This document shows positions 1 to 64,000 of a stretch of 64,000 nt of DNA, piece by piece. A program made the translations under genes and the position numbers. The stretch spans positions 18,867 through 82,866 of the IMG/VR virus record IMGVR_UViG_3300037827_000415; one strand, written 5' to 3'. The DNA comes from a virus. The notes below the pieces were generated by a model. It ran no database searches. It was given only the letters and a program-made list of their open reading frames with translations, and was not told the DNA's origin. The first letter of the stretch is position 1. Every line of letters starts with the position of its first letter.

Positions 1-2
1 TC

Positions 3-1085
3 GCGTTCTCCGCTTCAATTCTTGTCCTGTCGCTCCTGATCGCAGAATTTGGGCTGACCTTCGCGGTCAGCAATTCGGTCTCCCAAGGTGACACGACGTT
101 CTACGCTTGGGAAGACTCCGGCAAAACCATTCGCTTTGATCCCGTCCGCGGATATTGGCTCGGCACGACGCCTTCCCGATTCGTTCGCATGGCCGCAGGC
201 GAAGTCGACTGTGCGGGGACAATTCGCGGCAATGCCCAAGGTTATCCCGACGCCCATGATTTTACACTAAGAAAGCCGTCCGGCATCCGTAGACGGTATC
301 TCGTGCTCGGCGATTCGTTCACGGCCGGCTGGGGTCTGGAGACGAATTGGCCGGATCGAATCGAAGCATCGCGGCCGGAGTTGCAGCTTTACAACCTCTC
401 GACGGACGGGGGCGGCCTTGCGAACTGGTGGAGCAATCTGACGCGGTTCGCGATCGCGGAGAATTACCAATTCGACGGCGTGATCTTCGCGGTATTCTAT
501 GGCGACACGAAGCGGAGTTTCACGATCAAGGACCATCGCGACACGGCCGAGCCGCATTTCGCCCGCGTGGGATGGAAGCCGGAGACGTGGCCGCGGATGC
601 AAGCGGAGGCTGACCAATTCTTGAAGCCGCTTGCCGGTGAGTACGCTTCCCACATTCTCTCGACCGAAGACTTTGAGCGTGCCTTGGCGACTCGCAGACT
701 GCCGGTTCACAAGCGTCAACAACCGTGGATCATGTCGCAACTGATGGGTCTGCCGGCGTCAATTCAGCGGTTCACGTTGCCCAGTGATTCGGCGGATGGG
801 AAATACGACGCGGACCAGTTAGCTTTGATCGACGACATTCGCCGCGTTCGCGTGCCGATCATCGTGGTTCGCATTCCGACGCGGGAGAGCCTGATCACTG
901 GCTGGCACGAAGCCGAGCCGGAAGCGTTTGCCAAGTTGCTCGGGGGGAAGTTCTTGGACGGTGCCGACGCCCTTCGGGGTCTAAATCCAACGCAGATTCG
1001 GGGCCTGTTCTTCAAGCACGACGGCCACTGGAATCAGGACGGGTCGAATCGCTTCGCGGCATGGGTGCAGAAGCAGATTCAGTAG
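3..1085 (+). CDS. SGNH/GDSL hydrolase-family protein, 5'-truncated by the window edge
   Basis: The frame is open from base 3 and begins with a hydrophobic stretch (ILVLSLLIAEFGLTFAV). It contains block I LVLGDSFTAG and C-terminal DGHWN. Confidence 0.75.
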   Translation, partial: AFSASILVLSLLIAEFGLTFAVSNSVSQGDTTFYAWEDSGKTIRFDPVRGYWLGTTPSRFVRMAAGEVDCAGTIRGNAQGYPDAHDFTLRKPSGIRRRYLVLGDSFTAGWGLETNWPDRIEASRPELQLYNLSTDGGGLANWWSNLTRFAIAENYQFDGVIFAVFYGDTKRSFTIKDHRDTAEPHFARVGWKPETWPRMQAEADQFLKPLAGEYASHILSTEDFERALATRRLPVHKRQQPWIMSQLMGLPASIQRFTLPSDSADGKYDADQLALIDDIRRVRVPIIVVRIPTRESLITGWHEAEPEAFAKLLGGKFLDGADALRGLNPTQIRGLFFKHDGHWNQDGSNRFAAWVQKQIQ

Positions 1086-2275
1086 GTAAAACATCCCTGC
1101 GGCGTGCAGATTGTGCGGCCGCCGTAGAACTGCTGCGTAGGAATATGCTGCACCGGCGGCCTATCCTGCCACTGGTCAGCGGCCCAGTTGTAACAGCGAG
1201 TCGTCTGCCCGTACGCTTGTATCGGAATCGCTTGCTGATAACCGTAGTTCACTGGCTGACTGCAATTCGGAGCCGAGTATTGCACGGCCGGCTGCGAGCA
1301 ATTCGGTGCCGCGTAAGCCTGCGGTGCGGAGCAATTCGGCTGCTGCGAGCTGCGATTCCGCCACGCCTGCCACTCGTCGTACTGGCCATCGACAGCCGGG
1401 GCCTCGGGCGGAAACTTGATGCCCGGCCCAGCCTGCCGCCGATCGCTTCGCGGGTGCTCGTTCATCAGCTTGTCGATCGTCGGTGGGTTGAACCCGTGGT
1501 AGACCGTTTTGACGATGCCGTTCTCCACGATTTCAATCGTCGGGTCGAGCCCGCCCCGTGGCACGGCCTGGACCAGCCAGAAGTGCTTGCTGCGGTCGAA
1601 TCCCACGGTCCAGCCCGCGGGGACGGCTTCGCGAACCAAGCCATTGACCAGATTCATACACGCGACGCAAGCGGGGGCACGACCGTTCGTCGGCTCGAGC
1701 GTTCCGTCCGTCAGCCTTCTCGTTCCCCGCAAGTCGAGTTGGATTCTGATGCCGCTGTAATTGCCGTATGGCGTTGCGGACGGTTCGTCATCCAGTGGAT
1801 CGTGAACGCCGAAGGTCTGGTTGGCCGCGTTCGGCTTCGCTTCCGACGCTGGGGCCTTCGCGGGCGGAGGCGGTTGATCCAGTGCTTTGACGACTTCGGC
1901 CTTCACCCGGTCGGGGACGCCGGTGAGCTTCTGATCGAACGATGCTTGCATGCCGGTCAGGCTCTGCCGCATCGACTCAAACTCGTGGTGCATGACCGTG
2001 GGCTGCTGAGCGAGTTGATCCGCAATCTTGGCGAGCAACGCATCCGTGGTCGACGGCTGGGCCGGCTGCTGAGTTTCGGCCGGCGGATTCTTCAAGTCGT
2101 CGGGGATCGGCGTGCCATCCTCGGGGGCGTTCTTATCTTTGTCCGCATCGTCCGCTGCCCGGTAATGGCGATGGTGCCGGTCGTAATCGTAATCGTCGCG
2201 GTGCGGTCGGCGACGTTCGGGCAAAGAACAGCCCGCGACCGCAAGCAGGCAGACCAAAGAGAGAATCGTTCTCAT
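1079..2275 (-). CDS. Lipoprotein with a CxxC motif and C-terminal PNCS(Q/A)P repeats
   Basis: Lipobox LAVAGC, motif PACVAC, three PNCS repeats. Confidence 0.6.
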   Translation of the reverse strand: MRTILSLVCLLAVAGCSLPERRRPHRDDYDYDRHHRHYRAADDADKDKNAPEDGTPIPDDLKNPPAETQQPAQPSTTDALLAKIADQLAQQPTVMHHEFESMRQSLTGMQASFDQKLTGVPDRVKAEVVKALDQPPPPAKAPASEAKPNAANQTFGVHDPLDDEPSATPYGNYSGIRIQLDLRGTRRLTDGTLEPTNGRAPACVACMNLVNGLVREAVPAGWTVGFDRSKHFWLVQAVPRGGLDPTIEIVENGIVKTVYHGFNPPTIDKLMNEHPRSDRRQAGPGIKFPPEAPAVDGQYDEWQAWRNRSSQQPNCSAPQAYAAPNCSQPAVQYSAPNCSQPVNYGYQQAIPIQAYGQTTRCYNWAADQWQDRPPVQHIPTQQFYGGRTICTPQGCFTY

Positions 2276-2278
2276 GGA

Positions 2279-3121
2279 TCACCGATAGGGTTGATACGTG
2301 GGCGGATTGTTCAGGAAGTCGGCACGGCCGGCGTTGTACACTTCCATGTCGCTGATGCCGGACAGTTCGCATTGCGGAGAACCACACCAAGTGCGAAAGA
2401 CGCTTGAGGCAACCAGTGTCGTTCCGCGGTCGCCCCACTGATCGCCGTGTGAGTTCACCAAGATGATGTAATTATTTCCGTCCGAATCCTTGTCTTCGAC
2501 ATAGCCGACCAGGGCGACACAGTGACCGCCTAGGGATTGGCCTTCAACGCTTTCCACGGGCTCTTTTGTTTGCCGATGATTGGCGAGCGATTCTTGCCAC
2601 GGAATGCCGATGACTACAGCCCCGAGTCCAGCCGCAAGGAAATTGAAGACGTCGTTGTACGAATAAAGTGCGGTATGCGTCCGCACAAGATGATCCTTCG
2701 CCGCGTCGAAGTTTTCTCGCGTCGGCTCAAGATTGTAGTCGCCGGTGTATGGCAAATCTTCTTCAAGCAGAACCCCGTAGTCCTTGGCACCTTGAACCAC
2801 GCCACTGATTGTGCATCCTTGGTCGCCGCGGATGCCGCATTTCATCTGCCCGACGCGATAACTGAACTGCGGGCTCAGGTCGATCACTCCGCCGCGAGTG
2901 GCGAAGTAATTATCAACGCGGGCGGCGGCCGTCAGCCCATGCCCAGCACAGCTTGATTCCATCATCTGGAACCGAATACTCAGCCACTTTCGCGGATCGA
3001 TTGCCTTCGGAGGGGTGTACGCTCCGAAAATGCGAAGTGGCGAACACTTCTCATGCAAATAAGAAGTGTCCTCTTGCTCGGACGCCCAGCCGAGTTTGAA
3101 TTCAAAGTCGCCCACGCTCAT
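2279..3121 (-). CDS. Papain-like (C1 family) cysteine peptidase
   Basis: Q...SSC (oxyanion Gln and catalytic Cys), GGHCVALVGY (His), NSHGDQWGDRG (Asn, NSWG-like). Confidence 0.85.
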   Translation of the reverse strand: MSVGDFEFKLGWASEQEDTSYLHEKCSPLRIFGAYTPPKAIDPRKWLSIRFQMMESSCAGHGLTAAARVDNYFATRGGVIDLSPQFSYRVGQMKCGIRGDQGCTISGVVQGAKDYGVLLEEDLPYTGDYNLEPTRENFDAAKDHLVRTHTALYSYNDVFNFLAAGLGAVVIGIPWQESLANHRQTKEPVESVEGQSLGGHCVALVGYVEDKDSDGNNYIILVNSHGDQWGDRGTTLVASSVFRTWCGSPQCELSGISDMEVYNAGRADFLNNPPTYQPYR

Positions 3122-3543
3122 TCGTCGTCTCGCTCGTCGTCGCGGTGAATTGGTTCGTCAGAATTCAAACTGCGAAAGCCGCGTGCGATGGCCCGCACGT
3201 ATTTAGACTCACGCTTGCCGTACTTGTCGCGGTGCTGAGCCCCGATGTTGTCCATCAACTTGTTCATTTCGGCGAAGTCGGCCTTGTACTTTTTGGCAAG
3301 CCCGTCCTTGAGAGCGGTCCACAGTTCGCCCTTGTCGTAGACCTTACCGCCTTCCATGTCGTCGGCGATTTTGTCCCAAGCGTCGGCCTGATCGCGGTCG
3401 TACTTCCGCTGTGCGGACGCGACCATTCGCTCGACGGTCCCATTCTTATTGGGCGTCACGTGGCGGCCGTCGTCGCTCGACACGCATCCCGCGAGCACCG
3501 CGGCGATTATTCCGACAAGGATTGTGCGGCTTGTGTGGCCCAT
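3118..3543 (-). CDS. Putative lipoprotein
   Basis: Signal peptide with lipobox VLAGC; 4-bp overlap with the peptidase gene. Confidence 0.6.
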   Translation of the reverse strand: MGHTSRTILVGIIAAVLAGCVSSDDGRHVTPNKNGTVERMVASAQRKYDRDQADAWDKIADDMEGGKVYDKGELWTALKDGLAKKYKADFAEMNKLMDNIGAQHRDKYGKRESKYVRAIARGFRSLNSDEPIHRDDERDDE

Positions 3544-3917
3544 GTTTGCATATCGCTCCCAAAACTCTCCCGTGCTCCGACGGCACCGGGGGCAGCATAC
3601 TGTTCGTGATAATGGCTTTCCAAGTACGAGATCAGAATCTTGACCGCCAGTTCGATCAGTTTTTTCGTGGCCCAGTCTTCAAGGCGGTCCTTCCATCCGT
3701 GATCGGCCGCGTCGGCTTCGATGTCCGCGATGATGAGTCGCATCGCTTCAGACTCGTCTTCTTTCGACTCCCAGAAGCCGGGGCAATTGGCCAGACGACG
3801 CATTGCGATCGCGTGGGCACGATCCGTCGCTTCCCACGAAGTTTGGCTGTAGGCGATCCGCTCACCGTTGTATTCGATTTGATCGAAGTTCAACTTGCGG
3901 ATTCGTAAGTAGTCCAT
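3507..3917 (-). CDS. Hypothetical protein
   Basis: Start MDYLRIRK abuts the upstream stop; operon-like packing. Confidence 0.5.
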   Translation of the reverse strand: MDYLRIRKLNFDQIEYNGERIAYSQTSWEATDRAHAIAMRRLANCPGFWESKEDESEAMRLIIADIEADAADHGWKDRLEDWATKKLIELAVKILISYLESHYHEQYAAPGAVGARESFGSDMQTWATQAAQSLSE

Positions 3918-4336
3918 TATTGAATCGCCGGAATGTTCAAGGCTTGTTCGGCCACTTTGACTCTCGCAGCCAGCTTCTCGAATTCCGTTTGAGAAACTCC
4001 CGCAGCCGGAACCGCAACAAGCGGAGCGGGGGCCTCGACGCTCTTCGCCACGGATGGAACATGCGACACAATGGCGTGTGCCCCCTTGCTGAAGCTGTAG
4101 CCGTCGAAGATTGCCCCAACGATCGTGGGCAAGAGAAAGACGCAAAACGCCAGCCAGCGGGCGACCCAGCCGCCGTCCGGCCCGACGCCTTCAATCTCGA
4201 CGAGCGGTTCACCCAATTGGAAGCATTGGAATTGATCCAGCACCACGAACGCGATCGCGGCTAGGACGATCCCAAGAATTACCCGGCCGGCCGTCAATCT
4301 CACGTAGGCGGCGGGGACGGTTGATGCTGTCGCCAT
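3917..4336 (-). CDS. Two-TM membrane protein (holin-like candidate)
   Basis: Two hydrophobic segments and a short C-terminal coiled coil. Confidence 0.45.
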   Translation of the reverse strand: MATASTVPAAYVRLTAGRVILGIVLAAIAFVVLDQFQCFQLGEPLVEIEGVGPDGGWVARWLAFCVFLLPTIVGAIFDGYSFSKGAHAIVSHVPSVAKSVEAPAPLVAVPAAGVSQTEFEKLAARVKVAEQALNIPAIQ

Positions 4337-4794
4337 TCTGCTCTGGCCCTTTTATTGGCTTCGCTCTCAGGATCGGGCGTGAACGTCACCGGATGCGTCT
4401 GGTCGTTGACCACGTTCTTTGCGGCGTTCCACTTGGCCCAATCATCGTAAGCATTCTTGACCGTGCTGAGAACGCCGACCGTGTGATCCTTGAGTTCGGC
4501 CGTCTGTTGATTGGTCGCGTTCTCGATTTGCTGGGTCTGTTTGGCGTTGGCGTTCGCGATGCTGGATCGGTTCGCAGCGATGCCGACGGCCGTCGTCGCT
4601 GCGGTCGCTAGGCCGGTCATGCCGCCCAAGGCTGTGGTGCGACTCTGCTCTGGGAGTTTTTCGCACCAGACGAGAACGACGATGGCGAGCATCGCGAAGC
4701 CCAGCAGGCCGGCGACCATATAGAGCAGCAGCACGATCGGGTCACGCGGCGGCTTCGGCGTTTCGGCCTTCGGTTTGCGTTTACGTTTCGCCAT
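4300..4794 (-). CDS. Membrane protein (holin-like candidate)
   Basis: Basic N-terminus MAKRKRKPK followed by one or two TM helices. Confidence 0.45.
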   Translation of the reverse strand: MAKRKRKPKAETPKPPRDPIVLLLYMVAGLLGFAMLAIVVLVWCEKLPEQSRTTALGGMTGLATAATTAVGIAANRSSIANANAKQTQQIENATNQQTAELKDHTVGVLSTVKNAYDDWAKWNAAKNVVNDQTHPVTFTPDPESEANKRARAEWRQHQPSPPPT

Positions 4795-4799
4795 GTTGC

Positions 4800-5306
4800 T
4801 CAGTGCTTGTTGTATTCCAGTGCGATTTTGACGGCCTCGACCGCGATGCCGGCGAACACCGTCGCGATGAGCGAGATCACCGTCCAAAAGGTTCGGCTTC
4901 GTTCCTTTTGCCGGTTGTGGTGCTCGCTCTCAAGCGTTTTGATCTTGTGTTCATGGATGGCCATTCTCTCGCCAAGGTGGCCGTCGTCTCCACCCTTGAT
5001 GAATTCGTCGATGTCGTCGACCTTGGCCTTCATCAATTCGAGATCGACCATCTTATCCTTGATGAGCCGAACGTCTTTGATCAGGTCGCTCCGCTCCACG
5101 GCCCACGAAGACGTCATGTCGCGAAGCCCGTCCACAAGCTGGGAGATGGCCTCCAAGAGCCTTTCCTGCCCCTCGTGGTCGTTGCCTCTGGATCGCGTAG
5201 ACGACGGCATGACGTGTCTCCCCTCCAAACCGAGCAGGGGCTCGTGGCCATTTGTCCCGAGGATGCCGACGGGCTCAGAATGGCTGAACGAATTTTCGGC
5301 CGTCAT
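4800..5306 (-). CDS. Coiled-coil protein with a C-terminal TM anchor
   Basis: Heptad-like region followed by FWTVISLIATVFAGIAV. Confidence 0.5.
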   Translation of the reverse strand: MTAENSFSHSEPVGILGTNGHEPLLGLEGRHVMPSSTRSRGNDHEGQERLLEAISQLVDGLRDMTSSWAVERSDLIKDVRLIKDKMVDLELMKAKVDDIDEFIKGGDDGHLGERMAIHEHKIKTLESEHHNRQKERSRTFWTVISLIATVFAGIAVEAVKIALEYNKH

Positions 5307-5425
5307 GAATAGACCGCTTTCCCGAAGGCCCGCCAGTGAGGCAACTAACGCTCCCGGAGATGGCGGGAGTTCCTGTTGATTGTGGCCGAAATCGGGGATT
5401 TGTCGAGATTATCCCTTGGCCAATG

Positions 5426-5449
5426 AAAAAAGCCCGCATTTCTGCGGGC
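5426..5449 (-). terminator. Intrinsic terminator
   Basis: GCCCGCA-GAAA-TGCGGGC followed by T6 on the minus strand. Confidence 0.7.
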
Positions 5450-5508
5450 CGGGGGCCTTCGTTTGGGTCGCATCGACTTCCATGCTGCGATTTTACTGTC
5501 CGGCCCCT

Positions 5509-5552
5509 AAAAAATGACGGTGCGGGTCTCAGGGCCGATTCCCGCACCGCCG
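5509..5552 (-). terminator. Intrinsic terminator after 5565..6557
   Basis: GGCGGTGCGGG/CCCGCACCGTC stem followed by a T run, just past the stop codon. Confidence 0.6.
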
Positions 5553-5564
5553 CTCATCCTTGAA

Positions 5565-6557
5565 TCATGCGGCAAGTGCCTTTTCAATCAACTCCCCAAG
5601 CTCGCCGATCCGCTTCACCATCGTCTCCGGTACCCGCTTGGCCTTGTCGATCATGTTGCCCATCGCGGTCAGCTCCTTCGCGTATTGCGTGGCTTCGTCA
5701 CCCATCTTCGCGATCAGCCCGACCGCGTTATTGGCCAGTTGACGGCACTTGCCGACCCATACCGAGACGACGGCCGGATCATCCTCTGGATCGAGCTCAG
5801 CCGGCTTCGCGACCGGCACCGGATGATCGTTGCGGAAGTTCACCAAGCAATCCGTGATCTTGTCGATGGCCGCTTGGCCGAGCCCCTTGATCGCGGACGG
5901 TAGAAACTCGCCGGCACCGATTCGCTTTTCGAGTTCGCCAACGGTTGTGATGCCGGCCTCGATCATCTTTTCCGTGTAGCCTTCCGGGGCGTGGAGTTCG
6001 GCGATTGGCATTGCGGCGGCTTCGTCCACGATCGACTCGATGACGTGTGCGGCAATGTCTTTTGCTGACATGCTGCCGTCGTTTGCCGGCTGCCCATTGC
6101 TCGCGTCAAATGGCAACGCCTTCTGTTTCGTGGCCGCGTTCCGCCTTCGCACGGCGTGCCGCATGTTGGCGATCAACTCTTCCCGCGTGTCCTTCGCGTC
6201 CTTCAACTGGATTTTCAGGTCGGCGATCACGCGGTCCTGCTGGTCGATCTCGTCCTCCAGTTCACGGAGTTCCTGATCGCGAAGGTTCATCTCGTGCAGG
6301 CGGGTTTTGAGACGCTCGAATTCATTGTCGTCGCCAGCCAGACTGCCAATCGTCTCGTAGCCGACGATTCCGAGAGATTCGGCGGAAGCGAGGGTGTCAG
6401 CCCCTTCCTCCAGTGCCGGCGGATCGCTCGGCTTCAATCCGAACTGTGCCGCAGTCGCCGGATCGGACACATTGATCGCGGTCGTGTTCTGTGCCGGTTC
6501 GGGGTGCAGCGGGTGTTCGATGCTGGGATCCCACGCCATGTTTTCGCTCGCTTTCAA
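5565..6557 (-). CDS. Hypothetical coiled-coil protein
   Basis: 330-aa ORF with a long heptad region and a possible HhH-like IKGLG motif. Confidence 0.55.
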   Translation of the reverse strand: MKASENMAWDPSIEHPLHPEPAQNTTAINVSDPATAAQFGLKPSDPPALEEGADTLASAESLGIVGYETIGSLAGDDNEFERLKTRLHEMNLRDQELRELEDEIDQQDRVIADLKIQLKDAKDTREELIANMRHAVRRRNAATKQKALPFDASNGQPANDGSMSAKDIAAHVIESIVDEAAAMPIAELHAPEGYTEKMIEAGITTVGELEKRIGAGEFLPSAIKGLGQAAIDKITDCLVNFRNDHPVPVAKPAELDPEDDPAVVSVWVGKCRQLANNAVGLIAKMGDEATQYAKELTAMGNMIDKAKRVPETMVKRIGELGELIEKALAA

Positions 6558-6844
6558 GAAAAGAACGTCGGCAAATCCGGCCCTGGCTGCGACGGTCGGG
6601 CCGCAGGCGTCGATTGTTTCCAGTGTGGCTGATTGTTGCGGATGTGATCCAGTAGAACGTATAGCACTTTAGTCAGCGACTCTTCGGCGGTCTCATCGGT
6701 CAGTTGATCGGCTTCGATGTAGAGCGTCGGCTTGGCCATGCCCCAGTCGATTTGGACCTTGATCGCTCCCGCGTTGGCGTGGGACTCGATGCGGATGAAG
6801 CCGGATTCGCGGGCGAGGTCGCGTATTAGGGTGGCTAGTGTCAT
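6554..6844 (-). CDS. Hypothetical protein
   Basis: 4-bp overlaps with both neighbours. Confidence 0.5.
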   Translation of the reverse strand: MTLATLIRDLARESGFIRIESHANAGAIKVQIDWGMAKPTLYIEADQLTDETAEESLTKVLYVLLDHIRNNQPHWKQSTPAARPSQPGPDLPTFFS

Positions 6845-7365
6845 GTTTGCATTCGGTTGTACATTCCGGACAATCGCCTCGCCTGCTCCAATTCATTTTG
6901 ATGTTCAGTAATGTGTGCGCTCCTGTCGAGAGAGTTCAGGTTAGATGGATCGTCGTTCAGTGTATTGCGATCTTCATGATGCACGAGCATTCCGGACGGC
7001 AATACGCCATGAACACTTTCCCAAACAACGACGGCACGTAATTTCCAGTCGGCTACATTTCCGTTGTCTGCGATCTTCACCCACGCTCGCGGCTTTCCGT
7101 TTTTATCTTTCCTGATTCGCACAGAACCAATCGGCCGTTTTGTTTTGGGGACTTGCCCTTTTTTGAAGCTGCCGGAGTTTGCTCCGAAAACTCCGATTTT
7201 ACCTTTCATCCACGGCGTGCTGCCCGGATTAAACCTTCCGCGTCCGGATCCGTGTTTTCGATTCCATTCGTGATAGCATCGCTGCGAACAGAATCTAATT
7301 GCCCTCTTTCCGGAACGATGTCGACAGAACTCTTCTCTGCATTCCTCGCAGACCCAAATCGGCAT
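6841..7365 (-). CDS. HNH endonuclease with N-terminal Zn ribbon
   Basis: CEEC...FCSQRC and VHHEDRNTLNDDPSNL...H. Confidence 0.8.
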   Translation of the reverse strand: MPIWVCEECREEFCRHRSGKRAIRFCSQRCYHEWNRKHGSGRGRFNPGSTPWMKGKIGVFGANSGSFKKGQVPKTKRPIGSVRIRKDKNGKPRAWVKIADNGNVADWKLRAVVVWESVHGVLPSGMLVHHEDRNTLNDDPSNLNSLDRSAHITEHQNELEQARRLSGMYNRMQT

Positions 7366-7376
7366 CTCGGTTTTTC

Positions 7377-9302
7377 CTAGGCGAACAGGACGCCTTGTTC
7401 AGTTTTTGAAGATACAGCTCTTTTGCAATTCTTGATAGCGGCGTCGAAATATGATTCCTTTAGTTCGATTCCATAAAATCGCCTTTCCAACTGGATGGCG
7501 CTGTAGCCGGTGCTCCCCACGCCGCAAAAACAGTCCAGTACCAGTTCGCCGGGATTACTCCACAGCCGCACGCACCGCTCGCAAATGTCGAGCGGGAACG
7601 CACAGATATGCCGCGTGTCCTCTTCGTCCTTCGCTTCAAGCGTATTGAGCGTCCGCGACCAGCGGATATCCGACCAGCACGCTTCGGCCCAGTCAATCCA
7701 CTGATTGCGGCTCACTTGGTTTTCGCTGTCGATCAGAACCGCATTCTCGCCCGGCTTGCGGAACTTGATGATGTAGTCCGGCAGACATGGGGCCGACTGC
7801 GAGCGATCGCGTTCAAGGCCGACGAATTGCAGGCGACGTGATCTTGTGCGAATCGCCTCGGAATTATGCGTGAGAATGCAGCTTTCCGTCGCGAACAGAC
7901 CGTCCTCGGCTTCGACCGTGATGCACGTGCAAGGAAATTCGCCGATCTCTTCGATGGCAACGACAGCCCGCCTGAATCCCTTCTGCGGCGGAATCCACTT
8001 CGCGATCTTGTCCTTGAACCTGAACGGACATATTCCGTCTCGAAGACGCGGGGTCAACTCGTAAATCACTCTACCGAATCGCGTTTCGCCGTTGTGGTGA
8101 TACTTGCTGCCCGCTCGTGCGATCTTTGTGCAGATTCCGCCAAGCGACTCTACAAGAAACTTGAAGTCGTCAGCCAGACGCTCCGACGTTGTGTGGAACG
8201 CTACGCCGCCCTTCACCTTGTTTTTTCCGTCCGTATCGAGCAGCCCCGCAATCAATAGTCGGCGGGACATTTCGTCCGCGAAAAGATAGGTCGGCGGGAC
8301 GAACTTATCCCAAGCGTGCTTGCCTTCCAGTCCGAGCGACCGAATCGCGTGCAGGACGTCATTACGATGCCATTCCGGGCATGTGATGTTCCAGGTTGAA
8401 GCATCGTTGCCGCGCTCGGATCCGGGATTCAGCCGGAGGCTATGATTATGTGGAAGAGACAGGTTCTCTACGATTCCGCGTTGCGTGCAAATTTCGACAA
8501 CGCCGCGTTTCGACAGGCAGCCATCACCAAGCAGTACGCCAAGCAGATATGGATCCAGCGGCAATTGCTTTGCGTTGAATTTTACGGCCCCGCCAATCGT
8601 CGGCAGGAAAAACTTCGCCGATCCGCTTGGCTGAAATAGCCCGCGACTCTTGATCTCCTCCGTCTTTAGTACGATTTGCCGCCTTTCTCCGTGAATTTGA
8701 GCGGTAGTCATCACTGACCAGAGATGGTTGCCGTCGCAGTCAACTGAAGACCCGTCGGACGTCGAGACGCGAAACAGCCTTCTCGTGCCTTGCGGCCACA
8801 CGCCCACGACACGCGTCGGCTGACCAGAAGATCCGATCACTTGATCATTGATGGCGAGAGACTGAATCTCGCTCCATCCTTGAGGCGTCAAAACCCTCGA
8901 TCCGTCTCGTAGAGCCTGCGGATTCTTTGAACACATGACTTCGCCGTCGTAAATGAATCCCGCTCGCTGGCCAAGGCGAATGTTGAGCCCGCGAAAGTCG
9001 TGAACGCCTTCGCCGCCCACTCGCTTCAGGCCGGGGATTTGCATGACGTGGCAAGCGAACACGCGGCCCGGCTTGAGTACGCGAAGGATCCTGCGATAGA
9101 AGAATGCAAGATGGACTTTGGACTCCGCCCCGTAGCTTTCGACGTTGCCGATGTCTGACTCGCTGTCGCTGTACGCGAACAATGCGGGGAAGGCCGGGCT
9201 GCACATGGCGAAATCGACTGACGATTCCGGCATGACGCTCTCCATATGGGGGATAGCATCGCCGTGGTGGATGAAGAATTCTTCGCCTTCGGGAATCAGC
9301 AT
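7377..9302 (-). CDS. N4-C/N6-A DNA methyltransferase (beta class) containing an intein
   Basis: SPAF (SPPF-like motif IV), HICAFP, and VLDCFCGVGSTG (motif I). Confidence 0.85.
   Translation of the reverse strand: MLIPEGEEFFIHHGDAIPHMESVMPESSVDFAMCSPAFPALFAYSDSESDIGNVESYGAESKVHLAFFYRRILRVLKPGRVFACHVMQIPGLKRVGGEGVHDFRGLNIRLGQRAGFIYDGEVMCSKNPQALRDGSRVLTPQGWSEIQSLAINDQVIGSSGQPTRVVGVWPQGTRRLFRVSTSDGSSVDCDGNHLWSVMTTAQIHGERRQIVLKTEEIKSRGLFQPSGSAKFFLPTIGGAVKFNAKQLPLDPYLLGVLLGDGCLSKRGVVEICTQRGIVENLSLPHNHSLRLNPGSERGNDASTWNITCPEWHRNDVLHAIRSLGLEGKHAWDKFVPPTYLFADEMSRRLLIAGLLDTDGKNKVKGGVAFHTTSERLADDFKFLVESLGGICTKIARAGSKYHHNGETRFGRVIYELTPRLRDGICPFRFKDKIAKWIPPQKGFRRAVVAIEEIGEFPCTCITVEAEDGLFATESCILTHNSEAIRTRSRRLQFVGLERDRSQSAPCLPDYIIKFRKPGENAVLIDSENQVSRNQWIDWAEACWSDIRWSRTLNTLEAKDEEDTRHICAFPLDICERCVRLWSNPGELVLDCFCGVGSTGYSAIQLERRFYGIELKESYFDAAIKNCKRAVSSKTEQGVLFA
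7863..8915 (-). mobile_element. Class 3 intein (351 aa) with LAGLIDADG homing endonuclease, inside the methyltransferase
   Basis: Junctions KNPQ/ALRDGSRV and ILTHN/S; block B NHLW, block F CTCITV; endonuclease motifs LLGVLLGDG and IAGLLDTDG. Confidence 0.85.
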
Positions 9303-9736
9303 CAGTCGCACCTTTCGCCAAAGCCTTCGCGTTCGTGAAACTGATAGTCGATTTTGTGGCCCGGAACGCCGCAGAGTCGTCCGCGGATTTCGTGCCATTC
9401 TTCCGAGTTTTCTTCGACGGTTTGCATTTTCAGGATTGCGTCGCCGACTTCCGTATCCCGCACGACCCAGATTTCACGACCGCGATTGAACGGAAGGATC
9501 CGCACTTGCAATCCATACCGGTGGCCGACCTTCAGGCAAATATCAAAGACGACCTTGAACCATTCTTCCGACGGCCGGAACATCGCGGCTCGACATGCCC
9601 CGAGATAAATCTTCTCCGCTTCTCCGCTGACGAATCCGGCCGCGAACACCGGAATTAAAGCCGGGTCCATGCCGGTGAATTGTTCAAGCCCAACTTTGTA
9701 AAGCGGGCCGCACGTCTGCGGTTTCAAAGTTGCCAT
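9302..9736 (-). CDS. Hypothetical protein
   Basis: Tightly coupled between the helicase and methyltransferase genes. Confidence 0.55.
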   Translation of the reverse strand: MATLKPQTCGPLYKVGLEQFTGMDPALIPVFAAGFVSGEAEKIYLGACRAAMFRPSEEWFKVVFDICLKVGHRYGLQVRILPFNRGREIWVVRDTEVGDAILKMQTVEENSEEWHEIRGRLCGVPGHKIDYQFHEREGFGERCD

Positions 9737-11202
9737 CGGTGCTCCTTAAACAGATTCTCTTGGATCGCCGTGTCCGCCTCCAGCATCTCCGCCTTGCGGA
9801 GCACGTTCGCGATCATCGGCTCTTCCAACTCGGTTGTCGGTATGTGAACGTTCAGAGCTTTCGTCGAGCCGACACGATTGGAACGCTTGACCGACTGCTT
9901 GTATTCCACGAGTGAGTCATGCAGTCCGTTGAAGACGTGCCGCGTGGCAATCTGGAGATTCAAGCCCAAGCCGAGCACGCGGCTTTTGCTGATCAGGATC
10001 CGCTTGTCGCCCCGCTTGAACTGGTCCAGCATCTCAATTCGCTTGTCGATCGGCGTGGACCCACTAATGCTGAGGGCCTCGGGAAACGTCTCGGCCATCT
10101 GGTCTTGCTCGTCGTTGTATTTGCACCAGACGATCGTCGATTCAGTCGGCCACGAATCAACAAGATCGCGGACGAACTTCGGCTTGAAACTCTCAATTCG
10201 CTTCCCGTCGTATTTCCCCTTCGCAATCTGGCCGATCTTCGCTCGCTGGCCGATGCCGCCGACCTCTGCCACGAACAATCGACCAGTGAGATCGCGGGCC
10301 GCGTCGCGTTGCTCTTGGCTCAAGTCGACGCGATGAATGTGGACATGGATCGGCGGAATCGTGCCGACATTGTCCTTCCAGCCGTAGGTCGCCGGATCGG
10401 CCATGAAGATGCACCAGTGGGAGAGATCGCGATAGAACCGCTCCATTGCGTGCGGCTTCAGTTCCCACCGCTCGCCCGTCTTTCCGCGGTTGACGAAATA
10501 CGTCGCGAGGAATTCGTTCGTCGTTTTGGCCACGTCCATGAAGACGGCGTGATTGGCGTAGTCGATGCGATCGTTGGGGGCCGGCGTACCAGTGCAGGCC
10601 AGCTTCCACTTGAGCCCTTGGCCCAATCGCAAAACCGCCGTCGCCCACTTGCCGTAGTGCGGCGCGAGCATGTGCGACTCATCGAGGATCAAGGCCCCGA
10701 GCCGCCCTTGCCGCAAGTCGTGGTTGAACGCTTCGTAGTTCGTGACACCGACGCCCATGCCGTGGTCGAGAAAATTCTGCACGTCGCCAGACGCGATTTG
10801 AGTGATCGGCAGTCCGGGATAGAAGCGGGCCGATTCTGCGACGGTCTGAGAAACGACCATCAGCGGCGAGACGATCAGGACCGGACGCATCCTGATTTGT
10901 TTTAGCACGTGCTGAGCAAATTCGAGCATGATGGCAGTCTTGCCCCAGCCCGGATCGGCGAACACAGAGAACTTCCGCTTGCGAATCGCGAGGCGTGCGA
11001 TGCCCGCTTGATAGTCGAACAGGAATGGACTCGGTTCGTAATCCGCATCCGTGGGCCGCGCTACAACATTGCCAAAAATCGCTGCGGCGTATTCGTCGGG
11101 GACGATGGCGTCCGATCCGCGGAATTCGTAGACCGGGCAACGACGCACGGCGAGGAATTGGCGGTAGCTTTCCAGTGATGACGTATCGAAGGTGATTCTC
11201 AT
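9724..11202 (-). CDS. SF2 (SNF2/DEAD-like) helicase
   Basis: Walker A ADPGWGKT, Walker B LILDESH, TGTP, GLGLNLQ, and Q...RSNRVG; likely start MRITFD. Confidence 0.85.
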   Translation of the reverse strand: MRITFDTSSLESYRQFLAVRRCPVYEFRGSDAIVPDEYAAAIFGNVVARPTDADYEPSPFLFDYQAGIARLAIRKRKFSVFADPGWGKTAIMLEFAQHVLKQIRMRPVLIVSPLMVVSQTVAESARFYPGLPITQIASGDVQNFLDHGMGVGVTNYEAFNHDLRQGRLGALILDESHMLAPHYGKWATAVLRLGQGLKWKLACTGTPAPNDRIDYANHAVFMDVAKTTNEFLATYFVNRGKTGERWELKPHAMERFYRDLSHWCIFMADPATYGWKDNVGTIPPIHVHIHRVDLSQEQRDAARDLTGRLFVAEVGGIGQRAKIGQIAKGKYDGKRIESFKPKFVRDLVDSWPTESTIVWCKYNDEQDQMAETFPEALSISGSTPIDKRIEMLDQFKRGDKRILISKSRVLGLGLNLQIATRHVFNGLHDSLVEYKQSVKRSNRVGSTKALNVHIPTTELEEPMIANVLRKAEMLEADTAIQENLFKEHRWQL

Positions 11203-11747
11203 GCTTTGCTCACATCCAGCGGCATCAACAGTCCTTCGCCGCCGTCGAAGACAAAGCTGATTGGGTTGAGCTCTTCGCCCGGCTGCGGAATGGCGATGCG
11301 TAGATTCGGAAGCGTCCGCATCAGGACGTCGTATTTCGTTGCAACGGTCGCGGAGCCGATCTTGACCTCTCTTGGGAAGTGCACCGTTCCGCTGCCATTG
11401 CAGCAGTCGCAATCGCAGACAACATCGTCGTCGTCGGCCCCGGAGCAGACTTCGCAGCAGCAGTGGCCACATTCGCCGCAAGCCCAGCACGGGACGGTTG
11501 TGTAAGACTTGTCCGTGACGACGAAATCGCCATCCATCTTGAACTGCCTGAAAGTGTCCGACGGGTCAAGGATGTTCTTCTCGCCCTTGGGAACCGTGTC
11601 AGACTCAGCCGTTTTGTACCGGACGCAGATTCGCCCATCGGTGGCCCAGAGGTAACCGGACTTGACGAACGGTTCGCTCAGGTCATATCGGTTCGATGCG
11701 TCACTCGCGAACTGATCGAACAACACCGATGCCGTCAGCAGATTCAT
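11199..11747 (-). CDS. Hypothetical protein with Cys-rich Zn finger
   Basis: WATDGRI, clustered CxxC motifs including CDCCNGSG, C-terminal GLLMP. Confidence 0.55.
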   Translation of the reverse strand: MNLLTASVLFDQFASDASNRYDLSEPFVKSGYLWATDGRICVRYKTAESDTVPKGEKNILDPSDTFRQFKMDGDFVVTDKSYTTVPCWACGECGHCCCEVCSGADDDDVVCDCDCCNGSGTVHFPREVKIGSATVATKYDVLMRTLPNLRIAIPQPGEELNPISFVFDGGEGLLMPLDVSKA

Positions 11748-11756
11748 TCTTCGCTC

Positions 11757-12047
11757 CTATCGCCGTCGCCCCTCGCTGATCTCTTCCGCCAAATCAATCT
11801 GGTCAATCCGCCGAATGACGTGCCGGAACCAAGCGGAAATCAGTTCGCACCGCGGCCCCATATCCTCCGGCCCGCAAAACGTCTCGTACGCCCGCTCAAA
11901 GACGAAACTGATGTTCCGCTTCGGATCCGCAATCGTGATGATCACCACGGGCGGATTGCCGCAGCACCACGACCTGACCTTGAAGCCGCGATCGGCGACC
12001 CGCTCCCGCAGGTGCAGGAATCGGGCCTCGCACTCTTCGTTGGTCAT
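11757..12047 (-). CDS. Hypothetical protein, probably leaderless
   Basis: ATG at 12047 lies 7 nt after the -10 box of the promoter at 12054-12083. Confidence 0.5.
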   Translation of the reverse strand: MTNEECEARFLHLRERVADRGFKVRSWCCGNPPVVIITIADPKRNISFVFERAYETFCGPEDMGPRCELISAWFRHVIRRIDQIDLAEEISEGRRR

Positions 12048-12177
12048 GTCCGCACCGTACCGAATCTGCCGTGGGCGAGTCAAATTTTTTCGGAATTGTA
12101 TACTTAACAAACCAAGCCAAGAAGGCAGATTGACAGGCCAAAACAGCGCAACTTATGATGCTGCATGAGGTTTCGTT

Positions 12178-12369
12178 GTGGCATCACGACCAGAATTCAT
12201 CAAAGATATTCGGGAACACGTCGGCCGGCTTTGTTCGTCGATTGATCGCGAACTCGTCGACGAAACTCAGCGTTTTTGCGACTGGTGGGTCAACTGCTAC
12301 AAGCCGGATTCCACCTTGCAACCAAGTCGCCCACCTCGGCGAGACGTTCCCGCTCATCGCCCCGATTGA
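12178..12369 (+). CDS. Small IS cargo ORF, convergent with and overlapping the GIY-YIG-like gene
   Basis: Preceded by TTGACA-N18-TATGAT (12130-12159) and a GAGG motif before the GTG start. Confidence 0.35.
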   Translation: MASRPEFIKDIREHVGRLCSSIDRELVDETQRFCDWWVNCYKPDSTLQPSRPPRRDVPAHRPD

Positions 12370-12613
12370 TGCGGGCTAAGATGTGGGTGGCCCCTTTCGC
12401 GATCGCGGCAGACTTTATGTCGCTCTCCCGCGTGCAGCAGTCTCTGAGCGAATCGCCTTGCCCAAAATAAAGCGATTCCCAGTGGCCCGGTTTCCATTCG
12501 AGTGCGAAAGCGAAGTTTCCCGGCTCATCGGCAAACTCGTTGTCTAGCGGGTAAATCCAGTACTCATATTCCCTTCCGGATTCGCCCGGATAAATAACCA
12601 CCGGTATAAGCAT
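12290..12613 (-). CDS. GIY-YIG-like nuclease-fold protein, degenerate (IS cargo)
   Basis: PGNFAF...LYFGQGDSLRD...E..L...WNPAC resembles small stand-alone GIY-YIG proteins. Confidence 0.5.
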   Translation of the reverse strand: MLIPVVIYPGESGREYEYWIYPLDNEFADEPGNFAFALEWKPGHWESLYFGQGDSLRDCCTRESDIKSAAIAKGATHILARINRGDERERLAEVGDLVARWNPACSS

Positions 12614-12625
12614 TGAGCCGGGCCG

Positions 12626-12793
12626 TCACTTCTTCTTTTTCGTCCGCCGCTTTGCCTTCGCCTTAGGCTGGGGGACCGGCTCGGTACTAGCCCCGCCCGG
12701 CACTTGCAGGAACTTTTCGAGAGCGGTCTCGAAAGGCAGCGGGTGAAGAGAGATTTTCTTGCCGCGATCGGATTCCGGTTCCGGTTTCGTCAT
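12626..12793 (-). CDS. 55-aa basic protein (IS cargo; not in the ORF track)
   Basis: MTKPEPESDRGKKISLHPLPFETALEKFLQVP...KKKK; resembles short ORFs I associate with IS1595 elements. Confidence 0.55.
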   Translation of the reverse strand: MTKPEPESDRGKKISLHPLPFETALEKFLQVPGGASTEPVPQPKAKAKRRTKKKK

Positions 12794-12849
12794 GCCGGCG
12801 ATTGTAGCCGAAGGGGACGGATTGAATCCAATTTTTCGCCGCGCATCCC

Positions 12850-12878
12850 TTGACGCGCAAATGGGGCAGATCTAGGCT
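12850..12878 (+). promoter_or_regulatory. Sigma70-type promoter for the hairpin-tRNA transcript
   Basis: TTGACG-N17-TAGGCT. Confidence 0.55.
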
Positions 12879-12892
12879 GCCCGCAGTGCGGT

Positions 12893-13002
12893 AAAAAACC
12901 GCGTTTGATTCTGAGCGAAAGTCGAAAGGTCAACACGCTTGAGGCGTTCCCGAGCCTCAGGCGTGCCTTTACGTCTTGGCTCGGGATTGAACGCGGTTTT
13001 TT
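12893..13002 (+). ncRNA. 110-nt imperfect hairpin leader upstream of the tRNA
   Basis: The two arms are complementary, and many differences form G-U pairs on the plus strand; ends in T6. Confidence 0.6.
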
Positions 13003-13039
13003 CGTTTCTAGAAGTGAGTTTTGCGGAGAGAAGAAAAAC

Positions 13040-13139
13040 GCCGGGGTGGCGGAATTGGTAGACGCATCGGCCTTGGAAGCCGACGGGGGCCTCTTGCTAA
13101 GGGATCACCCCCGTGCGGGTTCAAATCCCGTCCCCGGCA
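13040..13139 (+). tRNA. 100-nt tRNA with Leu-type body and UGG (Pro) anticodon; very long variable arm; no encoded CCA
   Basis: Acceptor GCCGGGG/CCCCGGC with A73; D arm GCGGAATTGGTAGACGC; anticodon arm TCGGC-CTTGGAA-GCCGA; T arm GCGGG-TTCAAAT-CCCGT. Confidence 0.9.
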
Positions 13140-13279
13140 TTCTCATTGTAAAATGCGAGAACCGTCAGCGGCAAACTGACGGTTCTCCTGTTCGCCGTTA
13201 GGGGGCGAACCATGCCGTAAAGTCGCGCGCATGGTACCGCTCTCGGTTTTGACACACAAGACAAAACGGGACCGGGGCC

Positions 13280-13750
13280 ATGCCTCTCGTGAAATGCCGC
13301 GATTGCGGATATTTAGCTTCGCGCATCAAGGCTGACAATTCGCCCGTGGAGGCGGTCAGTCGCGTTCGCGATGCGGGACAATTTAGTCTTCAAGAATCAA
13401 GAGAAGTTCTGTGTTACAGGGGCTTTTCTGGCTTTCCGGTCAACGGGACGCTAACAGATCGGCCGCTGGCAGTTGCTCTTGAAAAAGAAATCGCATGTCC
13501 TGAATTCACGGTTTGGCTCAAGGGCAAAACGCCAAAAGAGCACGAAGACATGAGCATCTTAGAAAAGGTACGGCAGGAATATAGACAGTCCCAAGAGGAT
13601 GCCGAGCGGAAGGCAGACCAAAAGGCAGACGCGAGGGAACGCAAAGAGGACTCACGCCACTGGCGCACGTTTTGGCTAGCGGTCGCGGCCCTAGTCGCCT
13701 CCATTGCGATCGGCATTGCGAATTTCGCGTTCACGCTATCGAGACGCTAA
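13280..13750 (+). CDS. Zn-ribbon/coiled-coil protein with C-terminal TM helix (IS cargo)
   Basis: CRDC at the N-terminus and FWLAVAALVASIAIGIANF at the C-terminus. Confidence 0.6.
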   Translation: MPLVKCRDCGYLASRIKADNSPVEAVSRVRDAGQFSLQESREVLCYRGFSGFPVNGTLTDRPLAVALEKEIACPEFTVWLKGKTPKEHEDMSILEKVRQEYRQSQEDAERKADQKADARERKEDSRHWRTFWLAVAALVASIAIGIANFAFTLSRR

Positions 13751-13756
13751 TTCGCC

Positions 13757-14725
13757 TCACTGAATCCCGCCCCACAACTGATCGATGCCATCTCGCAGAA
13801 TTGGCTGGCGATACATGAGACGTCGGCCAGCAATGCCGTTGATTGCGACGTCCATTCGCTGCGAGTCCTTCATCTTTCGATTGTTCCAGCGGAAGCTGAA
13901 TTCATCGACGTAGCGATGCAGGTGACGCTTGCCAATCTGGTGGAACGTGCCGTAGTGACCACGCTTGAGCAACGCGAAAAAGCTTTCGGCCGTATTCGTC
14001 GTCACGAGCGTTTCGCCACCATTCGTCCTGCGGACGTATTCACGCTGCTTGTGCAACGAGCGGTGATGGCCACCGGCAAACTCGCGGCCGACGTGGTTAT
14101 AGAGCGGCACTTCATCGGTGAACAAAGTCGAGTTGCGATCGGCGTATTTGAACAACACTTCTCGCAGCGTCGATCCTTTCAGATCGTCAACCGGCGTTGC
14201 GTGGGCTCGGCCGCCACGTTCCACGAGCAACGCCACTGCTTTTTTTGATGTGCCGCGTCCCGCCTTGCTGACGCCCCTGTACCGGGGCTTGCCGCCGACG
14301 TAAGTTTCGTCTGCTTCCAGCTCGCCCTTCAACGCTCCGGCCAGTGGCTCTTGCTTCATCGCGTACCGAATGCGATGGGCCATGAACCATGCGGTTTTGT
14401 AGGTCACGCCGAGCATCCGATGGAGCTGATGGGCCGACACTCCCTTTTTGCTCGCGGACATCAAATGCAGGGCCAGCAGCCAAATGCGAATCTTGATGTG
14501 CCCGCGTTCCATTACGGTTCCGACCGTCACCGTGAACTGCTTGCGGCACTTCGGATTCTTGCACTTGTAAACGCCGGGCCGCGTCGATTTTCCGGCCAGC
14601 TTGATCGACTCATTCGACATGCAATGCGGGCAGGCTCGACGCTCGCCATTCGCTCCCCAGCGGGTTGCCTCAAGATAATCGCGGGCCTCATCTTCTGTCA
14701 GCTTGCTGAGTTCGGCGAAATTCAT
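13757..14725 (-). CDS. IS1595-family (ISXO2-like) DDE transposase
   Basis: Zn ribbon CPHC...CKNPKC, HTH GVTYKTAWFMAHR, motifs EADETYVGG, LFTDE, TNTAESFF and YVDEFSFRWN; SD AAGGAG before MNFAEL. Confidence 0.95.
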   Translation of the reverse strand: MNFAELSKLTEDEARDYLEATRWGANGERRACPHCMSNESIKLAGKSTRPGVYKCKNPKCRKQFTVTVGTVMERGHIKIRIWLLALHLMSASKKGVSAHQLHRMLGVTYKTAWFMAHRIRYAMKQEPLAGALKGELEADETYVGGKPRYRGVSKAGRGTSKKAVALLVERGGRAHATPVDDLKGSTLREVLFKYADRNSTLFTDEVPLYNHVGREFAGGHHRSLHKQREYVRRTNGGETLVTTNTAESFFALLKRGHYGTFHQIGKRHLHRYVDEFSFRWNNRKMKDSQRMDVAINGIAGRRLMYRQPILRDGIDQLWGGIQ

Positions 14726-14799
14726 TGCGGGCTCCTTTGTTGACACCCGCATTATCGGTAATTACACTTGGTTTGTCAAGTATACAATTCCGAATTTTT

Positions 14800-16647
14800 T
14801 CAGTCGCCCAGTTCGTGCCCGTTCTTTTCCGCCCAATCGTCGCCGTCAAAGTCGAAGCTTGTGGCCGCACTGTCCATTGATGCCTCTGGCTTTTCCACGT
14901 GCAGTTTTTGCCGCGATGGCTCAAACCGGCATTTCACCGTGTGCTGATGCGTCGGCCGATTCTTGTTCTTCCCGATGAATACGAAGAATTCCTTTGGGTC
15001 GTGCTTCGCGTCGATCCGGTGCGGCCAAAGTAGGAATAAGATCACATCCGCGTCGCCCTCAATCTGCCCCGACTCACGAAGGTCCGACAGCTTTGGCTTG
15101 AACGTCTCCCGCTTCTCGACTTCTCGGCCAAGCTGGGCCAGTTCGATCATCAGCACTCCGGTTTCCGTGGCGATGTGCTTGAGCATCAGGCTGGTTTCGG
15201 TGACTTGCTCGTAGCGGCTGTTTTTCTTGCCGAGCAGCAGTTGCATGTAGTCCACGACTACGCAGCGAACGCCGTGATCGCGAACGTGCTGGCGGATCGA
15301 CTCGCAGGCCCGTTGCGGCGTGCCGCAGTTCTCGACGACGTAAATCGGGGCTCGCTCGTGAAAGTGGCCGTCCACGTCCTTGAGCACGTCCTCGGAACGG
15401 TGAACCCACGCCTCTTCATTGATCGGGGTTGAATACTGGATCGCCCGTTTGCCCAGCATTAGGCGGGACATTTCGTCTGAGATGATTAGGATCGGGTGTC
15501 CCTCTCCGGCAATGTTGTACGCCGCTTGAAGTGCGGTAGCCGATTTTGCATGGCTCGGCCTCGCCGCGATGATGACCACCTCCGGCGGCTGCACCCCGCC
15601 GCCGATGGCATAATCCACATCACCCAATCCAAGGCTGATGAGCCCTTGCTTCCCGTCCTTCAGGCTGGCCATGTATTCGCGGGCCGACTCGTACAGCGTG
15701 TTGGACGGCGGCGGTTCAGGCGGTGCCTCGTGCTGCGGGACTCTAACCCGGTCCCACTGCATCGGCTGGACGTTTTTTAAGTACCCTCGCTCTCCAGGCA
15801 CCTTGTCGGCCTGCGAAAGTTTGTGGCGAATCTCCCGCTCGTTCCACGGCGGATCGCACAGATTGGACCACTCTGCCATGACCGCGTAGGCGTCAGGCTC
15901 AGTCAGGTCGAACCCGAGCATCAGCGTGCAGGCCACGTGGAACGCCTTGTCGTGTCCCTTCTGTCCGCTCACCGCGATCGGCATCCGGGCGACGTACTTC
16001 CGGGCTCGTTCGACGATTGCCGGCTGGCCGTAGAAGTCTGTCGGGGCTGGTGACCCAAGAGTTTGCGGCTTGAACCACTCGGCACAATAGCGATTCAGGA
16101 CCGCTTGCCGCTCCATCGGTTCTTTGGGGAACTTGCCCACTCGCTTGCCCGTGACGGCGAAGTATCGCAGATGGTCGTAGACTTCGATGCCCGGCTCTTT
16201 CTCGCCGACCGTGGCGACGCCTTCGACTTTGATTTTCTTGCCGGAGTCCATCGGGGCTTTCGCCCGAATGAACATTTTCGCCCCCGTGCCGCTGGGGCTG
16301 AGTTCGGTGTATGTGTTGAAGTCCGACATGATTTGCCGAGCCCAGTCGGCCCACTCGCCGGTTTCGAGGTTGCGGCAACCGTCCAGGTCGATGCCGCAGA
16401 ATTCGTCTTCCGCGGTGAAGACGAATCCGATGCCCGACCATCGGCCGGTGATCCGATTGGCCGTGACGGCGGATTTGAAGTTGCACCAAGTCTGCGGATC
16501 ATTCGACTTGGCTAACTGGCCAGAGAACACGCTGTATGGGAGCTTTGTCGGCTTGTCGCCGTCGCGGGTCACGATTGTCCAGACCAGCCACTGACGAAGT
16601 TCCTGTAACGCTGTCGGCACGCCTTCGGGACAGACCTGGATCAGCAT
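14800..16647 (-). CDS. AEP (NrS-1-like) primase-polymerase fused to a DnaB-like SF4 helicase
   Basis: N-terminal GIGFVF, GIDLDGC, TELSPSGTG and IEVYD..RYFAVTG; C-terminal AARPSHAKS, VVVDYMQLL and LSDLRESGQIEGDADV. Confidence 0.85.
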   Translation of the reverse strand: MLIQVCPEGVPTALQELRQWLVWTIVTRDGDKPTKLPYSVFSGQLAKSNDPQTWCNFKSAVTANRITGRWSGIGFVFTAEDEFCGIDLDGCRNLETGEWADWARQIMSDFNTYTELSPSGTGAKMFIRAKAPMDSGKKIKVEGVATVGEKEPGIEVYDHLRYFAVTGKRVGKFPKEPMERQAVLNRYCAEWFKPQTLGSPAPTDFYGQPAIVERARKYVARMPIAVSGQKGHDKAFHVACTLMLGFDLTEPDAYAVMAEWSNLCDPPWNEREIRHKLSQADKVPGERGYLKNVQPMQWDRVRVPQHEAPPEPPPSNTLYESAREYMASLKDGKQGLISLGLGDVDYAIGGGVQPPEVVIIAARPSHAKSATALQAAYNIAGEGHPILIISDEMSRLMLGKRAIQYSTPINEEAWVHRSEDVLKDVDGHFHERAPIYVVENCGTPQRACESIRQHVRDHGVRCVVVDYMQLLLGKKNSRYEQVTETSLMLKHIATETGVLMIELAQLGREVEKRETFKPKLSDLRESGQIEGDADVILFLLWPHRIDAKHDPKEFFVFIGKNKNRPTHQHTVKCRFEPSRQKLHVEKPEASMDSAATSFDFDGDDWAEKNGHELGD

Positions 16648-16722
16648 TCGTTGCCTTTCTTATCCCGTACCGCATCAAGAGAAATTCGACGATTGCTTCG
16701 CCGATGTGCGTTGGTTGATTTG

Positions 16723-17658
16723 TCATGCGCCCTCCCGCGTGAGAATCGCGTCGATGGCCTCGTATGTTTGCGTGGGCCCGATGGTCAGGTCGTCAAGGGG
16801 ACCGCGAATCTCCTCCAGCACCCCTCGCAGCCGCTCGGCTTCAGCCTTCAGGTCCCGGTTGTCGAGCAGGGTTTGCTCCATGTTCTCAAGGCACTTGTCC
16901 TGCTCTTCGATGGTCTGCTGGGCGACCTGCAATTCGCGCTCGGCCTCTTCTGCCCGCTTTCGCCATGCGGCATGCATCTCGTTCTCGGTCTGGAGCTTGA
17001 TCCGCCACTCAAGCCCGCAGGTGCAGGCATCGTCGCTGCCTGGATAGGCAGGACAGTTCATGCCGTGCTTTAGCTCCACATGCCGCTCGGCTTCGGACGG
17101 TTGGGCGGCGGGAGCGTCGGCAAGAGATTGATGGGCAACGATGAAGTCATAGCGACACCACTCCCGGTACGGCCAAGCGATGTCAAAGCAGTCTTCGTGA
17201 CGGGCAATCACGGTGACGACGAACACGCGACCTTTTTTGTCGCGTAGGCGGTAATCTCCGAGCCCCGGCGGCGGCCCGTCATGCCACTCCCGCAGCCGCC
17301 GCTCCCGCGCGGTCGCCGCTTTGGCTCTGTCCAGCAGGTCGCGATTTTCTGCCTGAATGATTTCGATTGGAGCTGGCTGGCGACCGCACGATTTGCACGT
17401 CTCTCCCAGCTTATTCACCACAAAACACGACGGGCATCGCTGAAGTCCGACTCTTCTGCAATAAATGTCTCCGAGCGACATGGGGCCTTTCAATCGCTTA
17501 ATCTCGTCGGTCGCCTCTTTGAGCTTGGCGGCAAGGGCACGGTGGGAGTCGAGAAGTTGGTTGGCCTTTTCGTCAGTAAGCGTCAGCCGATCGCAGTTGA
17601 CGTGCTGTGCCATCTCCGCGATCCGGGCGTCGGGCAGGATGTCGGTCATGGTCTCCAA
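16723..17658 (-). CDS. Hypothetical multi-domain phage protein
   Basis: 311-aa ORF with coiled coils and Cys motifs. Confidence 0.5.
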   Translation of the reverse strand: METMTDILPDARIAEMAQHVNCDRLTLTDEKANQLLDSHRALAAKLKEATDEIKRLKGPMSLGDIYCRRVGLQRCPSCFVVNKLGETCKSCGRQPAPIEIIQAENRDLLDRAKAATARERRLREWHDGPPPGLGDYRLRDKKGRVFVVTVIARHEDCFDIAWPYREWCRYDFIVAHQSLADAPAAQPSEAERHVELKHGMNCPAYPGSDDACTCGLEWRIKLQTENEMHAAWRKRAEEAERELQVAQQTIEEQDKCLENMEQTLLDNRDLKAEAERLRGVLEEIRGPLDDLTIGPTQTYEAIDAILTREGA

Positions 17659-18275
17659 TCCTTCAAATCGTCATCACTCGGAACGCGAGAAATCAGTGGC
17701 TTTTGCCCGTTCGTTTTCAATCGATCATTGGAACGCATGAGCCACGAATAGAGGAATCGCCTCATCCCCTTCGCGGTTTTCATCGCCTTAGTTTTCGTAT
17801 GACCCAAGGCATTGTTGCATTCTTCTCGTACGTCGAGCCGTTGAAACTGCGTTTGCCATGTAGCGATTTGTGCCGTGTGCAAATCCCATCTTTCTGGCTG
17901 CCCCGCACAATCGAACGTCATCGCGACAGGAGAACTGTCGATCGGCTCACCCTTGGTCTTTGCTTTCAGCTTCGCCTTGGACAGCCACTTCGCCGCGTTG
18001 GGGATGCGGAGCCCGTCGTCGCCGTCCGCAAGCCAGCCCGCGTCCATGACAGCCTTCCAGAACATCGGCGACGCGGGGACCGCTTCATTCAGGTCGGCCA
18101 GCGTGAGACGCGGAAGGTTGCCCGCAGCGTCGGCGTTCTGGTCGGCCCAGATCCAAAACTCAAGCAGCGTGCCCGCGGCTTCACGGCGTGAAATCGACGC
18201 CTTGCGGGCAATCTCGATGACCTTGCGTTTCCGCGGCATCGAGTGCTCAATCGGGATCGACCGACGATCCGCCAT
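17646..18275 (-). CDS. Putative phage replication initiator
   Basis: EAAGTLLEFWIWADQN...AGWL...LRIPN resembles phage replisome-organizer N-termini; lies upstream of the primase-helicase. Confidence 0.6.
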   Translation of the reverse strand: MADRRSIPIEHSMPRKRKVIEIARKASISRREAAGTLLEFWIWADQNADAAGNLPRLTLADLNEAVPASPMFWKAVMDAGWLADGDDGLRIPNAAKWLSKAKLKAKTKGEPIDSSPVAMTFDCAGQPERWDLHTAQIATWQTQFQRLDVREECNNALGHTKTKAMKTAKGMRRFLYSWLMRSNDRLKTNGQKPLISRVPSDDDLKDWRP

Positions 18276-18479
18276 GCTGGCCGTCCGTGCCGCTTCGTGG
18301 CCCGAAGCGTGGGGGGGAATGAAAAACCCCAATCAGCCCACGCTCGGCCATTGGCAAGCGTCCCGGTGGAAACGCTCGCCCGAACGTGGACTGACAGGGG
18401 CTCAGGACTGGCTCTGTGTTATGCTCATCATCGTCCAATGGCGGGACGGTTCGGCGACAATACACACGAGAGGCGGGTC

Positions 18480-27819: not shown

Positions 27820-28528
27820 CGGTCGGCACCCAGCGGTCGCCTTCGAGGTCGATCACGTTTTCGTCAAAATCTGGAGCGACATGCCACACTTTGCCGTGTT
27901 TGAATCCCCAGCCAACTGCCCCGGTCGGGATGTGATGATGGCCAGCCACGCACTTGACCCGCACCCACTTCGGCGGATCGGGCACCTTCGCCTGCGGGGG
28001 ATCCGGGATCAGGAAATGGCGGACGCACCATTCCAATTCATAGCCGCGTCCGGTCTCGTGACTGACGAATGGCGCCCGACACCCGGATGCTTCGGTGAGA
28101 TATCCGACCACGTCTCGGTTGTATTCTTCGCTTCGGATGCGGACAGCGTAAAGCGGGCCGATTTCAGTCGGTGGGCCATCGACCCACCCTGGCGTTTTCT
28201 GCGGATCGACGAGCGAATCCGGCCCCAAACCGCGAGCACACATCTCGTGCAACTGCTCCGGTGAAATGCATGCTCGCCCGTCATTTGGCTTGTCGATTTC
28301 TAGATACTTGCCGTTGGCACTGATCGTGAATTCGCCAATGGTGAATTGGGCGACTTCGCCGCATGTCTCGCGGCAAAGCTGCTCCCACTCGTGAGTCGGG
28401 ACATGCAGGATCGTTCTGTCGTCGTCGGCATCTTCCATGTAGAGCCGATAAGTGTCCCTTTCGGTGGATTTGACGGCAGAGAACAGGCCTTGATCCTTGA
28501 CGGTGATTTCGTGATAGCCGATCGCCAT
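27812..28528 (-). CDS. Hypothetical protein (moron-like, own promoter)
   Basis: Promoter at 28556-28585 and SD AGGAG. Confidence 0.5.
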   Translation of the reverse strand: MAIGYHEITVKDQGLFSAVKSTERDTYRLYMEDADDDRTILHVPTHEWEQLCRETCGEVAQFTIGEFTISANGKYLEIDKPNDGRACISPEQLHEMCARGLGPDSLVDPQKTPGWVDGPPTEIGPLYAVRIRSEEYNRDVVGYLTEASGCRAPFVSHETGRGYELEWCVRHFLIPDPPQAKVPDPPKWVRVKCVAGHHHIPTGAVGWGFKHGKVWHVAPDFDENVIDLEGDRWVPTDG

Positions 28529-28555
28529 GCTTTCGCTCCTAAAAAGGAAAGCGGC

Positions 28556-28585
28556 ATCATCGCGAAAAGACCGGCCTTGCGTCAA
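28556..28585 (-). promoter_or_regulatory. Phage promoter, TTGACG-N18-GATGAT
   Basis: Member of a recurrent motif family (see findings). Confidence 0.6.
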
Positions 28586-28590
28586 ATAAT

Positions 28591-30000
28591 TTACGCGGCG
28601 ATCGTTTCGACCGGACGCCAGATGCGTGGGCGAGCCAGAATCGGCTTGTCCTTCTCGTCGCGGAACCGCACGCAAGCCGTGGCATAGCCGCTGAACGTGG
28701 CCGCCGTCGACTTCCACCAGTTCGGGAATTCGGCGTCGCTCTGCACGCTCATCTGCTTCGTTGGATCATCGGCCCGCGCCGCGACGTTCGATTCTTCGTC
28801 GTTCGCACCGGGGAGGCCACTGGGAATCAGGCGATCCACGTCAACTTCAGCCTGCACGTCGTACTCGGTGCTGCCGAAGTTGAGCTCCGCGAGGCAGTCC
28901 CAAATCTGCTCTTTCACCTCTTGCACGAGAGCCCGCAATGCGAGTTGCTGCGACGTGAAGAACGCCATCGCGGGAACCGAACGGCCGGCGAACCCGCCCA
29001 CGCTGGAGACGGCGGTGAGAATGTCGTCAGGGATTTCCAAGCCGTGCAGGATGTCTGATCGCAGTTCGCGAATGTAATCGTGCAAGCCCGTCGCGTCGCC
29101 GTTGATGGCGGGCTGTTCGATCTTCCAGATGGACTCGCCCGGCTTCGCTGGATTGTTCACGAACGGGACCGTGCCGACCCCGCCCGTGCGGATCATTTCG
29201 GCCAGTTGGCGGGCCAAGTCACGATAGGGGATTTTCGTGCCGGGGCTGCCATCGGACCCCATGTTCGTGACGTACTCGCCCGGCGGATGCTGCACCCAAA
29301 ATCCGCTGTAGGCATTCTTGTAGAACCACATGCGGCGGATCGCGAGTGCCCCGCTGAACTGGTCCCACTTGTCGATCCACGGACTGTAAGCTCCCAGCAA
29401 TTCACTCCGGCCGTTCCAAGATCCGAACCGCCGACCGTGGACGTACAGAAACGACTTCGGCGGGAACAGCGTGACCTTCCCCTTGTTGCGGTATCGGTCC
29501 ATCGATTCTGGGCCGTTGCCGTACCAGTTGTTATCGTCCGCGAGCACGGATGCGGCCGAAATCTGAATGCCGGCGAACTGGCCGCCCCGCGTGAGAATCG
29601 AAATGTCGGACGGATAAACGTCGCGGAAGTGGCCCAAGTGAACCTTGCGATCGTCGCCAAGTTTGTAGATCACCTCCCCACCAGCCCGGCTGTACCAGAG
29701 TGCCTCCAGCAGACGGGGAACGACGTAATACCACGTGCGTTCGATTTCCCCAGTCATGAATTCGACAATCTCTGGCCGACCGGAGAGTTTGAACTTCACG
29801 GTCAGCAGCGGGGCGTTTTTGATCGCCATTCCAAGGCGAATGTCGGGATCGTACTTCATCGACTCGACACGCCTCACCGTAAAGATCGGCAGGCCGAGAT
29901 CGATCATGCCGGGGATTTGCAATCCGTAGCCGGACGGGCGATACATGCCCGTCTGCACCTGGAACATCTGGCGGATTGCACCCTGCGACATTTCGAGCAA
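28591..30000 (-). CDS. Portal protein (DUF935/Mu gp29-like)
   Basis: MKYDPDIRLGM, LEALWYSRAGGEVIY, GRSELLGAYSPW..KW, QIW..LAELNFG. Confidence 0.7.
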   Translation of the reverse strand: MLEMSQGAIRQMFQVQTGMYRPSGYGLQIPGMIDLGLPIFTVRRVESMKYDPDIRLGMAIKNAPLLTVKFKLSGRPEIVEFMTGEIERTWYYVVPRLLEALWYSRAGGEVIYKLGDDRKVHLGHFRDVYPSDISILTRGGQFAGIQISAASVLADDNNWYGNGPESMDRYRNKGKVTLFPPKSFLYVHGRRFGSWNGRSELLGAYSPWIDKWDQFSGALAIRRMWFYKNAYSGFWVQHPPGEYVTNMGSDGSPGTKIPYRDLARQLAEMIRTGGVGTVPFVNNPAKPGESIWKIEQPAINGDATGLHDYIRELRSDILHGLEIPDDILTAVSSVGGFAGRSVPAMAFFTSQQLALRALVQEVKEQIWDCLAELNFGSTEYDVQAEVDVDRLIPSGLPGANDEESNVAARADDPTKQMSVQSDAEFPNWWKSTAATFSGYATACVRFRDEKDKPILARPRIWRPVETIAA

Positions 30001-30002
30001 GG

Positions 30003-30515
30003 TCAGGCCCTTTGTCTAACGGCGGTCAGGCTCCAAACGAACGCGATCACCCAGCCGAGTAGCGTCCAGCCCAAGAGGATGTTGAGGGCTGCGATGGCTG
30101 CGACCTGCTGATGCGATCGAACCGACGCGATAATCGTGGGCAGCAAGTAAATCCCGCCGATCACGAACAGCAAAATTATTCCGCCGGGCTCAACGTGCTG
30201 GCCGTCGCTGCCGGACGCAATGATTGCAGGAACGACAGCCATTGCAAAGATCAGCAGAATTCCCGACAGGGCCACGATTCCAATAACTGATGAAACTGCG
30301 GAAGCGGACCTTACGGCTTCGGCTTTCCTACGCGGCGATTGCATGACGGGCTCCGATTCAATTTCGCGAATCATGTCGAACATCGGCGAGCCCGCAGTCG
30401 CATCGAATTCTGCCGCCGTCTCTTTCTCGTGAATGTCCATAATCATGGGCGGCAGACTGTACGTTTCACGGCAATTCGGACAAGAGAGTTTCATTGGATA
30501 CCTCCATTGTGGCAT
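30003..30515 (-). CDS. Superinfection immunity (T4 Imm-like) membrane protein with N-terminal Zn ribbon
   Basis: YLLPTIIA..R.H....I..LNILLGWTLLGWVIAFVWS. Confidence 0.85.
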   Translation of the reverse strand: MPQWRYPMKLSCPNCRETYSLPPMIMDIHEKETAAEFDATAGSPMFDMIREIESEPVMQSPRRKAEAVRSASAVSSVIGIVALSGILLIFAMAVVPAIIASGSDGQHVEPGGIILLFVIGGIYLLPTIIASVRSHQQVAAIAALNILLGWTLLGWVIAFVWSLTAVRQRA

Positions 30516-30543
30516 CCGTGGCCCGGTTTATCTCCCGCCCATC

Positions 30544-30573
30544 ACTCTATCGCTTTAGTCCGTTCCGCGTCAA
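30544..30573 (-). promoter_or_regulatory. Promoter for the immunity gene, TTGACG-N18-TAGAGT
   Basis: T-tract upstream; intergenic. Confidence 0.6.
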
Positions 30574-30582
30574 AAAAAGTTC

Positions 30583-31118
30583 TCAGGCTCGGCCAGCCAG
30601 CGATGCGTCGATCTTTGCAGTGACTTCATCGGCAACCATTTGCCGATAGGCTTTATCGCCAGCGGCCTCCCCTTCGATCATCGCGATCAGGCTACAGCGG
30701 AATTCTTTGCTGGCATCGTGCTCGGCGATTCGTCGCATGGATTCGATGGCGTCGAGTCGGTCAAGTGCGGAGAGCATTCCCCAGAATCTTCCGCGGCTGA
30801 CGCTTCGGGGGTCGAATCCGAAACTGCTTGCGAAGCGAGCCTCTTGGAAAAAAAACCGGAGACCCTTTCGTTGAGGTCCAGCACGGCGGCGTAGAACGCC
30901 AGGGACATATTCGGGCTGGCCTCAATGCCATGATCCTCTTTCAGCCTCACGCCGACGATTTTGATGATGTCCTGATTCGTGGGCTGCTTGCCTTCGCCGA
31001 TCGCGTTGCGAAGCCTCTCGATTTCTTCAAGAGGGCTGATCTTGATTTCCTTGCCCCCGATCACGATTGTTGCCCAGCCATCGTCTTCGCCAAGGTCGAT
31101 TTTGAATTTGTCTGCCAT
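30583..31118 (-). CDS. Tail assembly chaperone pair (G/GT type) joined by a -1 frameshift
   Basis: ORF 30687..31118 contains T8 (GGT TTT TTT TCC) at 30848-30855; the -1 frame stays open into ORF 30583..30777. Confidence 0.7.
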
Positions 31119-31138
31119 AACTCGGAAAAGCCCCTTCT

Positions 31139-32932
31139 TTACTGGCCGTCGCTTTGGACGCCGGTCGTCGTTTTCGACAAGTTGTCCGGGAAGTTTTGCA
31201 TGATCGTATCGGGGTTCGCGCCCGAAACGATGTACTCAATGTACCAAGAGAGACCGTGAAGCGTCGCCCCGAAATACTCTCCCCACGTCTGAGCCTTCAC
31301 GTCCGAATGGCCGACCTGAATGTTGGCATTTCCTCCGACGGTGATCGATGGGGTGGGTAATTCTGGCGGAGCATTCGTCCTGACAGCCGATCCTTCAAAG
31401 ATGATTTTCGCCGGTTTCTGTCCGCTGACCTGACTTGATGCCGGCGGCAGCGTCGGGTCAAGTTGTGCGGCCACCGGGGCCCTGTCCGAAGAAATCGTTA
31501 CCGGGGGCTGGCCGCTCGACCCGCTTCCGATACCGCCCCCCGAATTCGGCGGTGCGGACGTCGGAAGGGGAAAGTGTGTGCTCGAATTCGGATACATCAC
31601 GAGTCGCACAGAACCATCGTAATATAGATAAATTTGAGTCGTCGGATCATTTGTCGGAGCCCCCGGATCAAACTGAGCGATGTTGCCAGTCGGATAACCG
31701 CTCGCCAACGTCAACTGCGGAATCGCCGCATTGCACTGGTTGACGATTAGGTCGTTGCTCGGATTGAATCCTTGTCCGTAAAAGCCGCGGGAATACCATG
31801 CGTTTTCGAGCATGGAATTTTGCCACGATAGCCAGTCCGTCGAGCCGACCGGAGAAAACATTCCGGCTTTCAAAAACACATCGCTCCAATTTCCGGGATC
31901 GCCGCCGAACTGCGGTTTTCCATTGTTCAGCGTTCCGGGCTGGCTCTGAAATGCGAAATCAAATGCGACTCTACGGCTATTGAAGACAGGCTCAGTCACG
32001 TTCATGGAAATAATCAGGGCCAGCCGCCCTTGATTTCGCATGTTAGTGATTCGCTCGTTCAAAATCAGAAACACTTTTTGCAAGCCGAGTGCGATGAGTT
32101 GCGGCTTGACCACTTCGACGAAGCCGCTAATCACAATCGTCGGAAGGATGTGCAGGCCGCCGGCTCGCGTCGTGGTCAATCGCTGATCGAATTGAATGTC
32201 CGAGCAATACGTCGGCAGAGCATTGTCGCCAGCGATTTCCTCAAAAATGAACGTGAAGTCTTCGCGGCTCTTGTCTTCGCTCAGGAACCAATCTTGACTC
32301 TTGAGGCGGAATCCTAACGGTGGAACGGGAGCGATCGCCTGCCGGTTCATGTCCGCGGTGAACGCGATGTTAGGCGATCCGGGGGCGGCACGATTGAGCC
32401 CGATTTGGCTGTGCCCGCGAATGACGATAACCGTCAGGCCCGCCTGATCCACGGTCCAGTCGTTCGTATACGTCAATTCGATCAGCGGCCCGACGAAGCC
32501 TTCGATTCCGTTCAATGCACACGGGACGAGGGCCACCTCGCACGTCCACGTGACTCGCATGGCCAGATTTGCCCCGATCGGCTCAATGCTCACCAATCTG
32601 GGCTTCGGGCCGTAGATCACGTCCGCCGGGTTGTCGGCCGTGTTGATCTCGAACGGCCCATAGCCCAATCCTTCAAAGATCAGCACTCCCCCGGCTTGCG
32701 TCATGGTCGCGATAAAATCGACCATGTTGTCGTCAGTTGGGTCGCCGCCGCCAAGCCCGTCGTAATCGCTAGTCAAAACGAATCGGACCATCAATTCGAT
32801 GACGTTGTAAATGACCGTGCGGCCGTCCGATGAATAATGCGGCGTGACGCGCAGCGTGGTTCTTACACGCGGCCCGTTGATGTCGTAGCCGTTGTAACTC
32901 AGTGTTCCGAGCGATTCGAGAGTTTGTGCCAT
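31139..32932 (-). CDS. Virion structural protein (distal tail/baseplate candidate)
   Basis: 597 aa, beta-rich, follows the tape-measure candidate. Confidence 0.45.
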   Translation of the reverse strand: MAQTLESLGTLSYNGYDINGPRVRTTLRVTPHYSSDGRTVIYNVIELMVRFVLTSDYDGLGGGDPTDDNMVDFIATMTQAGGVLIFEGLGYGPFEINTADNPADVIYGPKPRLVSIEPIGANLAMRVTWTCEVALVPCALNGIEGFVGPLIELTYTNDWTVDQAGLTVIVIRGHSQIGLNRAAPGSPNIAFTADMNRQAIAPVPPLGFRLKSQDWFLSEDKSREDFTFIFEEIAGDNALPTYCSDIQFDQRLTTTRAGGLHILPTIVISGFVEVVKPQLIALGLQKVFLILNERITNMRNQGRLALIISMNVTEPVFNSRRVAFDFAFQSQPGTLNNGKPQFGGDPGNWSDVFLKAGMFSPVGSTDWLSWQNSMLENAWYSRGFYGQGFNPSNDLIVNQCNAAIPQLTLASGYPTGNIAQFDPGAPTNDPTTQIYLYYDGSVRLVMYPNSSTHFPLPTSAPPNSGGGIGSGSSGQPPVTISSDRAPVAAQLDPTLPPASSQVSGQKPAKIIFEGSAVRTNAPPELPTPSITVGGNANIQVGHSDVKAQTWGEYFGATLHGLSWYIEYIVSGANPDTIMQNFPDNLSKTTTGVQSDGQ

Positions 32933-32944
32933 GGCTCCGAAAGT

Positions 32945-34426
32945 CTAGGGGTCGGCCCGAAGAGCACCCGGGAAGAACTTTTTCTTTACCGGATCCCAAA
33001 CCCAGCCGGGACCGCCGACGTTTCTTCCGGCGATCGCTCCCGGTGGCGGAGGCCCTTGGAATCCACCGCCGCCTTGGCCCGCAGGTGCAGCCGCCGCGTT
33101 TGGTCGATTGCCTGCCGGAACTTGCCCGGCCATCGGAACACCGTTCAATCCCGGAAGCCTGAAATTCCAATTGGCACCGGCAAGTGCTGCCGCAAAATCC
33201 TTCGCGACTTCATCGGCCTGTGCTTTTTTTGCCGCGTCTTCCAGTGCCTTCTTGTGGGCAAGATCGCCTTTGACCCATTGCTGGAACGCATCCTTCAAAT
33301 CCTCAAATCCGCCTTTGCCTTGCAGTGCTTTCGGAAGTATCTGCCAAGCTTGATTCAGAATGTTCATTCCACGGCCAATGTTGCCCGTCCAGTCGTGCAT
33401 CGTCGCTTCGCTGATCAATTCTCGCGCTACGTTCAGAGCTTCGATCAGCGTCGGGCCGAACTTCGTCAGTAAGGTCGCCTTGAAGTCCTCCCACTGTTGT
33501 TCCAATTCAAACGACGCTCGCACGTATTTCGACAGAGTGTCGTCAATCCGCTGGGCACGCTGGATATCGCGAATGATTCCTTCGGCCCCTGTCGTCGCGG
33601 TGGCCCCGAGCGTTTGTGGAGCGAAGTTTCCATATCGCTTGACCATTTCATCGAGCGATCGCGTCGCGGCCTGAACCGCGTGCATAAACTCCCCGAGCAC
33701 GCGAGTCCCGAAGTACAGAGCCCCGAGAAACATCGTCACGTTCTGGAGATTCATGCCGCCGACCGCGGGGGCTGGCGGAATGTTGCCCGGTCCTGGAGTG
33801 GGCGGCAATTGCGGCGGAAGTCCTCCGGGCGGTGCCGGTGGAAGCATCATGCCGCCGCCAGCGGCTGCCATGCCCCGTCGCGGAAGGTTCGCCGGTGGCT
33901 GTCCCGGTCCCGGCAGTCGCGGCGGTTGCCAGTCGGGCGGCCGGGGCGGTCCGAGTGCTCCGCCCGGCTGCGTCGCGTCGACCGTGTACTGATCCCGTGG
34001 CAGCGTGATGATGCCCCGACGCGACGCTTCGGCCACGGGAGCGGGCAAGCGTGCGGCCCGCGTGGGCTCCGGCAGTTTGGGAGCCGGTTGCGAAGTTGGT
34101 GGCTGCGGGGGGTTCAACCGCCCCTTGACGACGCTCTCCAGCAACGCGCGATATTGGTCGGCCCCCGGCAACGCCGACTTGGCCGCACCGAGCACCTTGA
34201 GCGTCTCGACCGCCTCTTTGGACGTCTTATCGTTGCGGCCGATCGCTTCGCGGAGAGCGGCCAGATTGGCGGCAACGATCGCGTCCAGGCCCGCACGCTC
34301 GGGGACAGACGGCCCAGATTGAGCGGACGGCTTGCTCGGATCAACGCCCGACTGCGGAGCTGGGGCCTGCTTGCCGGCCGAGTCCTCGCCGGTGATGACG
34401 ATGCGTAGTTCTGGATTGTCGGGCAT
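32945..34426 (-). CDS. Short Pro-rich tape-measure-like protein
   Basis: Immediately after the tail tube; helical central region with a hydrophobic segment. Confidence 0.4.
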   Translation of the reverse strand: MPDNPELRIVITGEDSAGKQAPAPQSGVDPSKPSAQSGPSVPERAGLDAIVAANLAALREAIGRNDKTSKEAVETLKVLGAAKSALPGADQYRALLESVVKGRLNPPQPPTSQPAPKLPEPTRAARLPAPVAEASRRGIITLPRDQYTVDATQPGGALGPPRPPDWQPPRLPGPGQPPANLPRRGMAAAGGGMMLPPAPPGGLPPQLPPTPGPGNIPPAPAVGGMNLQNVTMFLGALYFGTRVLGEFMHAVQAATRSLDEMVKRYGNFAPQTLGATATTGAEGIIRDIQRAQRIDDTLSKYVRASFELEQQWEDFKATLLTKFGPTLIEALNVARELISEATMHDWTGNIGRGMNILNQAWQILPKALQGKGGFEDLKDAFQQWVKGDLAHKKALEDAAKKAQADEVAKDFAAALAGANWNFRLPGLNGVPMAGQVPAGNRPNAAAAPAGQGGGGFQGPPPPGAIAGRNVGGPGWVWDPVKKKFFPGALRADP

Positions 34427-34437
34427 CGTCGCTCATT

Positions 34438-34917
34438 TTACGTCGTCGAGAACCAACGCACACCGCCAGACGAGTACGGATAGAACCGCATCGTCAATGG
34501 CGGCATTCTCGCACCGGAGCGGAAGGCGAGTTCGCCGTTGAAATTCTCGTCAATGATGGCCTGACTTCCGGTGAGCGTGTTCGGGGCTCCGACGGCGGTC
34601 GTGCCGGTGACGACCGTGAGGACCATCGAAGCGGAGAGGCCGCTGCCCACGTCGAGTGTTCCGGCTTGTCCGGCGACGCCAAAGGCACCATAGGGCCAGA
34701 ACGGGGCGAGAGCGTACTGATACTCGATGCCCATCCAAATCAGGAACACATCCGCACCGCGGAACACGGCGTCGATGACGGATTCGCCGTACAGGTCGGA
34801 GCGGACGACTTCTTTTGAGACGCTGTAGCGGAGGCGAAAGCCGTCCGAACTTTGTCCCACCGAAGTCGAGTTCCACGCGCCCTGATAGGGGCCGGCCGTG
34901 ATTGACGCGAGGGCCAT
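34438..34917 (-). CDS. Major tail tube protein
   Basis: 159 aa; GQSSDGFRL....E.VRSD.YGES.ID pattern; position after the neck genes. Confidence 0.6.
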   Translation of the reverse strand: MALASITAGPYQGAWNSTSVGQSSDGFRLRYSVSKEVVRSDLYGESVIDAVFRGADVFLIWMGIEYQYALAPFWPYGAFGVAGQAGTLDVGSGLSASMVLTVVTGTTAVGAPNTLTGSQAIIDENFNGELAFRSGARMPPLTMRFYPYSSGGVRWFSTT

Positions 34918-34919
34918 GC

Positions 34920-35372
34920 TTACGTTCCTTTAGCTACGGTTGCCGCGGCCTGAGTCGATGCGAGCGGCCCGGGATCTGACGGCGGCGGAGCAGGTGGAGG
35001 CGGAGGAGTGACCGGGACCACAATGACAGCCGGAGTCGCGACCACCGGCGTTACCGCCTTGGTCTCCGCGGCGAGTTCCGCTTGCTGCTCGGCAGTCATG
35101 GGCAGCCCAGTCCATGCCGGATCGGTCAACTCAACTTCCCGCTCCGTGAGCAACGCGGCCATTGCCTGCTTCCACTGGTCCGTCGCCTTGCACTTGGCAC
35201 AAGTGACCGAATCGGCCTCGCCCGTGGCGTGTTTTGGCATCGTTGCCTTGTTGCCTTGGCACGCGGGCCGGCAAAATCCCTTGTCGACCGTCCGCGTTTG
35301 CGTGTTCGGCCGCATGAACGGAATCTGAGCCGCGGGATCATCCACCATGAAATGAATCTGTGCTTTCGCCAT
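34920..35372 (-). CDS. Hypothetical protein with Zn-binding motif and Pro-rich tail
   Basis: H..., PAC and VTCAKC motifs. Confidence 0.45.
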   Translation of the reverse strand: MAKAQIHFMVDDPAAQIPFMRPNTQTRTVDKGFCRPACQGNKATMPKHATGEADSVTCAKCKATDQWKQAMAALLTEREVELTDPAWTGLPMTAEQQAELAAETKAVTPVVATPAVIVVPVTPPPPPAPPPSDPGPLASTQAAATVAKGT

Positions 35373-35920
35373 CAGTCCGCCTCGACAGTCTGTTGTGCCC
35401 GCTGGGCCTCGATGAATTGTAATTGCTGGCTCACGCCCAACAGCCCCTTAGCTTCACTATTGCCCCACCACGTTCCCGCTCTCGGCTCGGGGTTCGTCGC
35501 CCGTGCGAAATGCAGCGGCCGGTAAAACTTCCAAATGCCGCCCGTGCTCGCCGTGTTGCCGGGGATCATCGCGTTGGCCGCGGTCATAATCTCGTAGTTG
35601 CCGTGGACCACGTCGATCACGTGGCGAGCGTAGAAATCGAGTCGCCCATCCTGATCGGTGAGGATTTCCGTGCCCCACGCACTGATCGGGATGTCGCCCG
35701 CTTTGACGCTGATCGTGATGTAGATCGAGAACCATTCGTCGATCCAATCCAGGTCGCCGGCCCGATTGTCCCAACTGCCTTCGTGAATCGAGACGAAGAC
35801 GTGCGACGGTGCCCCGATGATTGGGCGGTCGGAATAAGTCATCGCACATTCTTGGGCGTTCCAGTTGAACTTCTCGCGAAGCGTCTCTTGCATTGAGCGT
35901 CTGTAGGCGTAGCTGGACAT
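35372..35920 (-). CDS. Putative tail terminator/neck protein
   Basis: Size and position between the tail-completion and tail-tube genes. Confidence 0.45.
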   Translation of the reverse strand: MSSYAYRRSMQETLREKFNWNAQECAMTYSDRPIIGAPSHVFVSIHEGSWDNRAGDLDWIDEWFSIYITISVKAGDIPISAWGTEILTDQDGRLDFYARHVIDVVHGNYEIMTAANAMIPGNTASTGGIWKFYRPLHFARATNPEPRAGTWWGNSEAKGLLGVSQQLQFIEAQRAQQTVEAD

Positions 35921-36400
35921 TCATCTTTTCACTTGCGGAGCCAGCAGCATCACGATCGAAGCGATCGCGACTGCTGCGGCGAAAATCGTGGAAATGATCC
36001 ACATGTTGAACGTGCCCGACTTCTCCGAATGCTGGATCACTCCCGCCTGCTGCGATCGCCAAGATTCTAATTCTCTCAGTCGCTCTCCGTTGGACTCAAA
36101 ATGCGTGTTGGTCAGGCCGGTGAACGTCTCCGTAATCGTCTCCAGCTTTTCTCCGACAGCGTGAAATCGCTGCTCCGATTCCGATCGCGGCATAAATGTC
36201 ATGGCTTGCTGGTTCAATTGTTCGCGGATTTCGTTCATCGACGCCAGCCGACCCATTAATGATGTTTCGGCCTTATGGGTGCTCGTCTCTTGGGCGTCAA
36301 ATCTCTGCTTGTATTGCTGGTCCTTCTCCGCGATCACGCGGTCGAAATGCTCTTTGAGAATGTCTACCGTCCATGCTGATTTGTGTTTTTTTCTCCCCAT
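35921..36400 (-). CDS. Coiled-coil protein with C-terminal TM helix
   Basis: Heptad region followed by WIISTIFAAAVAIASIVMLL. Confidence 0.55.
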   Translation of the reverse strand: MGRKKHKSAWTVDILKEHFDRVIAEKDQQYKQRFDAQETSTHKAETSLMGRLASMNEIREQLNQQAMTFMPRSESEQRFHAVGEKLETITETFTGLTNTHFESNGERLRELESWRSQQAGVIQHSEKSGTFNMWIISTIFAAAVAIASIVMLLAPQVKR

Positions 36401-36417
36401 TGCCGTGATCCGAGCAT

Positions 36418-36951
36418 TTATGCTGCCAACAATCTGCGAACAATTTCGTCGTGAATCCCCGGCAGAATCGCGGCCTGAGCGGCCCGCACGTACGAGTCGG
36501 GAATCGTCCCGTCCGCCGGCCACGCGGGACGTGCCGGAAGTTTCACACTGCCGTCTTCGTTCTTCGTTCCATTGAACACGTAGCCCGCGTATTGCGTCGG
36601 GTCGCGTTTGAGGTTGCCTTTGTTCGTGGCTCGTACGCGGAGCTCGGCCATCGCAGACCGGACCACGTCGCCGGCCAAGGATTCGATCAGTGATCCAGTC
36701 TCAATCAGAGTGAGCCCCCCGCGTTCTTGGGCCGCCTTGCTCTTCTTCCAGCTAATGTCCGCGTCGTCGATGCCGCCATACGCCTTGACGACGTACTCCC
36801 GCTGAATCTGTTTGGCGACGTCGGCCGCGGCCTGTTCGAGCACGCGGACGCCGAAGCTGGTCGAAGCGTGGACCACTTCGGACACGACTTGCTCCACAAT
36901 GCGGCGGACGTTTTCCGCGCTGCAGCGGACGTTGAGGACGCGGGCCGTCAT
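36418..36951 (-). CDS. Virion morphogenesis/tail completion protein (Mu gpG/P2 gpS-like)
   Basis: LIETGSLIESL, YAGY..NGT, LPARP. Confidence 0.7.
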   Translation of the reverse strand: MTARVLNVRCSAENVRRIVEQVVSEVVHASTSFGVRVLEQAAADVAKQIQREYVVKAYGGIDDADISWKKSKAAQERGGLTLIETGSLIESLAGDVVRSAMAELRVRATNKGNLKRDPTQYAGYVFNGTKNEDGSVKLPARPAWPADGTIPDSYVRAAQAAILPGIHDEIVRRLLAA

Positions 36952-37179
36952 TCAATGATTCCCGAACAACATCGAAACCGATCGCTGCATCGAATGCTGA
37001 GACTTGGCCGCGGCTTGCGTCGCTTTCTTCATTGCCGCTTCGTGGCCCTTGGCGTTGCCGGACGCGAGATGCCCGATGGCTGCGGCATGGTGGGCTCGGG
37101 CCATCGCCGCGTGCTGACGGGAGTCGGCCGCGTGCTTGATCGCTTTGACGCCTTGCTTGGCTAGTTGATGGAAGGACAT
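36952..37179 (-). CDS. His/Ala-rich small protein
   Basis: Composition and tight packing. Confidence 0.45.
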   Translation of the reverse strand: MSFHQLAKQGVKAIKHAADSRQHAAMARAHHAAAIGHLASGNAKGHEAAMKKATQAAAKSQHSMQRSVSMLFGNH

Positions 37180-37180
37180 T

Positions 37181-37684
37181 TCACCACTCCAGTACGACGT
37201 CTAAAAAATCCCCCTGCCGGGGCTTCTTGGAGCTTTGGTCTCCGGTTGACGCCTCAAAACTGGCCCTAATTTTCCGGTTGAAGTTGACTTGGTCCACTCT
37301 CACGTTACTCATGGTCGGTCCGGGCTCGCTGATCGGATAGGCGTCCGGCACTTCGTACTTGAATTCCTGGATCGATTTCAGTTGCTCTTCGACTTCGTCG
37401 TATTCCTGTTGCAGCCCGTCGTGGGCCGCATTCTTTCGCCGCATGATCATCACGCTCGCCAGTGTCGCACAGGCGAAACGGACGAAGTTGTTTCCCGCCA
37501 ATTGCGTCGGGTCGTACCGCTGGCGAAGGTAATAATCGATCCGCACCGATGCCCATGTAATCGCAGTCGCGAGATTCCCTTGGATCACGGGTATCGCACT
37601 CGCACCGTCGTTCAACAACGCTTGCAGCCCGAATCGGCTGAGCATGAACGTCACGTCGGCTTGAGCACAGTACGAAGTCGTCAC
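37181..37684 (-). CDS. Head-tail adaptor (Mu gp36/DUF1320-like)
   Basis: YCAQADV, AI..AS..ID.YL..RY, C..LA, Y.EV...L..I. Confidence 0.75.
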   Translation of the reverse strand: MTTSYCAQADVTFMLSRFGLQALLNDGASAIPVIQGNLATAITWASVRIDYYLRQRYDPTQLAGNNFVRFACATLASVMIMRRKNAAHDGLQQEYDEVEEQLKSIQEFKYEVPDAYPISEPGPTMSNVRVDQVNFNRKIRASFEASTGDQSSKKPRQGDFLDVVLEW

Positions 37685-37687
37685 GGT

Positions 37688-37858
37688 TTACTTCCGTCGA
37701 AATGCCCACTTAATGAAACTGATCGCCGTCGTGACTGCCCATTGAACGAATCGGGCGTACCAAGGTGATTGGTCGACCACGATATTGACGTCCGCCGTCG
37801 TGTGCTTCATCGGGTGATGATGCGGGTGTGTTTTGTGGGGATGTCCCTTCCCGGTCAT
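37688..37858 (-). CDS. 56-aa His-rich peptide with amphipathic tail (not in the ORF track)
   Basis: MTGKGHPHKTHPHHHPMKH...WAVTTAISFIKWAFRRK; SD AGGTGA. Confidence 0.45.
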   Translation of the reverse strand: MTGKGHPHKTHPHHHPMKHTTADVNIVVDQSPWYARFVQWAVTTAISFIKWAFRRK

Positions 37859-37867
37859 GTCTCACCT

Positions 37868-37903
37868 AAAAAACAAAGGTGGGCAGGCAAAGCCGTACCC
37901 ACC
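37868..37903 (-). terminator. Terminator after the capsid operon
   Basis: GGTGGGTACGGC-TTT-GCCTGCCCACC followed by TTTGTTTTTT. Confidence 0.65.
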
Positions 37904-37947
37904 CTTGCGAGCGAAAAAGGCACAAGGCGTACTTCCGATTGATTCCT

Positions 37948-38355
37948 TTAAGGCGTGGTCGGGAGCGGCGATGTCCCAGCGATTGGGCCGCCGGACGAAA
38001 CCGCCGACACGGGAGGCGTCGAAGCCGTGACCTGCGGCGGCATGATCGGCGTGGCTGGCGGCACCACAACCGGAGGAGTCACGATTGGCGATGTCACGAC
38101 GACAGGCGTAGGAGCGACAACAGGGGCGGAGCCCGCCGAGGCGTCCTGCCCGCCCTTTTTCACATCCGATGCAATGGGCTTTGACGTTTCCGCCCCTGCC
38201 GTCGTTTTCGGTTCGAGGTCGAGCGGATCCTTGATCTTCATTTCGGCCAAGATCAGGTCAAGCTTCCGCTCGATGGTGCTCAGGTTTGAAGCCGGCATTT
38301 TTCGCTCCACGGGGCTCGACAGTGAATCCAGAATCTGAGTGAGAAGCGACGGCAT
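37948..38355 (-). CDS. Pro/Thr-rich hypothetical protein
   Basis: Low-complexity C-terminus; downstream of the capsid gene. Confidence 0.45.
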   Translation of the reverse strand: MPSLLTQILDSLSSPVERKMPASNLSTIERKLDLILAEMKIKDPLDLEPKTTAGAETSKPIASDVKKGGQDASAGSAPVVAPTPVVVTSPIVTPPVVVPPATPIMPPQVTASTPPVSAVSSGGPIAGTSPLPTTP

Positions 38356-38370
38356 TTGTCAGCCTTCGCG

Positions 38371-38790
38371 TTAGCCGATGTTCGCTCCGGCGGAGCAAGG
38401 ATACCAGAGTGCATAGAAGTCCATTTGCCCCGCCGTGATGTTCGCCGTGGCAATCGTCAGGGCGATCGGGCCGTTGGCGATGAACCCCTCGATCTCGTTC
38501 GCGTAGTCGGTTCCCGGCGACGTGCTGGTCCACCATTTATTCGCCGTGATGTTCGTGGCGGTCGTGGCCGCGATCAGGCTGCCCGTGCTGTTTGCCGTTC
38601 CGATCGCCAGCGTGGCGCTCGTGCCCACCAGCGACGTCATGCAAAAACCGCCGAGCGCGAACAGCCAGCAGCGGCCGGTCAGGTTGAAGACGGTCACAGG
38701 CGTTCCCGCGACGCCGTAGGTCACGCCGTCAAACGTGACAGTCTGGCGAGTGAACTTGACCTCGCGTGAGACGATTCCGAAACCGGGCAT
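38371..38790 (-). CDS. Minor head/structural protein
   Basis: Thr/Gly/Ala-rich, beta-type, directly after the major capsid gene. Confidence 0.5.
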   Translation of the reverse strand: MPGFGIVSREVKFTRQTVTFDGVTYGVAGTPVTVFNLTGRCWLFALGGFCMTSLVGTSATLAIGTANSTGSLIAATTATNITANKWWTSTSPGTDYANEIEGFIANGPIALTIATANITAGQMDFYALWYPCSAGANIG

Positions 38791-38823
38791 TGTGCCGACT
38801 CCAAAACTCTGCCGTCGAACTGA

Positions 38824-40029
38824 TTAGGCAGCCGTGCCGGTGAAGAACGCGGTGGCCAAGCCGGAAGCGGCCGGGATGTATTCGCAGGGAATCGCGTTGT
38901 CGAGCGTGTAGAGATAGACGCCCGTCGGATCGTACGTGTACGTGGTCCAACTGGTCATGCCCATCTTGTCGACCCACGGCATGTTCGGGCCTTCGCTCAC
39001 GGGCTCGCTGCCCAGTGCGATTTCCCAGAACAGCGGATTCGGGGCCTTGGGGCCGAACCAGAAGCAACCGGCGGGCACGAACTTCGTGTAGGTCTCGGAG
39101 CCGAGAGCCCCCAACTGGAGCACGCTGTCGACGATGATCCACTCCAGCCACGGGAAGGCCCGCAGCCGGCACTTTTTGACGTTCTTCGGGTTGTCGAGTT
39201 CGTTGCTCTCGTCGCGGATGTATTCCGAGAACGGCGACTGGGCGATGCCGGCCTTCGCGATCACGTAGTCGTTTTCCGTGACGGCCTGCCAGATGTCTTC
39301 GCCGCAGATGATCCGGCCCAAGTTGGTGCCGACCGTCGTTTGCAGCGTGACGTCGAGCGACGCGATGTGCTTCGTGATGTCCGTGGACGGATTGGCCCAA
39401 CTCGATTGGATGATCGGAGCCCCGGCAAGTCCCGTGGACGGGTCGGTATTCGCCGTGCCGATCATGTTGAGCTGGTTGTAATTCTCGCCCGTCGACGTCG
39501 AGTTCGGCCGCTGGAAGTCGATCGTGAGCAACGCCCCGGCCGACGTAAAATTGTAATACATATTGTCGCCGGACTTGTGCAGGTACATCTTGCCCTGAAT
39601 CATGCCGGCGAGCATGGCGGCTCGGAAGTTCCCAATCCGCTGGCCCATGAAACGTTGCTGGCGGCGAATGAAACTCGCCCCCATGTTGTCGAATACGGCG
39701 GAACTGCCGCCGATCGGCCGGTAGTTATGCAACTCTTCGGCCAAGAGCGGCAATTTTTCGTGAGCACGGGCGATCGTCACATTGACGCGGCCCACCGGGT
39801 TGCGAGTGACGGTCGCGGCCGGACGCCCCGGTGCCGCGGCCTGAGCCGCCGTACGCACGTTGTTGAACGTGTCATAACCGTGCTGCCGGTGGCCGATCTT
39901 CATTTCGCACGGACCGCCCGGCTCCATGCCGAACAAGCGGAGCAAGGGATTCTCGGCGACGGCGATTCGAGAAATCACCTTCGTCGTGATAATCGGATGC
40001 AGGATTTGCTGGATACTTCCGGTCGTCAT
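38824..40029 (-). CDS. Major capsid protein (HK97 fold, lambda gpE-like)
   Basis: 401 aa in protease-decoration-capsid order; motifs SWANPSTDI, TYTKFVP, DPTG. Confidence 0.75.
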   Translation of the reverse strand: MTTGSIQQILHPIITTKVISRIAVAENPLLRLFGMEPGGPCEMKIGHRQHGYDTFNNVRTAAQAAAPGRPAATVTRNPVGRVNVTIARAHEKLPLLAEELHNYRPIGGSSAVFDNMGASFIRRQQRFMGQRIGNFRAAMLAGMIQGKMYLHKSGDNMYYNFTSAGALLTIDFQRPNSTSTGENYNQLNMIGTANTDPSTGLAGAPIIQSSWANPSTDITKHIASLDVTLQTTVGTNLGRIICGEDIWQAVTENDYVIAKAGIAQSPFSEYIRDESNELDNPKNVKKCRLRAFPWLEWIIVDSVLQLGALGSETYTKFVPAGCFWFGPKAPNPLFWEIALGSEPVSEGPNMPWVDKMGMTSWTTYTYDPTGVYLYTLDNAIPCEYIPAASGLATAFFTGTAA

Positions 40030-40083
40030 TTCCCGAGATCCTTACTTGACCATGTTCGGTCAGTGAGCCGCTGACAGCGTGGC

Positions 40084-40896
40084 TTAGCTGAAGGTGACGG
40101 TATTGGTCGGGGCCGAGAGCACTTGGGGGACCCACTTGAGGTTCGTGCCGTCGTAGAACGAGCTGACCTGGACGAAACCGCCGATCTTGTGGGACGCCGT
40201 GACGAACGTGATGTCGTTGTACGTGGCCGAGTTGTCGCCGACGATATTCGCCCCCTCGTTGGAGGCGATGACCATGTTCTGGTTTGCTTCGTTCAGGAAC
40301 CAGATGCTGATGCCGTTGGCGATCGGCGGCAACGTGAACGTGAACTGCCCCGTGCTGTTCGCGATGAACAACTTGCCAGAGTCGGCCGCCACGCAGGCGT
40401 ATGACGCTCCCGTGGTCTGCGGGATAACCTGGAGCCAAGGAAATTGGCGGCCGGGGAAATCGTCATCGAACATGAATCGGGCACGCATCTGGGCACGTGC
40501 CTGACCGTCCAGTCCGATCAACTGGCTCGCCTTCACGGGGCCGCCGCACATGAACATACCGGCGTAACGGCCGGCGACGGCGTTCGTGAACGGGTCGAGC
40601 ATGTTCACTTCGCACGTCAGGATCGCGACGGCGACGTTCGATCCGTCCGTGGCGTTCGCGGAGTACGCCGTATACTGCCCCGGCGTGGCCGCGAGCTGAC
40701 CAAGCAAGAGGCCCGGCCGCAGCACCGTGTTCGGCGTATTGCCGACGTCCGTCGTGGTCGACGACAGCGTGCCATCGGTCCACTGATAGCCACCCCAGAA
40801 CGATCCGCCCCAGCCGATCGTCGCTTCTTGGGACTGAACGAGCCCGGTCGGGCCGGGAGCACCCCAACCGTATCCACCGCTGGCAACGATCCCCAT
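40084..40896 (-). CDS. Head decoration protein (gpD-like) with an extra C-terminal domain
   Basis: LRPGLLLGQL...YTAYSANATDGSNVAVAIL. Confidence 0.7.
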   Translation of the reverse strand: MGIVASGGYGWGAPGPTGLVQSQEATIGWGGSFWGGYQWTDGTLSSTTTDVGNTPNTVLRPGLLLGQLAATPGQYTAYSANATDGSNVAVAILTCEVNMLDPFTNAVAGRYAGMFMCGGPVKASQLIGLDGQARAQMRARFMFDDDFPGRQFPWLQVIPQTTGASYACVAADSGKLFIANSTGQFTFTLPPIANGISIWFLNEANQNMVIASNEGANIVGDNSATYNDITFVTASHKIGGFVQVSSFYDGTNLKWVPQVLSAPTNTVTFS

Positions 40897-40958
40897 TTCT
40901 CAGTTCCCCAAAAAGACTTGTGCGGCAATCCCAATCAAGGTCATGACGGCGTTTGGAG

Positions 40959-42371
40959 TTAGGCGAGGCCCATCGCTTTGAGTTCGGCGTCCACGATCGA
41001 ATTCTGCTCTTCTTCCGACTCGGGCACGACGCCCCCGCCGGTGAAGAATCCGGGCTGCGGCTCGACTTCGAGCTTGCCGCGATCGCTGGCCATTTGCGTG
41101 ATCTTTTGCTTGTCGTCCCAGACGGCACCGGCCGGCATCGACTCGATGATTTCAAGCTTGGCATCGAGCAAGGCGTTCGACTTCGACTCGGCGGAGAACT
41201 GGAACGTCTTCGCCAAGTCGCGAAGCTTGGCCGAGTTGGCGGGGCTCACGCGGCCGGAGCGTTCGGCGTTGCCGATGCGGGCCAGATACTTCTCCTGACA
41301 CATCTCGGTCAACTGCTCACGCATGGCGATTTCCATCGCCGTGGGCTGCGACATTTGCACGGGCTCGACCGGCTTCACTTCGGGCTCATTGCCGTCCAAG
41401 GAAAGCTGAAACGCTTCGATCAGTTCCGGCGTTTCCTTGATCTTTTTGGCCTTGTCGGCGGCCATCTTGCCGGAAGCAACCATCGCGTCTAGTTTGGCGG
41501 CAGCATCTTGGCTCATAACAAGCACCGTTGGTTCGGTTCTGAGGGATCGATCGGAATTCTGGTCGCGGTTCTCAGGCTGATCCTGACGTTGACCGCCGGT
41601 ATTCTGTTCGGCCGCTGCGGATGACTCGGTCGCCGCGAGCAGGATTTTCGGAGCGTTCTTCGCGGCCCACGACCAGCCGTCCGGGAGTACGATGTTGTGC
41701 CCCTTGGCCAAGCATTCGATCAGCCGCTGGAGCGTGGTCGGCTTTTTCTCGCCCGGCTTCTTCTCGTCGTCCGCTTCGGGCTTGTTGTAGTCGTCCGAAT
41801 ACGGGTCGTCCGTCTGGACTTCTTCGTAGGGCGAGTCGCCCAATTGAACTGTCTGGATCGCACCTTTGGCCAAGGCTGCGTCGAGACTCATGGCCGTCGC
41901 CGCGAGGAATTCCTTCGACTGATTCGGGTTGACCGGACGCGGCGTCACGGCAATGTGCGTGATCGCCTTTTCGTATTTCTTGCCGCTGATCGGGTTCGTG
42001 TACGGGCCAAACTGTGGGCTGAGTTTGCGGCCGATCTTTTCGAGCTTGTCGGCGTCGTCGTCGCGAGGGGCATCGAACCGAACAGACAGGTTTCCTTTGT
42101 CGTCCTTGAAAAACTCTTTCACCTCACCGATTTGAAGGCGGTCCCGATCGCGTCGCTCGCGTTCGGCGGTGTCCTCTCGCTTGTAGGGCCAGCCTGTTGG
42201 ATCATCGACGGCCGGATGTCCCCAGTGAACCGGCACGTCCAGGCCGGTTTCGTTCATGTCGGTCCACGCGGACAGGAATTCGTCGTAATCGGACGTCGAA
42301 ACGTCGATGACGGCGGTTTCCGTGAAGAACCGTCCCGGCTCTCCGATATCCTTGGTGAACTGCTTGCCCAT
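40959..42371 (-). CDS. Prohead protease/scaffold (Mu gpI-like)
   Basis: VPVHWGH, LSPQF, ITHIAVT.RPV and a helical scaffold-like C-terminus. Confidence 0.7.
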   Translation of the reverse strand: MGKQFTKDIGEPGRFFTETAVIDVSTSDYDEFLSAWTDMNETGLDVPVHWGHPAVDDPTGWPYKREDTAERERRDRDRLQIGEVKEFFKDDKGNLSVRFDAPRDDDADKLEKIGRKLSPQFGPYTNPISGKKYEKAITHIAVTPRPVNPNQSKEFLAATAMSLDAALAKGAIQTVQLGDSPYEEVQTDDPYSDDYNKPEADDEKKPGEKKPTTLQRLIECLAKGHNIVLPDGWSWAAKNAPKILLAATESSAAAEQNTGGQRQDQPENRDQNSDRSLRTEPTVLVMSQDAAAKLDAMVASGKMAADKAKKIKETPELIEAFQLSLDGNEPEVKPVEPVQMSQPTAMEIAMREQLTEMCQEKYLARIGNAERSGRVSPANSAKLRDLAKTFQFSAESKSNALLDAKLEIIESMPAGAVWDDKQKITQMASDRGKLEVEPQPGFFTGGGVVPESEEEQNSIVDAELKAMGLA

Positions 42372-42435
42372 TCGCTCTAATCTGGCCCCAAACAGGATCT
42401 TGTCAACGTTGTTTTCCGTGGAGGCCGGACTTTTT

Positions 42436-42465
42436 TTGACTCGCCTATGCGGTTTTTGAGATGAT
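42436..42465 (+). promoter_or_regulatory. Promoter, TTGACT-N18-GATGAT
   Basis: 8 nt before the ATG at 42474. Confidence 0.6.
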
Positions 42466-42473
42466 CGCCATCC

Positions 42474-43427
42474 ATGGGATGCAAGAAAAAACGCCGAAAA
42501 CATCGCAGCAAGGGCAAGCCGCTCGCGTTGCCGACAGTCGTCTTTGACAACTGGAAAGCCTTAACTGTCGGACTTGGCCCGAGGCGGCTCGGCTATCTCG
42601 CGAGGCGGATCTCAGGCGAATCGTTTTCTCAAATTGCGGTGACGGAAGGGATGACCCGACAGGCAATTAGCAATGTCGTGCGGACAGCGTTGAGAAGAAT
42701 GTCACGCAACGCCCGCAAACTGAACATCGATCTCGGGTGCGACATCCTTGCGATCTCAAAAGCACGGTCCACCGCGATTGCCACGCGGGACGGAAAGTTC
42801 TCTTGGCGGCACACACGAAAGCGGGCGATCGCATGCCGACTGAACACTTTGAAAAAAGCATTGAAGGCCGGACCTAACGCTCAGGCATTCTGCTGGAAGA
42901 CGAATTTCCCCAAAGCGGGATGTGATTTTTGCGGTGCAATTTATCGTCGCTGGGCAGGGATCGTGAGCAGATGCACTGATACAACCACTCCGGCATATCG
43001 ATGGTATGGAGCACGCGGAATAACCGTGTGCGAAGAATGGCTGAACAGTTTCAACGCATTTCGTCTCTGGTGCCTTTCAAACGGCTTTGCCTGCAATCTT
43101 CAAATTGATCGCCGCGACGGCAATCTTGGCTATTCTCCGGACAATTGCCGTTTCGTCACTTCACAACAAAATTGCTGGAATTGTGGCAAGACACGCAAAG
43201 TTGGCAGTGGCCTCAAGCAGTCGAAATACAAGGGCGTCTCGTGGTGGGCGGCGGTCGGGTGCCGGGCACGCTGGAAAGCTGCCATTCGCGTAAATCGCAA
43301 GAGTATTCATCTCGGATTGTTTGATAACGAGGAAGATGCCGCCCGAGCCTATGATGCGGCCGTTCTCCGTCATCGCGATCCGCAGTACGCCTACCTCAAC
43401 TTTCCAGATGTGAACGCGGCTAAGTGA
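42474..43427 (+). CDS. Sigma70 region-4-like HTH fused to HNH-AP2
   Basis: GESFSQIA..EGMTRQAISN; YGARGITVC, IDRRDGNLGYSPDNCRF; AP2 domain LGLFDNEEDAARAYD. Confidence 0.75.
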   Translation: MGCKKKRRKHRSKGKPLALPTVVFDNWKALTVGLGPRRLGYLARRISGESFSQIAVTEGMTRQAISNVVRTALRRMSRNARKLNIDLGCDILAISKARSTAIATRDGKFSWRHTRKRAIACRLNTLKKALKAGPNAQAFCWKTNFPKAGCDFCGAIYRRWAGIVSRCTDTTTPAYRWYGARGITVCEEWLNSFNAFRLWCLSNGFACNLQIDRRDGNLGYSPDNCRFVTSQQNCWNCGKTRKVGSGLKQSKYKGVSWWAAVGCRARWKAAIRVNRKSIHLGLFDNEEDAARAYDAAVLRHRDPQYAYLNFPDVNAAK

Positions 43428-43449
43428 TTCGCCGCCGGCCAAACTTTTT

Positions 43450-43479
43450 TTGACCGCATGGGGGCTGTTTTGGGATGAT
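43450..43479 (+). promoter_or_regulatory. Promoter for the methyltransferase/GT operon, TTGACC-N18-GATGAT
   Basis: T-tract upstream; intergenic. Confidence 0.6.
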
Positions 43480-43503
43480 GCGTGGCGAAAGGAGCGAGAG
43501 AAA

Positions 43504-43713
43504 ATGCCGAACAAATCTGTCCCTTTGTCAGAATGCATGGACTATCAGCAGGAGCATCGGGCACGCTCTTATTCGTCCGGGCTCTGCCCCGACTGCAAGT
43601 CCCCTTTGGCTTCCGGCAAGAAACGGTGCAAGGCGTGCCTTGCAAAGGGCCGTGAGCGAGCACGCAAATATCATGAGCGACGACGTGCGGCGAATCGGAA
43701 GGAGGGGCGATGA
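43504..43713 (+). CDS. Small basic Zn-finger protein
   Basis: GLCPDC...CKAC. Confidence 0.55.
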   Translation: MPNKSVPLSECMDYQQEHRARSYSSGLCPDCKSPLASGKKRCKACLAKGRERARKYHERRRAANRKEGR

Positions 43714-44315
43714 CCCAACTGGAACAACTCGCCGCCGACATGCTCGCCCAAATCGACCGCGACGAAATGCGTCGGCTGGAGCAACTTTACCCCGACTGCA
43801 CTTGGGCCAAGTTCTTCGACGTCGAGCGGTTCGTGATGTGTGCGGCGGATAAGGCGATCGGTGAACTGAGGCTTGACCAGTGGGATTTCCCGCTTCGCAT
43901 TCTCGACTTGGGCAGCGGTTTCGGCTATCTGCCGCTCGCCGCGAAGGTGCTCGGCCACGAAGCGATCGCCCTGGAGTGGCCCAATGAAATCACGCAAGCA
44001 GCATCGCGGTGCGTGCCTGTTCGCTGGGTGTTCCAGCGGATTGAACGTCTCGTTTCGCTGTTCACGATTGGCACATTCGATCTTGTGAACATGACGGGCG
44101 TGAATCTCGTCCATGCTGGCGATTCGCCGCGGCAATTCTGGTCTCAATCCGACTACGAGTTCCTAATCGACGACGTGCTGACCATGCTTCGGCCCGACGG
44201 CCGGTTCATCATCGAATACAACCGCGGGCCGGAGCATAACTGGCTGGCCGGCTGCAATTGGAACGGGCGGCGGCATACCAGTGTTGGGAATCGGATCGTT
44301 TTTACGAAGGAGTGA
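43710..44315 (+). CDS. Class I SAM-dependent methyltransferase
   Basis: ILDLGSGFG, FDLV, LRPDGRF. Confidence 0.85.
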   Translation: MTQLEQLAADMLAQIDRDEMRRLEQLYPDCTWAKFFDVERFVMCAADKAIGELRLDQWDFPLRILDLGSGFGYLPLAAKVLGHEAIALEWPNEITQAASRCVPVRWVFQRIERLVSLFTIGTFDLVNMTGVNLVHAGDSPRQFWSQSDYEFLIDDVLTMLRPDGRFIIEYNRGPEHNWLAGCNWNGRRHTSVGNRIVFTKE

Positions 44316-45256
44316 TGATGTTCGACCCGAGCGACCCGGCCATTTCTTCGGCGTACGATGAATGGCTCAAAACGCGCCCGGCTTCCGTGCAAAAACTCGC
44401 GGCCGAATTTCCGCCGGGGACTGCGGTTAATCTCGACGGTGAACAGTGGTTTGTTTTCAGTTACACCGAAGGCGATGAGGTTTCGCTGACTCCGGTTCAC
44501 CCGGCCGACGATTACACGGCGGCATTTAAAGAGCGGCGGCTTGTCCATGCCGAATGCTTGCGAAAGGCGATGGCTACAGATGAATCCACGTGACGAACTG
44601 CGGATGCTCGTGCTGTTTTATGTGGGTGGCGTGATTGGGATCGCCGCGCTGAAAGAGCGACTCACTGAAATCGTTAAACGCGAACCGGACAAACGGCGTG
44701 AGCAGTTGATGCTGTCGGCTTCGATGGTCTTGGGTGTCAAAGGCCAGGAGATGCAGAGAGCAATCGAGATGGAAACGGCCGCGATCAGTCTAGCCAACAA
44801 CAGGGCGGAATTGATGCTTGCCGCGTGCAAAGACTACACCGCACCGATCCGTGGCTGGAACGTCGGCGAATTGGCGGATCGCGATCAGATTCTGGTCAAC
44901 AAGTTGAAGGCGGCTGTGCAGTGATGTTTAAACTGAGGATTTCAGAGCGATTCATTGAACGTCGCGGAAATTTTACGTTCACGTTCAACAAATTAGTCGA
45001 GTTGCCTTTTGCTCCGCAAAACGGGCTCGTAATCTTTATTGCCGGCCAGTTTGAGATTCCGGTCAACCATCTGCTGTGGGACGACAACGAGCAACGGTTC
45101 GACTGTTATGTTGAGCACCGGATGGAAGTCGACGTTGACGGGGAGAGCGGCCGGGAACTGGTTGATTTTGTTGAGCTAAAAATAATTCATGGATGGGATC
45201 CAGATTCCGCACGATCGGACGTTGAATTTTCTCGCATTAAGGACGCCGCGACTTGA
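44315..45256 (+). CDS. Three small hypothetical ORFs (about 44315-44593, 44580-44924, 44924-45256)
   Basis: Overlapping start/stop junctions. Confidence 0.45.
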
Positions 45257-46230
45257 CCACAATCCGCGTCCTAATCATCTCCGATCGCGAAGGCTACTGC
45301 TTCACCCGCCGAGCCGAAGCGATCCAGCGACATGCCCCCGAACGGCTGAGCGTGGAAATCATCCACTACAGCTACGCCGACCTGTCGCAAATCCCGTGGT
45401 CGCAATACGACGTGATCTACTGCTTGCCGCCGCAAGTCGCCCGAGAGGTCCGCGGCAACATGGAAGCGGCCGGAGCGGACGTGCCGCTTGCCGTCGCCTG
45501 GAACAGCGGGGTCGGCCGGATCGGTTACGATGTCGCCGAAGCGTGGCAATCGGCCGACTTCATGGTCTGCAATAATTACGCGGCCTGGATCGACGCCAAG
45601 CGGCGGATCAGCGACTTTCGCGGGTGCCACATTTCCAACGGCGTCGATATCGACGTTTTCCAGTGCAAAGTGCCGATGGCCGAACGGCCTAAGCGAGTGC
45701 TCTGGATTGCGAGCGAACACAAGGCCAACGACCCGTACGACGTGAAGGGCTGGCACACGGTCGCGGCCCCGCTCAAATCACTCTTGGAAGGCACCGGCAT
45801 CGAGTGCGATTTCCGCGTCGTGCCGGAAGCGGAAGAGTTGACCGCGGCCCAGATGTGCGACTGGTACAACACGGGCAGCGTGTTTCTCGTGACGAGCACG
45901 ACCGAGGGGACGCCGAACACGGCCCTGGAAGCTGCGGCATGCGGTTGCTCGCTCTGCACGCTCCCCGTGGGCAATATGCGGGAACTGATCTCCAGCGGCA
46001 TCAACGGGAAGATCATCGAGAAGCGATCCAATTGGAACATCAGTTGGGTTTTCATCGCGGTCAAAGAGGCATTGGCCGATCGTGAGAAGTTCTCGGCCGC
46101 GATGCTGCGGAAGATTCCCGAATGGGACTGGTCGAAGCGAGTGCCGTTTTACGTCGGCGTGTTTGACGCGATGGCCCGGCGGGTACAGTTGGAGAACTTC
46201 AGCTATCTGGATCGTCGGGCCGCTCGGTAA
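45253..46230 (+). CDS. GT4-family (GT-B) glycosyltransferase
   Basis: ISNGVDIDVF, KG, and EX7E motif STTEGTPNTALEAAACG. Confidence 0.9.
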   Translation: MTTIRVLIISDREGYCFTRRAEAIQRHAPERLSVEIIHYSYADLSQIPWSQYDVIYCLPPQVAREVRGNMEAAGADVPLAVAWNSGVGRIGYDVAEAWQSADFMVCNNYAAWIDAKRRISDFRGCHISNGVDIDVFQCKVPMAERPKRVLWIASEHKANDPYDVKGWHTVAAPLKSLLEGTGIECDFRVVPEAEELTAAQMCDWYNTGSVFLVTSTTEGTPNTALEAAACGCSLCTLPVGNMRELISSGINGKIIEKRSNWNISWVFIAVKEALADREKFSAAMLRKIPEWDWSKRVPFYVGVFDAMARRVQLENFSYLDRRAAR

Positions 46231-46259
46231 TGTCGCGTTATCTCACGCCTGAAGCACGC

Positions 46260-46529
46260 CTAGAACCACTCGCGACGGTTAGGTGCGACGTACGTCTCCC
46301 GAAATTCGTCATCGGTGCGGGTCAAATAGATCACCGCTTCGACGATTCCCACCACGTGCATCGGAACCGCGCCGATTCCGCATGTGCACACGCTCACCAA
46401 GAGCATGATCAGCCCGGCTTGCCAGTATCCCATGACGAATTTGTGCAGGCCGATCGATCCGGCAAGTATCCCGCAGATTCCAGCCGCGAGCTTCAATCCG
46501 TTGACGGGCTGGGGTTGGTCGGTGCTCAT
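46260..46529 (-). CDS. TM2-domain membrane protein
   Basis: AGICGIL.GSIGLHKF.MG...GIVEAVIYL. Confidence 0.85.
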   Translation of the reverse strand: MSTDQPQPVNGLKLAAGICGILAGSIGLHKFVMGYWQAGLIMLLVSVCTCGIGAVPMHVVGIVEAVIYLTRTDDEFRETYVAPNRREWF

Positions 46530-46566
46530 GCTGGCAGGTTAACTCGGATCGGAGGATCGGAAAAGA

Positions 46567-46842
46567 TCAAAGCGAGAATATCGCGGCGGCAACGCGGAGC
46601 AACTTGCGGATGATTCTCGCCCGACGACGAACGCGGCGAGCCTTCACCCATCTCTGGACTACTGCCTCGGCCTTGTCGACTTCGGACCGATGCTTAGCCC
46701 AACAATTGGAATGCCAGCGGCGACCGTGCTTGTCTTCGTGCCCGCGATAATCCCTGAGCACGAAATTAAAGCTGATTAGTCCGAGGTGCCACTCACCGCA
46801 TCCCGGACATTCATATTGGCGTTCAGCAGTTCTCTGATTCAT
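46567..46842 (-). CDS. Small basic hypothetical protein
   Basis: CPGC...H.NC. Confidence 0.4.
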   Translation of the reverse strand: MNQRTAERQYECPGCGEWHLGLISFNFVLRDYRGHEDKHGRRWHSNCWAKHRSEVDKAEAVVQRWVKARRVRRRARIIRKLLRVAAAIFSL

Positions 46843-47849
46843 CGTGATTCCGTCGCTTGCACAATGTCCGCATAAAGCTGATCCGCCACGTTCTCGACGT
46901 CGAGACTGTCGATCAGGATTCTGCGATTGGCCAGCCTGAAGGATTCTCCGGTTTCGTTCAGCGGCTTCGTGAACGAATAAATCGCACTCTCGACCGCCGC
47001 TTCCAAGTCGGCGAAGTCCGGCCCGCATTGGATGTGCAGCGGGAAATTGCTGACGTGCCGGACATCCGGCTTGATCACCACGCAGCCCGCGAAGACGCCT
47101 TCGCTATCGCGAAAACAGCATTCCCCGAGCCCGTACGGGCTGACCACGACCTTGGACTGAAACAGCATGTCGGCGTACTGGTCCAACTGAAACGGCCGGC
47201 CGCGGTGCACCTCGACGCGATACTTACTGGGCAACTGCGACAACGCCTCAACGCACAGTTCGCGATGCTGCTGGATCAGCGGTGCCCCGTATTCCATCCA
47301 ACCGGCAAAGCACACGTCGATCGGCCGGTCGGCGTTCGCGGCTCGCTCGTCGCCGTAGGCGAGGATCTTTTGCGGATGATCGAACGCTCCGTAGCCGAAT
47401 GGAGCTTTGATGCGGGCGATGCGGTCAACTGGGATTTGCATGGGCGGATCAGGGAACGGCCGCACGACGTTAGTGATCGCGTCCTCGATCAGCAACTCGT
47501 GCCAACGCCCGTGAAAGCGGTTGTACTTCCAGGGGTCGACGTAAACGCTCTTCTTCCAGCAAATCGATGGAGGGAATTCCGAGCAAAGCGTTTTGCGGGC
47601 CACTGAGCAGAGGTCGGCTCCGTCCTTGTTGTCGATTAGCAAAAAAGGCCGCTTGATCGGCAACCGTCCGTCGATCAAAGCTTGGTGGATAATCCCGCAA
47701 TCGAAAGACTCGTCGGATTGCCTGAATGCCAATAAGTCGAGCGGTCCCATTTCATAAAATTCAACCCCCCGCTTCGCCACGGCAGGCAGAAACCGCCGCA
47801 AGGTCTGCGAGTGCGAATCGTCGCCGAGAAGTAGGCCGACTTGGATCAT
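46839..47849 (-). CDS. GT-B glycosyltransferase-like protein
   Basis: IDVCFAG, Y...L..SKVVVSPYGLGECCFRD.E...AGCVVIKP. Confidence 0.75.
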   Translation of the reverse strand: MIQVGLLLGDDSHSQTLRRFLPAVAKRGVEFYEMGPLDLLAFRQSDESFDCGIIHQALIDGRLPIKRPFLLIDNKDGADLCSVARKTLCSEFPPSICWKKSVYVDPWKYNRFHGRWHELLIEDAITNVVRPFPDPPMQIPVDRIARIKAPFGYGAFDHPQKILAYGDERAANADRPIDVCFAGWMEYGAPLIQQHRELCVEALSQLPSKYRVEVHRGRPFQLDQYADMLFQSKVVVSPYGLGECCFRDSEGVFAGCVVIKPDVRHVSNFPLHIQCGPDFADLEAAVESAIYSFTKPLNETGESFRLANRRILIDSLDVENVADQLYADIVQATESR

Positions 47850-48121
47850 GGTTCCACCAACTTCGGCAGCGGGCACCAATCTGGAATCGGAACTTCGGCA
47901 ATCTCGCTGTCTTCGGCGTAGTCGTGGAATTCAGGATAATCGAAACACTCCCGAACCGTCTTTGCCCCTACGTTCACCAATGGATGGCCGCAGTAAATCG
48001 CACGCTTGAGCATCGGAGATTCCGAATCACCGCCCATTTCGATGCCTTCAGAATGATGTGGGCAATAGACGCATGCGACCGTCGTCAGAATTCGCGGTTC
48101 GTTTTGTTTTTTCTTCGGCAT
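47846..48121 (-). CDS. Cys-rich small protein
   Basis: CVYCP...IPDWCPLP; has its own promoter. Confidence 0.5.
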   Translation of the reverse strand: MPKKKQNEPRILTTVACVYCPHHSEGIEMGGDSESPMLKRAIYCGHPLVNVGAKTVRECFDYPEFHDYAEDSEIAEVPIPDWCPLPKLVEP

Positions 48122-48142
48122 GACTTTTCGCTCCTTCGCCCC

Positions 48143-48172
48143 ATCATCGCAAATCGTGCCCAGTCGCGTCAA
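48143..48172 (-). promoter_or_regulatory. Promoter, TTGACG-N18-GATGAT
   Basis: In a divergent intergenic region. Confidence 0.6.
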
Positions 48173-48216
48173 AAAAAATTCGACTCAAGGCCGGGCGGTT
48201 TGGTACAAGCGGTGAC

Positions 48217-48849
48217 ATGGATGATCCACTGAGCATCGACAAGGTGATCCGACGATTCGGCATGCCGGCGACCGTCACGAACGATCCCGGGTGGGACAAC
48301 GTGCTCGCCGTGGCCGGATACTCGACGCCCAACCTTCGTGGGTTGCTCAACAACCTGTGCCGGTTCGAGGGCTGCAATTACTTGGAGTGCGGCACGCTGC
48401 ACGGGGGCACGCTCGCGGCTGCGTCATACGAAAATCGCGGCCAGTTCATGGGCATCGACAACTTTTCGCAGTTCAGCGGCAATGTCGATCGGCTCGAAAA
48501 GACGTTCGCCGCGCTGCAGCCGCATTGCCACGCTCGGTTTCTCAACCGGAATTGCCTCACGGTCGATCTGCTGGAGTTGCCCACGGGGATCAACGTCCTC
48601 TTCTACGACGCCGAGCACTCCGAAGAATGCACGCGGGACACAATCGTCCGCTTCGATCCGCTGCTGGCCGACAAGTTCCTGCTCATCGTGGATGATTATT
48701 CGTGGCTCGGGCCGCGGCGTGGGGCTGAGGCGGCGATTAACCAGTTGGGATGGAACGTCCACATGCGGATCGGGATTGAGGATAATTTCAATCGAAGATC
48801 GTGGGGCGTGGGGCTGCTGATCGTGCTGGCGGAAAAGAGGAAAGCATGA
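48217..48849 (+). CDS. SAM-dependent methyltransferase (Methyltransf_24-like)
   Basis: YLECGTLHGGT, GIDNF, FYDAEH, IVDDY. Confidence 0.85.
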   Translation: MDDPLSIDKVIRRFGMPATVTNDPGWDNVLAVAGYSTPNLRGLLNNLCRFEGCNYLECGTLHGGTLAAASYENRGQFMGIDNFSQFSGNVDRLEKTFAALQPHCHARFLNRNCLTVDLLELPTGINVLFYDAEHSEECTRDTIVRFDPLLADKFLLIVDDYSWLGPRRGAEAAINQLGWNVHMRIGIEDNFNRRSWGVGLLIVLAEKRKA

Positions 48850-49997
48850 GCGAGCAAAGAGACAGGCAAGAGATTTTGCAGGTGATAACTGGGCTTGATC
48901 GATCCGCGGCCCAAATACCCGATGATCCGTTTTTGGCCGGCGGGATGAAAATGGCGGCGGATTTCCTTCGCTGGTCTATCTTCCAGCAACCGAAGCACGG
49001 AATCCAGTCGATACCGATGATGATAATGAACGCAAAGGCGGTTGCTTTAATTGGGACCGACGAATGACGCGAACACCGCGAAAGCCAAATGGAATCTTCG
49101 TCATCGTGATCGTCCTGCAAGGCAAACCGCTGATTATCACTGACTGCGACGATCCGCTCGCGACACCGGAGCCGCACGTTTTCCCGACTCTTGAAGATGC
49201 CCGCGAATTTACCTGTCAACCGCATGCCGGGATCATGGCAGCCGAATCGATCGTGATCCTCAATTGCATGACCGGCGAGACTGAGACGCTATGACCATCT
49301 ACATCAGCCGCGATCCCGAGTCCATTTCCACGAGCACGACAGAAATCTACTTCTGGGCACGTGAGCCACATTTGAGCAAGCACGACGGATGGATTCTGCA
49401 CGGCGGGGCTCCTCTTGGCGAGTTGCCCGTGTCGGCGTTCACGAACCCGATTGCTCCGGGGACGTGCGAGGCGATCAAAGGCGTGGCGGTGGAGTTACTT
49501 GAAGGCGAGTGATGTCCCAGCACTGGTCCGAAATGACGGAAGACGAGCAATCCAATTGGATCGATCGCGTCACGGAGTTCATCGAAGCGGAAAAGCCCGA
49601 TGGCGTCGAAGTGCTGGCCGCGTTCATCTCGGAAGATTCGATCGTTTTCGAGAGCACGCTGACTCCCAAGGATGGCGAGTTCGGGCCGATGCTGCGGCAA
49701 TTGGCGGATTATGCGGACGGGAACGATGGGGCGGTATAATCGGGGAGCGAAATGAAAACCGGCGATATCGTTTTCGGAATTGCCTGCATTGTCGTTTTCC
49801 TTGGGTTCACCCACTGGTTCGCGTGGTCGGTCGGCTTGGCAAATGGATGGGATAAAATCCGCACAGACGCCATCGAGAACGGAGCGGCCGAGTGGCGAAT
49901 CACGTACGATGGTCAGCGATATTTCTTCTGGTTTCCACAGCCAAAACGCGACGTGAATAAGATCGTTCACGCGGATCCCAAACCGCCCAAGGAATAA
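48846..49997 (+). CDS. Run of five small hypothetical ORFs
   Basis: About 70-80 aa each, mostly with 4-bp overlaps. Confidence 0.45.
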
Positions 49998-49999
49998 GC

Positions 50000-51331
50000 A
50001 TGGCAATCAATTACACGTCGAGCGGCGGCGTCTTCACGATCGTAGGCAAGCTGATCGGCCGCATCAACAGCTACTTTGCCCTCGGGGCCACAACGCTGCC
50101 CGCCGATCTGGTCACGCTTATCAACGCAATCGCCGCGGGAGAATTCGGCGACCTATTGGCGGGCATCAACGGCAATTACACATCGGCCATCAATTCGATC
50201 GTCAGCCTGCGATCCGCTCTCGCGGCGTTGGCCACGGGGCGAATGCTCGAATCCGATCTTACTGGATCACTCGAACTGACGACGGTCAACATCCAAAGCG
50301 TGATGGCCGCTCTCCTCGCTCAGATGGTCACAGACACGCAAACCGTACTGCAAAGCAATGTCACTGTCGGGAGCGTCACACCGGCCGCGGGCAACGTCGG
50401 CAACGGCACAATCCTGGTCAGCCCAATTCTCGATGGCGTGACCGCCCCGGCCAAGTTCGCGGTCGCCCAACCTGGATACAACGGCCTCACGTCGCAACTG
50501 CCGATCGCGGAGACGATGCTGATTACGTGCGTGAACGACAGCTACAGCGGCAACGTGCAGCCGGGGAATGAGGCGTTCCAAATCACGGGACCGATCGGGC
50601 AAACCAATGTCTGGGGCGTGGGAACCGAAGGCACGGGAGCCGGCCCGACGTTCAACACCGCTCAGGCGTCGTCCCTGTTGAGCAACGGCAGCTTCACCAC
50701 GTTCTCGGGAACGGTCCCCACGAGTTGGACGCTCACCGGACCTACGGCGGACTGTGCTCAGGACGTCACGACAGCAGTCCTTGGATCGTCGTCCGTCAAA
50801 CTCACTGGCGACAGCACGACAAATCCGCTGGTTCTCTCGCAAGCGATCAACCGCAGCAGCTTGACGCCGATGAAGCGGTATCTGGTCTGCGGCTATTACA
50901 AGGCGTCGGCGACGGCGGCCGGCTCGACGCTCACGGTCGCCTTCAGTGGCACCGGCTACAGCCCAGCGGGGAGCGAACAGTTTCAGGTCTCCGGGGCCGC
51001 GTGGGCGACGACCTGGACGTTCTTCTCATTCTGGATCAACTTGCCGAAGACGTTGCCAAGTCCGTGGACGCTCAATATTACGATCACGGGGCCGTTGCCC
51101 ACTGGTACAAGCCTTTGGTTCGACACGTTCGGGGTTGTGCAGGCACAGTTTGAGAACGGCTTGGGTTTCGCTGCCACGACTGGCGGCACGGCGTTCGTAA
51201 AGGGTGACAGTTTCAGCGTGGCGATCGGGAACGATAACGCTGGGGCCTTCCAGTTGTTTGGGCGAAGAAATTGGGGCGTGCAATTCCCCTCGTCCGCGAG
51301 TCCTACCATTCCGAATAGCTTGGCGACATAG
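50000..51331 (+). CDS. Virion structural protein with a CBM-like jelly-roll domain
   Basis: Thr/Gly/Ser-rich; LLSNGSF......SW through to LWFD is typical of CBM4/9-like modules. Confidence 0.55.
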   Translation: MAINYTSSGGVFTIVGKLIGRINSYFALGATTLPADLVTLINAIAAGEFGDLLAGINGNYTSAINSIVSLRSALAALATGRMLESDLTGSLELTTVNIQSVMAALLAQMVTDTQTVLQSNVTVGSVTPAAGNVGNGTILVSPILDGVTAPAKFAVAQPGYNGLTSQLPIAETMLITCVNDSYSGNVQPGNEAFQITGPIGQTNVWGVGTEGTGAGPTFNTAQASSLLSNGSFTTFSGTVPTSWTLTGPTADCAQDVTTAVLGSSSVKLTGDSTTNPLVLSQAINRSSLTPMKRYLVCGYYKASATAAGSTLTVAFSGTGYSPAGSEQFQVSGAAWATTWTFFSFWINLPKTLPSPWTLNITITGPLPTGTSLWFDTFGVVQAQFENGLGFAATTGGTAFVKGDSFSVAIGNDNAGAFQLFGRRNWGVQFPSSASPTIPNSLAT

Positions 51332-51340
51332 GAGCGAAAA

Positions 51341-51577
51341 GTGCCGAAGTTTAGAAAAAAGCCGACCGTGATCGAGGCGAATCAGTTCCAGCATCCGGCG
51401 ACCGGAGCACTCGGCACATGTACTGAGGAAGACGGACGAGCGTACGTCGTCACGGCTCACGAGCAAAAGGTCTACCTTGAGCCCGGCGACTGGATCGTGG
51501 CCGAGCCCGGCAAGCCTAATCGCTTCTATCCGATCAAGCCGGATATTTTCGCCGAGACTTACGAGCGAGTCGAATGA
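51341..51577 (+). CDS. Conserved small phage protein (PGDWI type)
   Basis: KFRKKP..IEA.Q...PGDWIV...YP.KPDIF..TYE. Confidence 0.7.
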   Translation: MPKFRKKPTVIEANQFQHPATGALGTCTEEDGRAYVVTAHEQKVYLEPGDWIVAEPGKPNRFYPIKPDIFAETYERVE

Positions 51578-51990
51578 CCCGCGCCACCCTCACCCGCGGC
51601 CGTTCAGTCGCCGAACAACTCGGCCTGAAGGCGAAGCATTCCAAGTATCGCAACGTCAAAACCGTCGTGGACGGGATTACGTTCGACTCGCGAGCGGAGG
51701 CCCGTCGTTGGCGAACGCTCCGCATGCTCGAACGTGTCGGAGAGATCATCAACCTGCGGCGTCAGGTGAAGTTCTCGCTCGACGTGAACGGCGTCCACAT
51801 TTGCGATTACGTTTGCGACTTTATCTATGGCCACTGTCGCCAGTCCCGGCCGATCACTGTCATTGAGGACGTGAAATCGATCGCGACCATGACGCCGGCC
51901 TATCGCTTGAAGAAAAAGCTAATGAAGGCCATTTACGGGATTGAAATTGTCGAGGTCGGCGTGCGGAAGAAAAAGCGGAGGCGGAAATGA
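51574..51990 (+). CDS. DUF1064 PD-(D/E)XK nuclease
   Basis: SKYRN.K..VDGITFDS..EA.R, Y.CDF.Y, IEDVK. Confidence 0.85.
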   Translation: MTRATLTRGRSVAEQLGLKAKHSKYRNVKTVVDGITFDSRAEARRWRTLRMLERVGEIINLRRQVKFSLDVNGVHICDYVCDFIYGHCRQSRPITVIEDVKSIATMTPAYRLKKKLMKAIYGIEIVEVGVRKKKRRRK

Positions 51991-52479
51991 GCAAGAGCCG
52001 ATTCCCGATCTCGATTCAGGAACTTGAGTCGTCGATTGCTCGTTGCCGAATCGCGATTGCCGCGAAGAAAAAGGAACGCGACGAGTGCGACCGTCTGATT
52101 CGTGAATATGAGGCGATCATCGAAGATGAGCAACGCGGCCTGAACGTGTTGCGGGTGGCCGACGATGCCGCTTGAACTGCTCCAGTCACTGGATAACAGG
52201 GACGACCGCAAGCAAATCTGGATCTGCTTGCAATTCCTCACCGACGCCGAGCGGCTCGATTTCCTGCTCTGGTGCCGCGATCAGACCAACGAGCGGATCA
52301 GGCTGCGGCACAACCCTCCGTGGACCTTCGTGAAGGTCGAGAACACGACGTGCGGGCACTTGGCGGAGACGTACACGGACCTCGCTCTCATGTGCAGCGA
52401 GTTTGAACTGGATCAGTCCGTGGTGCTCCGCGAACTGGAGCGTCGAGCGGCGATGAAGCGTGTGAAGTTCGGGATTTGA
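51987..52479 (+). CDS. Two small hypothetical ORFs (51987-52175, 52165-52479)
   Basis: Operon packing. Confidence 0.45.
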
Positions 52480-52726
52480 GTTCCGACAATTCGGCGATGC
52501 GTTGTGCAATCTGCTGATCGTCAAGCGTGTTTGGATGATCGCGGAGCCAACGCCAAAAATTCTGCTTGCGGCGATGGAATTCGCAGTAGTAATTGCCGTC
52601 TATTGTGGCTTGTCCACATTTTCCGCATAGGCCGTGGCGGCGGTAGAACCTCATTCTCTGCCGCTGCCGTTCTCGGCGACGGTTCCATGCGGGGGTGCCA
52701 CGTTTCGGCTGTCGAAACGGGCTCAT
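52388..52726 (-). CDS. Basic Zn-finger protein
   Basis: GLCGKC...CEFH, similar to 43504..43713. Confidence 0.45.
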   Translation of the reverse strand: MSPFRQPKRGTPAWNRRRERQRQRMRFYRRHGLCGKCGQATIDGNYYCEFHRRKQNFWRWLRDHPNTLDDQQIAQRIAELSELKSRTSHASSPLDAPVRGAPRTDPVQTRCT

Positions 52727-53241
52727 GCCGTTGGCGTGGTGGCCGGCGTTTCAGGGGCCGCTGCCGCGGGGGTGGTAAGCGTCGGCGTGCTGCCGTCCTC
52801 GGGACGCACGTTCGTCATTTGGAACATCCCATTTGCTGGCAATGTCGCTGCGGCCGGTGCGGTCAAATCGACGACGTAGCTCCCGGTCAGCGGCGGCGAC
52901 TGGACAATTCCGTTGTCCTCGATAATCGACGCTCCAATGCTCGAAGTGTCTGGCACCCCAACAATGGCCAGCGTGTTAACGGCCGGGCCGACGTCCTGAG
53001 TGAGCGGAGCGGATGTGCCGACCGTCGCCGCGAAGTGCTGAACTTTGACGCCGCTTGTCGCCGGAACCCAAGTCACAACCACGTCGCAGATCTGTCCCAT
53101 TTTCCCAGCCCTTATGCGTGTGATCCTGAAATTTAAGAGCACCGCCTGCGGCGTCGGCCGCAGACGTTTCGCGACTTCTTTTGTGACCGCGTCGACCAGC
53201 TTATCAAATGCGTCGGTCGGCTGCGGCTTGTGCTTCGCCAT
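52723..53241 (-). CDS. Hypothetical protein with a beta-sandwich-like domain
   Basis: Thr/Val/Pro-rich. Confidence 0.45.
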   Translation of the reverse strand: MAKHKPQPTDAFDKLVDAVTKEVAKRLRPTPQAVLLNFRITRIRAGKMGQICDVVVTWVPATSGVKVQHFAATVGTSAPLTQDVGPAVNTLAIVGVPDTSSIGASIIEDNGIVQSPPLTGSYVVDLTAPAAATLPANGMFQMTNVRPEDGSTPTLTTPAAAAPETPATTPTA

Positions 53242-53271
53242 TGGCCCGCTCTTTCGCTCAGTGGGCCAGTC

Positions 53272-53700
53272 TCACCACGCCCGAACGTTCACGCCGAATA
53301 GGCCCGCATGATAGCGATAACGTCGATAGCCGGCCGGAATCTGCGGCGGTGCCGCGGCGTAGGCCGGCACGAACGCGGGGACTGGGGCTGCGTAAACGCT
53401 CACCGCGGGAGCGGCGTAGGCGTAAGAGACGACGGGGGCCGAGACGATCGGTGCGGAATAAACCTCAGTTACCGGGGCCGAGTAGACCGGCGTGCTTGCC
53501 ACGGAATAACTCGGCATCGCGTACGAGTAGCTTGCCGGGGGAGCGGCGAACGCAGCGGCTGGGGCCGAGCAATTCGGGGCGGCACCGAACGATGCGGGCT
53601 GGCTGCAATTCGGAGCAGCCATTGGAGCACCGTAATATTGAGCCTGGGCCGAAGCGGCGAGTGCGATCAGGAGCGAAGCGGCGAGTGCGAAGCAATACAT
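53272..53700 (-). CDS. Secreted low-complexity protein with APNCS and YSAP repeats
   Basis: Signal peptide ending AQA; AAPNCSQP and AAPNCSAP. Confidence 0.65.
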   Translation of the reverse strand: MYCFALAASLLIALAASAQAQYYGAPMAAPNCSQPASFGAAPNCSAPAAAFAAPPASYSYAMPSYSVASTPVYSAPVTEVYSAPIVSAPVVSYAYAAPAVSVYAAPVPAFVPAYAAAPPQIPAGYRRYRYHAGLFGVNVRAW

Positions 53701-53710
53701 GGGAATCCTT

Positions 53711-53944
53711 TCAGAACATGGAAGCGAGAAACTTGAGAGCGATCACGCCGACGAACACGGCGACGAGAATCCAAGCGACCGTGAACACCCAGCCGGGGAT
53801 TTCCATCCCCATCGCACGGACGATCACGATTGTAATGGCGATCGCCGCAACAATCACGATCACGATGATGAGCAACTGGACGATGCTGTAACCGCCGAAC
53901 GCCCCAACGCCACCGCCGGCCACTTGTGCGAGAATCGAGAGCAT
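53711..53944 (-). CDS. Small two-TM membrane protein
   Basis: Two long hydrophobic helices. Confidence 0.6.
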   Translation of the reverse strand: MLSILAQVAGGGVGAFGGYSIVQLLIIVIVIVAAIAITIVIVRAMGMEIPGWVFTVAWILVAVFVGVIALKFLASMF

Positions 53945-53947
53945 GGA

Positions 53948-55507
53948 TCACTTTGCCTTCGCCGCATGCCTCTTTATGAGTTCCGCGGTCTTTCGGTTGT
54001 TTTCGGCCACCCAGTGGTTGAACAATTTTCGCTGACGTGCGTCCTCGGCCACGGTGATTGTCGTCGATTCCATTGGCTGAGGCGGGGCCGGCTTAGTGTC
54101 AAACAGCAAGCAGTCCAGTGAGACGTGCAAAGCGACTGCCGCGACGAACCAAAAGCACCTCATGCCGTTTCCTTTTCCGGCTTGCCCCAACCATTCTTCG
54201 CGGCCTGATCTTCGTTGAACTGGACCATGTTTGGATGCTGGTTGAACAGCGGATGTTCGCCGCAGACGAGCGTTTTCCGCATCGACGTGAACGTCGCAAT
54301 CCAGCCGACGCCAACTCCGCCGTTCTGATGGCCGGGGGCGAGCACCCTCTGCTGCGGGACTGGAATCGGGTGAGAGTCCGGCGGTCGTCGGTGGCAGGCC
54401 ACCTCTGGATAATCCTTCGGTGCCCCCTCCAGCGGGAAGGCGAAGGGGCAGTTGCCACAGCAGACTTCGGGCAGGCGGCCGTCAGTTTTGTATTCGCTCA
54501 TTTGTGGCCTTTCGCTCGCTCGTCAGGATCGGAAAATCGACCGCCGCAAAAGTTGATCGCCAGTACGCCGACGCCACAAAGTTTCGCGTCAACGAGAATC
54601 AACTTTTTCCCGCGTTTGAACTTCTCAAACCACGGGGTCACGTCTCCAAGATCTGTGCTCAGCATCACGATTCCATAGGCTTTGCCTGTCGGCCCATCAA
54701 AGGTGACTTGTGCCGAATAAACTTCGCCTTTCACCCCTTCAGTCGTCACGAATTCGCACGGCCAATTCTGAACCTTGCGGTAATCAACCCACGGTTTAGC
54801 CCATTGGTAAAACTTCTTCATCTTGGGATTCTTCTGGTCCCATTCGTTTTCGTCCGGCTCGAGAGTCGGCTTGTTCGCCAAGAATAGCGGTACGAATTCT
54901 TCCATCTTCACGAGCGGTCGCGTATCGGGCTTCGGCACCCGCAGCGACGGAATCACCTCCAGTCGCTTCTGCATTTCGTCGATTCGCTTCTCAATTGCCG
55001 CGATACGTTCCTCAACCGTTGGCGCTCCGGGCGGAGGAAACGGTCCTTTTTTTGCTGCGGCTGGCGACCCAGTGAATGCGACAACTGCGGCAATCGCAGC
55101 CACGCAAATGAGTCCACTGGCACTTTTCGCAATTCGCTCTTCAATGCTCATTTCGCTCACTTATCCAAATGGATCGGATCGGTTTTCTTAATCGCTCCGC
55201 CAAGAAACAATTGCTCCGGCCCCTTGCCGTGCAGGATTCGCTCAATCTTGTCGTCGATCGCGTCGAGTTTTGATTCGATCGCAGTCAGTTGCCTGAAGTT
55301 GTTGTTCAGGCACTTTTCTTGCCGATCGGCGATCGCTTCAAGTTCGTGGATTCTCGCGTCGTGATCCTTGGTCGATGACCAAACCTGAACGGGCCACATG
55401 CCAAACCGCCAGCACAAGATGGCGGCAATGACGGCCACTAAGAGGATCGAAGCGAAGGTGGCCTTATTCATGGGTCGGGCCAATTTAATACGAGAACACC
55501 TCGGCAT
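53948..55507 (-). CDS. Four hypothetical ORFs, several with signal or TM segments (53948-54190, 54160-54501, 54498-55160, 55157-55507)
   Basis: ORF track and overlapping junctions. Confidence 0.45.
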
Positions 55508-56126
55508 AAGAAAGTGCCACGGTCAGCCGCACCGTTCCCGTCGCCGTAAACACGACTCCCGATTGAATCACGATTCCCTCATTCAAGCTCAGGCAAATCG
55601 GATGCTGCCCGTTCGACGTTTTGGCGTTGTAGACCAGTGGCGGCAGAGCCGTCGCCGTCGACAGATACGATCCACTTGAGGCGAACGGGTTCGCGTCGAG
55701 CGTTCGCACGCCGGCCGTCAGCGGTCCAGTGGTCGCGATCCGCATGTCCGCCATCAGCGACGGCCCCATGATCGTGCGGGCCTTCTGGTAGTTCTGCTTC
55801 GTCGTGGTAAACGGCGTGAAAGCGGTGCCGCCGGAGTCCGCCACGGTGAAGCTGCGGGCGATGAATGCATTCCACGTTAATTCGAGCGGCGACCCGAACG
55901 CCGTGACCGTGGCCCCGGTGACAACCAGACTTGTAATCAGGCACTGCGGATACGACGTGCCGGAAGGATCAGTCTGGGCAGGCGGTGCCCAAAGCAGCGA
56001 GAATACTGGCGAGTTCGCGAGGACGCCCGTGCTTGTGACCAGCCCGGACTGCACGGCGATGTTGTAATGGCCGTACTGGATTCCGGTCGCTTTGTTCGTG
56101 ATGTTGAACGGGCTGTTCCAGGTCAT
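55485..56126 (-). CDS. Putative structural protein
   Basis: Thr/Gly/Ala-rich beta composition. Confidence 0.45.
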   Translation of the reverse strand: MTWNSPFNITNKATGIQYGHYNIAVQSGLVTSTGVLANSPVFSLLWAPPAQTDPSGTSYPQCLITSLVVTGATVTAFGSPLELTWNAFIARSFTVADSGGTAFTPFTTTKQNYQKARTIMGPSLMADMRIATTGPLTAGVRTLDANPFASSGSYLSTATALPPLVYNAKTSNGQHPICLSLNEGIVIQSGVVFTATGTVRLTVALSYAEVFSY

Positions 56127-58057
56127 TGCGGGGGTCTCTTCTCCCAACTGTGCCGACGCATCTCTCGCTGGAACCTTTCCGGCCGAACAATGGGGCCGCG
56201 AATTTCGTCGAGAGTGTCCGCGTCAACGTCATTACGCAAGACGCGAATCATTCGATGGCCATCACAAATCGTATATCCCATGCCCACGAGCCACTGGGCA
56301 TCCGCGAAACGCCGAACCCAATAAAACTCGCCGTCTTTTAAGTCTGCCGGCTTGACCAAGGGATAGTCTGTAGTCATCCGCCGAGCTCCTCCATCGATCC
56401 ATGACGCCCGTATCCAGTCGGCGGCATCGCACGACTGGGCCGCTGCGGCACCGGATCAGGCTTGAACCGCTCCAAGTGCTTCGCGTCCCGCGTGATCGTG
56501 ACAACCGGCTCGGGCTCAAGCACGAATGAAACCGTCGACTGGATCGCTTTGAATTTCGTCAGACTGCGGAGCATGCCAAAGAACGATTCCAAATCCTGCG
56601 GCATCACCTCTTGCTGAGCATGGCCGTGGTCTGGGCCGCCTTGCACCTTGATCGTGAACTGCTGCGGCAGGAACGCCTTGGCCACTGAATTATCCGGCGT
56701 GAGCCGCGTGGATAGCCAGTAGATTGCGAGTACGACGACTGCGATCGATGCGAGGATCACGACCGTGGTTTCGGTGACGGCGAGCATTGCTTTACCCCTG
56801 CGGCTGCGGTTTCGGTGCCGTCGTGTAGAAGTTCCCGCGTCGTCGGATCGCACAACGGAACGAGTTCGGATTCTCTTGATGCGTGCGGTGCAGGGCTTCC
56901 AGGTGAGCCATGATTTGCGTCCGGCCGATGTTGCCCACGCGGCGATTCCGCTGGGCGATATATTCATAAACCCGCCGGGCCGCGTCAATCCCGTGTTGCT
57001 CGTACATGCCACGCACGAGCATTCGGGCCATCGGCACTTGCATGTCTTCGGCGAGGAACGATGACAGCCAGCGGCAAAGGGCTTGCTCAACCGTCTCACC
57101 TTCGCCGACGAGCGGCGTTTGGCCGGGGAGCAGACCGTTCACGGATTCGTCAGGCTTCTTGCCCTTTTCGCTCATTGGCAGCACGCCCGCAAAAGATATG
57201 AGCCGACCACGATTGCGATGATGAACGCGATCGAACTGCCGGCGATGATGATGGTCGCTTGACGTTCGCTCATGCGGCGACCCCCGCAGAGGTTAACCGC
57301 CCAAACGCTTCGCGGCAATCCTTCTCTCTCGCCTTGAATCGCGGATTGCCGTGATCGTTCTCCGCACGCAGGAACAACGCATGGACCGCTTGCTCGCACG
57401 GCACGAATGGGCCGCCGTCGAGGAACGCGATCGCGACCGTGCATTCCAGGATTCGTCGCGTGAGTTGAATCTTGCGATGCGAGTCCAGCAGCGAGCCGCG
57501 TTCGCGGAGTTCGTCTTTGGCGTTGACGATGACCGCGTTGAGCACGTCCTTCGCCGTGCGTTGCTTATCGCTCGCGAGTTCGCTCATGCCGCCATCGTGG
57601 CAAAGTTAGGGCCGGAATTGCAAGGGGAAATGGGAATTCAGCGACCGGCGACAGTGCTTTGCTGATCGCAACAGTCGACTGCGGATGCTTTCGATTCAGG
57701 CTTGCAGTAGCACCGTTCGCAAAGTCGCTCGTCGCCATGATGATGGTAGCCGGGATCGGCCTCGCTGCTTCCGTCATTTGGAAAGCCGATCGTCGTGCCG
57801 CACCAATCGCATGCGTCCTTCCCCTCAAACCATCGCTTGATCGCGATGCTGTCGCCCACAATTTTGTGAAGCACCTGAACATGGTGCCTGCCGGTAAACA
57901 GGAGTTTGATGCGATCCAGTAATGAAAAGCGAATGTCGATTTCGCTCATCGTCGTGGCGAAAGGGTCGTCAATCGGCTGATTCCTCACGGTCCTTCCGTC
58001 AACGACCGTCTCAGCGGCTAAATGCCGCTTCATAAATCCGCTCATGATGTCTCGCAT
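56123..58057 (-). CDS. Run of small hypothetical ORFs (56123-56377, 56374-56787, 56792-57184, 57270-57587, 57638-58057)
   Basis: ORF track and packing. Confidence 0.4.
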
Positions 58058-58074
58058 TGTTTCGCTCCTTAGTT

Positions 58075-59523
58075 TCAGGCCGCAGCAACACTCATCACGA
58101 CCTTAGTTCCGATCGGCAACGCCCGCACGGCCGGCTCGTTGTACGGGCTCGTCGTTCCGTAGAGTCCGCCAGTTGGAGCAACGACCGTCTCGGTTGTCGG
58201 GCGATAAGCCGGATTCACAAAAACGGCGTTCGCCGCCGCGATTGCTTCCGTGATTTCAGGCACGTTGCGAAGATCGTAAGGCCCGCTCTTTTCCGAGACG
58301 CCCGCAGCCCAGATCGCGTTGATTGCCCACGAGTAGAGATTGCAGGCGTCGACGTCCGCCTTGGCAAACTGAAATGCCGATGACAGCATGTCGCCCGCGA
58401 GGTATTGCTCGGCGTCGAACGGATTGCCAGTTGACTGAAACTGCGGCCCGTACTCGCTGATCACCGTGGGCATCTCTTGGCCCGTGGTCGGCTTAATCCA
58501 TTTACAGGCCCCACAGACCGTCGAGAGTCGCGGCCGTGCGTCGGGCGGATTCGCTCCCGGCAGACCAACGTAGAACCCGGGGCCGTCCGTGAGTGGGCCG
58601 CCAGTGTAGACGTGCCCCGAAATGAAATCGCCGACCGCGAGCGAACTGGCCAGCATCGCGTACGGCCCGTTGCCGAAGAACGTGTTGACCGTGAACAGAG
58701 CGTTCGGCTGAATCTTTTTGAGATTCGTTATCCGCTGATATTGGGCGGCAATTTCCGTGTCTGCCCAAAACTTGTTGACGGCGGTTTGCCCCGTCAGACC
58801 GGGGTTTTGTTTCTGCCAAGCCGTGAACGCTGCCGAGCGGGCGGCCTCCAGCTTCGGCTTCGTCGTGGCACTGAAACTCCACTGGCCGGCTTTGACGACC
58901 GGGTTTTCGTTTTCGAGTTCATAGCCGACAAACGCCTGATCGTCGCCGATCAAGTTGGCGATTTGCGTGTCAAACTGCATCAACAACGGCTGGAGCGTTT
59001 GCGTGTCGAAGAGATCCCACGGTGGCGACTGCCCCGCCTGTCCCGGTTCCCACGACTGAGCAAGGCACTCTTGGGCGAGCGGGCTCGGGTTCGTCCCAAG
59101 ATCGGCCGCACAAAGGAATCGCTTGTAGTGCAGGGGGATCATGTAATAGATGCCCCGCTGCGAGCACTCCGACAGGAACCACTTCAATGCGGCAGCTTTG
59201 CCCGCGTCGAACTGCGTCGTCAGAAAACAGTTGAGCGTCGCACTCCATTGGAAGATCGGATTGATGTTGCAGGCGTCGATGCCGAGAACGCGGATGAAGC
59301 GGACGCCCAGTTTGAGCAAGCGGTCCAGTTCAGCGACATAGACGGCCTGTTGTTTCGGATCGACCTGGAGCACGCCACCCACTGGATTGCAGATGCCCCA
59401 GATGCAACTGGCGTCGAAGTTCACGCCGGGGAACGCGACTCGCTGTCCGCCGATGGCGAAGTGGCCGTTGAGGACGGTTGTGTAGCCGGATCCGACTGGT
59501 GGCGGTGCGAGTGTTGCGGTCAT
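58075..59523 (-). CDS. Clan GH-A (GH5-like) glycoside hydrolase
   Basis: F.GVN, LGVRFIRV, acid/base LENEN, HVY, nucleophile VISEYG. Confidence 0.75.
   Translation of the reverse strand: MTATLAPPPVGSGYTTVLNGHFAIGGQRVAFPGVNFDASCIWGICNPVGGVLQVDPKQQAVYVAELDRLLKLGVRFIRVLGIDACNINPIFQWSATLNCFLTTQFDAGKAAALKWFLSECSQRGIYYMIPLHYKRFLCAADLGTNPSPLAQECLAQSWEPGQAGQSPPWDLFDTQTLQPLLMQFDTQIANLIGDDQAFVGYELENENPVVKAGQWSFSATTKPKLEAARSAAFTAWQKQNPGLTGQTAVNKFWADTEIAAQYQRITNLKKIQPNALFTVNTFFGNGPYAMLASSLAVGDFISGHVYTGGPLTDGPGFYVGLPGANPPDARPRLSTVCGACKWIKPTTGQEMPTVISEYGPQFQSTGNPFDAEQYLAGDMLSSAFQFAKADVDACNLYSWAINAIWAAGVSEKSGPYDLRNVPEITEAIAAANAVFVNPAYRPTTETVVAPTGGLYGTTSPYNEPAVRALPIGTKVVMSVAAA

Positions 59524-64000: not shown

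What the first reader, a model, noticed from the sequence alone, without database searches (positions are those of the whole stretch)
13040..13139. Transposon-borne tRNA with leucine identity but a proline (UGG) anticodon: candidate mistranslating tRNA
Seen: an intact 7/5 cloverleaf of 100 nt inside an IS1595 element. The anticodon loop is CT-TGG-AA. The body has G1:C72, A73, A15:U48, A20a, a GCGGAATTGGTAGACGC D arm and a variable arm of about 31 nt (CGGGGG/CCCCCG plus an inner hairpin). Established: bacterial LeuRS recognises A73 and the D-loop/tertiary core and largely ignores the anticodon, while bacterial tRNA-Pro has C1:G72, G37 and a short variable loop. Inference: the tRNA would be charged with Leu and read CCA/CCG codons, giving Pro-to-Leu mistranslation. 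It could act as a toxin or abortive element, a reliever of polyproline stalls, or a decoy for anticodon nucleases. The stems are intact, which argues against simple decay. It is not a described 8/4 or 9/3 allo-tRNA.
Basis: partly seen in the sequence, partly recalled or inferred. Interest (0 to 1): 0.88.

Follow-up and report, generated by a model that had tools for sequence, protein, structure and literature searches.

The report
Transposon tRNA matched to its transposase
A jumping gene inserted in a soil phage carries a leucine-shaped tRNA with a proline anticodon, and across related jumping genes the tRNA's anticodon always matches the codon at fixed positions of the element's own transposase gene, which points to an undescribed way for mobile DNA to control how its own gene is decoded.

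Summary
Window 13040-13139(+) is a genuine 7/5 cloverleaf tRNA (Rfam tRNA, 60 bits). It has a leucine-type D arm, A73, A15:U48, G1:C72, a 31-nt variable arm and the anticodon UGG.

It lies inside an intact 2.7-kb IS1595 element with 26-nt inverted repeats and an 8-bp target duplication. The element is inserted in a complete 82.9-kb tailed-phage genome.

It is neither a sequencing error nor a one-off mutation. Contigs from four sequencing runs are identical across it. Seventeen related tRNAs keep the fold through compensatory changes (95.6% of cells paired).

The main new result concerns two fixed positions of the element's own transposase gene, aa 136 and aa 317, which hold its only two CCA codons. 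In relatives, the codon at the second position tracks the tRNA's anticodon: UGG/CCA, CGG/CCG, AGG/CCT, CCU/AGG, UUA/TAA and CUA/TAG. This holds for 15 of 16 Leu-type tRNAs, and 0 of 200,000 shuffles did as well.

My best reading is that LeuRS charges the tRNA and that it decodes dedicated codons of its own transposase. Leu charging is inferred, not shown.

Earlier agents of this scan reported the same family on other DNA at least eight times. I found no paper that describes it.

The parts
12083..12090 (.). Left copy of the 8-bp target-site duplication AATTTTTT
   Evidence: Read from the sequence; identical to 14793-14800.
12091..12116 (.). Terminal inverted repeat of the IS1595 element, at the end distal to tnp
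   Evidence: the repeat finder pair I1: 28 nt, 96% complementary to 14767-14794. The motif TATACTTrACAnACC is shared with the inverted repeats of L009 and L085.
12290..12613 (-). Passenger ORF of 107 aa, no known family
   Evidence: ORF list. No Pfam, PHROG or PADLOC hit. tblastn finds homologs just downstream of related transposase genes in L094, L010 and L039.
12626..12793 (-). Passenger ORF of 55 aa with an ISLHPL motif and a basic C-terminus
   Evidence: ORF list. BLASTP to an ORF at the equivalent place of the L085 element gives E = 7e-5 for the single comparison.
12893..13002 (.). Near-perfect 110-nt hairpin flanked by A7 and T7, lying between the 55-aa ORF and the tRNA. It looks like a two-way terminator or insulator; its role is unknown.
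   Evidence: Inverted repeat I3. Fold of -69.9 kcal/mol, z = -9.3, with 0 of 200 shuffles as stable.
13040..13139 (+). Leu-type class-II tRNA, 7/5 cloverleaf, with anticodon UGG at 13074-13076, A73 and a 31-nt variable arm
   Evidence: Rfam RF00005, 60 bits. Own model R1, 83.4 bits. Compensatory changes across 18 homologs. Identical in contigs of 4 runs.
13157..13187 (.). 12-bp GC-rich hairpin 18 nt after the tRNA. A T-run follows on the minus strand only.
   Evidence: Read from the sequence. It overlaps a weak, sub-threshold Rfam hit.
13280..13750 (+). Passenger ORF of 156 aa with an N-terminal CxxC and a C-terminal membrane helix. It lies downstream of the tRNA on the same strand.
   Evidence: ORF list. 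No significant family hit. Not found in the related elements.
13757..14752 (-). IS1595-family transposase gene, 331 aa, convergent with the tRNA
   Evidence: Pfam DDE_Tnp_IS1595 7.7e-33 and Zn_ribbon_IS1595 3.4e-10. Relatives share 42-58% identity.
13802..13804 (-). Site 2: CCA codon, transposase aa 317, the third residue after the conserved GKRLxY motif. It is the exact complement of the tRNA's anticodon.
   Evidence: In relatives the codon here tracks the anticodon: CCA, CCG, CCT, AGG, TAA, TAG.
14345..14347 (-). Site 1: CCA codon, transposase aa 136, just after the RIRYAM helix in the linker before the DDE domain. It is the only other CCA codon in tnp.
   Evidence: It matches the anticodon in the relatives with Pro anticodons, except L343.
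14767..14792 (.). Terminal inverted repeat at the tnp-proximal end
   Evidence: the repeat finder pair I1.
14793..14800 (.). Right copy of the target-site duplication AATTTTTT. It overlaps the last base of the stop codon of the phage primase-helicase gene (14800-16647, minus strand).
   Evidence: Sequence. DnaB_C and primase PHROG hits for the 14800-16647 ORF.

Best explanation
The 100-nt gene encodes a functional tRNA that is cargo of an active-looking IS1595 transposon, which has recently landed in a phage genome.

The tRNA's body is that of a bacterial tRNA-Leu. LeuRS ignores the anticodon, so the tRNA is most likely charged with leucine. Its anticodon UGG reads CCA, and probably CCG by wobble.

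The tRNA and the transposase gene form a matched pair. Two fixed codons of tnp are the exact complement of the anticodon: aa 136 in the linker after the DNA-binding region, and aa 317 just before the C-terminus. When the anticodon changes in related elements, these codons change with it.

The transposon therefore supplies its own decoder for dedicated codons of its own transposase. If the tRNA carries Leu, a share of the transposase gets Leu instead of Pro at these sites. In relatives the alternative to Leu is Arg or chain termination. Output or activity of the transposase would then depend on expression of the element's tRNA. Misreading of CCA codons in host and phage mRNAs would be a side effect.

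- **Shown:** the tRNA fold and its conservation, the location inside the IS, and the codon-anticodon co-variation.
- **Inferred:** charging with Leu, use on the ribosome, and any effect on transposition.
For: 1. **Real tRNA under selection.** Rfam gives 60 bits. In 18 homologs 95.6% of cells are paired and 21 of 24 pairs show compensatory changes; 0 of 500 shuffles reach this.

2. **Inside an intact IS.** Inverted repeats, an 8-bp target duplication and transposase domains are all present. In L007, L009 and L085 the homologous tRNA also lies between the element's inverted repeats.

3. **The family.** Searches anchored on the transposase, which are blind to the anticodon, found Leu-type tRNAs convergent with tnp:
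   - UGG in L009, L021 and L343
   - CGG in L007 and L335
   - AGG in L085 and L339
   - CCU in L054
   - UUA in L140
   - CUA in L396

   A scan that required an NGG anticodon added L186, L188, L191 and L195, each with an adjacent transposase gene.

4. **Co-variation.** The site-2 codon is the complement of the anticodon for 15 of 16 Leu-type tRNAs, across six codon types that include two stop codons. Shuffling anticodons among elements gives a mean of 5.2 matches, and 0 of 200,000 shuffles reach 15. Site 1 matches as well in the Pro-anticodon elements checked, except L343.

5. **Codon restricted to the two sites.** In the window, L007, L085 and L054 the cognate codon occurs in tnp only at these sites: CCA 2 of 9 Pro codons, CCG 2 of 7, CCT 2 of 16, and AGG once.

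6. **Leu identity.**
   - The D arm is identical to that of a native tRNA-Leu(CAG) in L030: 20 of 20 bases.
   - A14, A15, G18, G19, U48 and A73 are invariant in the family.
   - These are the published LeuRS determinants, and the anticodon is dispensable (PMC9976931).
   - The same body carries Arg, ochre and amber anticodons, so the body is the only feature common to all members that an aminoacyl-tRNA synthetase could recognise.
   - L005, close kin of L007 in the transposase tree that lacks the tRNA, has Leu at site 2, and L020, L007's sister, has Ile.

7. **Not an error.** The sequence is identical in contigs of four runs.
Against: - No charging, processing or expression data exist. The contigs from RNA libraries cannot show transcription, and no clear sigma-70 promoter was found upstream.
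- ProRS reads G35, G36 and A73, all of which are present, so some or all of the tRNA might carry Pro.
- Site 1 is Pro in several relatives that lack the tRNA (L005, L008, L020, L036, L084, L128). Pro is therefore acceptable there.
- Site 2 tolerates T, I, A, S, V and P in relatives that lack the tRNA. The amino acid there may not matter.
- In L140 the matched stop codon lies only 4 codons before the next stop. Read-through would change the protein very little.
- Host tRNAs can read CCA in any case, so dependence on the element's own tRNA is not obligatory.
- Transposases of tRNA-bearing elements show no Pro at conserved Leu columns.
- Only about a quarter of the transposase clade carries such a tRNA: 7 of the 27 rows in the smallest well-supported set that holds the window.
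Confidence: 0.5

Rival explanations
1. A private supply of an ordinary decoder. The tRNA-codon pairing is real, but members with Pro anticodons are charged with Pro by ProRS through G35, G36 and A73. The element would then set the speed of translation at two dedicated codons, acting as a throttle or pause release. A pause could, for example, give the nascent transposase time to bind its own ends. The amino acid would not change.
For: ProRS uses the anticodon and A73 as strong determinants (PMC9976931). Pro is the residue at site 1 in relatives that lack the tRNA. Site 2 is variable, so amino-acid identity looks unimportant there. One element, L361, pairs CCA/CCA with a class-I UGG tRNA rather than a Leu-type body.
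Against: The tRNA lacks C1:G72 and G15:C48, and the window's copy lacks G37. The Leu determinants are invariant. The same body carries CCU, UUA and CUA anticodons with matched AGG, TAA and TAG codons, and ProRS could not serve those. CCA is not rare in this phage: 16% of Pro codons. In three elements with Pro anticodons (the window, L007 and L085) the cognate codon occurs in tnp only at the two sites. A harmless Pro-tRNA would give no reason to avoid it elsewhere.
Confidence: 0.2
2. A tRNA-shaped regulatory RNA that does not donate an amino acid. It could enter the A site uncharged or be slow to accommodate, stalling ribosomes at the matched codons. It could also serve as a processing or stability signal for neighbouring transcripts.
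For: The variable arm is over-long at 31 nt, against 13-17 nt in most relatives. No CCA is encoded. Mukai et al. found irregular allo-tRNAs near transposons that were inactive in translation (PMC5389517). The amino acid at site 2 seems unconstrained.
Against: The full set of aminoacylation and elbow determinants, the 7-nt loop with U33 and a perfect acceptor stem are all conserved by compensatory change. That is what one expects of a charged, ribosome-active tRNA. Complementarity to the mRNA is limited to the codon triplet, which fits decoding rather than antisense pairing.
Confidence: 0.13
3. The tRNA exists to act on the host or phage proteome or on defence systems: as a toxin or abortive-infection device through Pro-to-Leu mistranslation, as a reliever of polyproline stalls, or as a decoy or replacement for tRNAs cut by anticodon nucleases. 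The match to tnp codons would be secondary.
For: The phage has 209 CCA codons in its long ORFs, which a Leu-charged UGG tRNA would misread. One related element carries a DUF5343 / PDC-M34A candidate defence gene. Constitutive natural mistranslating tRNAs are toxic in E. coli (PMC10404621).
Against: Apart from the transposase, and a weak match of the 55-aa ORF in L085, no cargo is shared among the elements. No toxin, antitoxin, nuclease or defence family is found in this element. None of these ideas predicts that the site-1 and site-2 codons should follow the anticodon through six codon types.
Confidence: 0.12
4. A decaying copy of a tRNA-Leu gene, a single A35G mutation, or a sequencing or assembly error that happens to lie in a transposon.
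For: UGG is one or two substitutions away from the Leu anticodons UAG and UAA. ARAGORN with default settings does not call the gene.
Against: All stems are intact and are maintained by compensatory change in 18 homologs. NGG anticodons recur in diverged elements whose transposases share 42-58% identity. Contigs of four runs are identical. The anticodon co-varies with tnp codons.
Confidence: 0.02

Closest known systems
Allo-tRNAs and 'polycistrons of irregular tRNAs' of Acidobacteria and soil metagenomes (Mukai et al. 2017, Nucleic Acids Res., PMC5389517)
   Same: Bacterial tRNAs with long variable arms, built on a body whose synthetase ignores the anticodon, and carrying many non-matching sense and stop anticodons. 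The authors found them near toxin-antitoxin genes and a transposon-related ORF, and suggested a link to mobile elements.
   Different: Allo-tRNAs have 8/4 or 9/3 acceptor/T-stem geometry and Ser or Ala identity. This one is a canonical 7/5 tRNA with a Leu-type D arm and A73. That paper reports no IS1595 cargo and no matching codons in a transposase gene.
Nematode nev-tRNAs (Hamashima et al. 2012, PMC3333845; 2015, PMC4300185)
   Same: Class-II tRNAs with anticodons for neither Leu nor Ser (Gly CCC, Ile UAU). They are charged with leucine in vitro because LeuRS does not read the anticodon (abstracts). This is the same logic as proposed here.
   Different: They are eukaryotic chromosomal genes. 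They are not on a mobile element and are not paired with dedicated codons in a neighbouring gene.
tRNAProX / ProRSx of Streptomyces and relatives (Schuntermann et al. 2023, PMC10404621; the 2021 PNAS paper by Vargas-Rodriguez et al. is recalled from memory)
   Same: Natural bacterial tRNAs whose anticodon and amino-acid identity disagree, giving deliberate missense decoding.
   Different: The arrangement is the reverse: a Pro body with Ala, Asn or Thr anticodons, usually with a dedicated synthetase gene. Those papers do not mention a transposon. Here there is no synthetase gene in the element.
Phage-encoded suppressor tRNAs with recoded stop codons in the phage's own genes (from my own knowledge: Ivanova et al. 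2014; Borges et al. 2022; Peters et al. 2022)
   Same: A mobile genetic element carries the tRNA that reads special codons in its own genes. The L140 pair (UUA/TAA) and the L396 pair (CUA/TAG) of this family look like a miniature of that.
   Different: In phages many genes are recoded genome-wide, and only at stop codons. Here one or two fixed positions of a single transposase gene are involved, mostly at sense codons, inside a 2-3-kb insertion sequence.
Programmed translational recoding in insertion sequences, i.e. the -1 frameshifting of IS1 and IS3-family transposases (reviewed in PMC5009743, listed; details from my own knowledge)
   Same: Transposase output is set by a special decoding event. 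In IS1 and IS3 that event lies at the boundary between the DNA-binding part and the catalytic part. Site 1 here lies at the same kind of boundary.
   Different: Frameshifting uses slippery sequences and host tRNAs. Here there is no slippery motif, and the element brings its own tRNA.

Membership tests
tRNA (Rfam RF00005), canonical 7/5 cloverleaf | Covariance-model score above the gathering threshold over the full model | tested here: met
   60 bits against 29, model positions 1-71.
tRNA (Rfam RF00005), canonical 7/5 cloverleaf | 7-bp acceptor stem, 5-bp T stem, 7-nt anticodon loop with U33, T loop TTCRANY | tested here: met
   Read from the sequence and the cmscan alignment. Helices are 92-100% paired across 18 homologs.
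Bacterial tRNA-Leu (substrate of LeuRS) | Discriminator A73 | tested here: met
   A at 13139; invariant in all 18 aligned members.
Bacterial tRNA-Leu (substrate of LeuRS) | Elbow determinants A15:U48, G18G19 and A20a, with a Leu-type D arm (PMC9976931) | tested here: met
   A14, A15, G18, G19 and U48 are invariant. The D arm matches a native tRNA-Leu(CAG) in L030 at 20 of 20 bases. That native tRNA-Leu scores 70 bits on the family model, against 29-31 bits for tRNA-Ser and tRNA-Sec.
Bacterial tRNA-Leu (substrate of LeuRS) | A leucine anticodon (NAG or YAA) | tested here: not met
   The anticodon is UGG at 13074-13076. It is therefore not a leucine isoacceptor in the decoding sense.
Bacterial tRNA-Leu (substrate of LeuRS) | Actual aminoacylation with leucine | not testable with these tools
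   Needs in vitro charging or analysis of aminoacyl-tRNA.
Bacterial tRNA-Pro | Anticodon NGG (G35, G36) and A73 | tested here: met
   UGG and A73.
Bacterial tRNA-Pro | C1:G72, Levitt pair G15:C48, G37, short variable loop (PMC9976931) | tested here: not met
   G1:C72, A15:U48, A37 and a 31-nt variable arm. G1:C72 occurs in 17 of 18 members.
Allo-tRNA (Mukai et al. 2017) | 12-bp acceptor branch arranged 8/4 or 9/3 | tested here: not met
   The arrangement is 7/5 here and in all 18 homologs.
Allo-tRNA (Mukai et al. 2017) | Long variable arm and an anticodon unrelated to the body's identity | tested here: met
   A 31-nt variable arm. The family carries Pro, Arg, ochre and amber anticodons on one body type.
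IS1595-family insertion sequence | DDE transposase with an ISXO2-like catalytic domain and an N-terminal zinc ribbon | tested here: met
   PF12762 at 7.7e-33 and PF12760 at 3.4e-10.
IS1595-family insertion sequence | Terminal inverted repeats and an 8-bp target duplication | tested here: met
   Inverted repeats at 12091-12116 and 14767-14792 (the tool's 28-nt arms, 27 complementary, include 2 nt of the duplication); AATTTTTT on both sides. That 8 bp is the family's usual duplication length is from my own knowledge of ISfinder.
tRNAProX / ProRSx mistranslation system | A tRNA-Pro body with a non-Pro anticodon, plus a dedicated ProRS paralog nearby | tested here: not met
   The body is Leu-type and the anticodon is Pro. 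No synthetase-like ORF lies in the element.

The most novel reading that the evidence does not exclude
A transposon with a 'private codon'. The IS1595 element makes its transposase depend on its own mis-matched tRNA. Only when the element's Leu-charged tRNA reads the matched codons at aa 136 and aa 317 is the active, or the self-limiting, form of the transposase produced. Those codons are a Pro, Arg or stop codon, depending on the lineage. The tRNA would then be a cis-linked key that couples transposition to its own expression, and the anticodon and codons can drift together through the code. Phages such as this one would spread a device that also misreads the proteome of the host.
Probability: 0.35. 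Interest if true: 0.93.

Novelty: new variant of a known kind. Interest (0 to 1): 0.85.

Why it matters
Natural tRNAs whose body and anticodon disagree are rare and are mostly chromosomal curiosities. This one is mobile: it sits on an insertion sequence, and here that sequence rides in a phage. It belongs to a family found across several bacterial phyla and in viral contigs. Its anticodon co-evolves with fixed codons of the transposase next to it, through sense and stop codons alike.

If the tRNA carries leucine, this would be the first case known to me of a transposon that recodes its own transposase with its own tRNA. It would also be a horizontally spreading source of sense-codon misreading.

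It would give a simple natural system for three questions:
- how codon reassignment can start
- how mobile elements regulate themselves through translation
- how far cells tolerate missense tRNAs

It could also yield compact tRNA-codon pairs of possible use for genetic-code engineering.

Tried and rejected
- **ARAGORN with default settings** finds no tRNA in the window. The long variable arm is the reason, so this is not evidence against the gene.
- **blastn of the element against 50,697 phage records:** no match.
- **A pattern specific to the variable arm, searched in viral contigs:** no match.
- **The D arm as a family marker.** I scanned for GTGGCGAAAYTGGNAAACGC. It mostly found ordinary phage tRNA-Leu genes, so it is not a family marker.
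- **Idea: tnp has Pro codons where relatives need Leu.** Rejected. There is no Pro at any of the 8 conserved Leu columns.
- **Idea: the anticodon arm pairs with tnp mRNA as an antisense RNA.** Rejected. Complementarity stops at the triplet.
- **Idea: +1 frameshifting by a tRNA without m1G37.** There is no common slippery context at the sites.
- **Shared cargo that might explain the tRNA.** None is shared among the elements, apart from weak relatives of the 55-aa and 107-aa ORFs. Pfam, PHROGs and PADLOC give nothing for this element's cargo.
- **Consensus promoter scan:** no sigma-70-like site upstream of the tRNA on the + strand. A weak TTGAAC-N16-TAGAAG is visible by eye only.
- **Public runs.** All four holders are kept as contigs, so they say nothing about transcription, processing or RNA ends. 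No empty (IS-free) phage site was seen.
- **A UGA-anticodon tRNA for the L012/L023/L041 clade,** which has TCA at both sites: none found.
- **Avoidance of the cognate codon elsewhere in tnp.** It is clear in four elements but weak when pooled: 9 of 68 other Pro codons.
- **Literature searches** for IS1595 or transposon-borne tRNAs found no description.
Full report
**What the window is.** The window is part of a virus record of 82,866 bp with direct terminal repeats, estimated to be 100% complete. It encodes an HK97-type major head protein and a large terminase. Around the finding lie an SNF2-type helicase, a DnaB-primase fusion and an intein-bearing DNA methylase. It is a tailed phage. Sequencing runs from soil, rhizosphere and leaf litter hold it.

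**Checking the observation.** Rfam's tRNA model matches 13040-13139(+) at 60 bits over its whole length. The sequence shows:
- a 7-bp acceptor stem with G1:C72, and A73
- the D arm GCGGAATTGGTAGACGC
- a 5-bp anticodon stem closing the loop CUUGGAA, with anticodon UGG at 13074-13076
- a 31-nt variable arm
- U48 and a 5-bp T stem

ARAGORN misses the gene unless an 'intron' is allowed, because the variable arm is too long for it.

**The transposon.** The gene at 13757-14752(-) is an IS1595-family transposase. Inverted repeats lie at 12091-12116 and 14767-14792. The tool reports 28-nt arms with 27 complementary, whose outermost 2 nt fall in the target duplication. The arms are flanked by the direct repeat AATTTTTT. 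This is therefore an intact 2,702-bp element. It inserted right after the stop codon of the phage's primase-helicase gene. It carries:
- the transposase gene
- the tRNA, convergent with the transposase gene
- a 156-aa membrane-anchored ORF downstream of the tRNA
- ORFs of 55 and 107 aa
- a 110-nt near-perfect hairpin upstream of the tRNA

**It is not an error or a wreck.** Contigs of four runs, two of them from metatranscriptome libraries, cover the tRNA without a single difference. In three runs they bridge the junction between the IS and the phage.

**The family.** I fetched relatives of the transposase from genomes, viral contigs and metagenomes and scanned them for tRNAs. This search is blind to the anticodon. 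It found the same kind of tRNA convergent with tnp, usually within 100 bp of its stop codon. The shared features are a Leu-type D arm, A73, G1:C72 and a long variable arm.
- A separate scan of viral contigs for a Leu-type D arm followed by an NGG anticodon added more members. Several have ~30-nt variable arms like the window's, and four have an adjacent transposase gene.
- In L007, L009 and L085 the tRNA lies inside the element's inverted repeats, which share a sequence motif with the window's.
- An 18-member alignment keeps 95.6% of cells paired, against 38-45% when partners are slid. Of 24 pairs, 21 change on both sides.
- A14, A15, G18, G19, U48 and A73 never vary.
- On a transposase tree, 7 of the 8 tRNA-bearing rows fall in one well-supported set of 27 rows. 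The other cargo differs from element to element.

**The key result.** I tested this on my own data. When the transposases are aligned with their codons, two positions stand out:
- Site 1 follows the RIRYAMxQE helix, at aa 136 in the window.
- Site 2 is the third residue after GKRLxY, at aa 317.

In the window both sites are CCA, the complement of UGG, and they are the only two CCA codons among the gene's 9 proline codons.

The site-2 codon follows the anticodon in the relatives:

| tRNA anticodon | Site-2 codon | Elements |
|---|---|---|
| UGG | CCA | window, L009, L021, L186, L188, L191, L195, L343 |
| CGG | CCG | L007, L335 |
| AGG | CCT | L085, L339 |
| CCU | AGG | L054 |
| UUA | TAA | L140 |
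| CUA | TAG | L396 (the frame stays open after the TAG) |

- That is 15 of 16 Leu-type tRNAs. A class-I UGG tRNA in L361 also pairs with CCA at both sites.
- The exception is L336. Its irregular tRNAs (anticodons GCC and GAU) lie 1.2 kb away, and its sites are CCA.
- Shuffling anticodons among elements gives 5.2 matches on average. No shuffle out of 200,000 reached 15.
- Related elements share ancestry, so the six different codon types are the safer count of independent events. The product of their frequencies at this site among all transposases is about 2e-11.
- Site 1 also matches in the Pro-anticodon elements I could check, except L343.
- In L007 and L085 the cognate codon occurs only at the two sites (2 of 7 and 2 of 16 Pro codons).
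- Complementarity between the anticodon loop and the mRNA does not extend beyond the triplet. The link is therefore decoding, not antisense pairing.

**Which amino acid.** This is inference.
- The published identity set for E. coli LeuRS is A73, A15:U48, G18G19 and A20a, with the anticodon and variable arm dispensable. For ProRS it is G72, G35, G36, A73, G15:C48 and G37 (PMC9976931).
- The family keeps every Leu element without exception. It lacks C1:G72 and G15:C48, and the window's tRNA has A37.
- The same body carries Arg, ochre and amber anticodons with matched codons. Body-determined charging, that is Leu, is the only rule that covers all members.
- L007's close tRNA-less kin have Leu (L005) and Ile (L020, its sister) at site 2.
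- Against a simple 'Leu is required' model: site 1 is Pro in several relatives that lack the tRNA, and site 2 is very variable (T, I, A, S, V, P). The matched stop codon of L140 lies only four codons before the next stop.
- The tRNA-bearing transposases have no Pro at conserved Leu columns.
- So what is selected may be the decoding event or a particular isoform, not rescue of an essential residue.

**Conclusion and odds.**
- Most likely (0.5): a LeuRS-charged tRNA serves as the transposon's own decoder for dedicated codons in its transposase. Misreading of the 209 CCA codons in the phage's long ORFs and of host CCA codons would be a by-product.

**Comparison with what is known.**
- It works like the nematode nev-tRNAs, which have a Leu-charged class-II body and a foreign anticodon (PMC3333845). 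It also works like the allo-tRNAs, which are bodies independent of the anticodon with many anticodons, found near mobile genes (PMC5389517). It fails the defining 8/4 or 9/3 geometry of allo-tRNAs.
- It is the mirror image of the tRNAProX system (PMC10404621).
- It resembles phage suppressor-tRNA recoding in principle, and the frameshift control of IS1 and IS3 transposases in the placement of site 1.
- I found no paper on tRNAs carried by IS1595 elements, or on transposase codons matched to a transposon's tRNA.
- Earlier agents of this scan reported the same family at least eight times on other genomes. New here are the phage carrier and, among the anticodon-codon pairs, the amber and ochre members. 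All evidence cited for the co-variation comes from my own calls.

Noticed in passing
window 20412-20514 (-) and 20578-20669 (-): The phage itself has two irregular tRNA-like genes outside the IS (Rfam tRNA 33-34 bits). ARAGORN folds them only with 'introns' of 31 and 8 nt. The second has a CCG anticodon and a 15-nt variable arm.
   Followed up: partly
window 12893-13002: A near-perfect 110-nt hairpin flanked by A7 and T7 lies just upstream of the tRNA, between it and the divergent 55-aa ORF (-69.9 kcal/mol, z = -9.3). It may be a two-way terminator or a small palindromic element.
   Followed up: partly
window 7377-9398 (-) and 59692-62622 (-): The phage DNA methylase carries a Hint plus LAGLIDADG intein. 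The large terminase is unusually long at 976 aa, and its PHROG matches are split in a way that suggests an insert too.
   Followed up: no
L011 5091-5160(-), L134 5101-5168(-), L087 2514-2582, L103 5701-5769, L154 5580-5649, L143 7029-7102, L062 6109-6182, L055 6072-6141: A second odd RNA lies near alphaproteobacterial IS1595 transposase genes. These are ~70-nt tRNA-like molecules with GGGG...CTCCA ends (G3:U70 and A73, the alanine identity pair) and a reduced D arm. The loop of L011's copy contains UGG, and its tnp site 2 is CCA.
   Followed up: partly
tnp site 2 across 145 transposases (alignment): The third codon position is T in 109 of 145 genes (ACT 38, ATT 36, CCT 15, GCT 11, TCT 6, GTT 3), while the first two positions vary. 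This is the reverse of normal coding constraint. Many of the source records are alphaproteobacterial.
   Followed up: no
L012, L023, L041 (Acidobacteria clade); L041 7397-7512(-): These elements have TCA at both site 1 and site 2, but no UGA-anticodon tRNA was found. L041 holds a 116-nt Leu-type tRNA with a 34-nt insertion in its anticodon loop and the same acceptor stem as the window's tRNA.
   Followed up: partly
L021 1403-1476(-), L054 5612-5685(-), L140 5090-5162(-), L081 4629-4701, L398 1323-1395(-): Some elements carry a second tRNA with a class-I body beside the transposase gene (anticodons GCU, GCU, ACC, CGU, GUC). These anticodons do not match site 1 or site 2. I did not check whether they have matched sites of their own.
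   Followed up: no
L236, L246, L279, L281, L289, L290, L296 (viral contigs): Class-II tRNAs with a Leu-type D arm, a 17-nt variable arm and G73, but the asparagine anticodon GUU. This is another body/anticodon mismatch in phages.
   Followed up: no
L164-L216, AT-rich viral contigs (for example L165, L185, L200, L215): Many phage tRNA-Leu-like genes of 100-200 nt carry insertions of 20-110 nt in the anticodon region, often within tRNA arrays.
   Followed up: no
L336 2161-2256 and 2261-2346: A tandem pair of irregular class-II tRNAs lies 1.2 kb downstream of a transposase gene: a Ser-type body with anticodon GAU and a Leu-type body with anticodon GCC. The tnp sites are CCA/CCA. This is the one exception to the matching rule.
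   Followed up: partly
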